In this document: one piece after another, positions 1 to 63,009 of the stretch
How the letters are laid out: each line of letters opens with the position of its first letter
Numbering within the stretch: position 1 is the first letter of the stretch
Source of the DNA: Candidatus Tenebribacter burtonii
GTDB taxonomy: Bacteria > Cloacimonadota > Cloacimonadia > Cloacimonadales > TCS61
DNA: 63,009 bases
Reading direction: 5' to 3'
Assembly: GCA_030765625.1 (NCBI GenBank)
Contig: JAVCCF010000089.1
Coordinates: 1-63,009, forward strand
Made by a program: the position numbers and the translations under genes
Notes under the pieces: generated by a model
Seen by the model: the letters and a program-made list of their open reading frames with translations, nothing else
Database searches by the model: none
Told to the model about the DNA's origin: nothing

Positions 1-139
1 GGACTTGACTTCACGGGAATGAAATGACAGTGGAGTTAAGAACGAAGGAAGAGATTTTGGAAAGATAACACAAAGCTTTTAACCCGTGAAATTCGAAGAA
101 AATTTCACCAGGTCTGTCTTTGTGAAATAAGATAAACCA

Positions 140-177
140 TTGCCCCTTCAGTTAAAACTGAGGGGGCAATTTTCTTA
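140..177 (+). terminator. Rho-independent terminator ending an upstream + strand transcript
   Basis: A 12-bp stem pairs TTGCCCCTTCAG (140-151) with CTGAGGGGGCAA (158-169), with one G.U pair and a 6-nt loop. It is followed by TTTTCTT. No ORF of 60 aa or more lies in 1-449. Confidence 0.7.
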
Positions 178-202
178 TTATTTAGTGATAAGGGTTATGC
201 AT

Positions 203-372
203 AATGAAACAATGTTGTCTTTCTGTCTGCCAAGCCGGAGTTGTACGTAGGCTGGAGGAAATCTTCGAAGAATTTTCTCACGAAGAAACTCATTATAAGC
301 AGAGATTCTTCAAAAAAAATATGCAAGATTCGTCAGGATGACGAAAACTCTCTATTATGTAGGACTCTTTAT
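203..372 (+). repeat. Dispersed intergenic repeat, family A, copy 1 (second copy at 47715-47855)
   Basis: It aligns by eye with 47715-47855: AATGAAACAATGT.GTCTTTCTG ... AGGAAATCTTCGAAG.AATTTCT.ACGAAGAA.CTCATTATAAGCAGAGAT ... CAGGATGAC.AAAAC.CTCTATT. Copy 1 carries an extra block of about 29 nt (about 226-254). A near-palindrome is centred on CTTCGAAG. Confidence 0.8.
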
Positions 373-473
373 TAAGTCATCAATCATGAGGTTGTTAACC
401 ATGTGAAAAAAAATACTTGTCATTATATCTTTAAATTTAGAATCTACCATTGTGTTTTATATGTGGGGTGTGT

Positions 474-1571
474 ATGAGAAAAAGGTGTCTTGTGGTTACA
501 GGTGGTGGTGATTGTCCCGGCTTAAATGCTGTTATCAGGGCAATCGTTAAAAGGGCATCAAAAGAGCAAGATTGGAAAATCATTGGCAGCAGAGATGCCT
601 TTAACGGTGTTTTGCGTGAACCAATGGAGATCGTAGAACTTGATAATTCTACAGTTGCTGGAATTCATGTGCGCGGTGGAACCATTTTAGGAACAACGAA
701 TAAAGGTGGTCCATTTGCCTGGGCAGTTAAAGATAATAATGGTAATTGGAAGGAAGAAGATCATTCTTCGGAAATGTTGAGGAAATTAGAATTCCTTAAT
801 GTTCACGCTGTTATCAATATCGGTGGTGATGGTTCGCAAAAAATATCTCAGCAACTTTTTGAAATTGGTTGCAATATAATAGGTGTTCCTAAAACTATCG
901 ATAATGATCTAGGGTTCACTGACATAACTTTTGGGTTTCCCACAGCTGTAGAAATTGCAACGGATGCAGTAGATAAACTTGTTACAACTGCAGAAAGCCA
1001 TAATCGCATAATAATTTTGGAAGTTATGGGAAGAGATGCAGGATGGATAGCTTTACATGCTGCTGTAGCGGGTGGGGCAGAGGTTTGCCTGATCCCGGAA
1101 ATACCTTATGACATCCAAAAAATTATCAAACGCATTAATAAGAGAATTCATAACTCACGTGGATTTGTTAACATAGTAATTTCAGAAGGAGCCTATCCTC
1201 TTGATGGAACACATCAATACCAAAATAATGATGAAATCGGTAACCATAATCTGCGTTTGGGAGGAGCCGGTAATCGTTTAATGCATGAGTTAAAGGAAAA
1301 TGGTATTGCCACAGATATAAGAGTAACAACACTTGGACATTTACAAAGAGGTGGTAAGCCAATTGCTTATGATAGGATATTAGCAACAAAATTTGGTGTA
1401 AAGGCATTTGAAATGGTTTTAGAAAAAGAATTTGGCAAGATGGCAGCACTCCATAATGGCAAATTGATTTCTGTTTCTATCAGCGAAGTAATAGAAAAAT
1501 ATAATTATGTAGATTTGAATTCAGATTTAGTAAAAACAGCCAGAGATATTGATATAAGTTTTGGTGATTAA
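474..1571 (+). CDS. pfkA: 6-phosphofructokinase (PFK family A)
   Basis: Motifs present are TGGGDCPGLNAVIR, NIGGDGSQ, GVPKTIDNDL, MGRDAGW and LGHLQRGG. The track ORF starts at TTG 450; ATG 474 (MRKRCLVV) is the more likely start. Confidence 0.85.
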   Translation: MRKRCLVVTGGGDCPGLNAVIRAIVKRASKEQDWKIIGSRDAFNGVLREPMEIVELDNSTVAGIHVRGGTILGTTNKGGPFAWAVKDNNGNWKEEDHSSEMLRKLEFLNVHAVINIGGDGSQKISQQLFEIGCNIIGVPKTIDNDLGFTDITFGFPTAVEIATDAVDKLVTTAESHNRIIILEVMGRDAGWIALHAAVAGGAEVCLIPEIPYDIQKIIKRINKRIHNSRGFVNIVISEGAYPLDGTHQYQNNDEIGNHNLRLGGAGNRLMHELKENGIATDIRVTTLGHLQRGGKPIAYDRILATKFGVKAFEMVLEKEFGKMAALHNGKLISVSISEVIEKYNYVDLNSDLVKTARDIDISFGD

Positions 1572-1583
1572 GTTAATAGTTAA

Positions 1584-1632
1584 CTGTCATCCTGAGCCCT
1601 TCGACTTCACTCAGGACAGGCTTGTCGAAGGA
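1584..1632 (+). repeat. Dispersed palindromic repeat, family B, copy 1 (inverted copy at 40224-40278)
   Basis: The sequence CTGTCATCCTGAGCCCTTCGACTTCACTCAGGACAGGCTTGTCGAAGGA matches the reverse complement of 40224-40278. Two interleaved inverted repeats are present: CCTGAG/CTCAGG and CCTTCGAC/GTCGAAGG. Confidence 0.75.
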
Positions 1633-1747
1633 GAAAAAAAGGATCAAGATGTATTTTTCACACTTCGATGAACTTTCATCCTTCGAAGTTCTACGGAGAA
1701 CGGGCAGTGTGACATAAGAGTTAAATAATTAATTGTAGGGAGATTTA

Positions 1748-2950
1748 ATGGCAAAAGATAAAGTTGCGATCTTAACGGCTGGAGGACTGGCTCCCTGCCT
1801 TTCTTCATCAATTGGAAGATTGATCGTACAATATACGAAGTTAGTTCCTGATGTAGAGATCATTGGCTATCTGAATGGATATAAGGGACTGTTAGAAGGA
1901 AATTCGATCAAGATCCCGGATAATGTAAGACATTCAGCAGAATTACTCTATAAATTCGGTGGAAGTGTTTTGGGAAACAGTCGCGTTAAGCTAACAAATA
2001 TTGAAGACTGTGTGAAAAAAGGTTATGTAAAAAAAGGTGAAAATCCGTTGCAAATTGCAGCAGAGCAACTTACCAAAGACGGCATCACAATACTTCATAC
2101 AATAGGTGGCGATGACACAAATATTACAGCTGCGGAACTAGCCGGTTATCTTGCTTTGAATGGATATAAATTAATTGTTGTAGGCATACCAAAAACAGTT
2201 GATAATGATATAATTCCAATCACACAAAGTCTGGGAGCATGGACAGCAGCGGAACAGGGAGCAATATTTTTTGAGAATGTTGTAAATGAGAATACAACCA
2301 GTTCTCGTCAATTGATCATACACGAAGTAATGGGTAGGAATTGCGGCTGGCTTACAGCAGCTACAGCTTATGAATACCGGAAGAAACTTGAAAAGAGAGC
2401 TTTCCTGCCGGATATAAGATTAGGCAAAGAACGCTGGGATATTGACGCAGTATTCATCCCTGAAATGACGCTCGATCTTCCTAAAGAGATGGAAAGATTA
2501 TCGAAATTAATGGATGAAAAAGATTGTGTTAATATATTCTTGAGTGAAGGAGCTGGTGTGGGGACAATTGTTTCAGAGATGGAATCAAATGGAGAAGAGG
2601 TGAGAAGAGATGCCTTTGATCATGTACGTTTAGATGAATTGAATCCAGGGCATTGGTTTGCGAAGAAATTTTCCAAATTACTAAGAGCAGATAAAACATT
2701 GGTTCAAAAAAGTGGTTATTTTGCAAGATCTTCAGCTCCAAATGATAAAGATTTGGAATTAATTATAGCTTCAATTGATCTGACTGTAAAAGTAGCTTTA
2801 AATGGTCAAAGTGGCGTTATCGGTCAGGACGAGGATGCAAATGATAAGTTGAGCTTGATAGATTTTTCTCGGATTCAAGGTGGAAAGCCTTTTGATATTT
2901 CTCAAGAGTGGTTCCAAAATATGCTGAAAGAAATAGGGCAAATTAGATAA
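1748..2950 (+). CDS. pfp: Pyrophosphate-dependent phosphofructokinase (PPi-PFK type)
   Basis: This is a PFK family member with TIGGDDTN (Asp where ATP-PFKs have Gly) and GIPKTVDND (Lys), plus MGRNCGW. That is the classical PPi-donor signature. Confidence 0.75.
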   Translation: MAKDKVAILTAGGLAPCLSSSIGRLIVQYTKLVPDVEIIGYLNGYKGLLEGNSIKIPDNVRHSAELLYKFGGSVLGNSRVKLTNIEDCVKKGYVKKGENPLQIAAEQLTKDGITILHTIGGDDTNITAAELAGYLALNGYKLIVVGIPKTVDNDIIPITQSLGAWTAAEQGAIFFENVVNENTTSSRQLIIHEVMGRNCGWLTAATAYEYRKKLEKRAFLPDIRLGKERWDIDAVFIPEMTLDLPKEMERLSKLMDEKDCVNIFLSEGAGVGTIVSEMESNGEEVRRDAFDHVRLDELNPGHWFAKKFSKLLRADKTLVQKSGYFARSSAPNDKDLELIIASIDLTVKVALNGQSGVIGQDEDANDKLSLIDFSRIQGGKPFDISQEWFQNMLKEIGQIR

Positions 2951-2957
2951 TTAAGGA

Positions 2958-3257
2958 ATGGGTGAAAAGATGAAAATTAAATTTAAAGATGTAAGTTCTG
3001 GAATAGTAGAGGCTCGTGCAGTTATTGAAATGATTCCTGATGTTTATATTAATGAAGTTACTATTCTGAACAAAGATGGAGATATTATTATTGAACTTCC
3101 CCAGAAAAGTTTCAAGGGAAAAGATGAGAGAATGCATTATTTGAATATTCTTACTTTTGAAAATGAAAATAAAGAAACTTTATGGATTATGGATGTTAAA
3201 GAAGAATATCTTGCATGGCGTAAGAATAATAAAAGAGTTTTAGTTTACGAAGGATAG
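2958..3257 (+). CDS. Small hypothetical protein (possibly SpoVG-like fold)
   Basis: A 99-aa ORF packed tightly between pfp and hflX. It resembles SpoVG only loosely (beta-rich N-terminus, LPQKSF.GKD). The alternative start is ATG 2970. Confidence 0.45.
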   Translation: MGEKMKIKFKDVSSGIVEARAVIEMIPDVYINEVTILNKDGDIIIELPQKSFKGKDERMHYLNILTFENENKETLWIMDVKEEYLAWRKNNKRVLVYEG

Positions 3258-3318
3258 ATATATTAATAATATCATAGTAGGGAATTTAATAATTCCAGCC
3301 ATTTATTTCCTATAAAAT

Positions 3319-4626
3319 ATGAGTAAAAACGAAAGAGTGTTTCTTATTGGTGTAACTTGGGGAGATGAATCTACTGAGCATTTTAATGAGTCAATGGAAG
3401 AATTACGTCAGCTGGCTAATACTGCTGGTTGCGAAGTTATTGATACATTTCATCAAGCATTAAGAAGACCAAATACATCAATTTATGTAGGCAAAGGAAA
3501 GCTTCGGGAAATTAAAAATACTGCTGCTAATTCACATATTCATACACTTATTTTCAATAACAATCTATCACCTTCTCAATCGCGTAATATTTCAGATATT
3601 TCTGGTTGTAACGTGGTTGATAGAACAGAGATAATCTTAGATATTTTTGCCAGTCATGCTAGAACAAAACAATCAAGATTACAAGTTGAACTTGCTCAAT
3701 TGGAATATGCGTATACTAAACTAAAGAGAAAGTGGAAACATCTTTCAAGGATTCAGGGTGGTATTGGATTTCACGGTCCGGGAGAAACACAAATAGAAGT
3801 TGATAGACGGGAGATACGCAAAAAAACAATTGTCCTCAAAAAGAAGATAAAAAACATTGAACAAATATCTTTGACTAAGAGAAATAAACGAAAAAACATA
3901 ACTTCCATTGCGCTGGTTGGCTATACAAATGCCGGTAAGTCTACTTTATTCAATAAACTAACTGATGAGAACCGTTATACTGCGGATCAACTTTTTGCAA
4001 CTTTAGATTCCAAAACCCGAGCTTTAGACACTGAATCTAACGAAAAACTTGTAATTACGGATACTATCGGGTTTATTCGTAAACTTCCTCATAAACTTGT
4101 TTCTTCTTTTAATTCTACATTGTTGGAAGTTCTGGAAGCTGATCTACTGTTGCACGTAGTTGATGTGTCATATCCTAATCTATTTGAATTAATGGAAGCA
4201 GTCGAGAAGGTTCTTCAGGACATCAAAGTTGAAAAAAAGAATATTCTCATTGTGTTTAATAAAACCGATAAAATATATGGAAACCACTTTTTATTTACTA
4301 AGAAAAAATTGATCAATAAATATCCAGATAGTGTCTTTATTTCTGCAAAAACAGGTGAAGGAATTGATCAATTATATTCTAAGATCGAAGAATTTTTACA
4401 AAGATCTAAGAAGTGTGTTGACCTGGAAATTCCTTTTGAGATGCAGAGCTTAATGTCTTTTCTGCAGAGTAATGCAGAAATAATTGAAAGTAAGTATAAT
4501 AAAACAACAAATTCTCGTACTCTTAAATTAAAAATTAGTAGACAATTATTAGATGGAATTAAAAAACAAATAGAAGATTTTAATTTATTAAGATTTATTG
4601 ATGATAATAATATATATATAAAATAA
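3319..4626 (+). CDS. hflX: GTPase HflX
   Basis: An HflX N-terminal domain is followed by the G motifs GYTNAGKST, DTIGF and NKTD. Confidence 0.9.
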   Translation: MSKNERVFLIGVTWGDESTEHFNESMEELRQLANTAGCEVIDTFHQALRRPNTSIYVGKGKLREIKNTAANSHIHTLIFNNNLSPSQSRNISDISGCNVVDRTEIILDIFASHARTKQSRLQVELAQLEYAYTKLKRKWKHLSRIQGGIGFHGPGETQIEVDRREIRKKTIVLKKKIKNIEQISLTKRNKRKNITSIALVGYTNAGKSTLFNKLTDENRYTADQLFATLDSKTRALDTESNEKLVITDTIGFIRKLPHKLVSSFNSTLLEVLEADLLLHVVDVSYPNLFELMEAVEKVLQDIKVEKKNILIVFNKTDKIYGNHFLFTKKKLINKYPDSVFISAKTGEGIDQLYSKIEEFLQRSKKCVDLEIPFEMQSLMSFLQSNAEIIESKYNKTTNSRTLKLKISRQLLDGIKKQIEDFNLLRFIDDNNIYIK

Positions 4627-4640
4627 AAAGGAGAATTAAA

Positions 4641-5849
4641 ATGGTGAGTGACTTACAGAACATTCTTTCGGATGCTTCCAAAGGGATGAAAAAATCTGCA
4701 ATACGTGAACTTCTCAAACTTACAAAAGATCCTGAAATAATTTCATTTGCAGGAGGATTACCTGCACCTGAAACTTTCCCGATCGAAGAACTTATAGAGA
4801 TCACAACAGAAGTATTGCGTGAAGACGGGGAGAAAGCGTTGCAGTATGGTTCAACAGAAGGAGATGACAGATTACGTGAATTAATTGCAGAGAATTATAT
4901 TCAAGAAGGATTCAAAATTACTAAAGATAATATTTGTATTACCACTGCTTCACAGCAGGGACTTGATCTGCTTGGTAAAATTTTCATCAATCGTGGCGAT
5001 AAAGTTCTTGTGGGTCTTCCTTCCTATTTGGGTGGATTGCAAGCATTCAATGCCTATGGTGCTGATATGATCGGGATTAAATTTGATAATTATGGAATGC
5101 GTTCCGATAAAGTGGAAGAAGTTCTATCCGAACTAAAAGCAAAAGGTGAAAAACCAAAATTCATCTATATTATTCCGGATTTTCAGAATCCAGCAGGTGT
5201 AACTATGCCGGAATTCCGACGTGAAGAGATCATAAGTATTTCTAAAAAGTATGGAGTTCTTATCGTGGAAGATAGCCCTTACAAACACATCCGTTTTGAA
5301 GGAAAAGATCAGAAAAGTTTATTTGCTCTTGATGATGAAGGAAATGTGATAAATCTTGGTACTTTTTCCAAGATATTCGTTCCTGGATTTAGAATTGGTT
5401 GGGTAATTGCCGATAAAGATATTGTTGATAAATTTGTTTTGGCTAAGCAAGGGACAGATCTCTGTACGTCTCCCTTTGTTCAGAAAATTGCTGCAAGATA
5501 TATTGAGAAAGGTTACTTTGATACAAATCTCAAAAAAACTATTAAGCTTTATAAAGAGAAAAAAGATATAATGATGAGAGCTTTTGAAAAATATATGCCC
5601 GAAGGTGTTACTTGGACAAAACCGGAAGGTGGATTATTCTTATTCATTACTTTACCCGAATATATGGATTCAGAAGTCCTTTTTAAAAAAGCAATTAAAA
5701 AGAAGGTTGCCTTTGTAATTGGTCAAGCTTTCCACTGTAATGGTAAGGGTCTGAACACAATGCGGATAAATTTCTCATATGCTTCCAAAGAGCAGAACGA
5801 GATCGGTGTGAAACGGTTGGCTGAAGTAATTAGATCTGAAATGAATTAG
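4641..5849 (+). CDS. PLP-dependent aminotransferase, class I/II (2-aminoadipate/aromatic-type)
   Basis: Motifs present are SFAGGLPAPETFP, the FSK PLP-lysine context (GTFSKIFVPGFRIGW), WTKPEGGLFLF and MRINFS. Confidence 0.85.
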   Translation: MVSDLQNILSDASKGMKKSAIRELLKLTKDPEIISFAGGLPAPETFPIEELIEITTEVLREDGEKALQYGSTEGDDRLRELIAENYIQEGFKITKDNICITTASQQGLDLLGKIFINRGDKVLVGLPSYLGGLQAFNAYGADMIGIKFDNYGMRSDKVEEVLSELKAKGEKPKFIYIIPDFQNPAGVTMPEFRREEIISISKKYGVLIVEDSPYKHIRFEGKDQKSLFALDDEGNVINLGTFSKIFVPGFRIGWVIADKDIVDKFVLAKQGTDLCTSPFVQKIAARYIEKGYFDTNLKKTIKLYKEKKDIMMRAFEKYMPEGVTWTKPEGGLFLFITLPEYMDSEVLFKKAIKKKVAFVIGQAFHCNGKGLNTMRINFSYASKEQNEIGVKRLAEVIRSEMN

Positions 5850-5870
5850 ATATAAAAAAAATAATAATTT

Positions 5871-5901
5871 AGGAGAAGTCGATATGACTTCTCCTTTTTT
5901 A
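5871..5901 (+). terminator. Rho-independent terminator after the aminotransferase gene
   Basis: AGGAGAAGTC (5871-5880) pairs with GACTTCTCCT (5886-5895) across a 5-nt loop, followed by TTTTT. Confidence 0.8.
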
Positions 5902-5920
5902 GAAATTACCGGAGTAATTT

Positions 5921-6919
5921 GTGAGTGAATTCAATGTAGCTGTAGTTGGTGCAACCGGAGCTGTTGGTAAAGAAATGGTAAAGATCCTGGAAGAACGGGA
6001 ATTTCCCATTAAAAATCTTGTCCTTTTAGCTTCGGAACGGTCAGTCGGTGAAACTATCAGTTTCAAGAAAAAGGAACTTAAAGTTCAGGAACTGAATACA
6101 AATAGTTTTGAAGATATTGATATTGCACTGTTCAGTGCCGGTAGTGCAGTAAGTATAAAATTTGCTCCGATCGCAGCTAAGAATGGTACTATTGTTATAG
6201 ATAACAGCAGTGCTTTTAGAATGGATTCGCATGTACCATTAGTAGTACCGGAAGTTAATGCTGATGATGTAAAAAAACATAAAGGAATTATTGCTAATCC
6301 AAATTGTTCTACAATTCAAATGGTTGTCGCGCTTAAACCAGTATTAGATGAAGTTGGAATAAACAGAATAATTGTGTCAACTTATCAAGCAGTCTCAGGC
6401 ACAGGGAAAGCTGCAATTGATGAATTAGAAGAGCAGTCATCTCAAATCTTAAATAAAAAAAAACTAACTCGCAAAGTATATCCTCATCAGATCGCTTTTA
6501 ATATCCTGCCGCATATTGATAAATTTGAGAATAACGGATATACTAAAGAAGAGATGAAGCTTATGCATGAGACTAAGAAGATATTCGGAAATAATAAGAT
6601 TAAAATAACTGCAACTGCAGTTCGTGTTCCTGTTTTTTATGGTCATTCAGAATCTATTTATTTAGAGACCAAAAAACATATTTCGATAAAGAAATTAAAA
6701 GATATTTATATTAAAACTAAAGGTATCAAACTCGTTGATGATATTGCTAATGATAAATATCCATTAGCAATTATGAGTGAGACCTATGATGATGTAATGA
6801 TTGGTAGATTACGAAAAGATCTATCTGAACCAAATGGAATTAATATGTGGATCGTTGCAAATAATTTGCGTAAAGGTGCAGCACTAAATGCTGTTCAAAT
6901 TGCAGAATTGTTAATTTAG
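5921..6919 (+). CDS. asd: Aspartate-semialdehyde dehydrogenase
   Basis: The product starts VAVVGATGAVG and contains NPNCSTIQ (active-site Cys) and YQAVSGTG. The start codon is GTG. Confidence 0.92.
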   Translation: MSEFNVAVVGATGAVGKEMVKILEEREFPIKNLVLLASERSVGETISFKKKELKVQELNTNSFEDIDIALFSAGSAVSIKFAPIAAKNGTIVIDNSSAFRMDSHVPLVVPEVNADDVKKHKGIIANPNCSTIQMVVALKPVLDEVGINRIIVSTYQAVSGTGKAAIDELEEQSSQILNKKKLTRKVYPHQIAFNILPHIDKFENNGYTKEEMKLMHETKKIFGNNKIKITATAVRVPVFYGHSESIYLETKKHISIKKLKDIYIKTKGIKLVDDIANDKYPLAIMSETYDDVMIGRLRKDLSEPNGINMWIVANNLRKGAALNAVQIAELLI

Positions 6920-6925
6920 GTATTT

Positions 6926-8122
6926 ATGAAAATTGTAATCCAGAAATTTGGTGGAACTTCATTACAAAATGCAGAGATTAGAAACAAAGCTGCTGAGCAT
7001 ATTGCAACCGCTATGAAAGATGGATTTTCTCCTGTTGTAGTTGTATCTGCAATGGGTAGAAGAGGTGATCCTTACGCCACAGATACATTATTACAATCAG
7101 CAACTTCAATATTTAAAAATATCTCTCCCCGCGAAAAAGATCTGATCATGTCATGTGGTGAACTAATATCTGCTGTAGTTATGGTGCAAACATTAAAGCG
7201 TAAAAATATTGATGCAGTTGCATTAAATGGAATGCAGGCTGGTATTATCACGGATGACAATTATAATCAGGCAACCATAAAGAAAATAGTTCCCGATAAT
7301 ATATTAAATGTACTTAATAATAATAAAATCCCAATTATAACTGGATTTCAAGGAATAAGTGAGAATGGTGAAATAACAACATTCAGCAGAGGTGGCAGCG
7401 ATACAACTGCCAGTATTTTGGCTGCTGCATTAAAAGCTGAACACATAGAAATATATTCGGATGTTGAAGGCATATTAACTGCTGATCCACGCCAAATTAC
7501 CGGTGCTAGGAACATACCTGAAAGCAGCTATATAGAAGCTGTGGAGATGGCGAATAAAGGTGCAAATGTTATCCATCCTCAGGCTGTCTCGATAGCTTCC
7601 CAATATAAAATTCCCATTAAGCTATTTTCAACTTCTAATAATGTGAAATCAACTATTATCTTTGAAATGAAAAATGATAAGCCTGTTACTGGAATAACCA
7701 GTAAAACAAATATTATCTTAGTACGGATATTTCCTAAAAAAAACAACATCTATAAAACCGGATTAAGCATTTTTCAAACTCTTGCACAACAGAATATCAG
7801 CGTAGATTTTATTTATATAACTCCAGAATTGATATCATTTATTATTGAAGAAGATCTGGAAGATAAATTCATTAAAATATTAGAACAAAATAATTATGTA
7901 TTTGAAACAGAAAAAGAATTTTCAAAGATATCTGTTGTGGGCTCTGGAATGACAGGAATGCCAGGTGTAATCGGGAAGATCGTGAAAGCTTTAAGTTCCA
8001 AAGACATTATGATCTACGAATGTACAGACTCTTATACAACAATTTCATGTCTTGTAAAAAGTATCGACGAAATAATGGCAATCACAGCTTTACACAAAGA
8101 ATTTAAATTAGGAAGTAAATAA
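6926..8122 (+). CDS. lysC: Aspartate kinase
   Basis: Motifs present are KFGGTS, VVVVSAMG and FSRGGSDTTA, with C-terminal ACT-like repeats. Confidence 0.9.
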   Translation: MKIVIQKFGGTSLQNAEIRNKAAEHIATAMKDGFSPVVVVSAMGRRGDPYATDTLLQSATSIFKNISPREKDLIMSCGELISAVVMVQTLKRKNIDAVALNGMQAGIITDDNYNQATIKKIVPDNILNVLNNNKIPIITGFQGISENGEITTFSRGGSDTTASILAAALKAEHIEIYSDVEGILTADPRQITGARNIPESSYIEAVEMANKGANVIHPQAVSIASQYKIPIKLFSTSNNVKSTIIFEMKNDKPVTGITSKTNIILVRIFPKKNNIYKTGLSIFQTLAQQNISVDFIYITPELISFIIEEDLEDKFIKILEQNNYVFETEKEFSKISVVGSGMTGMPGVIGKIVKALSSKDIMIYECTDSYTTISCLVKSIDEIMAITALHKEFKLGSK

Positions 8123-8772
8123 TGTTAAGAAAATTAATAATAACAATTATCTTGATTACGATATTTGTTGGATTAAATACAGAGATCAGTAAAACACAAA
8201 ATAATATGAATCTGATATTTTTGCGTGAATTAGATTCAAATTTACTAGAAACGATCAAGATCATGGATGTGTATAATCAAGTTGCAAATAATATTTCATA
8301 TGATGTTTTAGGAATTGAACATTATCAGAAATTCTTGATGGAAATGACTATGATTTGCATGAATTTGAGAAATGATATTTCCAGTTCTGTCGAATTGAAT
8401 TCTGAACAGCGGGAAATATTTGTTAATGAGTTGATCAATTCATTAAAACCTGATGTGAAAAGCATAACCGGACAAATTACAGAAGAACAAGATATGCAGG
8501 GAAAACAATTCAATAAATTAATTATTCAAAAGATCAATAATCATTTAAAAGAAATAAGAAAAGAGATAATTATTCAAGAAGAAATGATAATTGAAAGTAA
8601 AACTTTTGACCAGTATTTTTTTCATCTTCATTCACAACAGTTTATTTATCAACTTGTTTTGAATTTTTTAAAACCTTCAGATTATCTAAGTAGATTAAAC
8701 AGAGCATTCATTATTCGTGTCGCATCTGAAATTGAATATAACATATTAAATTCTCCAGAACCAGCAAAATAA
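8122..8772 (+). CDS. Hypothetical membrane-anchored protein
   Basis: A 216-aa ORF with one N-terminal hydrophobic helix. It is start/stop-coupled to lysC (TAATG). No recognisable domain. Confidence 0.55.
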   Translation: MLRKLIITIILITIFVGLNTEISKTQNNMNLIFLRELDSNLLETIKIMDVYNQVANNISYDVLGIEHYQKFLMEMTMICMNLRNDISSSVELNSEQREIFVNELINSLKPDVKSITGQITEEQDMQGKQFNKLIIQKINNHLKEIRKEIIIQEEMIIESKTFDQYFFHLHSQQFIYQLVLNFLKPSDYLSRLNRAFIIRVASEIEYNILNSPEPAK

Positions 8773-8957
8773 TGAAAATATTATTAACGGTACTTACATT
8801 CATTTTGGGTGCAGTAGCTGGTTATTTATACTATAAACTTATTGGCTGCAGAAGTGGTGGTTGACCAATGACATCTAACGTTTGGTCAAACGTTTTAATC
8901 GGTGCAATATTTGGATATTTACTGCTTTCGCCAGTCATAGATAAATTATTAAAGTAG
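8772..8957 (+). CDS. Small two-helix membrane protein with in-frame UGA (candidate selenoprotein; the Cys form resembles the DUF6132/GCxSGxC family)
   Basis: Hand translation gives MKILLTVLTFILGAVAGYLYYKLIGCRSGG[TGA]PMTSNVWSNVLIGAIFGYLLLSPVIDKLLK*. The ORF is not in the track because the TGA at 8862-8864 splits it. It is coupled to its neighbours: its ATG overlaps the upstream TAA, and the next ATG lies 2 nt after its TAG. Confidence 0.6.
8862..8894 (+). promoter_or_regulatory. SECIS-like hairpin directly downstream of the in-frame UGA
   Basis: The stem pairs AACGTTT (8877-8883) with AAACGTT (8888-8894), and the apical loop is GGTC (8884-8887). The loop sits at nt 23-26 counted from the U of UGA. 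A competing stem pairs TTGACCAA (8861-8868) with TTGGTCAA (8882-8889). Confidence 0.55.
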
Positions 8958-8958
8958 T

Positions 8959-9531
8959 ATGAAAACAGAAGTGAAACTTATCTTTCATCCTACACTTGGT
9001 AAGATTCATTTCAGGAATAGTATAAAAGCCAAATATTTAAGAATATCAATTAATAACTTGAAGATAATTAATGTTACAATTCCTAAAAAAAATACTGTTC
9101 GGAATGCAGAAAAATTTCTTAATTCTAAAATTGACTGGGTACAAAAGCAATTAACAAAAATTGATAAGAGAAATCAATTTACACTTAACAACACAGTGAA
9201 TTCTAATTTATTAAGTAAAAATGTAATTAAAGAAATTATTCGAAATAGGCTAAATGAACTATCACAAATTCATGGATTAGATTTCAATCGATCTTTTATA
9301 CGTTCTCAGAAAACGCGTTGGGGGAGTTGTTCTGTCAGGAATAATATTAACTTGAACATAAAATTGATCAACCTTCCTGCTGATTTACAGGATTATGTGA
9401 TTATGCACGAATTGGTTCATACGAGAGTAAAAAATCATAGCCAAATATTTTGGGATGAAATGACGAAATACTATCCCAATCCAAAAGCGATTGATAAAAA
9501 ACTGAAAAAATATAACCTGGAATTGTTATAA
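8959..9531 (+). CDS. YgjP-like (DUF45) metal-dependent hydrolase
   Basis: Contains an HELVHTRVKNHS zinc-binding motif and RWGSCS, which are typical of the DUF45/M48-like family. Confidence 0.8.
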   Translation: MKTEVKLIFHPTLGKIHFRNSIKAKYLRISINNLKIINVTIPKKNTVRNAEKFLNSKIDWVQKQLTKIDKRNQFTLNNTVNSNLLSKNVIKEIIRNRLNELSQIHGLDFNRSFIRSQKTRWGSCSVRNNINLNIKLINLPADLQDYVIMHELVHTRVKNHSQIFWDEMTKYYPNPKAIDKKLKKYNLELL

Positions 9532-9533
9532 TT

Positions 9534-10421
9534 ATGATAAGAAAAATCGAACTTTCCGATAAAAAAGAAGTCTTGAGAATCTCATCTCAGATTTGGGATG
9601 GTGATGATTATGTGAAATTTGTTTTTGATGAATGGGCAGCAGATACTAAAAATCTATTTGCTGGGTACTGGGAAAATGGTAAGTTAATAGGTTTCGGAAG
9701 AATGCGTTTTCTTACACTAGCTGATATTTGGCTAGAAGCTTTGCGAAAGAATACACAGACCAATATTAAGGGCGTTGGTTACAAAATCGCTAAATATTAT
9801 ATGGAACATTTAAAAGGTAAGAGAATTAGATCAATAAGATTTTCAACCTATTTTGGAAACAAAGCTTCTATAAAACTTAATGAGAAATTGGGTTTTAAGA
9901 GAATTCTGAAGTTGTCTTTAAAAGAATTATTAATTTCAAATTATCAGGTTAAGCAAATTAATAAAGCAATAACGGAAGATATCGATTTTGAAAAATTAAA
10001 TCAGTACATTTTTAATTCCTCCTATCTTAAAGGAACAAAAAATTCTATTGGCAAGGGCTGGGTTGTTCATCATTATTCTAAGAGATTATTAGAAGAATTT
10101 TACTCTGAAAAACAATATGCATTATTCATAAAGAATGGAGAGATTAAAGGTGCAATTATTTTTTCTAATGTTAACTATAATAATGTTTTCTGGATTAGTT
10201 TTATAGAAGCTGAGAATGAAAGAATATACAACGATTTATTGAATTATGTCGTACATAAAGCACTAGAAAACAACTGTAGAAAAATTCAATTATTAGTACC
10301 GAATATTGCTAAATTAATGGAATATATAGATCTAAGTGGATTTAGAAGCTGGGAACAGAATAATGATTTTCTTCTCTATGAAATGCCTGAACATTTGATC
10401 AGACAAATAACGGAAGTATAG
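9534..10421 (+). CDS. GNAT-family N-acetyltransferase (two-domain)
   Basis: A GNAT-like core is present (LIGFGRMRF ... GVGYKI ... NEKLGFK). Confidence 0.55.
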   Translation: MIRKIELSDKKEVLRISSQIWDGDDYVKFVFDEWAADTKNLFAGYWENGKLIGFGRMRFLTLADIWLEALRKNTQTNIKGVGYKIAKYYMEHLKGKRIRSIRFSTYFGNKASIKLNEKLGFKRILKLSLKELLISNYQVKQINKAITEDIDFEKLNQYIFNSSYLKGTKNSIGKGWVVHHYSKRLLEEFYSEKQYALFIKNGEIKGAIIFSNVNYNNVFWISFIEAENERIYNDLLNYVVHKALENNCRKIQLLVPNIAKLMEYIDLSGFRSWEQNNDFLLYEMPEHLIRQITEV

Positions 10422-10422
10422 A

Positions 10423-11661
10423 ATGATCCCTAAAAATTTGCAGCTTTTCAAGTTCTCAGCTTATGGGTTCTTGAAAAATCAGCGCTTCTTCGATATTTTT
10501 ATATTTCTATTCTTTTTAGAACAGGATATTTCTTTCTTGCAGATTGGAACATTAATATCTATTCGAGAAATTGCAATATTAATATTTGAAATACCTACCG
10601 GATTTGTGGCAGACAGTCTTGGTCGGAGAAAATCAATGGTTTTTGCTTTTTCATCGTACATTTTATCATTCATCATTTTCTTCTTTTTTCCCCGATTCAC
10701 GGTATATATCATTGCAATGTTATTCTATGCTTTGGGAGATGCTTTTCGCACAGGGACCCATAAAGCAATGATCCTGCACTATCTTAAGCTTAATGATCTA
10801 TTGCATTTTAAAGTAGAGTATTATGGCTACACGCGTAGCTGGTCACAGATGGGCTCTGCTCTTGCAGCTCTTGTTGCTGGGGGCATTGTTCTTTACTCAG
10901 GTGAATATAAATATGTTTTTTTAGGTTCAATAATACCATATATTCTTGCCTTAATTTTAATGTTAACTTATCCAAAAGAACTTGATGGAGAAAGAGAATA
11001 TAAAAATGGTTTGTTAAATAATATTCAGCATAATTTCAAAATGACTTATACAAGCTTAAAAATGAGTTTTAAAGAACCGTTATTGCGAAAAGTTATGATG
11101 AATTCTGCTATATTTGATGGGTTATTTAAAACGGTGAAAGATTACATACAACCCATTCTCCAGATGGTTGTTTTATCCATCCCATTTTTGCCGGGGATGG
11201 ATAAACGAGAATCGATCTTGATTGCAATTGTTTATTGCATATTATATCTTTTAACTTCATATGCCTCAAGGAATGCAGGTAAATTTAAAAACAAATTTAA
11301 AACGCTATCGATTGCAATGAATAGCTCTTATCTTGGTGGAGTTTCATTAGTATTACTTTCGGGTTTGTTTTTTTTATTAGAATTAAAAACAATTATAATA
11401 ATTTTGTTTATACTGTTATTCGTTTTACAAAATTTGCGTAGACCTATTAATATTGGTTTTATCAGCGAAAATATTTTGCATGATGTAATGGCATCAGGAT
11501 TATCGGTTGAATCACAATTAAAAACTATATTTGTAGCTGTTATGTCACCGCTGATGGGTTTCATTGCAGATTCTATAAATATTGGAACAGCATTTATTAT
11601 TTTAAGTTCCTTGACACTATTAATTTTTCCAATGATTAAGGTCAGCAATAAAGAAGATTAA
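10423..11661 (+). CDS. MFS transporter
   Basis: About 12 hydrophobic segments and a D-x-x-G-R-R-K loop (ADSLGRRKS). Confidence 0.75.
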   Translation: MIPKNLQLFKFSAYGFLKNQRFFDIFIFLFFLEQDISFLQIGTLISIREIAILIFEIPTGFVADSLGRRKSMVFAFSSYILSFIIFFFFPRFTVYIIAMLFYALGDAFRTGTHKAMILHYLKLNDLLHFKVEYYGYTRSWSQMGSALAALVAGGIVLYSGEYKYVFLGSIIPYILALILMLTYPKELDGEREYKNGLLNNIQHNFKMTYTSLKMSFKEPLLRKVMMNSAIFDGLFKTVKDYIQPILQMVVLSIPFLPGMDKRESILIAIVYCILYLLTSYASRNAGKFKNKFKTLSIAMNSSYLGGVSLVLLSGLFFLLELKTIIIILFILLFVLQNLRRPINIGFISENILHDVMASGLSVESQLKTIFVAVMSPLMGFIADSINIGTAFIILSSLTLLIFPMIKVSNKED

Positions 11662-11683
11662 TGTAAAAAGAGTTGGAGATAGT

Positions 11684-12247
11684 ATGATCAGAGAGATGAT
11701 TGTGAAAAATAGAAGTTATCGTAGATTTCATCAGAATTACAAAGTTGATACTTCATTATTAGAAGATCTAATTGACCTCGCTAGATTATCTCCCTCAGCA
11801 GCGAATTTACAGCGACTACGTTTTAAAATATGTAATATTGAAGAAGAAAACAATAAGATTTTTTCATGTTTGGATTGGGCAGGATATTTAAAGAACTGGA
11901 ATGGTCCAGAAATTGGAGAACGTCCTTCAGCATATATAATTATTTTATCAACAGAAAAGGATACTGAAAAAGTGGCTTGTGACGCAGGGATTGCGTGTCA
12001 GTCCATTTTACTAGGTGCAGTTGAAGAAGAACTGAGAGGTTGTATCTTTGCTAGTATAAAAAAGGATGTACTCCAAAAACAACTGATAATTCCAAAAAAA
12101 TATACAATTTTATATGTAATTGCTCTTGGTAAACCAGAAGAGAATATAAAAATTGAAAATGTTGAAAACAATAATATTAAATACTGGCGAGATGAAAATG
12201 GAACGCATCATGTTCCAAAAAGAAAGCTAAAAGATATTATAATTTAG
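11684..12247 (+). CDS. Nitroreductase family protein
   Basis: The N-terminal R-S-Y-R-R-F and SPSAANLQ motifs are typical of the family, and the size fits. Confidence 0.75.
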   Translation: MIREMIVKNRSYRRFHQNYKVDTSLLEDLIDLARLSPSAANLQRLRFKICNIEEENNKIFSCLDWAGYLKNWNGPEIGERPSAYIIILSTEKDTEKVACDAGIACQSILLGAVEEELRGCIFASIKKDVLQKQLIIPKKYTILYVIALGKPEENIKIENVENNNIKYWRDENGTHHVPKRKLKDIII

Positions 12248-12256
12248 GCAGATCTA

Positions 12257-13774
12257 ATGAAGAAAATTATATTATTCTTATTCTTGTTTTCAAACACAAT
12301 TATTTACGCTCAAAATGTTAATGGTGACACTCTAAGCGTAGAGGGTAAGAAGATCCTCAAAGTTTGGGGTACACATTATGAGAGAGGTTATGCAGCCGGT
12401 TACTTATTTGGAGATAAGATCAAAGAGATTTCAGAAAATTATTTTATTGGTATTTTTTTTGGAGGGAATGCATATATCTACGAAAATACCAGAATATACT
12501 TTCTGGACAATTTCCAAATAGAAGAGAAGTATATTTCCGAAACTGAAGGAATGATAGATGGAATGATTGAAGCAAATGTTGTTCTTTTTAGTGATATTTT
12601 AGGAAGAGATATTGATGCACATGATATATTGCTTTCAAATGCTATCGTTGATCTATCTGCACTGGGAGAATTAAATACGGATTTCGAATTTGGTTGTTCA
12701 AGTTTATCCAGCTGGGGCGGGAATACAATTTCAGATCCTGAATTATTGGGTGAACTGGTAATTACTAGAAATATGGACTGGACGCCACATCCTGCTTTAT
12801 TGGACAACCACTTGATGGTTGTTCATTTTCCATCGGAAACTAATGAAATTAACTGGTTGTCATTTACTTTCCCGGGTTTTATAGGAGGTCTCTCTAGCAT
12901 AAACGAAAATGGACTATGTGCATTTATGAATATGGGAAATCATAATGAACATCCCAATGCTTTTACTTATCATCCAATTCTATTATCGATTAGAAATGGA
13001 ATTGAGATTTATGATTATGACGGAAATTATGAGATAAATCCTGAAGATGTACAAGCTGCGATTGAAGGGAATTTTCAATTAAGTGGTTCTATTATTCATA
13101 CAGCAAATCATGAGAGTGGATTGGTGATTGAATGTAATAACCAAAACGGTATTGTTGCACGGGATGATGAAGATAACACAATTATCCCAAATGAACATCT
13201 GGCAACTACAAACCATTTTAGAAAGTTATATTCACCTGCCGGTTGTTCTCGTTATAATAATATTGCAGATTCACTTTCTGCTAATTCAGATATTGATATA
13301 ACGCGAAGCTGGGAATTATTAGCAGGGGCAGCAGGAGTTTCTAGTAACATTCATACAATACAATATGTTCCCTCGCTAAACTTGATAAAATGGTCAACTG
13401 CTGAAGCGGGAATCCCAGCTTATCAAATAGAACCAACGATATTCAATACTGTAGAGTTATTTACATATAACACGAGTGCAAACCCACACTATTTTCATGA
13501 CCATTCCTTTTTAATTGTATCTCCTAACCCTTTTAATAATTCTACAAATATATCTTTTTCGCTTCTTAAAACAACAGAAGTAAAACTATGTATCTATAAT
13601 ATTAAAGGGCATAAAATTAGAACACTTCTTAATGAGGTTTTGATTCAGGGAAATCATAGTATTAGTTGGGATGGAACTGATGAAAATGGAAAGAAAATTT
13701 CTAGTGGTATCTATTTTTACACACTTAAAACAATCCATAATGTTTATACAAAAAAAGTTATACTGTTAAAATAA
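12257..13774 (+). CDS. Secreted C45/Ntn-hydrolase-like protein with a T9SS C-terminal sorting domain
   Basis: It has a signal peptide, a GCSSLS nucleophile-like motif and an ITRNMDW motif. The C-terminus is NPFNNSTNISFSL...IYNIKGHKIRTL...GNHSISWDGTDENGKKISSGIYFY, a FlgD-Ig/T9SS CTD signature. Confidence 0.65.
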   Translation: MKKIILFLFLFSNTIIYAQNVNGDTLSVEGKKILKVWGTHYERGYAAGYLFGDKIKEISENYFIGIFFGGNAYIYENTRIYFLDNFQIEEKYISETEGMIDGMIEANVVLFSDILGRDIDAHDILLSNAIVDLSALGELNTDFEFGCSSLSSWGGNTISDPELLGELVITRNMDWTPHPALLDNHLMVVHFPSETNEINWLSFTFPGFIGGLSSINENGLCAFMNMGNHNEHPNAFTYHPILLSIRNGIEIYDYDGNYEINPEDVQAAIEGNFQLSGSIIHTANHESGLVIECNNQNGIVARDDEDNTIIPNEHLATTNHFRKLYSPAGCSRYNNIADSLSANSDIDITRSWELLAGAAGVSSNIHTIQYVPSLNLIKWSTAEAGIPAYQIEPTIFNTVELFTYNTSANPHYFHDHSFLIVSPNPFNNSTNISFSLLKTTEVKLCIYNIKGHKIRTLLNEVLIQGNHSISWDGTDENGKKISSGIYFYTLKTIHNVYTKKVILLK

Positions 13775-13832
13775 AAAAAAATAAGATCGTTTTTAGATAA
13801 TAACCGAGAACCAACTCTTATCAGGAGGACAA

Positions 13833-15077
13833 ATGTATTTTGAATTTTTATCAAAGGATGACAAATTGGCGATTGATACTTTAAAAAAACATCATGGTGG
13901 AGCACAGAAAATTAGTGAAACTATCACAGAAATGAGGAAATATGAAACCAGAAAGAGAATTTTAGATGAAAAAGGTTTTGGTGATATGATTGCTGATGCT
14001 GAAGAACTGGTAAAAAAATTCCCTAAAGTTCCAGATTTTGAAAAGAAACATAATATCAAATATAACAATTCTTATGGCATTGCCACCGCTCAGGTTTCGG
14101 GATGGCAAGGTGCAAAGGTAACGCATCACGGTATGGAAAGAATTGCAGCAAGTGCAGAAAATGGAGAGAATTGTTTTGTTGCATCCGAATTTATTTCTGT
14201 GGTTGCTCTTACGGATAATTATATTTACAATGGTGATCTGATGGCAACGTTGATGATGAGCGAAAATATAATGAAATGTTCAAAATTTTGCAGCACAAAT
14301 CTGATCGGAATTCCACAACCAAAAGCTAGATTCAAAGAATTGGAAAAAGTGACTGGCAAAAAATTTGAAGTTGCTGAAGTTGATGATGAAAATGCAGCTA
14401 TAGTTTTAAAAAATCAGGGAACTTTCTTTGGGAATTTTGGTGGTATTGAATGTGCTAATGATAATCATCTTGTATATCTGGATGGTGTTATCAGGACTGC
14501 AATGGCAACTGGAGCAGATTTCTTTCTCAATCCTAGTTGGAATACAATAATTGCTGCTTGTTATTTTGGAAGAGATATCCCCAATCTCCATTTCAAAATC
14601 TCAATGTTGCTTTCCGCTCAAACTACAATGCATTTCCGTATGCTTCTTAATATTATGAAATCTTATCTGCGTTATGATAACACTTCTCCTCTTTATGAGA
14701 TAAATATTGGAAATGGTGCTACTGCAGAGACATTTATTCAATGTGCTAAAGAACTAGATGAAAGTGGAATTAAAGGCATAAGCCTTGCAGCACATATCTA
14801 TATAAATCCCGATCTTGGTATAGAAGGATTTAATTGGACAGATAATGCATATAAAGTTCTGGAAAACGGAACCAATATGACATTCAAATATGAAAGTGAT
14901 GGAACAGCTCGTGAACTGGATACAATGATGGCTTATTTTCTTCCTGAAGATGAACGAGAAGCAAATGCAGAAAAAATTGGTGATGTGATTTATTATAAAT
15001 CTCTGCGTGCTACAAAAGATGGAAAGAATTTTATGAAAAAAGGTATAAAATCAATTTTCGGTGGTAGCTCGTATTAG
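13833..15077 (+). CDS. Hypothetical cytoplasmic protein, 414 aa, no recognised family
   Basis: A long clean ORF preceded by AGGAGG. It has no signal peptide and no motif I can place. Confidence 0.6.
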   Translation: MYFEFLSKDDKLAIDTLKKHHGGAQKISETITEMRKYETRKRILDEKGFGDMIADAEELVKKFPKVPDFEKKHNIKYNNSYGIATAQVSGWQGAKVTHHGMERIAASAENGENCFVASEFISVVALTDNYIYNGDLMATLMMSENIMKCSKFCSTNLIGIPQPKARFKELEKVTGKKFEVAEVDDENAAIVLKNQGTFFGNFGGIECANDNHLVYLDGVIRTAMATGADFFLNPSWNTIIAACYFGRDIPNLHFKISMLLSAQTTMHFRMLLNIMKSYLRYDNTSPLYEINIGNGATAETFIQCAKELDESGIKGISLAAHIYINPDLGIEGFNWTDNAYKVLENGTNMTFKYESDGTARELDTMMAYFLPEDEREANAEKIGDVIYYKSLRATKDGKNFMKKGIKSIFGGSSY

Positions 15078-15084
15078 AGAGTAA

Positions 15085-15214
15085 AACCTTGCGAATGGTG
15101 CATCGGCTTGAGGAACAAACGATGCTGAAATTCTCTTACCCGTCTAATGATCTTGATCTTCGCAATGGTTATTTATATATATCACCATCGTGGAGGTTTT
15201 CAACCATTCGCAAG
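15085..15214 (+). promoter_or_regulatory. Structured leader or MITE-like element bounded by a 12-bp inverted repeat
   Basis: CTTGCGAATGGT (15086-15097) is perfectly complementary to ACCATTCGCAAG (15203-15214). Inside lie the hairpin GCATCG...CGATGC and a variant copy, CTTCGCAATGGTT (15158-15170). Confidence 0.5.
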
Positions 15215-15226
15215 ATAATACATTTC

Positions 15227-15245
15227 AACCCGACTCGGGTTTATT
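15227..15245 (+). terminator. Terminator/attenuator-like hairpin upstream of the second aminotransferase
   Basis: AACCCG-ACT-CGGGTT is followed by TATT. A competing pairing exists between CGACTCG (15231-15237) and CGAGTCG (15249-15255). Confidence 0.4.
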
Positions 15246-15279
15246 GCTCGAGTCGAGTTGATATAAATAAGGAGCATAG

Positions 15280-16491
15280 ATGATAACAGATTGGAAAGAA
15301 AAATATTCTAAAATAATGAAAGATTTTGAAGGATATTCAATTGGTAAGATTTTTAAATATCTAAATGATCCTGAAATAATCTCTCTTGCTGGTGGTCTTC
15401 CTTCACCTGATATGTTTCAAAAAACTCAAATGAGAGAAGTATCAAAGAAATTATTAGAAAATAATTTAGAAAATATTTTCCAATATACTGCAGTACCCGG
15501 TGAAGAGAGCTTGAAGAGTGCTATTATTGAATTCCTGAAAAGGGATAACATTAATATTACAAAAGAACAGGTAGTAGTAACTTCTTCGGGACAGCATGGT
15601 CTGGATCTTACAGGTAGATTATTTCTGAATTCCGGTGATGTAATTATGATTGATCGTCCAACTTTTGCAGGAGCTATCGTTGCCTTCCAGATGCAGAATC
15701 CGCAAATTATTGGAATCGACATGGAAAATGATGGACCAAATGTAGATGAGTACCGAAAAATACTGGAAGAAATAGATGAGAAACCAAAATTCATTTATGT
15801 AGTTCCAGATTTTCAAAATCCAACCGGAATTACCACCAGTCTTGCAAAACGAGAAGCACTTCTCGATCTCAGCAATGAGTTTGGAATTCCCATTATAGAA
15901 GATAGTCCCTATCGTGATTTACGTTATCGTGGTGAATCAATTCCTTCTTTATTCTCTTTGGATCAAAAAAGAAATGGAACTAATGTGATCGGACTTTATA
16001 CATTCTCAAAGATTTTTTGTCCTGGTATCAGAGTTGGATTTAATATTGGACCTAAAGATGTTATTGAAAAAATGGGTAATATCAAAGGTGGCAATATTTT
16101 AAATACGCCAAAATATAATCAGGATCTTTGCACAGCATTTCTAACGGAGATGGATTACGATGCCCACATGGAAAAATGCAAGACATATTACAGCGAGAAA
16201 CTAAATGTATTTTTACAGTCTATGCAAAAGTACTTTCCAAACAAATGGGGAGTAAAATGGACAAAACCGGAAGGTGGATTATTCCTCTGGGTTTCGCTTC
16301 CTAAGAAGATAGATACAATGAAGCTGTTCTATGAAGCCATAAAGTATAAAGTTGCTTTCGTACCTGGAGAGGTTTTCTTTGGTGAAAATCCCAGTAAAAA
16401 TGAAATGCGAATAAACTTCTCATTTGCATCTAAAGAGCAAATTGTTGAAGCAGTTAGGAGATTGGCAGAGTGTGTGAAAGCACAATTGTAG
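15280..16491 (+). CDS. PLP-dependent aminotransferase, class I/II (paralogue of 4641-5849)
   Basis: Motifs present are SLAGGLPSPDMF, YTFSKIFCPGIRVGF, WTKPEGGLFLW and MRINFSFAS. Confidence 0.85.
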   Translation: MITDWKEKYSKIMKDFEGYSIGKIFKYLNDPEIISLAGGLPSPDMFQKTQMREVSKKLLENNLENIFQYTAVPGEESLKSAIIEFLKRDNINITKEQVVVTSSGQHGLDLTGRLFLNSGDVIMIDRPTFAGAIVAFQMQNPQIIGIDMENDGPNVDEYRKILEEIDEKPKFIYVVPDFQNPTGITTSLAKREALLDLSNEFGIPIIEDSPYRDLRYRGESIPSLFSLDQKRNGTNVIGLYTFSKIFCPGIRVGFNIGPKDVIEKMGNIKGGNILNTPKYNQDLCTAFLTEMDYDAHMEKCKTYYSEKLNVFLQSMQKYFPNKWGVKWTKPEGGLFLWVSLPKKIDTMKLFYEAIKYKVAFVPGEVFFGENPSKNEMRINFSFASKEQIVEAVRRLAECVKAQL

Positions 16492-16501
16492 GAGAGACTT
16501 T

Positions 16502-17293
16502 ATGGATCTTGGGATAAAAGGAAAAATTGCTCTTGTAACTGCTGCCAGCAAAGGTTTAGGAAAAGCTGTGGCAATTCAGTTAGCTTTGGAAGGTGCTACA
16601 GTTGTCATTTGTTCTCGAAGTATGGAGTCTTTGCAAAAAGCAAAATCTGATATTGCAGAAAAAACAAATATGAATGTCTCGATCATTGCCTGCGATGTCA
16701 CTAATGAGATGCAAGTGAAACAAATGATCAATTCCATATTAGAGAAATTTAAAACTATTGATATTCTTGTAACAAATGCTGGGGGTCCACCTGCCGGCAA
16801 TTTCAGTGATTTTGATATTGAGGATTACCGCAGGGCAGTTGAATTAAATCTTTTAAGTACAATCTCACTTTGTAAAAAAGTGGTTCCCCAAATGCAAAAG
16901 CAAAAATGGGGTAGAATAGTAATGATGACATCGGTTTCAGTGAAACAACCTATTGATAATCTGATCTTATCAAACACTGCACGAATTGCTGTTGTTGGTT
17001 TCATGAAGAGTCTTTCTAATGAAGTTGCAAAAGACGGTATCACTGTAAATTCCGTTTGTCCCGGTTACACTAAAACACAACGAGTGGAAAATCTGGCACA
17101 AGCATTTGCTAAAATAAATAATTCAACACAAGAAGAATTCTATCTGAAATTGGAATCTACAATTCCAATGCGGAGAATTGGCACTCCAGAAGAATTTGCT
17201 CAAGCTGTTGCTTTTCTGATTTCTCAAGGAGCAGGCTATATAACTGGAGTTTCTTTGAAAGTAGATGGTGGGTTTGCCAAAGGTTTATTTTGA
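16502..17293 (+). CDS. SDR-family oxidoreductase
   Basis: Contains a TAASKGLGKA Rossmann motif and an NAGG motif, at the typical length of about 260 aa. Confidence 0.8.
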   Translation: MDLGIKGKIALVTAASKGLGKAVAIQLALEGATVVICSRSMESLQKAKSDIAEKTNMNVSIIACDVTNEMQVKQMINSILEKFKTIDILVTNAGGPPAGNFSDFDIEDYRRAVELNLLSTISLCKKVVPQMQKQKWGRIVMMTSVSVKQPIDNLILSNTARIAVVGFMKSLSNEVAKDGITVNSVCPGYTKTQRVENLAQAFAKINNSTQEEFYLKLESTIPMRRIGTPEEFAQAVAFLISQGAGYITGVSLKVDGGFAKGLF

Positions 17294-17317
17294 TTATAAA
17301 AAATCCCAAAGGAAAGG

Positions 17318-17704
17318 ATGATGAATAAAGATATTTATCCTGAGATGATAAAAAATTTACCGGAAATTGAAATTGCATTGGATGGTGTTCGAGGTTGGCT
17401 GATGCAGGATGACACGATCTCCGCTGTTTTTTTTGAATTGGAACCAATCGGTAAGATTCCTGATCACTCACATTGTACGCAGTGGGGAATGGTTCTGGAA
17501 GGAAAGATGAAGCTGACAATTGATGGTAATACCAAAACCTATACTAATGGAGATCGTTATCTTATCCCAGAAGGAATAATTCATTCAGCTGAATTTCTAA
17601 CCAAATGTTATGTGATCGACTTTTTTGCAGATTCCAATAGATATAAAAAGAAAATAATTAGTCACAAAGATGAAAAACATCTTAAAAAGAGTCTTTTTTG
17701 TTAG
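17318..17704 (+). CDS. Cupin-domain protein
   Basis: The segment H.H...WGMVLEGKMKL...G...IPEGIIHSAEF follows the cupin motif pattern. Confidence 0.65.
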   Translation: MMNKDIYPEMIKNLPEIEIALDGVRGWLMQDDTISAVFFELEPIGKIPDHSHCTQWGMVLEGKMKLTIDGNTKTYTNGDRYLIPEGIIHSAEFLTKCYVIDFFADSNRYKKKIISHKDEKHLKKSLFC

Positions 17705-17734
17705 TGAAAGTCAGTGGCGAGAGGGTAAATTATA

Positions 17735-19099
17735 ATGAAAAATATTAAATTTTATTCAACAAATTTGAAGGCAGAGGTTGTAGATTTTAAAAGTGCACTA
17801 TTAAAAGGATTAGCTCCTGATAAAGGACTTTATATGCCTCAAGAAATTCCTTCTTTTACAAAAGAAGAAATAAGTAAATTTTCACAAATGGAATATTATG
17901 AAATTGCCTTTGAAGTAGGTAGAAAATTTCTACACGATCAGATACCAAATGCAGATTTAAAAGCAATTGTTAAAGATGCTTACAATTACGAAATTCCACT
18001 TGAAAAAGTTTATGATCGGAAATATGTAATGCGGCTGGATCAAGGTCCCACTGCATCTTTTAAGGATTTTGCAGCCAGAATGATGGGCAGGCTTATGCAA
18101 TACTATCTCGATAAAGTTAACCGTGAGCTTCTGATTCTCACTGCAACTTCGGGTGATACTGGTAGTGCAATTGCAAACGCATTTTATGGATTGGATAACA
18201 TCAAGGTTGTGGTTCTCTTTCCAGAAAAAGAAGTAACAAATCGCCAGAGAAAACAGATGACAACATTGGGTAAAAATATACAGATAATTGGACTTGATGC
18301 TAAATTCGACGATTGTCAGTATCTTGTAAAAGAAGCGTTTTCCGATAGTGAATTGGATTACCTTAGTCTATCCTCGGCAAACTCGATTAATATTGGTAGA
18401 TTGATCCCGCAAATTGTTTACTATTTTTATGCTTTTGCACGCCTGAGAAAGAGTGATGAAGAAGAAGTAATCTTTTCCGTTCCATCGGGAAATTTTGGTG
18501 ATATGATGGGTGGAATGTTTGCTAAACAAATGGGACTTCCAATAAAAAAATTCATAATTGCAACTAATGAGAATGATGAATTTTCTACCTTTGTAAAAAC
18601 GGGAAATTATGATAAGATCGATCCTTCTAAAAACTGTCTATCAAGTGCTATGAATGTGGGACATCCAAGCAATATATCACGCCTAATCGCTTTGTATAAC
18701 GGTGTGATGAATGAAACCGGAGATATTATTAACCCCCCCGATATGAATAAATTACGAGAGGATATTTATTCAACCAGTATTACTGATGAAGAAACTAAAA
18801 ATATGATAGCAGAAGCTTACGAATTACATGAGCTTTTATTAGAACCTCATGGTTCTGTTGGTTGGGCAGGTTTGCAAAGATTTCTGCAAAAATATCATGA
18901 ATTTGATACGGAAGATCAATTATGTATTTCATTAGAAACAGCCCATCCTGCAAAATTTCCAGAACAGATCAGAGATATATTGGATTTTGATCCCAAACTG
19001 CCTTCAAGTTTGGAAGGATTAGAAGAAAGAGAAGAATCCTACGATAAAGTGTTAAACAATTATGAAGAATTCAAAAAGTATTTAGTTAATAACTATTAA
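17735..19099 (+). CDS. thrC: Threonine synthase
   Basis: Contains the PTASFKD PLP-lysine motif and TSGDTGSA, at about 450 aa. Confidence 0.9.
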   Translation: MKNIKFYSTNLKAEVVDFKSALLKGLAPDKGLYMPQEIPSFTKEEISKFSQMEYYEIAFEVGRKFLHDQIPNADLKAIVKDAYNYEIPLEKVYDRKYVMRLDQGPTASFKDFAARMMGRLMQYYLDKVNRELLILTATSGDTGSAIANAFYGLDNIKVVVLFPEKEVTNRQRKQMTTLGKNIQIIGLDAKFDDCQYLVKEAFSDSELDYLSLSSANSINIGRLIPQIVYYFYAFARLRKSDEEEVIFSVPSGNFGDMMGGMFAKQMGLPIKKFIIATNENDEFSTFVKTGNYDKIDPSKNCLSSAMNVGHPSNISRLIALYNGVMNETGDIINPPDMNKLREDIYSTSITDEETKNMIAEAYELHELLLEPHGSVGWAGLQRFLQKYHEFDTEDQLCISLETAHPAKFPEQIRDILDFDPKLPSSLEGLEEREESYDKVLNNYEEFKKYLVNNY

Positions 19100-19118
19100 G
19101 TTTGAATTAGGAGGTCTT

Positions 19119-20672
19119 ATGCAACTACATCATCGTTTTATACAAACTGCTAAAAAATTTGGTAAGAAAATTGCTGTTCATGATATTGCAACAGGTAAAG
19201 ATGTGCCGTATGAAAGAATGCTGATCATATCTTTGATCTTTGCAAAAAAGTTCAAGAAAATCAAAAGTAAATATGTGGGAGTTATGGTTCCAACTTCAGC
19301 CGGATGTATGCTGACAAATATAGGTCTATTGATGGCTGGCAAAATTCCTGTGATGATCAATTATGGTACCGGAGCTATTGAAAATTCGGTTTATGCTCAA
19401 GAAAAATGTAGTTTCGAAACGATTATCACGAGTAAGAAATTACTGGAAAAACTTAAACTAGATCCGATAGAAAGCATGATATTTTTAGAAGATATTGTAG
19501 CTTCGATTAAACTTTTTGATAAACTTCCAGCTCTTATCAAATCTAAGGGTTCTGCTAAAAAAATCATCAGAGCTGTTCATCATGGTGATGATAACGAAAC
19601 TGCCATTATTCTTTTTACTAGCGGTAGTGAGAAAGAACCGAAAGCCGTACAACTTTCTCATAAAAATATCGGGCACAATGTAGATAATCTTCCCAAAATA
19701 ATTGATCTTGATTCAAATCATGTTTTCCTCGCGAATTTACCACTATTTCATGTATTTGGTGTTACAGCTAATTTTTGGCTTCCGATCACACTTGGAACCA
19801 GCATTGTAGCCTATCCAAATCCTCTTGATTATAAAATTATCTGTGGATTGATCAAAAAGTATAAAGTTACCTTGATGGCTGGAACACCTTCCTTCTATTA
19901 TGGTTATCTTAAAAAATCTTCACCAGGAGATTTTGCCTCTATGAAATTTGCCATTAGTGGTGCAGATACTTTAACAAAACAAATTTATGATGGTTTTATG
20001 GAAAAGCATAATTTACCTATTTATAATGCTTATGGAACAACCGAAACGAGTCCGGCGATTTCAATTAACACTCTCACGGAAAATAGAGTTGGTAGTATTG
20101 GAAAACCATTGCCTGAAGTAGAAATTAAAATTTTGGATGTTGAAACAGATGAAGAACTCCCTACCAACCAAACCGGAAAAATTTTGGTAAAAGGTGATTT
20201 GGTTATGAATGGCTATCTTGGAGATTTAGAAGAGACATCTCTTCGTATTCATAAAGGTTGGTACGATACAGGAGATATGGGTCTGATCGATGATGACGGT
20301 TTTCTCTGGCATAAAGGACGATTAAAGAGATTTGTGAAAGTTGGTGGCGAAATGATCTCACTCGTTAAAGTTGAGGAAGTATTAAATAAATATCTTCCCG
20401 ATAAAGTTATTTGCTGTGTGGTAGATGTGCCTAATCCTACCAAAGGTGCTGATGTTGTTGCTGCAATCACTACAGGAGAGATCGACACAAAAAGTATTTT
20501 AAAGAAAATGGCTAAAGAACTACCCGCCATCGCTCTTCCGAGAGAATTTCATATATTTGATAACATTCCGATGATGAGTAGCGGAAAAGTTAATTTTCGT
20601 GAAGTTGAAAAATTATGCAGAGAAATTCATAAAGAAAAGAATAGAAAGAAAAAATATAAAAGTAAAATATAG
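19119..20672 (+). CDS. AMP-dependent synthetase/ligase (acyl-CoA or acyl-ACP synthetase-like)
   Basis: Contains LFTSGSEKEPKAV, YGTTE and GDMG..DDDGFLWHKGRLKRFVKVGGEMIS. Confidence 0.8.
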   Translation: MQLHHRFIQTAKKFGKKIAVHDIATGKDVPYERMLIISLIFAKKFKKIKSKYVGVMVPTSAGCMLTNIGLLMAGKIPVMINYGTGAIENSVYAQEKCSFETIITSKKLLEKLKLDPIESMIFLEDIVASIKLFDKLPALIKSKGSAKKIIRAVHHGDDNETAIILFTSGSEKEPKAVQLSHKNIGHNVDNLPKIIDLDSNHVFLANLPLFHVFGVTANFWLPITLGTSIVAYPNPLDYKIICGLIKKYKVTLMAGTPSFYYGYLKKSSPGDFASMKFAISGADTLTKQIYDGFMEKHNLPIYNAYGTTETSPAISINTLTENRVGSIGKPLPEVEIKILDVETDEELPTNQTGKILVKGDLVMNGYLGDLEETSLRIHKGWYDTGDMGLIDDDGFLWHKGRLKRFVKVGGEMISLVKVEEVLNKYLPDKVICCVVDVPNPTKGADVVAAITTGEIDTKSILKKMAKELPAIALPREFHIFDNIPMMSSGKVNFREVEKLCREIHKEKNRKKKYKSKI

Positions 20673-20796
20673 AAGTTGGAATTCTGTTACAAAATCTAAA
20701 CTTGGTAACCAATATGCATTTCCTATCTCAGGCTTGGAAACGGAATAATTTAGAAAGTGACATCGGGAAACGTCACTTTCAATAAAAAGGAGTAGT

Positions 20797-22011
20797 ATGA
20801 AATATATCATTATTCTGGGTGATGGTATGTCAGATCATCCAATTGGAAAGTTCGGAGATAAAACTCCACTACAAGTTGCACATATTCCAAATATAGATAA
20901 ATTAGCAAAAATGGGAAAATGCGGTCTATTCCAATCTGTACCATTAGATATGCCACCTGGAAGTGAAGTTGCTAATCTGGCTGTTTTAGGCTACAATGTT
21001 CATAAAGTCTATGAAGGTAGAGGAGTTTTGGAAGGTGCAAGCATGGGGGTTACAATCAATAAAGGTGATCTCGCCATGCGTTGTAATCTAATCTGTATTG
21101 AAGACGAGAAGATAAAGAACCATTCTGCAGGACATATCAGTTCGGAAGAATCACATATTCTCATAGATTTTTTGAATGATAGACTTGCAGATGAGTTTGT
21201 GAAATTTCACAAAGGGATCAGCTTCCGTCATTTACTTGTTGTGAAGAATGGAAATAATGATCTAGTGTTTACACCTCCTCACGATGTTCCGGGAACTCTT
21301 TTTAAAGATGTTATGATAAAATCAAAGAGCAAAAGTGGGGAAGATACTTGTAATTTGTTGAATGACCTCATTTTAAGATCACAGGAATTATTGAAAGATC
21401 ATCCTGTTAATAAGAAGCGTATCGCAGAAGGGAAAAATTCAGCAAATTCTGTTTGGTTCTGGTCTTCCGGCTACAAACCTTCGATGAGAACATTGAAAGA
21501 TAAATATGGAATTTCGGGAGCTGTAATTTCCGCTGTAGATATTATCAAAGGTCTTGGGATTTTTGCTGGAATGGATGTGATCGAAGTGGAAGGTGCAACC
21601 GGACTTACAGATACAAATTATGAAGGTAAAGCTGAAGCGGCTGTGGAAGCTATCAAAACTCACGATCTGGTTTATTTACATGTGGAAGCTACAGACGAAG
21701 CAGGTCATGCAGGTGATGTAGAACTTAAAATTAAAGCACTTGAATATTTAGATTCAAGAATTGTGAAATATGTTTTGGAAGAAACTTCCAAATTGGAAGA
21801 AGATGTTGCTATAGCAGTTTTGCCAGATCACTCCACACCTTGCGAAGTGCGAACTCACACTCACGATGCAGTTCCTTTTATTATTTATAATCCGAGATTA
21901 GAAGCAGATAAAGTTAATGAATATAATGAAGAAAGCTGTAAAGCAGGTGGTTTTGGTCTGATAAAAGAGGATGATTTTATAAGGACGTTATTGGAGCAAA
22001 ACTCGAAATAA
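20797..22011 (+). CDS. Cofactor-independent phosphoglycerate mutase, archaeal ApgM type (or the proposed ApgM-like homoserine kinase)
   Basis: The N-terminus IIILGDGMSD, together with HVEATDEAGH and PDHSTP metal-site motifs, marks the alkaline-phosphatase superfamily. Confidence 0.8.
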   Translation: MKYIIILGDGMSDHPIGKFGDKTPLQVAHIPNIDKLAKMGKCGLFQSVPLDMPPGSEVANLAVLGYNVHKVYEGRGVLEGASMGVTINKGDLAMRCNLICIEDEKIKNHSAGHISSEESHILIDFLNDRLADEFVKFHKGISFRHLLVVKNGNNDLVFTPPHDVPGTLFKDVMIKSKSKSGEDTCNLLNDLILRSQELLKDHPVNKKRIAEGKNSANSVWFWSSGYKPSMRTLKDKYGISGAVISAVDIIKGLGIFAGMDVIEVEGATGLTDTNYEGKAEAAVEAIKTHDLVYLHVEATDEAGHAGDVELKIKALEYLDSRIVKYVLEETSKLEEDVAIAVLPDHSTPCEVRTHTHDAVPFIIYNPRLEADKVNEYNEESCKAGGFGLIKEDDFIRTLLEQNSK

Positions 22012-22146
22012 ATTCTTGTAAAAATCTTGAACAAGCAACTAAACGCAAGATTTTTGGCTTGCGAAAGTTTTGGTAAAAAACTTTACAATTTTATAAGGGA
22101 AAATTTATTTTATGATAATATTAAAATCATTTGTAAGGGAGAAAAA

Positions 22147-23295
22147 ATGAAAAAGCTATTATTACCAGTTGCAGTTATTGTATTGATGTCATGTCTTTAT
22201 GCTCAAACAGATTTTGATGAATTTAAAAAACAAGAAGAAGCAAAACAGCAGAACTTTTTGGAAACTGAATCTAAAGCACGTGCTAATTATTTCAACCAGC
22301 AGGATTCACTGTTTGTGCAATACAAAGATCAAATTGAAAAGCTATGGAATGAATTTCTTGAGTCTACTCCTAAAGAATGGGTAAGCTATAACTCTGATTT
22401 TAGCGGGAGAAGTAAGGTCAATTTCGAAAAAGATAAAATCGAAGTAGAAGCTGTAGTAGAGAAACCGGAAAAAGTAGCTGATGAAAAGATTCAGGAATCC
22501 AAGGCTAAAGATACACTCAAAAAGCAGGTGATCTCTATCTTAAAGGAAAAAGATATGCTTACGAATGAACCTATCCTGAAAGACCAGGTATTAACTTCCA
22601 GTAATAAAGTGATAAAACAAAATAAAGTTGAGGAAGTTGTCGTCCAGATAGTAGAGAATTCAAAAAAAGTTACCTTTAAAAATAAAGAAGGTAAGACTAT
22701 GATTAAATACCAAATCAATTTAAATTTGATTCCCAATAATATTAAGATCAGAGTTGAACAATACAAACCTTCAATTGAGAAACTTTGTAACAAATATAAC
22801 GTTGAATCAAGTCTAGCTTTGGCTATTATTCACTCAGAATCGTTCTTCAATCCTAAAGCATACAACCGGCACGGGAATGCTTACGGTATGATGCAGATCG
22901 TTCCCAAATATGCAGGATTAACTATGAATAATTACATCTATAAAAAGAATAAAAAGCCAAGCTCCGAACAGTTATTTGATCCAACTACTAATCTCGAAAT
23001 GGGAATTGGCTATTTACGCTGGTTAAAAGATAACAAATGGTCAAAAGTTACTAATAAAACAAATCAAATATATTGTGTAATATGCAGTTATAATGGTGGT
23101 CCTGGTTCTATTTATAAAGCCATGACTGGGAAAATGAAAAATATTGGTGATAAGTGGGAGCCAATGTTTGTAGATCTTAGTACGATGGATAGTAAACTTC
23201 TTTATAATAAATTGCGTGAAGATATTCCATTTGCAGAAACACGAAAATATATTGTTACTGTTTCTGAGAAAATGGAAAAGTATTATAATCAATAA
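22147..23295 (+). CDS. Lytic murein transglycosylase lipoprotein (MltC-like, SLT domain)
   Basis: The product starts MKKLLLPVAVIVLMSCLYAQ (lipobox) and contains the SLT motifs IIHSESFFNP and YGMMQIVP. The track start, TTG 22027, is probably too far upstream. Confidence 0.8.
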   Translation: MKKLLLPVAVIVLMSCLYAQTDFDEFKKQEEAKQQNFLETESKARANYFNQQDSLFVQYKDQIEKLWNEFLESTPKEWVSYNSDFSGRSKVNFEKDKIEVEAVVEKPEKVADEKIQESKAKDTLKKQVISILKEKDMLTNEPILKDQVLTSSNKVIKQNKVEEVVVQIVENSKKVTFKNKEGKTMIKYQINLNLIPNNIKIRVEQYKPSIEKLCNKYNVESSLALAIIHSESFFNPKAYNRHGNAYGMMQIVPKYAGLTMNNYIYKKNKKPSSEQLFDPTTNLEMGIGYLRWLKDNKWSKVTNKTNQIYCVICSYNGGPGSIYKAMTGKMKNIGDKWEPMFVDLSTMDSKLLYNKLREDIPFAETRKYIVTVSEKMEKYYNQ

Positions 23296-23539
23296 TGAAA
23301 TATTAACTAATTTCTCTGATGAAGAGATCGTTTATTTTAAGAAAACCAAACAAGAACATATTGCCAGCCAGAAGGAAGATTTTAAGAATAATCGTTTTGT
23401 CTGGCTTCAATTCGATACCTTCAATATACACGTTGCAATTGTGGATAGCGTTTATGATGTTTTCATGAAACAGAATTATTATTCATCAACCTACGAAGAT
23501 GAAGGGTATCTTTTCTTATTAATAGATTTCAGGGGATAG
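23216..23539 (+). CDS. Hypothetical ORF overlapping the 3' end of the transglycosylase gene
   Basis: There are 107 open codons in AT-rich DNA. The only starts (GTG 23216, TTG 23252) lie inside the upstream gene, in the +1 frame. No family recognised. Confidence 0.3.
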   Translation: MKIFHLQKHENILLLFLRKWKSIIINNEILTNFSDEEIVYFKKTKQEHIASQKEDFKNNRFVWLQFDTFNIHVAIVDSVYDVFMKQNYYSSTYEDEGYLFLLIDFRG

Positions 23540-23878
23540 TATCCACTGATCCATGTGCGTAACTGGCAACCGGGTGAATGGGATCTCTCCGAACAGATTA
23601 AACTGGAGAATTTCAGGTTTTATTAAACCTTTGTAATTGTTGAAAATCTTGCGAATGGTTGGCAATAAAATTTACCATTGAGTCAAACTCAACACAATAT
23701 CATTTGCTTGTAGAAAATCTTAGCGAAACTTGTCAAAAGTCCCAAGAAATTTTGGAATAAATTGATAGTTGGGGCTTTATTTGAATTTTTAATAAATTGG
23801 TTAATAATCCAGTTGACAAATTCAAGAGGATAAAAACATTCTACTGCATAAAAAAAATGCAATAATAAGGAGACTATT

Positions 23879-24082
23879 ATGGCAAGAATGACCGTGAATG
23901 CGGAAATATGTAAAGGCTGTGGATTGTGTATTCCAGCATGTCCTAAGCATATTATTAGATTCTCTGAAGAGATCAATTCCAAAGGATATCATTATGCTGA
24001 GTGTTTTGATCAAGAAGCTTGTATTGCTTGTAAATTATGCTATACAACTTGTCCTGACGTAGCAATTACAATAGAAAAATAG
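23879..24082 (+). CDS. 2-oxoacid:ferredoxin oxidoreductase, delta (2x[4Fe-4S] ferredoxin) subunit
   Basis: Two CxxCxxCxxxCP motifs are present: CKGCGLCIPACP and CIACKLCYTTCP. Confidence 0.85.
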   Translation: MARMTVNAEICKGCGLCIPACPKHIIRFSEEINSKGYHYAECFDQEACIACKLCYTTCPDVAITIEK

Positions 24083-24094
24083 ATGGAGGATATT

Positions 24095-25183
24095 ATGGCT
24101 GAAAAGGTTTTGATGAAAGGTAATGAAGCAGTTGCTGAAGCCGCTATCCGTGCAGGATGCAGGCTATATTTTGCTTATCCGATCACACCACAAAGTGAAT
24201 TGATAGAATATATGGCAAAGATGTTGCCGAAAGTAGATGGTACTTTTGTGCAGGCAGAAAGTGAAGTTGCTGCCATAAACATGGTTTACGGAGCATCAGG
24301 AACCGGAAGAAGAGTTATGACATCTTCATCTTCTCCGGGAATTTCACTTAAAATGGAAGGAATTTCATACATTGCCGGAGCTAATTTACCTGCCGTTATC
24401 ATCAATGTACAACGTGGTGGACCGGGACTTGGTGATATCCAACCTGCTCAAGGTGATTATTTCCAAGCAACAAAAGGAGGAGGACATGGAGATTATCGTC
24501 TTATTGTTCTGGCTCCAAGCACAGTTCAGGAATTTGCTGATATGGCTGATCTGGCTTTTGATCTGGCAGATAAATATAGAAATCCGGTAATGATCTTGTC
24601 AGATGGACTTCTGGGACAAATGATGGAACCTGTTGAATTCAAACCTGCTAAAACAAAAGAAGAGATGGAAAAATTAAATAAACAACATTACGACTGGTGT
24701 ATGCATCCAAATGAAGATGAACCAGATCATCATCATCACGAGATCAACTCTTTAGAGATCGATCCTCTTATTTTAGAACAGCATGTTATTAAGCTTGGAA
24801 AAAAATACGATAAAATCACAAAGAATGAACAAAGACATGAAGAATACAATATTTCTGCTGATAATAAAGTAATTGTTGTAGCATTCGGTACTGCTGCCAG
24901 GATCGCAAAATCTGCTATTGATCAATTGCAGGAAGAAGGAATAAATGTTGGTATGATCAGACCGATAACTGTCTGGCCATATCCTTATGAAGCAATCAGC
25001 AATGTTCTTAATGACAAAATTAAAAAAGTCGTAGTTTGCGAATTGAATCTAGGTCAGATGATTGAGGATGTGAAACTGGCAGTGAATGGAAAATTACCGG
25101 TGGAATTCCTTGGAAAAGTTGGTGGTATTTTGTTTACGCCAGATGAAATCAAAGCTAAGATCATGGATAATAGGGGGGAATAA
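24095..25183 (+). CDS. 2-oxoacid:ferredoxin oxidoreductase, alpha subunit
   Basis: Contains MKGNEAVAEAAIRAGC..FAYPITPQSE and QRGGPGLG. GGAGG lies 5 nt upstream of ATG 24095; the alternative start is ATG 24083. Confidence 0.88.
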   Translation: MAEKVLMKGNEAVAEAAIRAGCRLYFAYPITPQSELIEYMAKMLPKVDGTFVQAESEVAAINMVYGASGTGRRVMTSSSSPGISLKMEGISYIAGANLPAVIINVQRGGPGLGDIQPAQGDYFQATKGGGHGDYRLIVLAPSTVQEFADMADLAFDLADKYRNPVMILSDGLLGQMMEPVEFKPAKTKEEMEKLNKQHYDWCMHPNEDEPDHHHHEINSLEIDPLILEQHVIKLGKKYDKITKNEQRHEEYNISADNKVIVVAFGTAARIAKSAIDQLQEEGINVGMIRPITVWPYPYEAISNVLNDKIKKVVVCELNLGQMIEDVKLAVNGKLPVEFLGKVGGILFTPDEIKAKIMDNRGE

Positions 25184-25935
25184 TGGAAATTATTGCACAA
25201 AGACCAAAATCATTGACCGATCTACAGTTTACATACTGTCCTGGTTGCACACATGGTATCTCCCACAGAATTATTGCAGAAGCAATTGATGAGTTAGAAA
25301 TGAGAAATCAAATGATGGGTGTTGCACCTGTTGGATGCTCTGTGTTTGCCTATAAATTCTTTGATTGTGATATGGCGGAAGCTGCTCATGGCAGAGCTCC
25401 GGCTGTAGCTACAGGAATGAAAAGAGCTCGTCCAGATATGCATGTTTTCACCTACCAGGGAGATGGTGATCTGGCAGCGATTGGAACAGCTGAGATCATT
25501 CATGCTGCCAATAGAGGAGAACATATTAGCGTGTTTTTCGTGAATAATGCAATTTATGGAATGACAGGTGGGCAGATGGCTCCCACAACTCTACCTGGCA
25601 TGAAAACTACAACTTCACCTTATGGACGGGATGAAACAGATATTGGTTATCCTATACAAGCTTGTGAATTATTGAATTCTCTGAGAGCTCCTTATTTCAT
25701 TGAACGTGTTTCTCTACTTTCACCTCAAGATATTCTTAAAGCAACAAAAATTGTGAAAAAAGCACTTCAATTCAATAAAGAAGAGAGAGGTTTTACTTTT
25801 GTTGAATTTGTTTCTACATGTCCTACAAATTGGGGATTGGCACCATTGGAAGCCATGAAATGGGCAAAAGAAAACATGTTACCTTACTTCCCTCTTGGAA
25901 ATTTCCGAGATAAGTCTATTGAAGGGGGAGAATAA
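25183..25935 (+). CDS. 2-oxoacid:ferredoxin oxidoreductase, beta (TPP-binding) subunit
   Basis: Contains CPGCTHG and GDGD..AIG..E motifs. It is start/stop-coupled to the alpha subunit. Confidence 0.88.
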   Translation: MEIIAQRPKSLTDLQFTYCPGCTHGISHRIIAEAIDELEMRNQMMGVAPVGCSVFAYKFFDCDMAEAAHGRAPAVATGMKRARPDMHVFTYQGDGDLAAIGTAEIIHAANRGEHISVFFVNNAIYGMTGGQMAPTTLPGMKTTTSPYGRDETDIGYPIQACELLNSLRAPYFIERVSLLSPQDILKATKIVKKALQFNKEERGFTFVEFVSTCPTNWGLAPLEAMKWAKENMLPYFPLGNFRDKSIEGGE

Positions 25936-26474
25936 TGAAAACTGAAATTATTAGCTCTGGATTCGGGGGTCAAGGTGCTCTTACAATTGGTAAATTCTTG
26001 GCAAAAGCAGGTATGAGAGAAGGACTTAATGTCTCATGGCTTCCTTCTTATGGACCTGAAATGCGTGGTGGAACAGCAAATGTTTCTGCAGTTATCTCAG
26101 ATAGACCAATAGCTTCACCACTGGTAACTTATCCCGATATTCTTATTGCATTAAATCAACCTTCAATAGATAAATTTGGTCCCAATATCAAGGAAGGTGG
26201 ACTTCTTATTTCCAATACGGATATGTGTCCTCATGGTACAAAACGTAAAGATATTACAGTCATCAAAGCACCGATGAACAAAATAGCTAAAGAAATAGGC
26301 AACATGATGGTTCTTAACATGGTTGCGATTGGTATTGTGATTGGTAAGACAGGGATTGTAAAATACGAAACTCTTGAAGAAGATCTTTCAAAATTTCTTA
26401 AGAAAAAGAACCCACAACTCTTAGAAGCAAATCTTAAAGCAATAAAAAAAGGAATTGAAATAGGAAAAAAATAG
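25935..26474 (+). CDS. 2-oxoacid:ferredoxin oxidoreductase, gamma subunit
   Basis: Contains GFGGQG and SYGPEMRGG motifs and is coupled to the beta subunit. Confidence 0.88.
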   Translation: MKTEIISSGFGGQGALTIGKFLAKAGMREGLNVSWLPSYGPEMRGGTANVSAVISDRPIASPLVTYPDILIALNQPSIDKFGPNIKEGGLLISNTDMCPHGTKRKDITVIKAPMNKIAKEIGNMMVLNMVAIGIVIGKTGIVKYETLEEDLSKFLKKKNPQLLEANLKAIKKGIEIGKK

Positions 26475-26520
26475 AAAAATTGATTTTCATGTTAATTAAG
26501 ATAATTGGTTTTATTTGTTT

Positions 26521-26550
26521 AAAAAGCCCAACAGAAAGTTGGGCTTTTTC
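26521..26550 (+). terminator. Rho-independent terminator of the oxidoreductase operon
   Basis: AAAAAGCCCAAC-AGAAA-GTTGGGCTTTTT has an A-tract and a T-tract on either side, so it could act in both directions. Confidence 0.85.
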
Positions 26551-26625
26551 TTAAAAAGTAAAATTAATTTGACATTAATTTTATGTATTCAAGTTATAAA
26601 TCATTAAACTTAATTAGGAGGAAAA

Positions 26626-27237
26626 ATGAAAATAAGTAAATTAGCAGTTTTAGGATTATTCGTAATAATATTGATGCTTGTAGGATGTGCATCAACAACT
26701 CGTACTGTAACAAGAGTTTCTGCAGATGAAGTTTTAGATCAAAGTGGTAATTGGAATGATACTGATTCACGTTTAGTTGCAGAACAAATGATAAAAGATC
26801 TGATGTATAGAGCATGGTTACAGGACTTTGTTCTTGAGGAAGATAGAAAACCTGTAGTAGTTGTGGGAACAATCAGAAATTTCAGTTCAGAGCATATTCA
26901 AGAGGAAATTTTTATAAAAGATATTGAAAGAGAACTTATTAATAGTGGAAGTATTAAATTTGTTGCAAGTAAAAAAGAGCGTGGTGAGATAAGAGAAGAA
27001 AGAATGGAACAGCAATCTTTTGCAAGTGATGAAACAGCAAAAAGATTAGCTGTTGAATCCGGTGCAGATTTCATGCTTCAAGGTGGAATAAAATCTAATA
27101 TTGATACCAGTGGTGGGAAAGAGGTAAAATTCTATCAAGTTGATCTTGAACTTATCAACGTTGAATCAAATGAAAAAGTCTGGATAGGCTCGAAAGAGAT
27201 TAAAAAATTTGTGAAGAAAAACAAAGTTAAATGGTAA
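26626..27237 (+). CDS. LpoB-like (COG3417) lipoprotein
   Basis: Has the lipobox LMLVGC, and VVVVGTIRN and GADFMLQGGI segments typical of the LpoB/YcfM family. Confidence 0.65.
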   Translation: MKISKLAVLGLFVIILMLVGCASTTRTVTRVSADEVLDQSGNWNDTDSRLVAEQMIKDLMYRAWLQDFVLEEDRKPVVVVGTIRNFSSEHIQEEIFIKDIERELINSGSIKFVASKKERGEIREERMEQQSFASDETAKRLAVESGADFMLQGGIKSNIDTSGGKEVKFYQVDLELINVESNEKVWIGSKEIKKFVKKNKVKW

Positions 27238-27244
27238 CACTTAA

Positions 27245-28639
27245 ATGATTAAAATCTTTTCCTGTTTCCTGTGCTTAGTAATATTATTCACAATAGGATG
27301 CGCAAGCACCAGAACATCCAAAAAACATTTTATCGGGATAAATGAAAAACTAATCTCCCGGGATTATGCAGGTACACTTAAACAGATCGAATCTGCTAAA
27401 GGGAAATTTTACACTGAAAAGGAAAGAGCATTATATTATGTGGATGCAGGAATGTTAAATCATTATCAGGGTAATTACGAAGAGAGTAACACATTACTAT
27501 CCAAAGCAGAAAAAGATTTTGATGAATTGTATACCAAGAGTCTGAGTAGAGCTGCAGCTTCAATGCTATTGAATGACAACATCCTAGCATATTCTGGTGA
27601 AGATTATGAAAATATTTACATCAATGTTTTTATGGCACTTAATTATATTGAAATGGATGATTTTGATGGTGCTTTTGTTGAGATCAGAAAAATCAATAAC
27701 AAACTCTCTCAACTGGAACAGAAACATAAGAAAATGGCAAATTCCTATAATAAGTCCAAAGATAAGAAAAAGAATTATGAAACAGGTACTAATAGATTTC
27801 ATAATTCTGTTCTTGGTAGATATTTGAGTATGCTGATTTACAGAGCAGAAGGGAAAATAGACGATGCCAGGATAGACAAAGAAAAAATGGATATTGCCTG
27901 GCAGGTTCAATCTCATATTTATAATTTCAGTAAACCTGATTTTGAGAAATGTCTTAGTAGAACGGAGAAAGCAAAGCTTAATGTCATCGCATTTTCCGGT
28001 AGAGCTCCAGATAAAAAGGCAAACACGCTTTATATTCACACTGAAAAGAATTTGTTATTGATTGGAACAACGAAGGAAGGTCCTAAAGGAAAACAGAATC
28101 TAGAATCATTCAATCCAATTCCCTGGAAAGATATGAAAAAAGGTTATCATTTCAAATTCCAACTACCCGTGATGAAAACGAGAAATTCTAACATAGGAAG
28201 AATCGAACTAATTGTCGATGATAAGCTCACAACAGACCTTCAACAAATTGAAGATATTGAAAAAGTTGCCTTGGAAACTTTTAAGATCAAAGAACCGTTA
28301 ATCTATTTAAAGACAATTACCCGTACTGTAAGTAAAGGACTTTTTGCTGCCAAGCGTAAGCAGGAAATGGAGAAAAAAATTAATAATGAAATATTGGGAT
28401 TTGCCGCTCGATGGGCTACTGATGCATTAGTGGATGCAACTGAAAATGCAGACTTAAGAATATCCAGTTTCTTTCCCGCAAAAACTTTAGTTACAGAGCT
28501 CGAGCTTGATCCTGGAGTTTATAATATCAAAGTTAAGTACTATTCCAAAAATGGTTCTGTACTTTTTGTTGATGATCTTGGACAAAAGGAAATCACAAGA
28601 TCAGGCTTGAATTTATTCGAATCCTTCTATTTAAATTAA
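27245..28639 (+). CDS. Lipoprotein with TPR-like N-terminal region (COG3014-like)
   Basis: Has the lipobox FTIGCAS. At 464 aa it sits 8 nt after the LpoB-like gene. The family assignment is from memory of the usual COG3417/COG3014 pairing. Confidence 0.5.
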   Translation: MIKIFSCFLCLVILFTIGCASTRTSKKHFIGINEKLISRDYAGTLKQIESAKGKFYTEKERALYYVDAGMLNHYQGNYEESNTLLSKAEKDFDELYTKSLSRAAASMLLNDNILAYSGEDYENIYINVFMALNYIEMDDFDGAFVEIRKINNKLSQLEQKHKKMANSYNKSKDKKKNYETGTNRFHNSVLGRYLSMLIYRAEGKIDDARIDKEKMDIAWQVQSHIYNFSKPDFEKCLSRTEKAKLNVIAFSGRAPDKKANTLYIHTEKNLLLIGTTKEGPKGKQNLESFNPIPWKDMKKGYHFKFQLPVMKTRNSNIGRIELIVDDKLTTDLQQIEDIEKVALETFKIKEPLIYLKTITRTVSKGLFAAKRKQEMEKKINNEILGFAARWATDALVDATENADLRISSFFPAKTLVTELELDPGVYNIKVKYYSKNGSVLFVDDLGQKEITRSGLNLFESFYLN

Positions 28640-28661
28640 ACTATCTAATAAGAGAGGAAAT

Positions 28662-29684
28662 ATGAAAAAAGTAATATTGCTGTCCATTGTAATGATCCTG
28701 ATACTTTCGTGCGCAGCTCATGCCAAAAGGAAAAAGAATTCTGAACCAAACTGGCTGAAAGATCCCAAAGCTGCATATCCGGAACAGATGTATCTTACTG
28801 CAATCGGAGAAGGTGATTCTCGAAGTGATGCAGAGAACATGGCTGCGGGTAACCTGGCACGAATATTTGAATCTAATATTATAGCAGAAGAGACTGTAAA
28901 TCAACGTTATATGGAACTCACAAAAAATAAGAAAACTGATATTGAAGAGCAAACTGATGTTCTAAAAAATGTAAACGTCAAATCTCAGCAGACACTTTTT
29001 AATATCCAATTTGGTGAAAGCTTTACAGACGATATGGGAAGAGTTCACACAATTGCCTATCTAAATAGAATGAAAACTGCTGAGATCTATGAGAGTAAAA
29101 TTAGTAAAAATGTAGATCAAATCAACTATTTCAAAGGATTATACAATAAATCTAACGATCCAATATTTAGATATGCAGCGATGAGTGCGGCTTCTGCTGT
29201 AAGTTCACAAAATGAAATACTCCTCGCACAACTCACTATCATTTCCCCATCTTTTATTGATATGCTGGAATTGAATTATAATCATAACGAGATTATGAAG
29301 GATACCAATTCAGCAGCCTCAGCTATTTCCTGCAGCATCAACATCAGTAATGATGAAGATAACAAAGTCACAATTCTAATTGAAGAACTAATTAATGATC
29401 TGGGATTTGTTCTTTCAAAGGAGATAATTCTATCAATTAACGGAGATATTTTACTGGAGAAGACTGATCTGAAGCGTGAGTTAGAATTTATTCGCTATGA
29501 ACTACAAATCAATGTTACAGATAATAAAAACAATGTGATCGTTTCTATGGCTGAGAAGGGTAGAGAAGGTCATGTTTCAGTTCAGGAAGCAGAAGCACGT
29601 GCTATTCGCACACTTAGCAAGAAGATCAATAATCAACTCAAAAAGAAACTTGTTGCATATTTTGATGGAATGGTTTTGGAATAG
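28662..29684 (+). CDS. LPP20-like lipoprotein
   Basis: Has the lipobox LILSCAA, and PNWLKDP...YLTAIGEGDSRSDAENMAAGNLARIF resembles the LPP20 domain. Confidence 0.55.
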   Translation: MKKVILLSIVMILILSCAAHAKRKKNSEPNWLKDPKAAYPEQMYLTAIGEGDSRSDAENMAAGNLARIFESNIIAEETVNQRYMELTKNKKTDIEEQTDVLKNVNVKSQQTLFNIQFGESFTDDMGRVHTIAYLNRMKTAEIYESKISKNVDQINYFKGLYNKSNDPIFRYAAMSAASAVSSQNEILLAQLTIISPSFIDMLELNYNHNEIMKDTNSAASAISCSINISNDEDNKVTILIEELINDLGFVLSKEIILSINGDILLEKTDLKRELEFIRYELQINVTDNKNNVIVSMAEKGREGHVSVQEAEARAIRTLSKKINNQLKKKLVAYFDGMVLE

Positions 29685-29900
29685 CTTACATCATCCCGAC
29701 CCTCTCCTGAAAGGAGAGGGAGAAATTAGAAGCAGGTTCATTCTTTTAGATTGAACCAAAATTCATTCTAGTTGATAAGTTGAACTTATCAACCCAATTG
29801 TGTCCGCAAGTTCAACTTGCAAACGAGTAAAATGTTTTGTACGCATCAAAATGATACGTCTTGCTTCAAATAATAACACTGTTTGGGAAAAGGAGTCGCA

Positions 29901-30938
29901 GTGAAATACATTAAGAAAATCATATTTTTCATATCTTTATTTGTACTTTATATCATTTTTAAAGAGTTTTTACAATTATATGTTTATATGAAAAATGTAC
30001 ATCCTTATGCTGCTTATGCCACTTTAACAGCTATAGTAATTGTTTTCGTGATTTATGTGATTGTGCCAATATTAAAGATTCTAAAAATTCCTAAAAATTT
30101 TGGACCAACCCTCGATAAGGATAAAGAACCTGAACTTATCTCACAAAAGATAGAAAGATTCAGAAAGAATAAATTTCTGAAAGAACAAGATTTTGATTTT
30201 TCTGAGATTGGGAATGATAAGGAGAGTTATAACAAGATCCTTAAAGTGCTTTCAAAGGAAACTTCCGAAGTCAGAAAAAGTCGGGTTTCACAGCTATTTT
30301 ATAGTACCGCTATAGCACAAAATGGATTCCTGGATGCCATTCTTATACTTTCTGCCAGCATCAATCATATCAAAGAAATATTCCTACTTTATAATGGTAG
30401 AGTTTCTAATCGTGATCTTTTGACAATTGGGAAAAAAGTTTATTATTCTATGGCAATTGGAGGATCAGAAGGTGTGGAGTATGTTACAGAAGAGATCTTC
30501 TCCAAATTCGCTGTTGATAGTTTGAAAAGCATTCCCTTCATTGATAAAATATTTTCTTCTATAGCTGATGGTTTTGTGAATGCTGCCTTATTAACTAGAA
30601 TCTCATATATCACAGAAAATTATTGTAAACTTACCTATATCGAAAATGAGAAAGATATTTATCCTTCAGCACATTTTATCTTTAATTCTGCTAAAAACAT
30701 AACATCTCATACAATTGATAAACTTAAAGAATCATTAATTAAAATGACTGTGGACAGTTCTCTCAACTTTGCTTTGATCGCTGTGAATCCAATCGGTTAT
30801 GTATTGGGAAAATCAATTGATAAAAGTGATAGTATAGATTTTACAAAAAAAGAAAAATTAAAAGAACATGCTAAGCTGGTTGGAAATCCTATTTTTTATG
30901 GATTGGGAAAATTATTTAAGAGTTTGAGGAAAAAATGA
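29901..30938 (+). CDS. YcjF/DUF697-like inner-membrane protein
   Basis: It has N-terminal TM helices, a size of about 350 aa and a central segment compatible with DUF697. AGGAG lies 5 nt before GTG 29901; the track start is TTG 29883. Confidence 0.5.
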
Positions 30939-31351
30939 GATCATACCGCAAAGAATTGTGGTTTAACACAACTCAGCGCAGAGAGTTGATAAACATTTCA
31001 CCTGATGTTAAAAACTGTTTGAGAGAAAGTGGTATAAAAGAAGGTCTTTGCCTGGTTAATGCTATGCACATTACAGCAAGTGTTTTTATTAATGATGATG
31101 AACCCGGATTACATAATGATTTTGAAAAATGGCTGGAAAAACTCGCTCCCGAAAAGCCATATTCTCAATATCAGCATAACGGATTTGAAGACAATGCCGA
31201 TGCACATCTCAAGCGAACTGTTATGGGAAGAGAAGTGATTGTTGCAATTACTGATGGTAAATTAGATTTTGGACATTGGGAGCAGATCTTTTACGGTGAG
31301 TTTGATGGAATGCGCAAGAAACGCGTTCTTGTGAAAATTATTGGTGAATGA
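30935..31351 (+). CDS. yjbQ: YjbQ/UPF0047 family protein (secondary thiamine-phosphate synthase)
   Basis: Contains [24 protein letters not shown] and [13 protein letters not shown]. It shares an ATGA overlap with the upstream gene. Confidence 0.85.
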
Positions 31352-31431
31352 TATAATATAACTGAAACTTAGAAATAATAACCCAGCTGTGAACGGCTGG
31401 ACTATTCATGTTTTGAACAACCTGATTATTT

Positions 31432-33144
31432 TTACTTGATCAGCAGCATCTTCCTGATTTTGTAATACTTGTCAGTTACCATGTTATAAAAGTACATTCC
31501 GCTTGCTACGGATTTACCGCTGTTATCCTTACCATTCCAAACAATAGAATGATTACCGATATTTTTGTGTTCATCAACCAGTGTATGTATATTCTCACCT
31601 TTGATATTAAATATCTCAATTCTAACTCTACCAGCATCTATCAGAGAGTAATTGATCGTAGTTGTAGGATTGAATGGATTCGGGAAATTCTTACCTAAAG
31701 CTGTCTTAACTGGTAATATATCTCCTGAAACAGATCCAGTTTCAACGTGAACTATCCAGATAGTCTCAATGTTGTAATCTTCATCAGATGCAATTGATTT
31801 GATCTCAATATCTCCAACAACCTCGAAGATGTGAACGAATGCTTCTGTCAATTCTGTCTGTAAAACATCATCAACATACCATTCATATTCTATTGTGCTG
31901 TCGATATCTTCAACTTCTACACTGAAAGTAACCATGCTGTCTTCTACAACTGTAAATTCAAGATCTATAGGCAGGAAACCAATGAAAACTGGTTCATCGT
32001 TAACTGGAGTAACTATCACATCCACATCATCTTCTGCAGTTGCCCTGGTTGCATTATCATCTATTGTGAAAGTGAGGGTTTCTGTTCCATTCCAATCTGC
32101 TGTTGCTCCAAATGTAACTTCCAACTCATTAATATCAATCGTAACTTCTGTAATTCCTGTAACAGAAAGCGTGAGATCATCCAGATCGATATCATCAATG
32201 AACTCTGTGAAATCAACGATCAGACCATCATCTTCTTCAAATGTAAAATCATCGGGCAAAACAATAGTTGGATCATCGTTAACCGGAATTACGATAATAG
32301 ATACATCGTCTTCGGCAGTTGCTCTGCTATTTTCACTTATGGAATTACTTCTCTTTTGGGCTTTACCTAAAGTAAAGGAAGTTCTCTCACCCTGACCATC
32401 ATCAACAGTAAAGATGAGTACTTCCGTTCCATTCCAGTTTTCACTAGCACCAAATGTAACTTCCAAATCAACAATATCAACCGTGACCTCTATATTCCCT
32501 GTAACGGAAAGTGTGAGATCATCCAGATCAATATCATCAATGAACTCTGTGAAATCAACAACTAATCCATTATCTTCATCAAATGTGAAATCATCCGGCA
32601 ATACAATAGTTGGAGCATCATTAACTAGAGTTACGATAATATATACATCGTCGGAAGCTACAGATCTATTCATGTTATCATTGGCTGTAAAAGTGAGGTT
32701 TTCTGTTCCATTCCAATTCAATGTAGAACTGAATGTGACAATGAAATCTACAATATCTACAATTATTTCTGTGTTCCCACTCACACTTAAAGCAACAATA
32801 TCTCCGTTAATATCATTAATAAACGGTGTAAAATTTACAACAAGACCGTTATCTTCTTCAAATGTGAAATCATCCGGCAGTATTATTATGGGTGCATCGT
32901 TGATAGGCTGCAGGAAACCAGGATAAAATACATATCCAGTGCTTGTTTCCATATCATTGGTAATTCCAAGCATTGAATTCTCCATAAGATCATAGCTTAC
33001 CGATCCCGGGGGAGATGTTTGGTTGGCATTTCCAGTTAGAAATCCTCGTTGAATCAGTATGAAGTTATCGCTTGATGGTTGATCTGCCAGGATATTAGAA
33101 ACCAGAAGCAGACAACTTAATAAAACCAATATTTTAATTTTCAT
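31432..33144 (-). CDS. Secreted cadherin-like tandem-repeat protein with a T9SS C-terminal sorting domain
   Basis: It has a signal peptide and four modules of about 93 aa starting (V/I)ND.P..(V)LPDDFTF.ED.G. The C-terminus is FPNPFNPTTTINYSL...IFNIKGENIHTL...GNHSIVWNGKDNSGKSVASGMYFY. Confidence 0.8.
   Translation of the reverse strand: MKIKILVLLSCLLLVSNILADQPSSDNFILIQRGFLTGNANQTSPPGSVSYDLMENSMLGITNDMETSTGYVFYPGFLQPINDAPIIILPDDFTFEEDNGLVVNFTPFINDINGDIVALSVSGNTEIIVDIVDFIVTFSSTLNWNGTENLTFTANDNMNRSVASDDVYIIVTLVNDAPTIVLPDDFTFDEDNGLVVDFTEFIDDIDLDDLTLSVTGNIEVTVDIVDLEVTFGASENWNGTEVLIFTVDDGQGERTSFTLGKAQKRSNSISENSRATAEDDVSIIVIPVNDDPTIVLPDDFTFEEDDGLIVDFTEFIDDIDLDDLTLSVTGITEVTIDINELEVTFGATADWNGTETLTFTIDDNATRATAEDDVDVIVTPVNDEPVFIGFLPIDLEFTVVEDSMVTFSVEVEDIDSTIEYEWYVDDVLQTELTEAFVHIFEVVGDIEIKSIASDEDYNIETIWIVHVETGSVSGDILPVKTALGKNFPNPFNPTTTINYSLIDAGRVRIEIFNIKGENIHTLVDEHKNIGNHSIVWNGKDNSGKSVASGMYFYNMVTDKYYKIRKMLLIK
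32005..32904 (-). repeat. In-gene tandem repeat (three well-conserved modules of about 93 aa, followed by a degenerate fourth)
   Basis: The modules cover aa 81-173, 174-287 and 288-380. Module 2 carries an extra block of about 21 aa (GQGERTSFTLGKAQKRSNSISENS). Confidence 0.8.
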
Positions 33145-33160
33145 AATTTCTCCTTTATCG

Positions 33161-33190
33161 CGCCGTATCCGGCGGTTGCCGGAGTAGGCG
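33161..33190 (-). other. GC-rich perfect palindrome in the intergenic spacer of the fibre/T9SS gene cluster
   Basis: The sequence is CGCC-GTA-TCCGGC-GGTT-GCCGGA-GTA-GGCG. A second hairpin, GTCCTG-N8-CAGGAC, lies at 33205-33224. The local composition differs sharply from the AT-rich surroundings. Confidence 0.5.
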
Positions 33191-33237
33191 GATTGTCCTC
33201 CATAGTCCTGGAAGTATTCAGGACGAAGGGGGACTAT

Positions 33238-34422
33238 TTATCTCAATTTCCTTATCTGTTGCTGCAGCTCTTCTATCTGTTCTTGCTGTTCTTTCATAGC
33301 TTCGATGAGAACCGGAATAAGACCAATATAATTTATTCCTTTATATTCTATTCTTTCTATATCCCTTTCTGCACCTTCGATGCCTTTATTCTTATCATAA
33401 GAATGAACATTATCAGTTACTAGTTCAGGAAGAATTTCTTCCAGTTCCTGGGCTATCAAACCGATCTGTTCACCTTTTGGAAGTACTAATTGCTTTTCTT
33501 CTGCCATTTGTATGAAATTAAAAGTATGTACATCCATAAGTTTTATTTTAAAAAGAGCATTGCTAAATGGCTGCACATTTTCTTTAAAAAGCTCATCGGA
33601 AGGATTGCTAAGTGTTCCAGTATAAGCTAAATTACCAACAAAATACCCAGCATAGTTAGTACTATAATTACCCCCAGTGTAACCATAAACTGCATAATTC
33701 GTGCCTGTACCACCGCTAACGCTTCCATATACTCCCCAATAGGAGCCATCTCCACCTGGAATTACCATGCCAAAAACTCCATACATACCCCCTTCAAAAT
33801 TACCACCAAAGCTCATATCATCAGTACTATACCCAACAACACCACAACCGCAAAGTGATGTATTATAACCGTAAACACCAGGATGACTTGTATAACTATG
33901 TCCATAAACACCGTAGTATGTACCTCCCAGGTAACCATAATTTCCACTGTCGTCATTTTTACCATAGACACCGTAACCTGTACCCGTATTTTCACCCGTA
34001 ATAACGCTATTTGGGTCAGAAACATTTCCACTAAGGTTTAGGGGTACTTCCATAGTATAAGCGGTTTCTGCTTTAATAGCATAAGGAACACTGGCAATTT
34101 GGGTACGAGGAAGAAGGATTTCAGCTCCAACATGGAATTCCAGCCAGAGATCTTGGTTATTAAATAGACCAGCAGGAAAAGGGTTTACCGAACCCAATAG
34201 AACGTGAAATATACCATTTGCAACATTTACATCGTGAGTCTCGATCCATAATGCGCTGCCACTGGTTTCCATTTCAAATAAATCAAATTCAACCGAATAA
34301 ACTCCATTAAGATAATTTCCATCACTATCTGCAAGCCTGCCCTGGTAGTCTATGGTTTGCGGTACTTGTGCCCATAAACACAATGTAGTAATCAATAGAA
34401 ATAGGATAAATAGATTTTTCAT
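33238..34422 (-). CDS. Secreted Gly/Tyr-rich fibre-like protein with a C-terminal S74-type intramolecular chaperone domain
   Basis: It has a signal peptide (MKNLFILFLLITTLCLWAQ) and G-x-YGVYG-type repeats. The last 120 aa are SDELFKENV...IGLIAQELEEILPELV...YIGLIPVLIEAMKEQ, the tail-spike/endosialidase chaperone pattern. Confidence 0.7.
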   Translation of the reverse strand: MKNLFILFLLITTLCLWAQVPQTIDYQGRLADSDGNYLNGVYSVEFDLFEMETSGSALWIETHDVNVANGIFHVLLGSVNPFPAGLFNNQDLWLEFHVGAEILLPRTQIASVPYAIKAETAYTMEVPLNLSGNVSDPNSVITGENTGTGYGVYGKNDDSGNYGYLGGTYYGVYGHSYTSHPGVYGYNTSLCGCGVVGYSTDDMSFGGNFEGGMYGVFGMVIPGGDGSYWGVYGSVSGGTGTNYAVYGYTGGNYSTNYAGYFVGNLAYTGTLSNPSDELFKENVQPFSNALFKIKLMDVHTFNFIQMAEEKQLVLPKGEQIGLIAQELEEILPELVTDNVHSYDKNKGIEGAERDIERIEYKGINYIGLIPVLIEAMKEQQEQIEELQQQIRKLR

Positions 34423-34460
34423 AATAACTCCTTTAAAGCACCATTATAAATAATAGCGGA

Positions 34461-36275
34461 CTATTTATTTGAACTATTTATTTCCATTTTGTAATCTTCC
34501 TGTGGTGGCTTATTAGGATCAGGAAGTGTTGAATAATGTTGACCAACGTTTAATTGATCATTCTCATAATATAATCCTTCGCCATCTGTTTCTGTATCTG
34601 CATCATTATGTAAACCGCGAGAGAGTTTGTTGGTGTAATCGGTAGAAACCACTTCTGCTGGTAATTGCGGGTTTTCATATCCAGTGCGACGACCAATAGC
34701 TATGAAAACTACTTCAACATTGCTTCTGGCATTGTTATTTTCGACTACAGAGAAGCCATTTTTATTTACATATGAAACATAAAGGCCTTCCGATGGTCCT
34801 ACAGGTGTTACAGTAACTACAATGGGAACATCCTCTGATACAACTTTGCTGAAATTATGATCAAATGTAACGTCGCATCTACCGGTAGATAACGTGCAAT
34901 AACCGCTTGTTTGTACAGTAACATCTGTGGATACATTTGTGTAAAGCACGTTCATGGTATTGCCGTCGGATTCATGCAGGTGAACATCCAGATCGTTCTT
35001 GAAAACCGTACCATTTGCATATAACGCATAATTATTACCTTCTGTAAATGTTCCGTACACCCTGCCGTGAATATCTGCACCAAACAAATCTCCCCAGGAT
35101 CCCAGACCTATTCCTGTGGCAGCTAAATTATCGCCTGCTCCACCACCGGTACTTGTGAAATAACCACCATAATACACATAACTCGAACTCCTATATCCCA
35201 TACAACCCCACCATACACCGTTATATCTACCTCCAAAACTTCCACCGCTGCGATTATAATCCATCCAGGAATATCCGGCAACACCAAAAGTATAGGGATT
35301 ACCACAAGAATTGCTTCCTTTAACTCCTCCTTTTGAATAATATTCTCCATAACCTGTTCCATTTTCTCCAGGAGAATCTGTTCCAGATCCAAAAATAGCA
35401 TAATCACCATCAGCAGTAGTATTAAGTTTTGCAAAAACACCAAACTTGTGAAAACCCAAGATAGCAAAATTCCCACCGGAGTTGGAACCATAAACACCAT
35501 ATCCGCTAGTTGTAGCGCTATTGCCGTAAACACCAGAACCTGTAACCGATGTATTATAACCGTAAACACCAGAACCATTACTTGTATAATTATGTCCATA
35601 TACTCCATAATCGGATGAACCTATGTAACCATAATCTCCGCTGGAGTGTAAGCCATAAACACAGTAACCCGTACCGGTATTTACACCCGTTATGACGCTA
35701 TTTGGATTTTCTACATTTCCAGTGAGATTGAGTGGGATATCCAAATTCAGGGTTACATCACCGGAAGTGCCGCCACCATTTAATCCTGTACCAGCTGTAA
35801 CAGCTGTTATATCACCAAAAGTGGTAGTTGCAGGCATAAAATCACTAGAATCCTGACCATCCAGTAAGTCAGCATCCAAACCGGAGCCGGACCCCATATT
35901 CTGCAATGTGTATGCGGTTTCAGCTTTTATTGCATAAGGAACACTTGCTACAACTGTACGAGGTGAAAGTGTCTCTCCACTTACAACCAATTCCAGCCAA
36001 CGATCTTCACCATCAAAAAGATCAGGTGGAAAAGGTTCCATAGAACCAAGTAATACATGAAAGATACCATTGTCTGTGGTAACATCCTGTGTTTCAATCC
36101 AGACTGGGGTTCCATAAGTCTCTACATGAAAGATCAAAAAATTTACTGTGACTACGCCGTTCAGATAATTGCCGTCACTATCGGCAAGTCTGCCCTGGTA
36201 GTCGATGATTTGCGGTACTTGTGCCCATAAACACAATGTTGTAAATAATAGAAATAGGATAAATAGATTTTTCAT
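34461..36275 (-). CDS. Secreted Gly/Tyr-rich fibre-like protein (paralogue of 33238-34422 with a different C-terminal domain)
   Basis: The signal peptide and the first ~115 aa are near-identical to the paralogue (QVPQ.IDYQGRLADSDGNYLNGV ... ASVPYAIKAETAYT). It has long GY-rich repeats and no S74 domain. Confidence 0.7.
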   Translation of the reverse strand: MKNLFILFLLFTTLCLWAQVPQIIDYQGRLADSDGNYLNGVVTVNFLIFHVETYGTPVWIETQDVTTDNGIFHVLLGSMEPFPPDLFDGEDRWLELVVSGETLSPRTVVASVPYAIKAETAYTLQNMGSGSGLDADLLDGQDSSDFMPATTTFGDITAVTAGTGLNGGGTSGDVTLNLDIPLNLTGNVENPNSVITGVNTGTGYCVYGLHSSGDYGYIGSSDYGVYGHNYTSNGSGVYGYNTSVTGSGVYGNSATTSGYGVYGSNSGGNFAILGFHKFGVFAKLNTTADGDYAIFGSGTDSPGENGTGYGEYYSKGGVKGSNSCGNPYTFGVAGYSWMDYNRSGGSFGGRYNGVWWGCMGYRSSSYVYYGGYFTSTGGGAGDNLAATGIGLGSWGDLFGADIHGRVYGTFTEGNNYALYANGTVFKNDLDVHLHESDGNTMNVLYTNVSTDVTVQTSGYCTLSTGRCDVTFDHNFSKVVSEDVPIVVTVTPVGPSEGLYVSYVNKNGFSVVENNNARSNVEVVFIAIGRRTGYENPQLPAEVVSTDYTNKLSRGLHNDADTETDGEGLYYENDQLNVGQHYSTLPDPNKPPQEDYKMEINSSNK

Positions 36276-36699
36276 AATAACTCCTTTTAAAGTAAAATAA
36301 AAGATTGATTCATCAAGCGTTTAACTAACAGAAATAGATCATAATTCACACCCGGCTAGAGCTTAAGATAACAACAAAATTAGAATCCTTTTACTACAGG
36401 CATCATTCTTTATTGAAAGTAAGACTCCAAATACATAAGAGATAAAAAAATAATCAGTATATATTTTTTTGCTAGTCATTAATTAATACTATGTAATAAA
36501 TAAAATATATCCATGTCAAGTATAATTTGATAAAATTATATTATCAAATCAATAATTTATTAATTGATACAAGAAATAATATTATAAAGTTTTAAGGCAG
36601 GTTAGCTATCTCGATACTGCAAGTTTCTTACAAAATAAAGAACACCAGTGATATTTCGGTATTTTAAATAAGCTATTAGTAATTGGATTCTATAGCTAT

Positions 36700-37548
36700 T
36701 TACATCTTTAATATTTTCAAGAAAACTTCATCCATATTTTGCAGCAATAGTTCAGGATCAATACGTTTTGATATCCAACCAATACCCCAATGCAGGTGAT
36801 TTCCAGTTGAACGCCCCGTAGAATCAACCTCTCCGATCTTCTCACCTGCAAGGATAATCACCTCAACATTTACGGTACTCATATGTATATAAATAGAGCT
36901 TAATTCGCTGAAATGGTCAAGCAGCACGAATTTACCATTGTAATAATAATCTCCCGTTTTTGCTACAATGCAGGATGTCATGTTAATAATGTCTATTTCT
37001 TTAGGAGCTGCAATATCAAGTCCGTTATGGGGTGTTTTGGGAATTCCATTAAGAATGCACTGACTGCCGAAAACTCCTGATATCCTGCAGCCGGAAATTG
37101 GAAGACAGAAATTTTCGAAATAAATATCATTATTCCTGAGTAATTTACTTCGTCTATCTTTAAGCTTTTCAGATTTTACTGTAATTCTTTGTATAGTTGC
37201 TGGAGCTTGAGGTTACTTAACATATTTTTTTTTAATTCCATTAATTCTCTGGATCTGATAATCGCGTTTGAAAATGTAGAAAACAGATGTAAACATACTA
37301 CCGTTTTCTAAAACTACCGTAATTTTATGTTTAAGTTTCTCATCACGGTCAAAACCAAAGATTGCTCTATTCTCAAAAATTGGAATTTCTGTAGGGTCGA
37401 GAAAAATTTTTTCAATTTAATCATCAGTTCTGCAAATTATTATTCCGCCCTGGATTGGATTACCTTGCAGTGAGATAAGCTTTATTGCAGTAAGTTGAAT
37501 TATGATGAGCATTAATAGTATGATCAACAATACATTTTTATGATTCAT
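36700..37548 (-). pseudogene. M23 (LytM-type) metallopeptidase gene disrupted by two in-frame TAA codons
   Basis: Hand translation of one continuous frame gives MNHKNVLLIILLMLII...CRTDD*IEKIFLDP...KKKYVK*PQAP...FGSQCILNGIPKTPHNGLDIAAP...STGRSTGNHLHWGI. The stops are at 37419-37417 and 37215-37213. No frameshift is present. Confidence 0.75.
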
Positions 37549-37653
37549 TTTTTTCCAGCAACCATTCGCAAGGTCTTTAATTTCTTTTTACTTCAACAAT
37601 GGTAATTCTGTGTTGAATATTGGATATTCAATCCCTTATCAATTACTCACAAT

Positions 37654-38418
37654 TTATAATTCTATTCTAATATAAGTATCTTTTTTTATCCAACCGCCAA
37701 GACCGTTTTCAAGTTTGATCAAACTCCAGTTATCTTCATCTCTTTCTAAAGTAAAGATCATACCTTCATGAATTGTAAAAACACGGGTAAAATCTTCTCC
37801 AGGACCACTATACCCGATAACAGAAGTACTGAGTATAACAGCTTCATTGTCATTATGAAATTCCTGCCATTTTAGAATACTGATAATAAAAAATGCCAAA
37901 AAAAGAAAGATGAATATCGTTGTAAGAAATAAGGGAACTGTTCTTTCGCGGTTTCTGTAGTGAATTATCATAATGCTAATAAGTATAATAATTATTAAGA
38001 AAATAGCAAGTATGATAATAGCCAAAAAATTAATTGAAAATGAATCAAATGTTTTTAGCCAGAACGATCTGATCACACTTTCATTTTCTGAATTCTGTTT
38101 ATCTTTAGTAAAAGTGAGTGCATATTCCAGATTTCTACGAGCAGCCTGATGATCGGATCTTACCTTTAGTGCTTTTTTGAAATAGAGTATTGCTCTGCCT
38201 ATTTCATTTATCCTGAAATAACAGTTTCCTATGTTGTAATAAAGATCTGCATTAATTATACCTTCGTTTTCGATAAGATCAAATTTTTCTAAAGCAGTAT
38301 GATAATCCTTTTCCTGATAAGAAGTAATGGCTTCGTTAAAAATTGTTTCTGTTTGAGTTACAGTATAAACACTGCTTAATATGAGTAAAAATAACAGTAA
38401 TAATATTGATTTTTTCAT
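37654..38418 (-). CDS. batE: BatE-like protein (TPR plus TM plus SH3-like C-terminus)
   Basis: It has a signal peptide, TPR repeats, two TM helices and a C-terminal SH3b-like segment (WSLIKLENGLGGWIKKDTY). It is the last gene of the Bat cluster. Confidence 0.7.
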   Translation of the reverse strand: MKKSILLLLFLLILSSVYTVTQTETIFNEAITSYQEKDYHTALEKFDLIENEGIINADLYYNIGNCYFRINEIGRAILYFKKALKVRSDHQAARRNLEYALTFTKDKQNSENESVIRSFWLKTFDSFSINFLAIIILAIFLIIIILISIMIIHYRNRERTVPLFLTTIFIFLFLAFFIISILKWQEFHNDNEAVILSTSVIGYSGPGEDFTRVFTIHEGMIFTLERDEDNWSLIKLENGLGGWIKKDTYIRIEL

Positions 38419-38441
38419 AATTCTTAAATTATCTCACTTCA

Positions 38442-40217
38442 TTAAAATTTACACTTTGTGATCTCATTGATTGTCTCTTTAACAAGTTGGAAATCAATTT
38501 CAATTCTCTCTTTGGAAAATCCACCCGGCATAAATCGTGCCTGATCACAGGTTTCAAAAAGTTTCTTAATTTTTTCAATTAATTCTTTTGGAATATTATT
38601 TAAACTCATACTGGAAATAATATTATCGGTAGAACTTCCACGTGGTTCTTTTAGTTTATCAGCCAAATAACTGCTTAGTCCCAATTGAGCAGCAACATAA
38701 AATCCAGGGTCATCTTTCCCTGCCAAAACACTTGTCTCTTTCATATATTTCTTTAAAATCTTGTTGGCTTGTTTTTGGCGGATGTAATCTATATTTCCTT
38801 CTAGTTTCGTTTTCTCTTTAGAATATAAAATTGATGCAGGAACAAAAAGAGATATGATAAACCAGATAAACCAGTAAATGAATTTATCATAATAGATATT
38901 ATTTGATATTAGTGGACTTTCTGTAATGATAAAACCGATATCAGAACCTTCCATGCTGACGATAGATTGTGCTGCACTACTGGCAACAAAGGTAAGATCA
39001 CCTTCTCCTATCTTCAATTGATATGGCTTTGTTTGTATTGTTTTGTATTTGCCGGATGAAGTATCAAAAAAAGTAAATGGAACTGCCGATAGTGTGAAAT
39101 TTCCTTTCTCCTGAGCAATTATCAGATATTTAATTGTCTTCTTACCGGATATCTTATTCGTATTTATACTTGTAGTTATCTCGGGATCTAAGAATCTAAG
39201 ATTATTTATTTCATTTAGTTTTGGAATATCAAACTGTTTCAAATTTCCGGTTCCGCTTATTGTGATCGTATAGGTAAAAGAATCACCAACATTCAACTGG
39301 CTTTGACTTATATTACTGGAAATCTTGAATTTTCCAACAGCATTTGAATACGAAGCTGGTTTGTTGTTTTGTGGAATTGGTTTAACTTTTATAGTAGCTG
39401 GTTTATTCTTTATATTGTATCTTTTAGTTGTCCCAAAATCGAAAAAGCTGTGTGATTGAGTTCTTACGTCAACGTTCAAGTTTAATGAAGGAATTATTGC
39501 TTTCCCGCTTTTTGTTGGAAATAAGGCAACTGACTGCATCAGCATCACATTATACACAATACCATTGTATGTTTCACGATCAAAGCTTATGCTTTCTGGT
39601 TTATAAATATCTTCTTTCCAGAAACCTTCAAAATTAGTATCTCCGGCAAAAGCAAGATTTGAAATATCATATCGGGAATAAAGTTTATATTCAACAGTTA
39701 TCGGTTCTTCTTCATACACATTGTTTTTATTGGCTTTTGCAATTAGGAACAAATTGTCACTAAGATTTGAAGTTGAATTTGGCTGCTTAGTAAATGATGG
39801 AGATGTAGGTGATGCTGCTTGTGTACTTCCTTCAGAAACTTTAATATGAATTGGCTCAGTTGTAAATGAGTTATTTTTTATCTTTATTGTTATCGGTGGT
39901 ATAAGAAAATTTCCAATTTTAAGAGGACGTAAAGTATAAGTAAAACTTTTAGTAATTTTGGAAGTCATTTTACCTTGAACAATAGAATAGTTAGATGATG
40001 AAGAGGTGGAGGAACCGAGATTTTTAAAATTCTTTATTTTTGGGAATCTGGGTGTTGATATATGTCCAACTTTTTCACCTGATATCTCAATTGTATATTT
40101 AAGAAGATCAGAAATTCCTATTTTGGTTCTATCAACATAGGATTCAACATCTATTTCCTGTGAGAGTAGAAATTGATTTAGCAATATTAAAATTAGAATA
40201 AAAACAAATTTCTTCAT
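38442..40217 (-). CDS. batD: BatD-like oxygen-tolerance protein
   Basis: About 590 aa, with a signal peptide, repeated beta-rich domains and a C-terminal TM helix. Its position after batC matches Bat operons. Confidence 0.7.
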   Translation of the reverse strand: MKKFVFILILILLNQFLLSQEIDVESYVDRTKIGISDLLKYTIEISGEKVGHISTPRFPKIKNFKNLGSSTSSSSNYSIVQGKMTSKITKSFTYTLRPLKIGNFLIPPITIKIKNNSFTTEPIHIKVSEGSTQAASPTSPSFTKQPNSTSNLSDNLFLIAKANKNNVYEEEPITVEYKLYSRYDISNLAFAGDTNFEGFWKEDIYKPESISFDRETYNGIVYNVMLMQSVALFPTKSGKAIIPSLNLNVDVRTQSHSFFDFGTTKRYNIKNKPATIKVKPIPQNNKPASYSNAVGKFKISSNISQSQLNVGDSFTYTITISGTGNLKQFDIPKLNEINNLRFLDPEITTSINTNKISGKKTIKYLIIAQEKGNFTLSAVPFTFFDTSSGKYKTIQTKPYQLKIGEGDLTFVASSAAQSIVSMEGSDIGFIITESPLISNNIYYDKFIYWFIWFIISLFVPASILYSKEKTKLEGNIDYIRQKQANKILKKYMKETSVLAGKDDPGFYVAAQLGLSSYLADKLKEPRGSSTDNIISSMSLNNIPKELIEKIKKLFETCDQARFMPGGFSKERIEIDFQLVKETINEITKCKF

Positions 40218-40223
40218 TTTATC

Positions 40224-40278
40224 CTTTGTCCTTCGACAAAGCCTGTCCTAAGTTTTTCGTAGGGCTCAGGATGACACG
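40224..40278 (-). repeat. Dispersed palindromic repeat, family B, copy 2
   Basis: Its reverse complement, GTGTCATCCTGAGCCCTACGAAAAACTTAGGACAGGCTTTGTCGAAGGA, matches 1584-1632. It lies in the batC-batD spacer. Confidence 0.75.
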
Positions 40279-40333
40279 AGCGAAGAATAATGCAATTTTC
40301 ATTATTAAATTTCGATTTTCAATATACATTAAT

Positions 40334-41083
40334 TTACCAATACTTCCCAGTTTTTGTTCTGTCAACATTCATTTTTTCTTTCTCTTTTTTCATCTCTTCT
40401 TTTTCTTTCTGCAAAAGAGCTTTGAGCATTTTTTCTGCATCTTCTTTCTTTTGTTCTTTTAGTTTCTGTTCTTGAGTTTTTTGCTTTTCATTTTGTTTCT
40501 GTTCATCCTGCTTTTGCTGTTTTTCTTGTTGTTTATCATCTTGCTTGTCTTGTTGCTGCTGCTGCTGTTGTTCCTGTTTTTCTTTCTCTTCGTCTTTGTT
40601 TTCTTGATCATCATTGCTTTGCTGCTGTTGTTTTTGTTCTTGCTGGCGCTGTAGCATTCTGGCAGCAAGTTCGTAGTTGTAACGTGCATCAAGATTCTGG
40701 GAATTTTCAACTAAAGCATCACGATAATTTTTTATTGCATTTTTATAGTCTTTTTGCAGGAATTTTACATTACCAAGATTTTGCAAAGCTCTTGATCTGT
40801 CTTTGAATCTCTCGTTATTCAAAGCAAGTTTATAATTTTGTTCAGCTTCTTCCAACAAGCCATTCTTAACCTGAGCATTAGCCTGATTAAAAAGCAATCT
40901 AGCATCTTTGGGATATTTAATTGAATTACGCTTAAAATTGTCTTCTGATTTCTCAAAATCTTCTTTTTCGTAAGATTTAACACCTTTTAAATTTCTGATA
41001 ATTTTATCGTAGTTCACTATATCAGAAAAAAGAGTGCAGAAAGATAATAACAAAATTAATGGAATAATTAATTTAGCTTTCAT
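40334..41083 (-). CDS. batC: BatC-like TPR protein with a Q/K/E-rich tail
   Basis: It has a signal peptide and TPR repeats, followed by a low-complexity tail of about 90 aa (QQEQKQQQQ...KEKEEMKKEKEK). Confidence 0.7.
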   Translation of the reverse strand: MKAKLIIPLILLLSFCTLFSDIVNYDKIIRNLKGVKSYEKEDFEKSEDNFKRNSIKYPKDARLLFNQANAQVKNGLLEEAEQNYKLALNNERFKDRSRALQNLGNVKFLQKDYKNAIKNYRDALVENSQNLDARYNYELAARMLQRQQEQKQQQQSNDDQENKDEEKEKQEQQQQQQQDKQDDKQQEKQQKQDEQKQNEKQKTQEQKLKEQKKEDAEKMLKALLQKEKEEMKKEKEKMNVDRTKTGKYW

Positions 41084-42096
41084 TACAATACCCTTTTGAA
41101 TTTTATTTTCTTTTTATAGATGATGAGAGATTCTATCAGAAGCAGGATCAATGCAGCGATCACGAAGTATTTATATTGCTCTTTATATCTCACATATTCT
41201 TTAGAATCAAATTTCTTTTTCTCAAACGAGTTAATGTTTTTCATGATCTCATAAATTTCTGATTGCTGGGGCGTGATAGGGAAGAAACGTCCATTTCCCA
41301 TTTTAGCGATCTGTGTGAGTGTGTTTATATCAAGTTTGGTAAAAATAATATCACCTTTATCGTCTTTAGCGTATACCACATCACCATCACTATTTTTAAT
41401 TGGAATTGTACTCCCTTCCGGAGAACCGATCCCTAGAGCATAAATGATAGCATTTTGCTTTCCGGCTTCTTCTGCAATTTTGGTCGCATTTTCTTCCAGA
41501 TCTTCTCCATCGCTTACCACGATGATAACTTTATGCTTCTCTTTTTCACCAAAAAGTTCTAAAGCACTGGAAATTGCGTCACCAATATTTGTTCCATAAG
41601 ACGGAACTGTTTCCGTATTGAGTAAATTCAAGAATAGTTTTGCAGCATCGTAATCATTGGTTAGAGGACATTGCACAAAACTTTTTCCTGCAAAAGCTAT
41701 TATAGCTATTCTATCACCTTTTAATTGATCAATAAAAAGTGAGATTTGATCTTTTGCTCTCTTGATCCTGCTGGGCTGAATATCAGTCGCATCCATACTT
41801 TTGGATACATCTATAGCAACCACAATATCAATTCCTTCTTTCTTTATAATTTGAACTTCTTTGTCCCACAGTGGTCTGGCAAAGGCGATTATTATAAAGA
41901 GAAAAGCGAATACAAATATGAGATTTTTGAGTGACCAGTGGAAACTCGAAAACTGTTGCATGAAGAAATCATAGAATTTCACTTCTGCGAATTTTGAGAA
42001 ATTCTTCTTTCTATTATGATTAGCAATTCCAATTAAAATTAGAAATACTGGTATCAGTATTATCAAAAACAACAAATATGGATTTCCCCAATGCAT
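41083..42096 (-). CDS. batB: BatB-like von Willebrand factor A protein
   Basis: It has N-terminal TM helices, the MIDAS motif DIVVAIDVSKSM and a C-terminal TM helix. Confidence 0.8.
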   Translation of the reverse strand: MHWGNPYLLFLIILIPVFLILIGIANHNRKKNFSKFAEVKFYDFFMQQFSSFHWSLKNLIFVFAFLFIIIAFARPLWDKEVQIIKKEGIDIVVAIDVSKSMDATDIQPSRIKRAKDQISLFIDQLKGDRIAIIAFAGKSFVQCPLTNDYDAAKLFLNLLNTETVPSYGTNIGDAISSALELFGEKEKHKVIIVVSDGEDLEENATKIAEEAGKQNAIIYALGIGSPEGSTIPIKNSDGDVVYAKDDKGDIIFTKLDINTLTQIAKMGNGRFFPITPQQSEIYEIMKNINSFEKKKFDSKEYVRYKEQYKYFVIAALILLLIESLIIYKKKIKFKRVL

Positions 42097-42118
42097 CTAT
42101 TTACACTCCAAAAGTTTT

Positions 42119-43759
42119 TTAAAGTCCATCTACTTGTGTACCGAGAGGGTACTCGACAGAATATTTAAATGGTATTAATATCTCTTCACCCGACTTTGGT
42201 TCAAAGAACCACTCAATATATTTATGCTCATTGATCTTCAAGATTTCTGTATCTTCTTTATATTTGGGTTCAATTAATTTCACCTTAATTTTTTCATTTT
42301 GTGAAATTGGCAGTTGATCCCACACAACGATTTCTTCTTGTGTTCTTTTGTTGTTGGTTATCGTGATGAGATATTCAAAGATCTTCTTATTCTTCTCAAC
42401 AAAAAGTCCACCAGTCTCATCAAATTTTTTCACAAATTTATACTCTACTTTAATTGATTCGTCAACACCCAAAAACGTCCAGAACTCTTCAGTTGGTGCA
42501 ATTGCTTTCAAATGGGAATTTGCTACAAAATTATTATCTAAGAATACGTTTGTATCTCCAGGTAAGAATGGATAATCAGAATCATTTTTTACTTTTGCTT
42601 TGAGATAGGCGAATTGTGAATGTTTGGGAATTGTAGAATATCTGAATCCTGCTGGAAATTCCTGAATTGTGATCGTAACCAGGTGCGGTTCGTTATCACT
42701 TTTTATCGTATTGCTACCATCAATATCAAACACAACTGAGGTAGCACCAGATTCAACAGTAGATTCTGAATAACCAATTTCAGCTTCTGGTTTAATAGAG
42801 AATTCTGCAAGTGACAAACCTTCAATGTCATAAGACATTTTATTACTTCTGCTTGCACCAGCTGGTGATGCAATGACTTCCTCTATAGTTAGCTGCGGAT
42901 GGTAAATAGAAATATAATGTGGGTAAAGTTCAGGCGGTTGAGCACTCATATTTGGTTTCGCTGTGGAGAGTTTAAGATCCACTTTATTCCAGTCTTCTCC
43001 GGTTGTTTGAAAAATATTACTTTTATAGGTAAGGTTCATGGTTTTTTCTTCTGAATCTACTCGAAGATCATAAATAGGTGTCCAGGAAGGACCGTAAACA
43101 ATATAGGAAAGATCAAGAGTAAGATTGCCCTCTTTTTGCACGTCAACTAAAACTTCTACCATGTTCTTATATTTGTAGGCTTGTTGTCCCATTTCGCGGA
43201 TCTCACGTTTAATTTTATCAATTTCAGAATTAACGTCTCGTACTAATTTATCAGTATCACGGATCTCTTTATCAAGTGTTTCTTGTTTTGTACGGTAAAA
43301 TTCAACCATTTTGATCCATTTTTCAGGATCGAGTTCAACGTTTTCAGTTTTCTCTGTTGTGCTTGTAAGTTTTGTAAGAATATTTTTTACAACTCTTTTC
43401 TCATCTTGAGCCTGCGATTTTTTGTCATTGAACGTAATTTTATTATCTTGAAGTTTAAGTAATTCATCATTAAGAGTTTTTTTCTTTTCATCAGTAATTT
43501 GGGCAAACTGTTCAGTTTTAAAAGTTACATCACGTAAGATTGCACTTCCTTTCCCATTTGCCTGAATACTGTTCTGCTCGATGCTTTGTGGAAGTTCATC
43601 AAACAGGATTCTGTGTTCACCTTTTGTGAGATATGTAGTTGCAGAACGTGTGATCTGAGCTCGATCAGAATAAACTGTTACAGATGTAATTTTAGATTCG
43701 ATTGCATGCAAACCAACTAAAACAAGTATTAACATAATTGGCAGAAATATCTTTTTCAT
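42119..43759 (-). CDS. DUF4139/DUF4140 (TIGR02231-like) secreted protein
   Basis: It has a signal peptide. The N-terminal VTVYSDRAQITRSA...G.H.I.F..LP pattern and a central coiled coil are typical of that family. Confidence 0.6.
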   Translation of the reverse strand: MKKIFLPIMLILVLVGLHAIESKITSVTVYSDRAQITRSATTYLTKGEHRILFDELPQSIEQNSIQANGKGSAILRDVTFKTEQFAQITDEKKKTLNDELLKLQDNKITFNDKKSQAQDEKRVVKNILTKLTSTTEKTENVELDPEKWIKMVEFYRTKQETLDKEIRDTDKLVRDVNSEIDKIKREIREMGQQAYKYKNMVEVLVDVQKEGNLTLDLSYIVYGPSWTPIYDLRVDSEEKTMNLTYKSNIFQTTGEDWNKVDLKLSTAKPNMSAQPPELYPHYISIYHPQLTIEEVIASPAGASRSNKMSYDIEGLSLAEFSIKPEAEIGYSESTVESGATSVVFDIDGSNTIKSDNEPHLVTITIQEFPAGFRYSTIPKHSQFAYLKAKVKNDSDYPFLPGDTNVFLDNNFVANSHLKAIAPTEEFWTFLGVDESIKVEYKFVKKFDETGGLFVEKNKKIFEYLITITNNKRTQEEIVVWDQLPISQNEKIKVKLIEPKYKEDTEILKINEHKYIEWFFEPKSGEEILIPFKYSVEYPLGTQVDGL

Positions 43760-43768
43760 TTTCCCTCC

Positions 43769-44758
43769 CTAAGGAATTTCCTTTCTAATTACAATTCTAA
43801 ATATGAATTCCAACAACATTAAAATAAATGCTGCTAATAAATATTTCCAGAATAATTCTTGATAAATATAATAATTATTTATCTTTAATTCTGTTTTTTC
43901 CATTTCATCAATATATTCCATAATAGCCGAAAGTTCATCAGTATTTGTAGCCAGTCTTGCATGCTTGGTTCCGGTAATTTCTGCAATTTTATCAAGTGAA
44001 TCCATATCTATCTCGATATTTACTTTCTGGTAACGTATTCCTAAAGCAGTTTGCACCGGATAATCAACTAGTCCTTTTCTACCAACGCCAACCGGATACA
44101 CTTTAACATCAAATGTAGAGGCAAGTCCGGCAGCATCGAGAGGTTCGATCTCACCAGCATTATTTCTTCCATCAGTAATGAGGATTATTACTTTAGATTT
44201 TGCTTCTGAATTTTTAAGACGGGCTACTGCTGTGGCAAGTCCCATTCCAATAGCGGTTCCATTTGCATTTTCATCAATGGACACATTATCCATGATGGAC
44301 ATGAGAATATTATAATCGAGTGTGAGTGGACATTGCGTAAAAGCATTTTCCGAGAAAACAATAAGTCCAATTCGATCATTTCTCCTGTGCTCAATAAATT
44401 TTGTAGCAACTTTTTTTGCAGCTTCCAATCTGTTCGTTGGTTTAAAATCAACTGCTTTCATACTTCCACTTACATCAATAGCCAGCATAATATCAATGCC
44501 TTTTCCGGTGATCTGCTGTTTTTTGTGAGCAAGACGGGGTCGAGCTAAAGCAAGAATGAGAAGTATGATCGTGAGCGTTCTGATGATTATTGGAATATAC
44601 TGCAATAAACTGCTTTTTCCTGCGATTGAACGGATCAGTTCAATTCGACTGTGGATCAATCTTACCTTTCTCTTACGAATTATTAAGAATTCATATAATA
44701 GATATGGGATAATTATCAGAATAGCCCATAACCATTTAGGATTAACATATTCAAGCAT
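43769..44758 (-). CDS. batA: BatA-like von Willebrand factor A protein
   Basis: It has two N-terminal TM helices, the MIDAS motif DIMLAIDVSGSM and a C-terminal TM helix. Confidence 0.8.
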   Translation of the reverse strand: MLEYVNPKWLWAILIIIPYLLYEFLIIRKRKVRLIHSRIELIRSIAGKSSLLQYIPIIIRTLTIILLILALARPRLAHKKQQITGKGIDIMLAIDVSGSMKAVDFKPTNRLEAAKKVATKFIEHRRNDRIGLIVFSENAFTQCPLTLDYNILMSIMDNVSIDENANGTAIGMGLATAVARLKNSEAKSKVIILITDGRNNAGEIEPLDAAGLASTFDVKVYPVGVGRKGLVDYPVQTALGIRYQKVNIEIDMDSLDKIAEITGTKHARLATNTDELSAIMEYIDEMEKTELKINNYYIYQELFWKYLLAAFILMLLEFIFRIVIRKEIP

Positions 44759-44810
44759 TGTAAAATACCTTTTTTAACAACGGACAATAACTAATGAAAG
44801 AAAAGATCAT

Positions 44811-45758
44811 TTAGTATTCCTTCTTTGTTTGCTTCTGTTCGCTTATGTTAGTTGTAATTTTTTCAAACGATTTTAAATAATTTTCTAACCAATTAAAAGA
44901 ATCTTCTGAATTTTTTATTTCAGGAATTTCTTTGGCAAATTTTATCATATCTGCTTGACTTAAAAATCTGACTATATCAGATTTTTCAGAGTGATCATCC
45001 AATAACAGGTTTGCTCTTATTTCACTGGTTGTCATTTCAACTGAATTGATCTTATAATGCAATTCAATAAAAAGGCGTAATATTAATGATATTCTAAAAT
45101 AGAAATTTAAGAAATCACCTTTAGTAAGCAGATCATCTTTCTTTAATTTATTAAGCAATTCCAAAGCAATAATGTAGGCTGGTCGGTCATCGATGATCTC
45201 AGGTTTAGATATACCATTTTTAGATTGCTTAATTAATTTGATTAAATATTTTATGGCAAAAATGATAATAATGATGATTAATAGAGGGATAAAGTAATCC
45301 ATGAATTTTAAACGTACTGCAAGTGGATCAGCGATATCTTTAATATTTTCTGTACTGTCAGTAATAACAGATTCTATGTTCAGGATGAAATTATTTGTTT
45401 TGAGTATTTCTAAACTATCAGCAGTTTTAACTGCAAACTCAAGTTCCGGGAAAATAAATTCACCAGTATCAAAAGGTTGGTATGTAAAATCCAGTAATGT
45501 TGTTTTAGTATCGTCAATTATTTCTTCGTTTGATTCAATTTTTTTTAAAATGAAGATATTAAGAGTATCCTTTTGAGTTGAAAATATACTGTCGGAGACT
45601 GCTGAAGTTATATTAACATGCAATTTGAATGGAGTACCAATAAATAATTTCTTAGTTTTTTCTAATTTGTAATCTAGTTCAGCAGAAAAACCTAATAATG
45701 GAATTATTAATGCTGTCAATACTGCAATCATTTTAATTTCAAATTTATAATTTCTCAT
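44811..45758 (-). CDS. Hypothetical membrane protein of the Bat cluster
   Basis: It has a signal/anchor sequence and a central TM helix. It occupies the position between DUF58 and batA seen in Bat operons. Confidence 0.55.
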   Translation of the reverse strand: MRNYKFEIKMIAVLTALIIPLLGFSAELDYKLEKTKKLFIGTPFKLHVNITSAVSDSIFSTQKDTLNIFILKKIESNEEIIDDTKTTLLDFTYQPFDTGEFIFPELEFAVKTADSLEILKTNNFILNIESVITDSTENIKDIADPLAVRLKFMDYFIPLLIIIIIIFAIKYLIKLIKQSKNGISKPEIIDDRPAYIIALELLNKLKKDDLLTKGDFLNFYFRISLILRLFIELHYKINSVEMTTSEIRANLLLDDHSEKSDIVRFLSQADMIKFAKEIPEIKNSEDSFNWLENYLKSFEKITTNISEQKQTKKEY

Positions 45759-45784
45759 TTAATATTCACAAACAGATGTTTGCG

Positions 45785-46669
45785 TTACCTCTGATTTTTC
45801 ATTCTAATCCGAAATTTAAAGAATTTCATAAGTTCCGGAGCGTAAGGTTTATCAGTGCTTAATGTAATAAGATCGATTTTTAACTTTCTGAATTGCTGTT
45901 TGAGTTCAGTTTCTTGCTTGATGATGGCTTTGTTATACTTTTCCCGTAATTTTTGATTTGAAGAATTTATAGTGAATGTCTTTCCTGTTTCAGGATCTTG
46001 AAGATGAAGTAATCCTGCATTTGACATTTTATATTCGGCACTATCTTGAATTCTTAAAGCGATAACATCATGCTTTTTTGCGAGTATCTTTAAACTATCC
46101 AAATAATCTGTATCAAGAAAATCGGAGACAACAAAAATAATACTGCGTTTTTTTATTAAACGATAAATGTATTCTACAGCATTTTTAATATTCGTCCCAC
46201 TATTTTTGGGTTCAAAATAGAGAATATCGCGCAGAATTCTGAGAGCAGATTTCTTACCTTTTGTAGGTGGAATATATTTTTCAACTTCATCAGTAAAAAG
46301 TAAAAGACCTACTTTGTCATTATTGGATAAAGCAGAAAAAGAAAGAACAGCAGTAATCTCGGTAATGAATTCAGATTTCAGATATCCCTTTGTTCCAAAA
46401 AAGGTAGATGCACTACTGTCGATAAGAAACATTACATTAAGTTCACGTGTTTCTTCAAATTTCTTAATATATGGAAATCCCTGGCGGGCTGTTACATTCC
46501 AATCAATTTGGCGGAAACTATCACCACTTTGATATTCTCTAACTTCAGAGAATTCCAAACCCTGACCTTTAAATAAACTGTGATACTCACCGGAAAAAAG
46601 ATCAGAAACCAGATCTCTGGTCGTAATCTCAATTTTTCGGATTTTCTTAATAATATCAGATGTTTGCAA
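45785..46669 (-). CDS. DUF58 family protein (MoxR-associated)
   Basis: The motif G.Y.S.FKGQGLEFSEVREYQSGD is typical of DUF58, and the gene lies directly downstream of the MoxR ATPase. Confidence 0.85.
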   Translation of the reverse strand: MQTSDIIKKIRKIEITTRDLVSDLFSGEYHSLFKGQGLEFSEVREYQSGDSFRQIDWNVTARQGFPYIKKFEETRELNVMFLIDSSASTFFGTKGYLKSEFITEITAVLSFSALSNNDKVGLLLFTDEVEKYIPPTKGKKSALRILRDILYFEPKNSGTNIKNAVEYIYRLIKKRSIIFVVSDFLDTDYLDSLKILAKKHDVIALRIQDSAEYKMSNAGLLHLQDPETGKTFTINSSNQKLREKYNKAIIKQETELKQQFRKLKIDLITLSTDKPYAPELMKFFKFRIRMKNQR

Positions 46670-46689
46670 AATTCTTAATTCCTAATTAT

Positions 46690-47676
46690 TTAAGGTACTT
46701 CAATTTCGTCGAATAATCTGGTTACAATATCTTCCTGTGAAATTTGTTCAGCTTCAGCTTCATAGGTAAGAATAATTCTGTGTCTGAGTATGTCTTTTCC
46801 AATAGCTTTAATGTCATCTGGTGTTACATAACCACGGTGTTCGAGGAAAGCATGAGCTTTTGCAGCTTGAGCAAGATAGATCGTAGCTCGTGGGGAAGCT
46901 CCACAATCGATAAGATTAGAAAGATCACTTAAATTTTTAAATTTATCTGGTTCACGAGTTACAAAAACCAGGTCAAGAATATATTCCTTAATTTTATCTT
47001 CCATATAAATATCTTTGATTAACTCTCTCATATCTAAAATGTCTTTTGGTTCCACAACAGGTTTAACTATAATTTCATCCTTTCTGACCATTTTATCAAG
47101 AATTAGTTTTTCTTCATCACGGGTTGGGTAATTAATGATGAGTTTAAGCATAAAGCGGTCAACTTGAGCTTCCGGAAGTGGATATGTACCTTCCTGTTCA
47201 AGCGGATTCTGAGTTGCCATCACTAGAAATGGTTTGGGAAGAGGGTAGGTTGTGTTACCTATTGTAACTTGCCTTTCCTGCATTGCTTCCAATAATGCTG
47301 ACTGCACTTTAGCGGGAGCTCTGTTTATTTCATCTGCGAGTACAAAGTTAGCAAAAACAGGACCTTTTTTAGCAACAAATTCACTGGTTTTCTGATTGTA
47401 AATTAGAGTTCCCATAAGATCAGCCGGTAATAGATCTGGTGTGAACTGGATGCGTTTAAAAGTAGATCTAATTGTATTTGCCAAAGTATACACAGCAAGT
47501 GTTTTTGCAAGTCCCGGAACTCCTTCCAGTAGTATATGCCCATCTGCAAGAAGTCCGACAAGAAGCCGTCTGATCATATATTTCTGACCTACAATAACTT
47601 TTTCTGTTTCTTGAGTTATCTTGTCGATTAACTCACTTTTTTCCATTACTTTCTGATTAATTTCTTCAATTTTCAT
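46690..47676 (-). CDS. moxR: MoxR-family AAA+ ATPase
   Basis: Contains Walker A (GVPGLAKT), Walker B (LADEINRA) and ATQNPLEQEGTYPLPEAQ.DRF. GGAGG lies 4 nt before ATG 47676. The 33-aa N-terminal extension in the track runs into repeat A copy 2 and is probably spurious. Confidence 0.9.
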   Translation of the reverse strand: MKIEEINQKVMEKSELIDKITQETEKVIVGQKYMIRRLLVGLLADGHILLEGVPGLAKTLAVYTLANTIRSTFKRIQFTPDLLPADLMGTLIYNQKTSEFVAKKGPVFANFVLADEINRAPAKVQSALLEAMQERQVTIGNTTYPLPKPFLVMATQNPLEQEGTYPLPEAQVDRFMLKLIINYPTRDEEKLILDKMVRKDEIIVKPVVEPKDILDMRELIKDIYMEDKIKEYILDLVFVTREPDKFKNLSDLSNLIDCGASPRATIYLAQAAKAHAFLEHRGYVTPDDIKAIGKDILRHRIILTYEAEAEQISQEDIVTRLFDEIEVP

Positions 47677-47714
47677 TGATCCTCCAAAAATATACTTATT
47701 TAAATATTCTGCAA

Positions 47715-47855
47715 AATGAAACAATGTCGTCTTTCTGAGGAAATCTTCGAAGTAATTTCTAACGAAGAATCTCATTATAAGCAGAGATCATTCCAAAGAA
47801 GAATATACAAGATCCGCCAGGATGACAAAAACACTCTATTTTGCAGAACTTTTAT
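47715..47855 (+). repeat. Dispersed intergenic repeat, family A, copy 2
   Basis: See 203-372. It lies between the phosphoesterase gene and moxR, and it generates the spurious ORF 47716-47946. Confidence 0.8.
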
Positions 47856-47888
47856 ACTTATTAATAAAAACTATTATAAAGAGTTTTG

Positions 47889-48407
47889 TTACAATTTATT
47901 TATTTGTTTTTTATTAAATACTTCTCCATCAAGATATTTGAACTGAATTTCAGCATTGTCTTTATTAATGACCATAACTACATAGGAAGCCTTTCTATCA
48001 CGGTCTCTTCTTGCTGTTAAATGACCAGGGTTGATAAAATATTTATCATCAATATGATTAAAATTAAAGTGGTGGGTGTGACCGTAAAGATAAATATCAG
48101 CAGAAATTGTGGTTTTCAGGAGATCTTCGAGTTTGTGTGCTAAAGCAAATTTCCAGTTATCAATTTCAATTTCTAAAATTGCTGGAATTGATCTATCTTT
48201 ATATCCCGGATGATACAAACCGGGAACTCTTATCAGTTCTACGTTATCAGTGATGTCAGAATTATTGTTCATATCTTCATAATTATCGCCCAAGTGAAAA
48301 ATATGAGAATATTCTTTTTCAATCTGAAAGACTTTTCTTAACATCTTTTGATTTTTATGAGTATCTGACAGAATAATTAGCTTTTTCATATTTATTTTCT
48401 CATCCAC
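47889..48407 (-). CDS. YfcE/MJ0936-type metallophosphoesterase
   Basis: Contains the LSDTH, HLGDN and GHTH motifs, at 172 aa. Confidence 0.8.
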   Translation of the reverse strand: MDEKINMKKLIILSDTHKNQKMLRKVFQIEKEYSHIFHLGDNYEDMNNNSDITDNVELIRVPGLYHPGYKDRSIPAILEIEIDNWKFALAHKLEDLLKTTISADIYLYGHTHHFNFNHIDDKYFINPGHLTARRDRDRKASYVVMVINKDNAEIQFKYLDGEVFNKKQINKL

Positions 48408-48446
48408 ATGTAGTGGCTGATTAGTAATCAGCTTTATAAGCTATCT

Positions 48447-50096
48447 TTACATCTTCTTTGGTGAAGAGATTCCTAATAAACCCAAAGAAATGGAGATTAC
48501 GTTTTGAACTGCACTAATGAGATATAATCTTGCAAGACTCAAATCAACTTTACTTTCATCAATGATCTTATATTTAGCATAATATTTATGGAACATCCCT
48601 GCTAGTTCATGAACGTAACCAGCTAATCTATGTGGCTCTCTATTATCCGCACAAAGGTTGAGAACAGATGAAAGATCCATCATTTTCTTGATGAGATTTA
48701 ATTCGTCAGTTTTATTCAATTTACTTAAATTCTTTTCATCAAATTTTTTCAATGTCAATTTTGCTTTTTTTGCTTTCTTTATAATGCTATTAATTCGGGC
48801 ATAAGCATATTGACAGTAGAAAACAGGATTTTCACTTGATTTTTTCTTTGCAAGTTCCAGATCAAAGTCCAGATGAGCTGATGGCTTTCTATTAATAAAG
48901 AAATATCGAGCTGCATCTTTTCCAACTTCATCTAGCAAATCATCCATGGAAACGATCTTTCCAGCACGTTTAGACATCTTAACAACTTCACCATCTTCCA
49001 AAAGGTTAATATGTTGGAGAAAAACAACTTCCAACTTTTCATCGTCCAATTCCAGTGCTTTCATTGCTGCACGAAGTTTGGCGATATGGCCATGATGATC
49101 TGGTCCCAAAACATCAATAATACAATCGAATCCGCGATTATATTTGGTGAGGTGATAAGCAATATCGGGAACAAGATAAGTTGGGTTACCGTCAGCTTTG
49201 ATAAGAACACGATCTTTTTCATCACCAAATTTGGTTGATGCAAAGAAAACAGCGTCGTCTTTTTCGTAAGTGCAGCCTGCTTCAGCTAAATAACTTAAGG
49301 CTTCTTCCAGGATGCCTTCTGTGCGTAATTTTTTCTCAGACATCCAGTTATCAAACTGTACATCAAACCGGTTTAGACTATTCACCTGCATTTTATGGAT
49401 CTGGTCTAACGCAAAGCTCTTCATCCGGTCAAGACGGTCATCTTCAGTCATGTGAAAAAGTTTGGTTCCTTCAATCGTATTCAGTTCTACAGCAAGATCT
49501 TTTATATATTCACCATGATAACCTTCAAAGGGGAATTCTTCAAGATTATGTCCATGTAATTCACGGTATCTGATCTCTAAAGATTCGGCAAAAATATCAA
49601 CTTGATTTCCCGCATCATTAATATAAAATTCGCGGAAAGGTTTAAAGCCAACATGATTCATTATCCTATAAAGACTATCTCCATAAGCTCCGGCACGTGC
49701 GCTGACAATATTCAATGGACCTGTAGGATTTGCACTGATAAATTCAATTATAACTTTTTTTCTCTGTCCATAATTAGATGTACCATAATTTTCTTTTTCA
49801 TTTAAAATTTTCTTAAGTTTTTTATAATAAAGAGAATTTGCTAGTTTGAAGTTAAGAAAGCCAGGAGCAGCGATCTCGATTGATTTGAAGTCTCTTTTTT
49901 TGGAAAGATCATCGGCAATCTTTTGGGCAAGATCACGTGGTTTTATTTTCAGAATATTTGTGTTTATAAGAGCAACATTACTGGAAAAATCACCATGCTC
50001 AGCAACATTTGGTATCTCAACAGTAAAATTCTTATTACAATTAGCATTAATTTTTCTTAAAGACTTTAAAATATCATCATATATTTTTGTTTTCAT
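48447..50096 (-). CDS. argS: Arginine--tRNA ligase
   Basis: Contains SANPTGPLNIVSAR (HIGH region variant) and KMSKR (MSK motif), with a C-terminal DALR-type anticodon-binding region. Confidence 0.92.
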   Translation of the reverse strand: MKTKIYDDILKSLRKINANCNKNFTVEIPNVAEHGDFSSNVALINTNILKIKPRDLAQKIADDLSKKRDFKSIEIAAPGFLNFKLANSLYYKKLKKILNEKENYGTSNYGQRKKVIIEFISANPTGPLNIVSARAGAYGDSLYRIMNHVGFKPFREFYINDAGNQVDIFAESLEIRYRELHGHNLEEFPFEGYHGEYIKDLAVELNTIEGTKLFHMTEDDRLDRMKSFALDQIHKMQVNSLNRFDVQFDNWMSEKKLRTEGILEEALSYLAEAGCTYEKDDAVFFASTKFGDEKDRVLIKADGNPTYLVPDIAYHLTKYNRGFDCIIDVLGPDHHGHIAKLRAAMKALELDDEKLEVVFLQHINLLEDGEVVKMSKRAGKIVSMDDLLDEVGKDAARYFFINRKPSAHLDFDLELAKKKSSENPVFYCQYAYARINSIIKKAKKAKLTLKKFDEKNLSKLNKTDELNLIKKMMDLSSVLNLCADNREPHRLAGYVHELAGMFHKYYAKYKIIDESKVDLSLARLYLISAVQNVISISLGLLGISSPKKM

Positions 50097-50098
50097 TA

Positions 50099-50449
50099 CT
50101 ATTCTTTTGTTTCCTTTTTTATTCTGGATCCGACAGTATAAAGATCATCTAATTTATAATATTCTCGTTTATCCTGACTAAAAATGTGAACAATAATATC
50201 ACCAAAATCAACTAATATCCAAGTACTGGAATTCTTACCTTCGGTAGAAAGTATTTCCATTCCATTTTTTTTTGCATTCTGAATAATGTTTTCTGCAATA
50301 GCCTTGTTATGCAGATCTGCTGTTCCACTACAGATTATCAAATGATTTGTGAAATCTGTTTCCCCCGTTACATCTATGTGCTTGATATGCACAGCTTTTT
50401 TTTCTTCCATCCAATTAATTATATTGGCAATTGCTTGTTTCTGTTCCAT
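50099..50449 (-). CDS. rsfS: Ribosome silencing factor RsfS
   Basis: At 116 aa, the segment D.F.I.SG.....A.A..I and WILVDFGDIIVHIF are typical of the iojap/RsfS family. Confidence 0.85.
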   Translation of the reverse strand: MEQKQAIANIINWMEEKKAVHIKHIDVTGETDFTNHLIICSGTADLHNKAIAENIIQNAKKNGMEILSTEGKNSSTWILVDFGDIIVHIFSQDKREYYKLDDLYTVGSRIKKETKE

Positions 50450-50455
50450 AATCCT

Positions 50456-50944
50456 CTATTTAAAATATGTTCTGTAATCTTTACCAAGAATAATCTGAAA
50501 ATCTTCTATTGTGCTATCGTCAAATACATAAATTCTTCGTGAGATTCCTGTTATTTTCATTAAATACTCTAGTTTCTTTTCATCTCTTCTTTTAACTACA
50601 ATAATTGATTTACCATAAATGAACTTATTACTTTTCACGTTTCCCCATGAAATTATATCGACATTCTCAAAATTCTTGTTTATAAGATTGTCTTTCACTT
50701 CACTAGCAGCACCCTTAACCCCGCAACCATTTAAAATGGATAATTTAAGGGAAGTTATCTCAATAATTTCAACTTTATTTTTTTCACTAACTTTTTTATT
50801 AAAGAACATAAAATAAGATGTTACATAAATAAGTAACAATATTGTGATACCTATTAATGAAGCACGTTTATCTATGCGAAACAAATTATTTTTTGGTTTT
50901 CTCATTGTCAAATTGTTCTTTGAGTTTGGAATATGCTTGTTCAA
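50456..50944 (-). CDS. LytR_C domain membrane protein
   Basis: An N-terminal TM helix is followed by ILNGCGVKGAASEVKDNL...ILGKDY. The annotated start overlaps the HIT gene by 59 nt; Met14 (50905) is an alternative start. Confidence 0.65.
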   Translation of the reverse strand: MNKHIPNSKNNLTMRKPKNNLFRIDKRASLIGITILLLIYVTSYFMFFNKKVSEKNKVEIIEITSLKLSILNGCGVKGAASEVKDNLINKNFENVDIISWGNVKSNKFIYGKSIIVVKRRDEKKLEYLMKITGISRRIYVFDDSTIEDFQIILGKDYRTYFK

Positions 50945-51383
50945 AAGATTCAGGGATTACTCTTGTTCCACCAATTGCAGATATGAAATTCACATCTCCG
51001 TTCCAGCGCGGAACAACATGCACATGGAGATGCTCATCAATACCAGCTCCAGCGGCTTTACCAAGGTTTATTCCAATATTTAATCCATCCGGAGAATAAA
51101 CTTTAGTAATTACATTTTCACATAATTGTACAGTTTCAAAAAGATCATCGATCTCATCTTTATTAAGTCCATTTAAATTTGGAATATGTTTGTTGGGAAC
51201 AACCATCAAATGACCGTTATTGTATGGGAAAACATTCATGATCACAAAACAGAATTCGCTTCTGTAAAGGATCAAATGCTTCTCATCATTATTTTCTGAT
51301 GGCTTAACACAGAAAATACATTCCTTATCTTTATTAGATAGAATATACTGCAAACGCCACGGTGAATATAAAATATTATTCAT
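50886..51383 (-). CDS. HIT-family nucleotide hydrolase/transferase
   Basis: Contains the histidine triad HLHVHVVPR, and CIFC and PYNNGHLMVVP motifs. Confidence 0.85.
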   Translation of the reverse strand: MNNILYSPWRLQYILSNKDKECIFCVKPSENNDEKHLILYRSEFCFVIMNVFPYNNGHLMVVPNKHIPNLNGLNKDEIDDLFETVQLCENVITKVYSPDGLNIGINLGKAAGAGIDEHLHVHVVPRWNGDVNFISAIGGTRVIPESFEQAYSKLKEQFDNEKTKK

Positions 51384-51488
51384 ATTATGTCCCTCTCGTT
51401 TCTCTCCATTTCTCTATTCATCATTTCGTGTTGTAGCAGTCGGCTTGCGATAGCAAACGACTTCTCTTTTATATTTGATATTCTTTTT

Positions 51489-52244
51489 TTATTCTTCAAA
51501 ATGTTTTTGCCTGTGCAAAAATTCAGTTTCAAGATTTGCTAACTGTTCTTTGGAATTTACTCCCGATGCTTCTACCATGTCATCTAAAATAACAGAAGTA
51601 ACAAGTTCGTTTTTATTATTTAGAATTTTTAAAGTATCTGTTAAATAATACTCATTTTGATTATTATTATTATCAATTTTTTTTAATGCTGCAAAAAGGT
51701 TTTTAGCATCAAAGCAATAAATTCCTGTATTAATTTCGGTGATTTTTTTTTCTTCTTTTGTCGCATCTTTGAACTCTACTATTCGTTGTACGTTGCCATC
51801 TGTGTTTCTTACAATTCTCCCATATTTCAGAGCATTATCCATAACTGCCGTGAGAACAGTGCAGGAAGCGTTATGCTTGCTATGGTGAGCCTGAATTTTT
51901 TTTAGAGTTTTATGCCTGAGAAGAGGAACATCACCACAAAGAATAAAAACATCTCCATCAAAATCTTTGAAATTTTTTTCTGTAACCATTACAGCGTGAC
52001 CTGTTCCGTTTTGTTGAACTTGTTCTACGAATTTAATATTATCATTTTTTGGAACAACATCGATCACCTGTTCTTTCTTGTAACCCACAACAATTGCGAT
52101 CAGATCACTATTGATCTTATTTGCTGTTTCTACAACACGGTTTATCATTGGCTTTCCTGCTAATTCAAAAATTACTTTCGGTTTATCTGATTTCATGCGA
52201 GTGCCTTTGCCGGCAGCAAGGATTATTGCAGCAGTTTTTTTCAT
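51489..52244 (-). CDS. Sugar-1-phosphate nucleotidyltransferase resembling only the N-terminal (uridyltransferase) domain of GlmU
   Basis: Contains AAIILAAGKGTRMKSDKPKV and QQNGTGHAV. The protein stops at 251 aa with no left-handed beta-helix hexapeptide repeats. Confidence 0.7.
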   Translation of the reverse strand: MKKTAAIILAAGKGTRMKSDKPKVIFELAGKPMINRVVETANKINSDLIAIVVGYKKEQVIDVVPKNDNIKFVEQVQQNGTGHAVMVTEKNFKDFDGDVFILCGDVPLLRHKTLKKIQAHHSKHNASCTVLTAVMDNALKYGRIVRNTDGNVQRIVEFKDATKEEKKITEINTGIYCFDAKNLFAALKKIDNNNNQNEYYLTDTLKILNNKNELVTSVILDDMVEASGVNSKEQLANLETEFLHRQKHFEE

Positions 52245-52696
52245 TTTAGTTCCAAAAATATATCTTTAATTTTCTTATTTATAATTGGATGAATTAGATC
52301 AGGGCATAATTCACTTAGAGAAATTAATACAAACTCACGTTTATGTAATTCCGGATGGGGAAGAACCAGCAATTTTGTATTCATTATCTTATCTTCATAG
52401 AATAACATATCAATATCTATTGTTCTAGGTCCCCATTTTCCCTTTCTACTGCGTCCGAGCTGATCTTCTATATTCAAACACTTTTTTAGAAGTTCTTCGG
52501 GTAATATATTTGTATTTAGCTCAACGACACAATTAAGAAAGTCGGGTTGATCTATTTTGCCATAAGGTTTTGTTGTGATTATTGAACTAGTTCTTTTGAT
52601 CTCAACATTTTCCAGTTCAGATATGTATTTTATTGCATTAGTAATATAGTTTTGTTTGTTGCCAAGATTTGAACCCAGACCAAGATAACAATACAT
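52241..52696 (-). CDS. folK: 2-amino-4-hydroxy-6-hydroxymethyldihydropteridine diphosphokinase
   Basis: Contains LGSNLG, WGPRTIDIDML and PHPE motifs. Confidence 0.88.
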   Translation of the reverse strand: MYCYLGLGSNLGNKQNYITNAIKYISELENVEIKRTSSIITTKPYGKIDQPDFLNCVVELNTNILPEELLKKCLNIEDQLGRSRKGKWGPRTIDIDMLFYEDKIMNTKLLVLPHPELHKREFVLISLSELCPDLIHPIINKKIKDIFLELK

Positions 52697-52705
52697 TTAT
52701 TTCCT

Positions 52706-53062
52706 TTATCTGTTTCTTTCCATTTCTACTTCTACAGAGCCAAGTGAACCATTTATTGGAACAGATGGTTTTTTGATCTTAACATTAACGTAAGTGATTG
52801 CTGGAAAAGATTCTAAGATAGAATCAAGAATAGTATTTGCACAAACCTCCAATAAATAAAACTCACGTTCTTCTAAGGTGTGTTTGATTATTGCATAAAC
52901 TTTAGTATAATCAACAGTATCTTCAAGGTGTTTGATCCGTTTATCATTTGCCTGTTCGGTTTCATACGAAAAATTAACGATAAATCTCTGTCCTAATTTT
53001 CTTTCTTCCGGGTGAATTCCATGATAACCGTAAAAAACCATTTCATGTAGATGAATTCTCAT
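52706..53062 (-). CDS. folB: Dihydroneopterin aldolase
   Basis: At 118 aa, with the GYHG....E...GQ.F pattern, and adjacent to folK. Confidence 0.85.
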   Translation of the reverse strand: MRIHLHEMVFYGYHGIHPEERKLGQRFIVNFSYETEQANDKRIKHLEDTVDYTKVYAIIKHTLEEREFYLLEVCANTILDSILESFPAITYVNVKIKKPSVPINGSLGSVEVEMERNR

Positions 53063-53078
53063 TTCCTGCCTCTATTCA

Positions 53079-53492
53079 TTAATAAAGTCTTTTGGTAATT
53101 TCAAAACTTAATTTATTTGCGAATATTTTATCGATAAGGTATATAAACAAACCACTTAATAATAAACTAAACATAGAAACAACAATAGACAAATCCTCAT
53201 TAAAAGTGAATAAATATTTGCTAATTAAATAGAATGATAACATTGCAAGAACTGGAATAATAAATACAACGAAAGAAGAAAAAACACGTAATGATGGCGC
53301 TATATTAACTTGAACTCTATCACCGATTTTTAATTTTAATGCTGTTTTTATTTTATGTAAAATAATTTTATCATTAACATTGCATATTCCGTTAACTGCA
53401 CAACCATCGCATGAACCTGTTCTTTCAACCTCTACATGAACAACATTTCCTTCGATTTTTCTAACAACTGCAATATCTTCGTGGTTATCCAT
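53079..53492 (-). CDS. RseC/MucC-family (SoxR-reducing system) membrane protein
   Basis: The N-terminal segment G.VV.VE..R..SCDGCAVNGIC is followed by two TM helices. Confidence 0.65.
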   Translation of the reverse strand: MDNHEDIAVVRKIEGNVVHVEVERTGSCDGCAVNGICNVNDKIILHKIKTALKLKIGDRVQVNIAPSLRVFSSFVVFIIPVLAMLSFYLISKYLFTFNEDLSIVVSMFSLLLSGLFIYLIDKIFANKLSFEITKRLY

Positions 53493-53496
53493 TTTT

Positions 53497-53970
53497 TTAT
53501 TTCTCTTTTAATTTATTAATAATATCTGTTGTGGATTTTCCATCAACAAAAGAAAGACTTTTAACCTCTCCATTGTATGAATTTACAATATCAGAACCGA
53601 CTATATCTTTGGGCTTCCAATCTCCACCTTTAACAAGGATATCTGGTTTAATGTGATTGATTAACTTATATGGAGTATCTTCTTCAAATATAACAATATA
53701 AGAAATAGAACAAAGTGCGGATAATACAACTGCTCTTTCTCTTTCATTATTTACAGGACGGCCAATTTCTTTTAGTCTATTTACAGAAGAATCACTATTC
53801 AATCCGAGAATAAGAATGTCTCCTAATTCTTTCGCTTCTGCCAAATATTGAACATGTCCAGAATGTAATATGTCGAAACAACCATTTGTAAAGATGATTT
53901 TCTTATTTTGGGTTTTTAGTTCTTTAGTAATAATAGCTATCTCTTCCCATGTTTTTAATTTATTTTTCAT
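53497..53970 (-). CDS. D-glycero-beta-D-manno-heptose-1-phosphate adenylyltransferase-like cytidylyltransferase (RfaE domain II type)
   Basis: Contains the nucleotidyltransferase motif TNGCFDILHSGHVQYL, at 157 aa. Confidence 0.75.
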   Translation of the reverse strand: MKNKLKTWEEIAIITKELKTQNKKIIFTNGCFDILHSGHVQYLAEAKELGDILILGLNSDSSVNRLKEIGRPVNNERERAVVLSALCSISYIVIFEEDTPYKLINHIKPDILVKGGDWKPKDIVGSDIVNSYNGEVKSLSFVDGKSTTDIINKLKEK

Positions 53971-55328
53971 TTTACCGGATAACTCCCATCAAAGCAAGCG
54001 TAACAATAACTTTCAGGTTTTTTTACAGCTTTTTCTAATTGTTCTAAAGAAAGATATTTAAGAGTATCTGAGCCAATATATTTCCTTATCTCATCCACGG
54101 ACTTGTTATTAGCAATTAACTCTTCCCGTGTAGGTGTATCAATACCATAATAACATGAATTTTTCACTGCTGGTGAGCCAATACGAAGATGGATTTCTTT
54201 TGCTCCGGCTTTACGCACAAGTTTAGTTATTTTGCGAAGTGTAGTGCCACGTACAATAGAATCGTCGATAAGTGTTACAACTTTACCTTTGAAAAAATTT
54301 GGAAGAGGATTGAATTTCTGATAAACACTTTCATCTCTAACAGTCTGTTCCGGTTTAATGAATGTTCTTCCTACATAATGATTTCTGATCAAACCCATTT
54401 CGTATGGTTTTTTCTTATATTTGGCATAACCGAGAGCAATGAAGTTCGATGAATCTGGAACCGGCACAACTATGTCTGGATTAATATCATCATTTTCTGC
54501 AATTATTTTACCGATCTTTTCCCTTACTTCAAATACATTTTCTTCAAAGATCACACTATCTGGTCGTGAAAAATATATATGCTCAAAAATGCAGTGTTTA
54601 TTGGTTTTTGTAGCTCGGAAGTCATTCGGATCATTTTCAATATTGGTTATGCCGTCATTATTAACAACGATAATTTCAGCTGGTTTTACCTCATTTATCC
54701 AATCCATATAAAGAATATCCAGAGCGCAGCTTTCTGAAGCAACTACAACTGCACCGTCTTTTGTTTTACCGTAACTCATTGGTCTAAGGGCATATGCATC
54801 ACGGAAAAGATACATTTCTGTTTTTGTTGCAAGAACTGTAGAAAAGGCACCTTTGACATATCCCATCATCTTTTTTATTGCATCTGGAATTGTATAATTT
54901 TCTCGTTCAACATGATAAACAATATATTTGAGGATGAGTTCTCCATCATTTCCGCTTGCGAAGTAAACACCTTTTTTTTCTAACCAGCTTCTTATTTCAT
55001 TGTAATTAATTATGTCTCCATTGCTTGATAGAGCATAAGAAGGACCGGAAAGTGTTTCAACAATATGTGGTTGGGAATTGTATATTGATGAAGATCCACG
55101 AGTAGGATAACGGACGTGTCCAATTGCGATATTACCTTCAAGATTCTTGATTTTCTCGGAAGTGAATACATCTTTAACTAATCCCATTTTTTTTCGTAAC
55201 TTGATGGTTGTTCCATTATTCACTGCCATTCCGCAACTTTCCTGACCACGATGTTGTTCAGCAAAAAGCCCTAAAGTTGCCATACTGGCTGCGTTCTCAC
55301 TTCCAAAAATTCCGATGATGCCACACAT
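53967..55328 (-). CDS. purF: Amidophosphoribosyltransferase
   Basis: It starts MCGIIGIF (Ntn Cys), has the PRPP-binding loop LIDDSIVRGTT and C-terminal Cys ligands. Confidence 0.92.
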   Translation of the reverse strand: MCGIIGIFGSENAASMATLGLFAEQHRGQESCGMAVNNGTTIKLRKKMGLVKDVFTSEKIKNLEGNIAIGHVRYPTRGSSSIYNSQPHIVETLSGPSYALSSNGDIINYNEIRSWLEKKGVYFASGNDGELILKYIVYHVERENYTIPDAIKKMMGYVKGAFSTVLATKTEMYLFRDAYALRPMSYGKTKDGAVVVASESCALDILYMDWINEVKPAEIIVVNNDGITNIENDPNDFRATKTNKHCIFEHIYFSRPDSVIFEENVFEVREKIGKIIAENDDINPDIVVPVPDSSNFIALGYAKYKKKPYEMGLIRNHYVGRTFIKPEQTVRDESVYQKFNPLPNFFKGKVVTLIDDSIVRGTTLRKITKLVRKAGAKEIHLRIGSPAVKNSCYYGIDTPTREELIANNKSVDEIRKYIGSDTLKYLSLEQLEKAVKKPESYCYACFDGSYPVK

Positions 55329-55341
55329 TTAGTGCTCCAAA

Positions 55342-55968
55342 TTAATTTTTCTTAAAACTAATTTTATTTTCATTTCCATTTATTAATCGTTGGATATTAG
55401 CTTTGTGACGAATGATGATAAATAAGGCAACGATAAATGTGAAAACGAGGATTTCTATCTGCGTAAACGAATTTCTGATGTTAATTACTAATTCGGAAAT
55501 AAAAAGTGTAAGAGCTGCTAATATTGAACCGAGAGACACAAATTTACTCAGCCAAACAGTTATAATAAATACCAATAAGGCGATTGTAATAGGAACGGGA
55601 ACAAGTGCAATGAAAACTCCTGCCGAAGTTGCAACACCTTTACCACCCTTAAATTTAAGGAAAATTGTAAATATATGGCCAATAATTGCAAATAATCCGG
55701 TTGTAATTATTATGAGATCAGTAGGTTCAGGTATGATGATCCTGGCAATATTCACAGCTAGAAATCCTTTACCAATATCTATTATCAGAGTGAACACACC
55801 GATCTTTGTTCCAAGGATTCGTAGAGCATTTGTAGCGCCAACGTTACCGCTGCCGAAATCTCTAATGTCAATTCCTTTAATAAGTTTACCCATAATATAA
55901 CTGGTTGGAATACTTCCAAGAATATATGTTGCGATGAGAGTTATAATAATATTCATATTACTTTTCAC
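55342..55968 (-). CDS. plsY: Glycerol-3-phosphate acyltransferase PlsY
   Basis: Contains the GSGNVGATN and KGGKGVAT motifs and is multi-TM. Confidence 0.9.
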   Translation of the reverse strand: MKSNMNIIITLIATYILGSIPTSYIMGKLIKGIDIRDFGSGNVGATNALRILGTKIGVFTLIIDIGKGFLAVNIARIIIPEPTDLIIITTGLFAIIGHIFTIFLKFKGGKGVATSAGVFIALVPVPITIALLVFIITVWLSKFVSLGSILAALTLFISELVINIRNSFTQIEILVFTFIVALFIIIRHKANIQRLINGNENKISFKKN

Positions 55969-57277
55969 GACTTCTGAAAATTGTTTTTATAGTTGCACCA
56001 CTAAATTTGAATTCTTCACGGAGTTGATTATTTAAATACCGCTTGTAATGTGTGGTTATGAGTTTAGCATTATTACAGAAGAATACAAATGTTGGTGGTT
56101 GTGTCTTAACCTGTGAACAGTAATATATCATTGAATGTTTCCCGCTGGAATGCGCAGGTGGGAATTTTGCTGTAACTTTCTGTAGGAATTTGTTAAGCTG
56201 ACTTGTCGGGATCCGTTTTTTACTTTCTTCATCAACTTTAAGTAAAAGTTCATAAATCTTATGTGCCCGTTGCCCTGTGAGTGCAGATATAAAAATAACA
56301 GGTGCAAATTCAACAAATTTCAATTCAGATTTTATTTTTTCAATAAACTTTCCAACAGATGAATTATCTTTTTCAATGAGGTCCCACTTGTTATAAATCA
56401 AGATTATCTCTTTATAATTTCTTGCTGCATAAGAAGCTATTCGTTGGTCTTGAGTTGAAATTTTATCACTTGCATCAAGAAGTAATAATACAATATCTGC
56501 ACGGTTAATGCTCTCAATTGTCCGCATAGTACTAAAATATTCCACACCATATTTAATACGTTTTTTACGTCTTAACCCGGCAGTATCTATAAATGTAAAT
56601 TTCTTGTTTTTATAAGTTAAATTAAGATCGATAGAATCACGTGTTGTACCTGGAATATCTGTTACAATATTTCCTTCTTTACCTGATAATCTATTAATTA
56701 ATGATGATTTACCAACATTTGGTTTTCCTACGATAGCAACTTTAATAACATCTTCTTCAACGATTTCCTTTGAAGAAAGTGTATCAATATTTTTTACAAC
56801 TTCATCCAAGAAGTTTCCGGTATTTCTTCCATGAATTGCTGCTATTGGAAATGGATCTCCAAATCCAAGTTGCAGAAAGTCATAAATTTCAAGTTCATCT
56901 TTTTCATTATCTGTTTTATTTGCAACAAGTAAAACCTTATCACGGTGAGGAGATAATATTTTGGCAACTTCCATATCAATTGCAGTTGTACCGGTTTTTG
57001 TATCAACAACAAATAAAATAAAATCTGCTTCTTCAATAGCGATTTCTGCCTGAAATTTAACTGCTTTATCTATACTATTACTTGATTTTGGAATAATCCC
57101 ACCAGTATCGACAACTATAAAATTATGTCCACTCCATTCAGCTTCTTCGTACTTTCGATCTCTAGTTACTCCTTCTTCAAAATCTACTATGGCACTTCGC
57201 TTTCGACATATCCTGTTAAATAAAGTTGATTTCCCAACATTAGCTCTACCGACGATTGCTACAATGCTTTTTATCAT
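55958..57277 (-). CDS. der: Ribosome-associated GTPase Der (EngA)
   Basis: It has two tandem GTPase domains (GRANVGKST and GKPNVGKSS) and a KH-like C-terminus. Confidence 0.92.
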   Translation of the reverse strand: MIKSIVAIVGRANVGKSTLFNRICRKRSAIVDFEEGVTRDRKYEEAEWSGHNFIVVDTGGIIPKSSNSIDKAVKFQAEIAIEEADFILFVVDTKTGTTAIDMEVAKILSPHRDKVLLVANKTDNEKDELEIYDFLQLGFGDPFPIAAIHGRNTGNFLDEVVKNIDTLSSKEIVEEDVIKVAIVGKPNVGKSSLINRLSGKEGNIVTDIPGTTRDSIDLNLTYKNKKFTFIDTAGLRRKKRIKYGVEYFSTMRTIESINRADIVLLLLDASDKISTQDQRIASYAARNYKEIILIYNKWDLIEKDNSSVGKFIEKIKSELKFVEFAPVIFISALTGQRAHKIYELLLKVDEESKKRIPTSQLNKFLQKVTAKFPPAHSSGKHSMIYYCSQVKTQPPTFVFFCNNAKLITTHYKRYLNNQLREEFKFSGATIKTIFRSREK

Positions 57278-57464
57278 AAATAATATTACCTTTTTTATTC
57301 CCTAAATTTAGTGGACAATCTTTGCTCAAAGCTGAATCTGTCAAATTAAATGATGAATCATATTTAATTACATTAATTTAAATCAATTATAAGTTGAAAG
57401 CCCTTGACATAATAGCCAATAATAAATTTTTCAACTACAATAAAATATTAATTTAGGAGGCAAT

Positions 57465-58847
57465 ATGTTAAACAGGAACATCATAGAGAGAGTGGTAGAT
57501 AAAGCACTTTCAAATGGTGCAGATTTTGCTGAGTTGTTTGTCGAGAACACATTCAATTCTACAATTGCATTTAACGACAGCAAAACGAAACAGAATATCG
57601 TTGGTAATGATTACGGTGCTGGCGTAAGAGTTTTTTATGGTCATACAGCAATTTATGCTTTTACAAATGATCTTAGTGAAGAGGCACTTTTAACTGCAGC
57701 CGATGCAGTTAGTAAAGCAGCGAAAAGCAAGAATGTAATTGCTTCTATCGATCTCACGGAAAAAGAGATCACAAATATCCATCCAATTGATATTCCTAAT
57801 AATACAATATCAAAAAAGGACAAAATAGATTTCATCAAAAAAGTAGATGAAGCTTCTCGTGGGTATAGTGATCAAATAAGTCAGGTTGATATTCGGTTTA
57901 TGGAAAAGAACCAGCATGTTATGATAGCGAATAGTGAAGGTTTACTTGTTGAAGACGATAGAAATTATTCTAGAGTTTATGTTTCATCAATCGCTTCTAA
58001 TGGCACAGAGAAGCAAGTTGGCGGAGAAGGACCAGGCAGATTTGCTGGGTATGAATTCTTTAAATCAATTGATCCAGTTAAACTTGGAAAAGATACAGCC
58101 AAAGTCGCTGTGACAATGCTGAATGCGGATTATGTTCCAAGTGGTAAGTATCCGGTTATTATTGATAATGGTTTTGGTGGAGTTATTTTCCACGAAGCAT
58201 GCGGACACTCACTTGAAACAACTGCAATTGCAAAAGGTGCTTCTGTGTTTGTTGGAAAGATGGGTGAGAAAATAGCTTATGAAGGGCTTACTGCAATAGA
58301 TGATGGAACCATACCAAATGAATGGGGAAGTGAGAATATCGATGATGAAGGAATGGCAACAAAAAAGACAATTCTCATAGAAAATGGTATTTTAAAATCT
58401 TATATGGTCGATAAAATGGGAAGCATAAAAACCGGATATGCAAGAACCGGAAGCGGTAGAAGACAATCTTATAGATTCGCTCCTGCCAGTAGAATGAGAA
58501 ATACTTATATTGCCAATGGGAATGATAAATTTAACGATATGATCGCTTCAATTAATGAAGGGATATATGCTGCTAAAATGGGTGGTGGTTCTGTAAGCCC
58601 TGGAACTGGTGATTTTAACTTTGCTGTTGCAGAAGGCTATATGATAAGAAATGGTAAAATTGCAGAACCTGTTCGTGGAGCAACACTTATCGGAAATGGA
58701 GCAGAAGCTTTATTGAAAATTAGCATGATCTCTAATAACATGGCAATGGCTCAGGGGATGTGCGGCTCTGTTAGCGGAAGTATTCCAACGAATGTAGGAC
58801 AACCGGCAATTAAGATCGACGAGATTATCGTTGGTGGAAGAAATTAA
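57465..58847 (+). CDS. tldD: TldD metalloprotease
   Basis: Contains the HEACGH zinc motif and has PmbA_TldD family architecture. Confidence 0.88.
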   Translation: MLNRNIIERVVDKALSNGADFAELFVENTFNSTIAFNDSKTKQNIVGNDYGAGVRVFYGHTAIYAFTNDLSEEALLTAADAVSKAAKSKNVIASIDLTEKEITNIHPIDIPNNTISKKDKIDFIKKVDEASRGYSDQISQVDIRFMEKNQHVMIANSEGLLVEDDRNYSRVYVSSIASNGTEKQVGGEGPGRFAGYEFFKSIDPVKLGKDTAKVAVTMLNADYVPSGKYPVIIDNGFGGVIFHEACGHSLETTAIAKGASVFVGKMGEKIAYEGLTAIDDGTIPNEWGSENIDDEGMATKKTILIENGILKSYMVDKMGSIKTGYARTGSGRRQSYRFAPASRMRNTYIANGNDKFNDMIASINEGIYAAKMGGGSVSPGTGDFNFAVAEGYMIRNGKIAEPVRGATLIGNGAEALLKISMISNNMAMAQGMCGSVSGSIPTNVGQPAIKIDEIIVGGRN

Positions 58848-58861
58848 GGGGAGGAGCAGAT

Positions 58862-60193
58862 ATGTATAAGAAAGAATTCCAAACAATATTTGCTTATGCA
58901 AAAGATAAAACAGACGAGACAGAAATTTTACTATCAGCAGCTAACTCGTTTTCTGTAAAGATAAATGAACAAAATGTAGAATCATTTAATTATGCCGATT
59001 CAAAAGGGATTGGTGTACGGATAGTTAAGGATGGAAAGGTTGGTTATTCTTACACAGAAAAATTTGATGATGAGACCTTTAAATTAATAGTAGATGAAGC
59101 TATCGAAAATGCAAAATATACTGAAGATGATGAAGTTGTTATTATGGAGAATTATCCAGAAATTACTGACAACCCAAATGTATATTCTGAAAGTTTGGAT
59201 AAAGTTGATGTATTGGATAAGATCCAACTTGCACAAGATCTTGAAAAATATGCCAAAGAAGCTGATAAGCGAGTTTTCAATGTTCCTTACGCAGTTTATG
59301 CTGATGGAAAAAGTTATAGCCGAATTGCTAATAGCAAGGGATTAGATAAAGAAGATACCCAAAATTTTGCATATGCTTATGTTGGTGCATTATCAGCAGA
59401 AAAAGACGATAAGCGAATGGGAATAGAATTCCATATAACAAGAAATTTTGGTGAATTCGATCCAAAGAAAATGGCTGAAGAAAGTGTTAAGAAAAGTACT
59501 GATCTTCTGAATGGAAAACCTGCTGAGACTGGGAAGTATGCAGTAGTTTTCAATAATGAAATGATGGCAACAATGCTTGCAACTTTCTCAGGAATCTTCA
59601 ATGCAAAATCTGTTCAGGAAGGGAGATCACTTCTTAAAGGAAAAATAAGACAACAAATTGCTAACGAAAAAGTCACAATCATTGATGATGGCTTACATCC
59701 AAATGGTTTTTCTACTTCTGCTTTTGATAATGAAGGTTACCCAACAGAGAGAACAGTTTTAATTGAGAATGGTGTTCTAAGATCATTTCTTCATAATACA
59801 ATAACTGCAAGAAAAGACGGTGTAAAATCGACAGGTAATGGATCCCGTGGTTACAAAGGTACTCTTGGAATTAGTACATCAAATTTTCTTATAGAAGCAG
59901 GTGAATATAAAGAAGCTGACCTTTTTTTAAAACATAATAAAACAATCGAAATTGTCAGTTTGCAGGGAATGCACTCCGGTGCTAATGCGATTTCAGGTGA
60001 TTTTTCATTAGGTGCTCAAGGTTTCTTATGGGAACACGGTAAACGTAAACATTCTCTCAAGCCGTTTACAGTAAGTGGAAATTTCTTGCAGATGCTAAAT
60101 GGGGTAGAAGCAATTGCAGATAACTTCAAATTTGATATGAGCAGTAACGGTGCATCTTCTATTTTGATTAATGAACTAAATATTAGTGGATAA
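58862..60193 (+). CDS. pmbA: PmbA/TldE protein
   Basis: A paralogous PmbA_TldD family protein with no HExxxH motif, directly downstream of tldD. Confidence 0.85.
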   Translation: MYKKEFQTIFAYAKDKTDETEILLSAANSFSVKINEQNVESFNYADSKGIGVRIVKDGKVGYSYTEKFDDETFKLIVDEAIENAKYTEDDEVVIMENYPEITDNPNVYSESLDKVDVLDKIQLAQDLEKYAKEADKRVFNVPYAVYADGKSYSRIANSKGLDKEDTQNFAYAYVGALSAEKDDKRMGIEFHITRNFGEFDPKKMAEESVKKSTDLLNGKPAETGKYAVVFNNEMMATMLATFSGIFNAKSVQEGRSLLKGKIRQQIANEKVTIIDDGLHPNGFSTSAFDNEGYPTERTVLIENGVLRSFLHNTITARKDGVKSTGNGSRGYKGTLGISTSNFLIEAGEYKEADLFLKHNKTIEIVSLQGMHSGANAISGDFSLGAQGFLWEHGKRKHSLKPFTVSGNFLQMLNGVEAIADNFKFDMSSNGASSILINELNISG

Positions 60194-60215
60194 ATTAATA
60201 ATATATTATAAAAAA

Positions 60216-60240
60216 GGGCAGAGTTTCTCTGCCCTTTTTA
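60216..60240 (+). terminator. Rho-independent terminator after pmbA
   Basis: GGGCAGAG-TTT-CTCTGCCC is flanked by an A-run and a T-run. Confidence 0.85.
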
Positions 60241-60464
60241 TTTATTAATATAATTAAGTTATATTTTATTCTTCTTGATACAAATTGTTAATTTGTCATT
60301 TTCTTTTTATTTTAACTTTTCCTTTTTTAAACTTTATCATATATAGTTATTGTTAATTACTAATTGTAAGAACTGAAAAGTTTTAAAAATTACAATTGTT
60401 AAAAATTAATATTAAGCAGATTATTAATTTAGATTCATAATCTCAGGAGAATTATTACTTACTT

Positions 60465-62384
60465 CTATTTTTTACTTTCTTTTCTTATCAGTGTTTTTTG
60501 TATTCTTTTTACTATTGAATCAACATCTAATTTACAATATTTAAATACATCATCGCTATTGCCGGAAAATGCGTAGTCTTCAACTCCAAATTTCACAAAT
60601 TTGCAATGTAAGCCCATCTGCATCATTTTATCCGCAATGCTGTTTCCAATTCCTGTATTCACATTATGATCCTCATAAGTGAAAACTGTTCCGGTTTTTG
60701 CCGCTTGTTTTAACACATCTTCATCCAGATAACTCGGGCAGGAAATATTCCATACTTGAAGTGAAATTCCCTGTGCTTTTAATTTTTCTGCAATTTTTAA
60801 AGCTTTCCCTGTAAGGGTTCCCATTACAAAAAGTGCAGCAGTTTTCCCATTTCTAAGCAGGTCAGATTTTCCATATTCAAATTTATAATCTTTTCCAAAA
60901 AATATTTCACCCTTTTCTGTTTTTACTAAATCCAATTTGGAACGTCCCATAGGAATGAGAAAGTTTCCATATTTTCCAGAAATATATCGAATAACCCTAT
61001 CAGTTTGATTTGGGTCTGCAGGAATAATAGTTTTAAAGTGATATAGATTTTTTATAACTCCAAAATAATCGATACACTGATGTGTTTTGCCATCTTCACC
61101 AACATCTAAACCAACATGAGTTGTAATTATTTTTAAATTTGTATGATTAATATCGCTCAATCTATGCTGGTTATAAGTTTCATCAACGCCAAAAACGCCG
61201 AAATCCGGGAAGAAAACCTGCAATCTTTCTTTAGACATAGCTGCGCCAACAACAGCCGTGTTATGTTCCATTATCCCACTTTGAATAAAATTCTGTGGTA
61301 AGGCAACTTCAAACTCTTTAGTTTTCACACTTCCCTGCAGATCGCAATCTAAAACAACTATCGGAGCATTCTCATTTTTAGAAGCTATATCAGCAATTGC
61401 ATTTCCCCATGCAGAACGATTATCAGTTTTATCTTCATATATTATTGGTTCTCCAAGATCTAAATCAAAATCAAAATTGGAAGTTTTGTTATTATGGTTG
61501 GGACCGGTAACATTAAATTCGTTTCTGAGCTTTTTGTATTTTTCAATATTATTTTCAAGCCCTAGTTCTTTTAATGCTTCATCAAGTTGTTCTTCTGATA
61601 AGGTAGACCCGTGATATTTTTCTTTATTTTCCATAAATGAAACACCTTTCCCCATGATGGTGTGTCCAATTATCACAGTTGGTTTTTCATTTTGAACAGC
61701 ATCAATAATCGCATCTCTTATCTCGATAAGGTCATGACCGTCTATCTCAATCACATCCCAATCATCTGAGAGATAATTTTCTAAAATATATTGCGGCATG
61801 ACATTATGTATATTTCCGCTGATCTGTAGTTGATTATAATCGATAAAAGCAGTGATATTCAAATTATATTTTACGGCAAATCTTCTTGCTTCGCATAATT
61901 GTCCCTTTTGCTGTTCGCCATCACCCATAAGAACAAAAGTATGATTATCAATATTTTTTAGTTTACTAGCGAGTGCAAAACCGCATCCTGCTGAAAGCCC
62001 CTGACCCAAATTTCCACTTGCCCATTCAATGCCAGGTACATCCGGCTCAACGTGACCTTCATAAATACTACCGGCTAATCTGAATTGGGAGATTGCATCA
62101 TCAATATTGAAAAATCCGCAAGATGCAAGAGTGGAATATGCGGCTGGAGAAGTATGTCCGTGACTAATTATCACTCGATCCCGTGAATCCATTTTTGGAT
62201 TTTTTGGATCAACGTTTATCATATTATATAATGTTAGCATAAAATCAATCGTAGACATAGAGCCACCGGGGTGTCCTGATTTTGCTAATGATGTCATTTT
62301 AATAATGGAACCGCGTGCTTCATTTGCCAATATTTGTATTTCTTTCAATTGTTTAATAGAGAGTTGAGCTTTTTCTATATCCAT
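60465..62384 (-). CDS. tkt: Transketolase
   Basis: Contains the TPP motifs GHPGGSMS and GDGEQQKG, with pyrimidine-binding and C-terminal domains, at 639 aa. Confidence 0.9.
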   Translation of the reverse strand: MDIEKAQLSIKQLKEIQILANEARGSIIKMTSLAKSGHPGGSMSTIDFMLTLYNMINVDPKNPKMDSRDRVIISHGHTSPAAYSTLASCGFFNIDDAISQFRLAGSIYEGHVEPDVPGIEWASGNLGQGLSAGCGFALASKLKNIDNHTFVLMGDGEQQKGQLCEARRFAVKYNLNITAFIDYNQLQISGNIHNVMPQYILENYLSDDWDVIEIDGHDLIEIRDAIIDAVQNEKPTVIIGHTIMGKGVSFMENKEKYHGSTLSEEQLDEALKELGLENNIEKYKKLRNEFNVTGPNHNNKTSNFDFDLDLGEPIIYEDKTDNRSAWGNAIADIASKNENAPIVVLDCDLQGSVKTKEFEVALPQNFIQSGIMEHNTAVVGAAMSKERLQVFFPDFGVFGVDETYNQHRLSDINHTNLKIITTHVGLDVGEDGKTHQCIDYFGVIKNLYHFKTIIPADPNQTDRVIRYISGKYGNFLIPMGRSKLDLVKTEKGEIFFGKDYKFEYGKSDLLRNGKTAALFVMGTLTGKALKIAEKLKAQGISLQVWNISCPSYLDEDVLKQAAKTGTVFTYEDHNVNTGIGNSIADKMMQMGLHCKFVKFGVEDYAFSGNSDDVFKYCKLDVDSIVKRIQKTLIRKESKK

Positions 62385-62524
62385 ACTTCCTCCAGAAAAT
62401 ATTTATCGTAACTTTATTTTCATTTTGCGAACTCCAATTTTTTTATTTATTTTTTTTGATTTGTTATATATAGGTCAACTGTAAAATTTAATTGTTAACT
62501 ACAAAATCGAAGCTTGAATTAACA

Positions 62525-63009
62525 TTAGTCAGAAATTTCTATCATATCCTTAATGTTAGTGTATATACCCTCTCCAATTCCTTTCACTTTCATAATGTCT
62601 TTTGTATTATTAAAATTTCCTGCCTCGTTCCTATAATTAATTATTTTCTGTGCTCTCTTTTCACCGATACTCGGTAATGAAATTAGTTCAGTTAGAGATG
62701 CAGTATTGATATTTATTTTCCCAGAAAATTCTTTTAAACTATCGGGAATGAAAGCAATTATTTCTGTAGAATCTCCAATCGTTTCGATATAAGGAAGTAT
62801 CTTTTCAAATGTTTTTTTACCAATTCCTTTTACTTTAGTAAGTTCTTTTAATGATTTAAATCCTCCGATATTTTCTCTATAATTCATAATTGCCTTAGCT
62901 TTTATTTGACCAATTCCAGGAAGTTTTATCAATTTCTCGATATCAGCATTGTTAATATTAATCTTTGTGATCACTTCTTGTTCTGTTGGTTCTGTAATTT
63001 TTTGAAATA
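62525..63009 (-). CDS. ComEA-like protein with two helix-hairpin-helix modules (possibly 5'-truncated by the window edge)
   Basis: The unit INTAS...L..LPGIG.K.A..II.YR...G.F....DL..VKGIG occurs twice. The frame stays open upstream of the track start (GTG 62974) to the end of the window. Confidence 0.7.
   Translation of the reverse strand, partial: FQKITEPTEQEVITKININNADIEKLIKLPGIGQIKAKAIMNYRENIGGFKSLKELTKVKGIGKKTFEKILPYIETIGDSTEIIAFIPDSLKEFSGKININTASLTELISLPSIGEKRAQKIINYRNEAGNFNNTKDIMKVKGIGEGIYTNIKDMIEISD

Follow-up and report, generated by a model that had tools for sequence, protein, structure and literature searches.

The window, that is the whole stretch of 63,009 nucleotides (63 kb) analysed here, contains a 186-nt gap between two neighbouring genes that had been proposed from the sequence-only reading to hold one open frame with an internal TGA. 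We confirmed the coordinates and both 30-codon halves, and the gap is a single frame interrupted by TGA (Table 1). It opens with an ATG at 8772 that shares 1 nt with the TAA of the upstream gene, continues for 30 codons (MKILLTVLTFILGAVAGYLYYKLIGCRSGG) to the TGA at 8862-8864 and, after a further 30 codons (PMTSNVWSNVLIGAIFGYLLLSPVIDKLLK), ends at a TAG stop at 8955-8957. The genes on both sides are conserved: the gene of the 216-aa protein is the upstream neighbour in 14 Cloacimonadota loci, and the YgjP-like gene, which starts 1 nt past the stop of the small gene, is the downstream neighbour in Cloacimonadota. No gene is called at 8772-8957 in four further assemblies of this contig.

Table 1. 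Genes, protein features and RNA elements at the locus (positions in the window)
Feature	Position	Strand	Remarks
Upstream gene, 216-aa protein	8122..8772	+	hydrophobic N-terminus; no family match
DUF6132 gene, putative Sec type	8772..8957	+	complete; 61 codons (60 sense + candidate Sec-UGA), then TAG
Hydrophobic helix 1 (residues 2-23)	8775..8840	+	predicted; AlphaFold2 model of orthologue P0001, hydropathy profile
Cys26 (TGC), first cysteine of the C-x4-U pair	8847..8849	+	Cys in 151/151 relatives
Competing 8-bp stem, includes the UGA	8861..8889 (8861-8868 with 8882-8889)	+	exists; conservation unsupported
In-frame TGA (residue 31), proposed selenocysteine codon	8862..8864	+	column Cys in 146/151 relatives
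SECIS-like hairpin, within the coding sequence	8877..8894	+	arms 8877-8883 AACGUUU and 8888-8894 AAACGUU; loop GGUC 8884-8887
Hydrophobic helix 2 (residues 37-60)	8880..8951	+	predicted; P0001 model (helix 36-59), hydropathy; overlaps the hairpin
Downstream gene, YgjP-like metallopeptidase domain	8959..9531	+	Pfam PF01863, E = 1.9e-39

When the UGA was read as cysteine, the full product matched the Pfam profile of DUF6132 (PF19628) with 28.4 bits at a threshold of 23.2, whereas neither half alone gave a match in the same profile search. The earlier view of a DUF6132-like protein whose halves are meaningless on their own is thereby borne out. DUF6132 comprises small two-helix proteins with the motif G-C-x(3,4)-C-P-I-T-S-N, and the product agrees with them in length, in the two hydrophobic helices, in the joining loop with its two-cysteine motif and in the invariant glycines, but has UGA in place of the second cysteine. 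The two family cysteines are spaced by 4 residues in 108 relatives and by 3 in 36. After the motif, the family consensus reads N-P-W/Y, whereas the TGA clade has N-V/A-W-S, the residues whose codons form the hairpin described below. An AlphaFold2 model was calculated for the cysteine-containing orthologue P0001, which is one residue shorter, from a 99-sequence alignment, and represents a plain helical hairpin (mean pLDDT 76.8). A Foldseek search of this model against the PDB returned nothing below E = 1, and a sequence search of the PDB gave no match. The two tails hold on average 2.3 and 1.7 residues of lysine plus arginine and the loop 1.4, a positive-inside count that is indecisive with regard to the membrane topology. 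Neither the full protein nor one of its halves matched any NCBIfam model at a cut-off as permissive as E <= 10, and the protein therefore does not belong to an NF-numbered selenoprotein family. DUF6132 is widespread, with members in Bacteroidota, Bacillota, Myxococcota, Spirochaetota and other phyla. Neither a function nor a solved structure is known for the family, and a literature search on DUF6132 yielded nothing relevant. The top phmmer match, P0003, has a length of 2937 aa and was matched in 14 stretches; this protein of FN3-like repeats lacks the cysteine motif and was discarded as spurious.

The sequence-only reading had placed the TGA at a conserved cysteine position. This holds true in an alignment of 151 relatives, in which the column is cysteine in 146 cases and the remaining five relatives all have TGA in their DNA. 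TGA is also found in the DNA of relatives that are shown in databases with a 'W' at this column or truncated there; the 'W' fits gene callers reading TGA as tryptophan in the style of genetic code 4. Across the fetched loci, the codon at this column is TGA in 42, TGT in 74 and TGC in 50 cases, and since two of the TGT cases are spurious matches, 122 cysteine codons remain. Together with three further sequences, 45 TGA-bearing orthologues were recovered. Nearly all of them carry the label Cloacimonadota, 19 come from species-representative genomes, and they span about 45-98% protein identity with 36 distinct 72-nt segments. TGA-bearing genomes occur under the WGS prefixes JAGLPW01, JAYEKK01, JAOZPK01, JAUVLU01, JAVCCH01, LSCM01 and LKUH01, and the Cloacimonadales chromosomes OY771587 and OY762463 have the cysteine type only. 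In phyla other than Cloacimonadota the column is encoded by TGT or TGC. Downstream of the TGA, variability amounts to 0.35, 0.09 and 0.58 at the first, second and third codon position, respectively, a pattern which indicates that the downstream half is translated in frame. Elsewhere in the window TGA is a normal stop codon, as noted before, and ends 5 of the 60 long ORFs, in some cases as ATGA overlaps. A search of the window and the Sec-type loci for other selenoprotein genes with an in-frame TGA and open frames on both sides gave antisense shadow ORFs only.

The 7-bp hairpin lies exactly where it had been described: it begins 12 nt past the UGA, and its GGUC loop occupies nt 23-26 if the U of UGA is taken as nt 1. 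TGA and hairpin are kept together among the orthologues, with 6-7 of the 7 pairs formed in 45 of 45 TGA forms compared to a median of 2-3 pairs in the cysteine forms (n = 122). The loop is GGUC in 39 of 42 TGA forms, GGUU in two and GGGU in one. In an alignment of the 36 distinct sequences, 96.8% of the cells are paired, none of 500 shuffles attained the observed score, and controls slid along the sequence were only 16-62% paired. Compensatory changes occur at four of the seven pairs (U-A to C-G, C-G to U-A, U-A to A-U and A-U to C-G), and 17 cells contain U·G pairs, which are possible in the sense-strand RNA only. RNAalifold chose the same helix and found no conserved lower stem. Third-position variability within the hairpin codons is 0.128 in the TGA forms compared to 0.681 in the cysteine forms and to 0.58-0.63 in the flanking codons. 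As silent sites are suppressed in the TGA forms and not in the cysteine forms, we count this as evidence for a constraint on the hairpin RNA. The codons of N-V-W-S-N-V make up the hairpin, and correlated amino-acid replacements preserve its base pairing. The distant Cys-type homologues are devoid of the hairpin. It is still present in several Cys-type relatives from the Cloacimonadota, and its conservation may therefore be due in part to inheritance or to the demands of the N-V-W-S residues. Two forms with the spacing CxxxC that retain the hairpin are candidates for a conversion of Sec to cysteine.

The published model of bacterial SECIS elements comprises a loop of 3-9 nt with G in its first two positions, an upper stem of 4-16 bp and a distance of 16-37 nt between UGA and loop (PMC13188914). 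With a 4-nt loop starting GG, a 7-bp stem and a spacing of 19 nt, the hairpin lies within these limits. Its folding energy is -4.2 kcal/mol and that of the best 45-nt fold containing it -5.8 kcal/mol, compared to a cut-off of -7.5 kcal/mol in the published model; a 90-nt context folds at -19.1 kcal/mol including the hairpin, with extra pairs that are not conserved. Folded as a single sequence, the local RNA shows no unusual stability (z-score +0.7), and the support for the hairpin comes from comparison, not from thermodynamics. Rfam searches produced only noise for 8700-9050 at E <= 10 and nothing for the whole window at gathering scores.

The element shares its outline with the SECIS of E. 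coli fdhF, namely an in-frame UGA at the cysteine position of the homologues and a stem-loop directly downstream within the coding sequence. The apical GGUC is found at nt 22-25 in fdhF; this position, already given in the sequence-only reading, was verified by counting along a 46-nt stretch with a 100% fdhF match in 5419 of 5426 E. coli genomes. However, the fdhF element contains a bulged U in its upper stem, whereas the stem studied here forms a perfect 7-bp helix that is A/U-rich and free of bulges. The long lower stem of fdhF that reaches the UGA has no equivalent either, as the UGA-containing stem at this locus does not covary. Furthermore, the hairpin is much weaker than the 46-nt fdhF element (-14.9 kcal/mol), and the encoded protein is unrelated to formate dehydrogenase. 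The two elements resemble each other in layout but are distinct. The competing 8-bp stem that includes the UGA, raised earlier as a caveat, does exist. When stretches of 45 nt and 61 nt are folded in isolation, it forms the minimum-free-energy structure and is more stable than the hairpin. As a functional element it was rejected, with 83.7% of the cells paired compared to 83.5% in shuffles and 202 of 500 shuffles scoring as well.

Overall, the comparative evidence, namely the cysteine column and the joint conservation of TGA and hairpin, supports the earlier interpretation of a candidate new selenoprotein. Based on sequence comparison, we consider it very likely that 8772-8957 is one gene encoding a 61-residue two-helix DUF6132 membrane protein in which, in this lineage, the second cysteine of the inter-helix motif G-C-x4-C-P-[ILM]-T-S-N is replaced by a UGA read as selenocysteine. 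The GGUC-loop hairpin would function as a SECIS element of the bacterial type, and SelB together with Sec-tRNASec would bind its apical loop while the ribosome is positioned at the UGA, so that Sec would be delivered instead of termination taking place. We infer both the insertion of Sec and the binding of SelB. Neither the 63-kb window nor the fetched flanking loci yielded selA, selB, selD or a tRNA-Sec gene (selC); a tRNA scan of the window detected no tRNA at all, and in 28 Cloacimonadota loci it detected no tRNA-Sec. Ten ORFs of the window with a size similar to SelA, SelB or SelD turned out to be TldD/PmbA, ThrC, PurF, transketolase and unknowns. A 'Cloacimonetes type tRNASec' has been described, which lends support at the phylum level only (PMC5330540), and the supplements of that paper contain no Cloacimonadota entries. 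Selenoproteins of Cloacimonadota are nearly absent from the searchable literature. A 2026 catalogue of 119 prokaryotic selenoprotein families has no row for a DUF6132-type Sec protein, and there is likewise no database entry. The gene very probably represents a new family of selenocysteine-containing proteins.

The UGA could also be decoded as an amino acid other than Sec, either at a low level by a near-cognate tRNA-Trp or as cysteine by a tRNASec-like tRNA, with the hairpin serving as a generic read-through or pausing element. tRNASec-like tRNAs carrying cysteine have been described in some bacteria and count in favor of this explanation, as do the Sec machinery not being found in the available sequence (the window and the fetched loci) and the thermodynamic weakness of the hairpin. 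On the other hand, a UGA in a column that is cysteine in 146 of 151 relatives represents the classic Sec/Cys pairing, and the hairpin exhibits the G-G-U apical motif and the spacing of SelB-dependent elements. Tryptophan at the otherwise invariant cysteine would destroy the motif, and the description of a Cloacimonetes tRNASec (PMC5330540) also speaks against non-Sec decoding, which we regard as improbable. Alternatively, the TGA could terminate a peptide of 30 aa, followed by a second one of 29 aa that starts from the ATG three bases on by translational coupling. In the window, as in 22 other TGA forms, codon +2 past the TGA is indeed an ATG or TTG, and gene callers list both halves as ORFs. 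However, there is no in-frame start before codon +10 in 19 of 42 TGA forms, two have none at all, and the residues directly after the TGA are conserved as protein in the motif P-[ILM]-T-S-N-V-W. Moreover, the fusion matches DUF6132 while the halves are without a family match, and the Cys-type relatives are all single proteins. Two separate peptides of about 30 aa, which the sequence-only reading had itself set against its proposal, are in conflict with the missing early starts and the conserved downstream motif, and we consider them very improbable.

A pseudogene or an assembly error, in which a nonsense mutation of the cysteine codon coincides with a chance palindrome, is scarcely credible. 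TGA is only one base away from TGC and TGT, and the short palindrome AACGTT could arise by chance in AT-rich DNA, but an identical 72-nt core in five other independent assemblies argues against both origins. They are effectively refuted also by the retention of TGA in 45 sequences of about 45-98% identity with an intact frame and coding-type substitutions downstream, by the covariation of the hairpin and by the 36 distinct 72-nt segments, which demonstrate that the TGA forms are not one clonal sequence. There is next to no probability of a lineage-specific genetic code with UGA as a sense codon for tryptophan or glycine. Although seven database proteins have a W at the TGA column, they originate from contigs of 500-950 bases and are not reproduced by translations of the loci with the standard bacterial code. 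As TGA ends 5 of the 60 long ORFs and no other gene needs read-through, an altered code is refuted for the window.

If the UGA is read as selenocysteine, the Cys26/Sec31 pair in the loop between the helices could cycle between the thiol/selenol and the selenenylsulfide state, and the protein would provide a membrane-associated site for redox reactions or sulfur/selenium transfer with partners of the thioredoxin type. We infer the function of a thiol/selenol redox pair because Cys-type relatives adjoin genes for thioredoxin, thioredoxin reductase and rhodanese. Among the Cys-type loci from outside Cloacimonadota (88 distinct ones), 37 carry a gene for a thioredoxin-fold, thioredoxin-reductase-like or rhodanese protein within three genes, and Pfam counts on 47 such neighbours are 29 for Thioredoxin, 13 for Rhodanese and 10 for Pyr_redox_2. 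The gene neighbours within Cloacimonadota are not redox genes (aspartokinase, the 216-aa protein, YgjP-like, GNAT and MFS), and the proposed function thus rests on the distant Cys-type relatives.

Known membrane selenoproteins likewise carry Sec in or beside membrane-embedded segments with a cysteine nearby and are suspected to handle sulfur, selenium or soft metals. However, their motifs are CxxU, UxxC or GUxSG instead of C-x4-U, and the product described here is far smaller with 61 aa and two helices. No sequence relationship to them was detected, and the product is absent from their table. A more far-reaching possibility, which we regard as rather unlikely, is that the 61-residue helical hairpin, probably as an oligomer, represents a new class of very small membrane selenoproteins, in which the Cys-x4-Sec loop would constitute a membrane-embedded selenenylsulfide relay. 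Such a minimal analogue of CcdA/DsbD-type proteins might, at the membrane or across it, transfer reducing equivalents, sulfur or selenium between partners of the thioredoxin or rhodanese type.

If UGA indeed encodes Sec at this position, the prokaryotic selenoproteome would gain a family, and the protein would be among the smallest selenoproteins and one of few that are membrane-embedded. The replacement of cysteine by Sec would mark this residue as catalytic or redox-active and provide a handle on the uncharacterised DUF6132, for which neighbouring genes for thioredoxin, thioredoxin reductase and rhodanese suggest a chemistry of thiols or persulfides. The hairpin region neatly illustrates how a natural sequence can be under constraint as protein and as RNA at once and could serve as a useful SECIS data set. 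The locus also represents a blind spot of annotation, as public pipelines omit the gene, cut its product at 30-31 residues or, on short contigs, insert tryptophan.

The small gene of the window very probably encodes a genuine selenoprotein, and the interpretation proposed in the sequence-only reading, an in-frame TGA decoded with the help of an fdhF-like SECIS hairpin, is supported. The frame runs from MKILLTVLTFILGAVAGYLYYKLIGCRSGG through the TGA into PMTSNVWSNVLIGAIFGYLLLSPVIDKLLK and ends at TAG; its ATG shares one base with the upstream TAA and a single base separates the TAG from the downstream ATG. Re-reading of the window found the frame, the hairpin, the loop position and the alternative stem to be as described. 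With the TGA taken as Cys, the 61-residue product matched Pfam DUF6132 (PF19628) with 28.4 bits against a threshold of 23.2, in agreement with the family likeness proposed in the sequence-only reading. Neither half had a Pfam match on its own, which bears out the remark that the halves do not make sense separately, and NCBIfam holds no model for the product.

Coordinates of features in the window and in fetched loci of relatives (L numbers)
Feature	Position	Strand	Remark
216-aa protein	window 8122-8772	+	stop overlaps small-gene start
Small gene	window 8772-8957	+	between 216-aa and YgjP-like genes
In-frame TGA	window 8862-8864		
Hairpin AACGUUU-GGUC-AAACGUU	window 8877-8894	+	starts twelve bases past TGA; loop nt 23-26 from U of UGA
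Competing 8-bp stem	window 8861-8868 / 8882-8889		includes UGA
YgjP-like gene	window 8959-9531		
505-aa protein	window 12257-13774	+	
Stretch without long ORF	window 23540-24082		543 bases
Stretch without long ORF	window 36276-37653		about 1.4 kb; 93-aa ORF only
TldD/PmbA metalloprotease pair	window 57465-60193	+	
'W' in public protein, TGA in DNA	L001 199-384; L004 95-349; L005 488-706; L006 135-368; L172-L174		contigs of 500-950 bases
Rhodanese (PF00581)	L005 133-468		directly upstream of the TGA-type gene of that contig
TGA form binned as Armatimonadota	L028 932-1078		1.7-kb contig
Cys-type, inside Sec clade	L008 10001-10180 (= L002 10001-10183); L092 9-188		

When P0001, a Cys-type orthologue, was compared by HMMER with 1.84 billion representatives, 230 sequences matched at E <= 0.001. 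Among the best 151 of these 230, which were aligned, the first Cys of the motif is invariant (151/151) and the column under the TGA holds Cys in 146, as had been expected of the family, 'W' in four and nothing in one truncated call of 31 residues. The DNA of all five exceptions has TGA at that codon, as does the DNA of three further 'W' database entries. Seven database protein clusters of the family carry a false Trp at the proposed Sec position and one other is cut off at 31 residues; the 'W' entries fit a reading of TGA as Trp by gene callers (code-4 style) on very short contigs.

Scans of species-representative genomes and JGI metagenomes yielded 160 loci. The codon at this column in the fetched loci was TGA in 42, TGT in 74 and TGC in 50; two TGT counts were spurious matches, leaving 122 Cys codons. 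The TGA forms comprise 36 distinct 72-nt segments and 19 species representatives and are labelled Cloacimonadota nearly throughout, apart from a few 'uncultured bacterium' entries and one contig binned as Armatimonadota. The latter has the TGA form usual in Cloacimonadota, hairpin included, and its label probably reflects a binning contaminant, not a further phylum that carries the Sec form. Cys forms occur in some Cloacimonadota and in every other phylum (Bacteroidota, Bacillota, Myxococcota, Verrucomicrobiota, Spirochaetota and others). Two Cys-type loci inside the Sec clade, L008 and L092, share 82-87% identity with the window protein. A codon has been lost in them, giving C-x3-C in place of C-x4-U, but all 7 bp of the hairpin persist, here around a GGGC loop. 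The pattern suggests a recent change from Sec to Cys that left a relic SECIS behind.

The hairpin was scored at a fixed register, offsets 15-21 pairing with 26-32 counted from the T of TGA. All 42 TGA forms retain 6 or 7 of the 7 pairs, as do three TGA forms found later, and the loop is GGUC in 39, GGUU in two and GGGU in one. The 122 Cys forms have a median of 2-3 pairs and just 11 reach at least 6, eight of them Cloacimonadota near the Sec clade, several retaining a GGUC or GGGC loop. Over the 36 distinct sequences, pairing holds in 96.8% of cells, and in four of the seven pairs both partners have changed (U-A to C-G, C-G to U-A, U-A to A-U, A-U to C-G). None of 500 shuffles equalled the real alignment in pairing or covariation, a shift of the partner by 1-3 columns lowered pairing to 16-62%, and RNAalifold independently recovered the identical helix. 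Seventeen cells are U·G pairs that would be mismatches on the opposite strand; the hairpin therefore belongs to the sense RNA. Amino-acid replacements accompany the compensatory changes in a correlated way, as in the step from N-V…N-V to N-A…S-I. Third-position variability in the six hairpin codons is 0.128 in the TGA forms compared to 0.58-0.63 in flanking codons, and 0.681 compared to 0.71 in the Cys forms; this is clearly a constraint at the RNA level, and one confined to the TGA forms.

According to the consensus model for bacterial SECIS elements outlined in a 2026 review (PMC13188914), the apical loop has 3-9 nt, the upper stem 4-16 bp and the UGA-to-loop spacing 16-37 nt; the hairpin lies within these ranges with 4 nt (GGUC), 7 bp and 19 nt. 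The model also sets a minimum free energy of <= -7.5 kcal/mol, a limit that the element does not clearly reach: the hairpin alone gives -4.2 and the best 45-nt fold containing it -5.8. A 90-nt context fold at -19.1 kcal/mol includes the hairpin, and its extra pairs are not conserved. The likeness to E. coli fdhF in loop sequence and spacing is real: a 46-nt fdhF segment, found with 100% identity in 5419 of 5426 E. coli genomes, carries its GGUC at nt 22-25, the position given in the sequence-only reading. Unlike fdhF, the window hairpin has neither a bulged U nor a conserved lower stem.

Several other explanations of the TGA were weighed. A sequencing error is excluded because the 72-nt core including the TGA is identical in five other independent assemblies, in which gene callers left the 186-nt stretch blank or called a 35-aa antisense ORF. 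Separate initiation of a second peptide, which would give two products of about 30 aa, cannot account for the conservation seen: 19 of 42 TGA forms lack an in-frame ATG, GTG or TTG before codon +10 (two have none whatever), yet the residues directly after the TGA remain conserved (P/S/A/G-[ILMV]-T-S-N-V-W). In the TGA forms, variability by codon position 3' of the hairpin (0.35 / 0.09 / 0.58) is the signature of coding sequence. A reassigned code is excluded as well: TGA terminates 5 of 60 long ORFs in the window, some in ATGA overlaps, in line with its earlier description as a normal stop there, and no other window gene needs read-through. The competing stem, raised as a caveat, does exist in the window, but as a conserved rival structure it is rejected, as its pairing (83.7%, compared to 83.5% in shuffles) reflects nothing beyond column composition. 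Regarding the decoding machinery, the window holds no tRNA of any kind, none of its ten size-matched ORFs is SelA, SelB or SelD, and no tRNA-Sec was found in 28 Cloacimonadota loci. A tRNASec of 'Cloacimonetes type', its acceptor/T arm being 7+5, is described in PMC5330540, which cites Mukai et al. 2016; going by that description, the phylum does have Sec decoding.

Neither a U nor a selenoprotein name appears among 516 database relatives, which are labelled 'DUF6132 family protein' or 'hypothetical'. The 119 prokaryotic selenoprotein families and subfamilies catalogued in May 2026 include neither PF19628/DUF6132 nor a C-x4-U two-helix membrane protein, and a full-text literature search on DUF6132 returned nothing relevant. 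As far as can be told, the small gene represents a selenoprotein family not reported before, with recoding by the ordinary bacterial mechanism. It extends the selenoproteome in a solid and testable way and offers a functional handle on the widespread DUF6132, and reveals no new principle.

AlphaFold2 models P0001 (alignment of 99 sequences; mean pLDDT, 76.8) as a helical hairpin with helices at 2-23 and 36-59 and both cysteines in loop 24-35; no solved structure related by sequence or fold was found. Charge counts lean slightly, and not decisively, towards a topology in which both tails are inside and the loop with Cys and Sec faces outwards. Of 88 distinct Cys-type loci from outside Cloacimonadota, 37 have a gene for a thioredoxin-fold, thioredoxin-reductase-like or rhodanese protein at most three genes away, in many cases immediately upstream and on the same strand (Pfam matches in 47 of these neighbours: Thioredoxin 29, Rhodanese 13, Pyr_redox_2 10, AhpC/Redoxin 5); other recurrent neighbours are ArsR-type regulators, DUF302 and Zn-ribbon proteins. 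The rhodanese neighbour in L005, a divergent TGA-type contig, matches these neighbourhoods. With moderate confidence we infer that the protein provides a site at the membrane for thiol/selenol redox chemistry or sulfur transfer; any specific redox function can be suggested only tentatively. The conserved Cloacimonadota order (aspartokinase, 216-aa protein, small gene, YgjP-like, GNAT, MFS) gives no functional hint. The 216-aa protein has a hydrophobic N-terminus and matches no Pfam family. As the upstream neighbour it is conserved in 14 Cloacimonadota loci; it was seen in that phylum only and may be a functional partner.

Elsewhere in the window (G+C 33.6%), the two stretches without a long ORF are unusually long amid the otherwise tight packing, and Rfam at gathering scores found nothing in them. 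The C-terminus of the 505-aa protein matches FlgD_ig / Por_Secre_tail (T9SS sorting-type) in copies of the contig, consistent with a Cloacimonadota-like origin.
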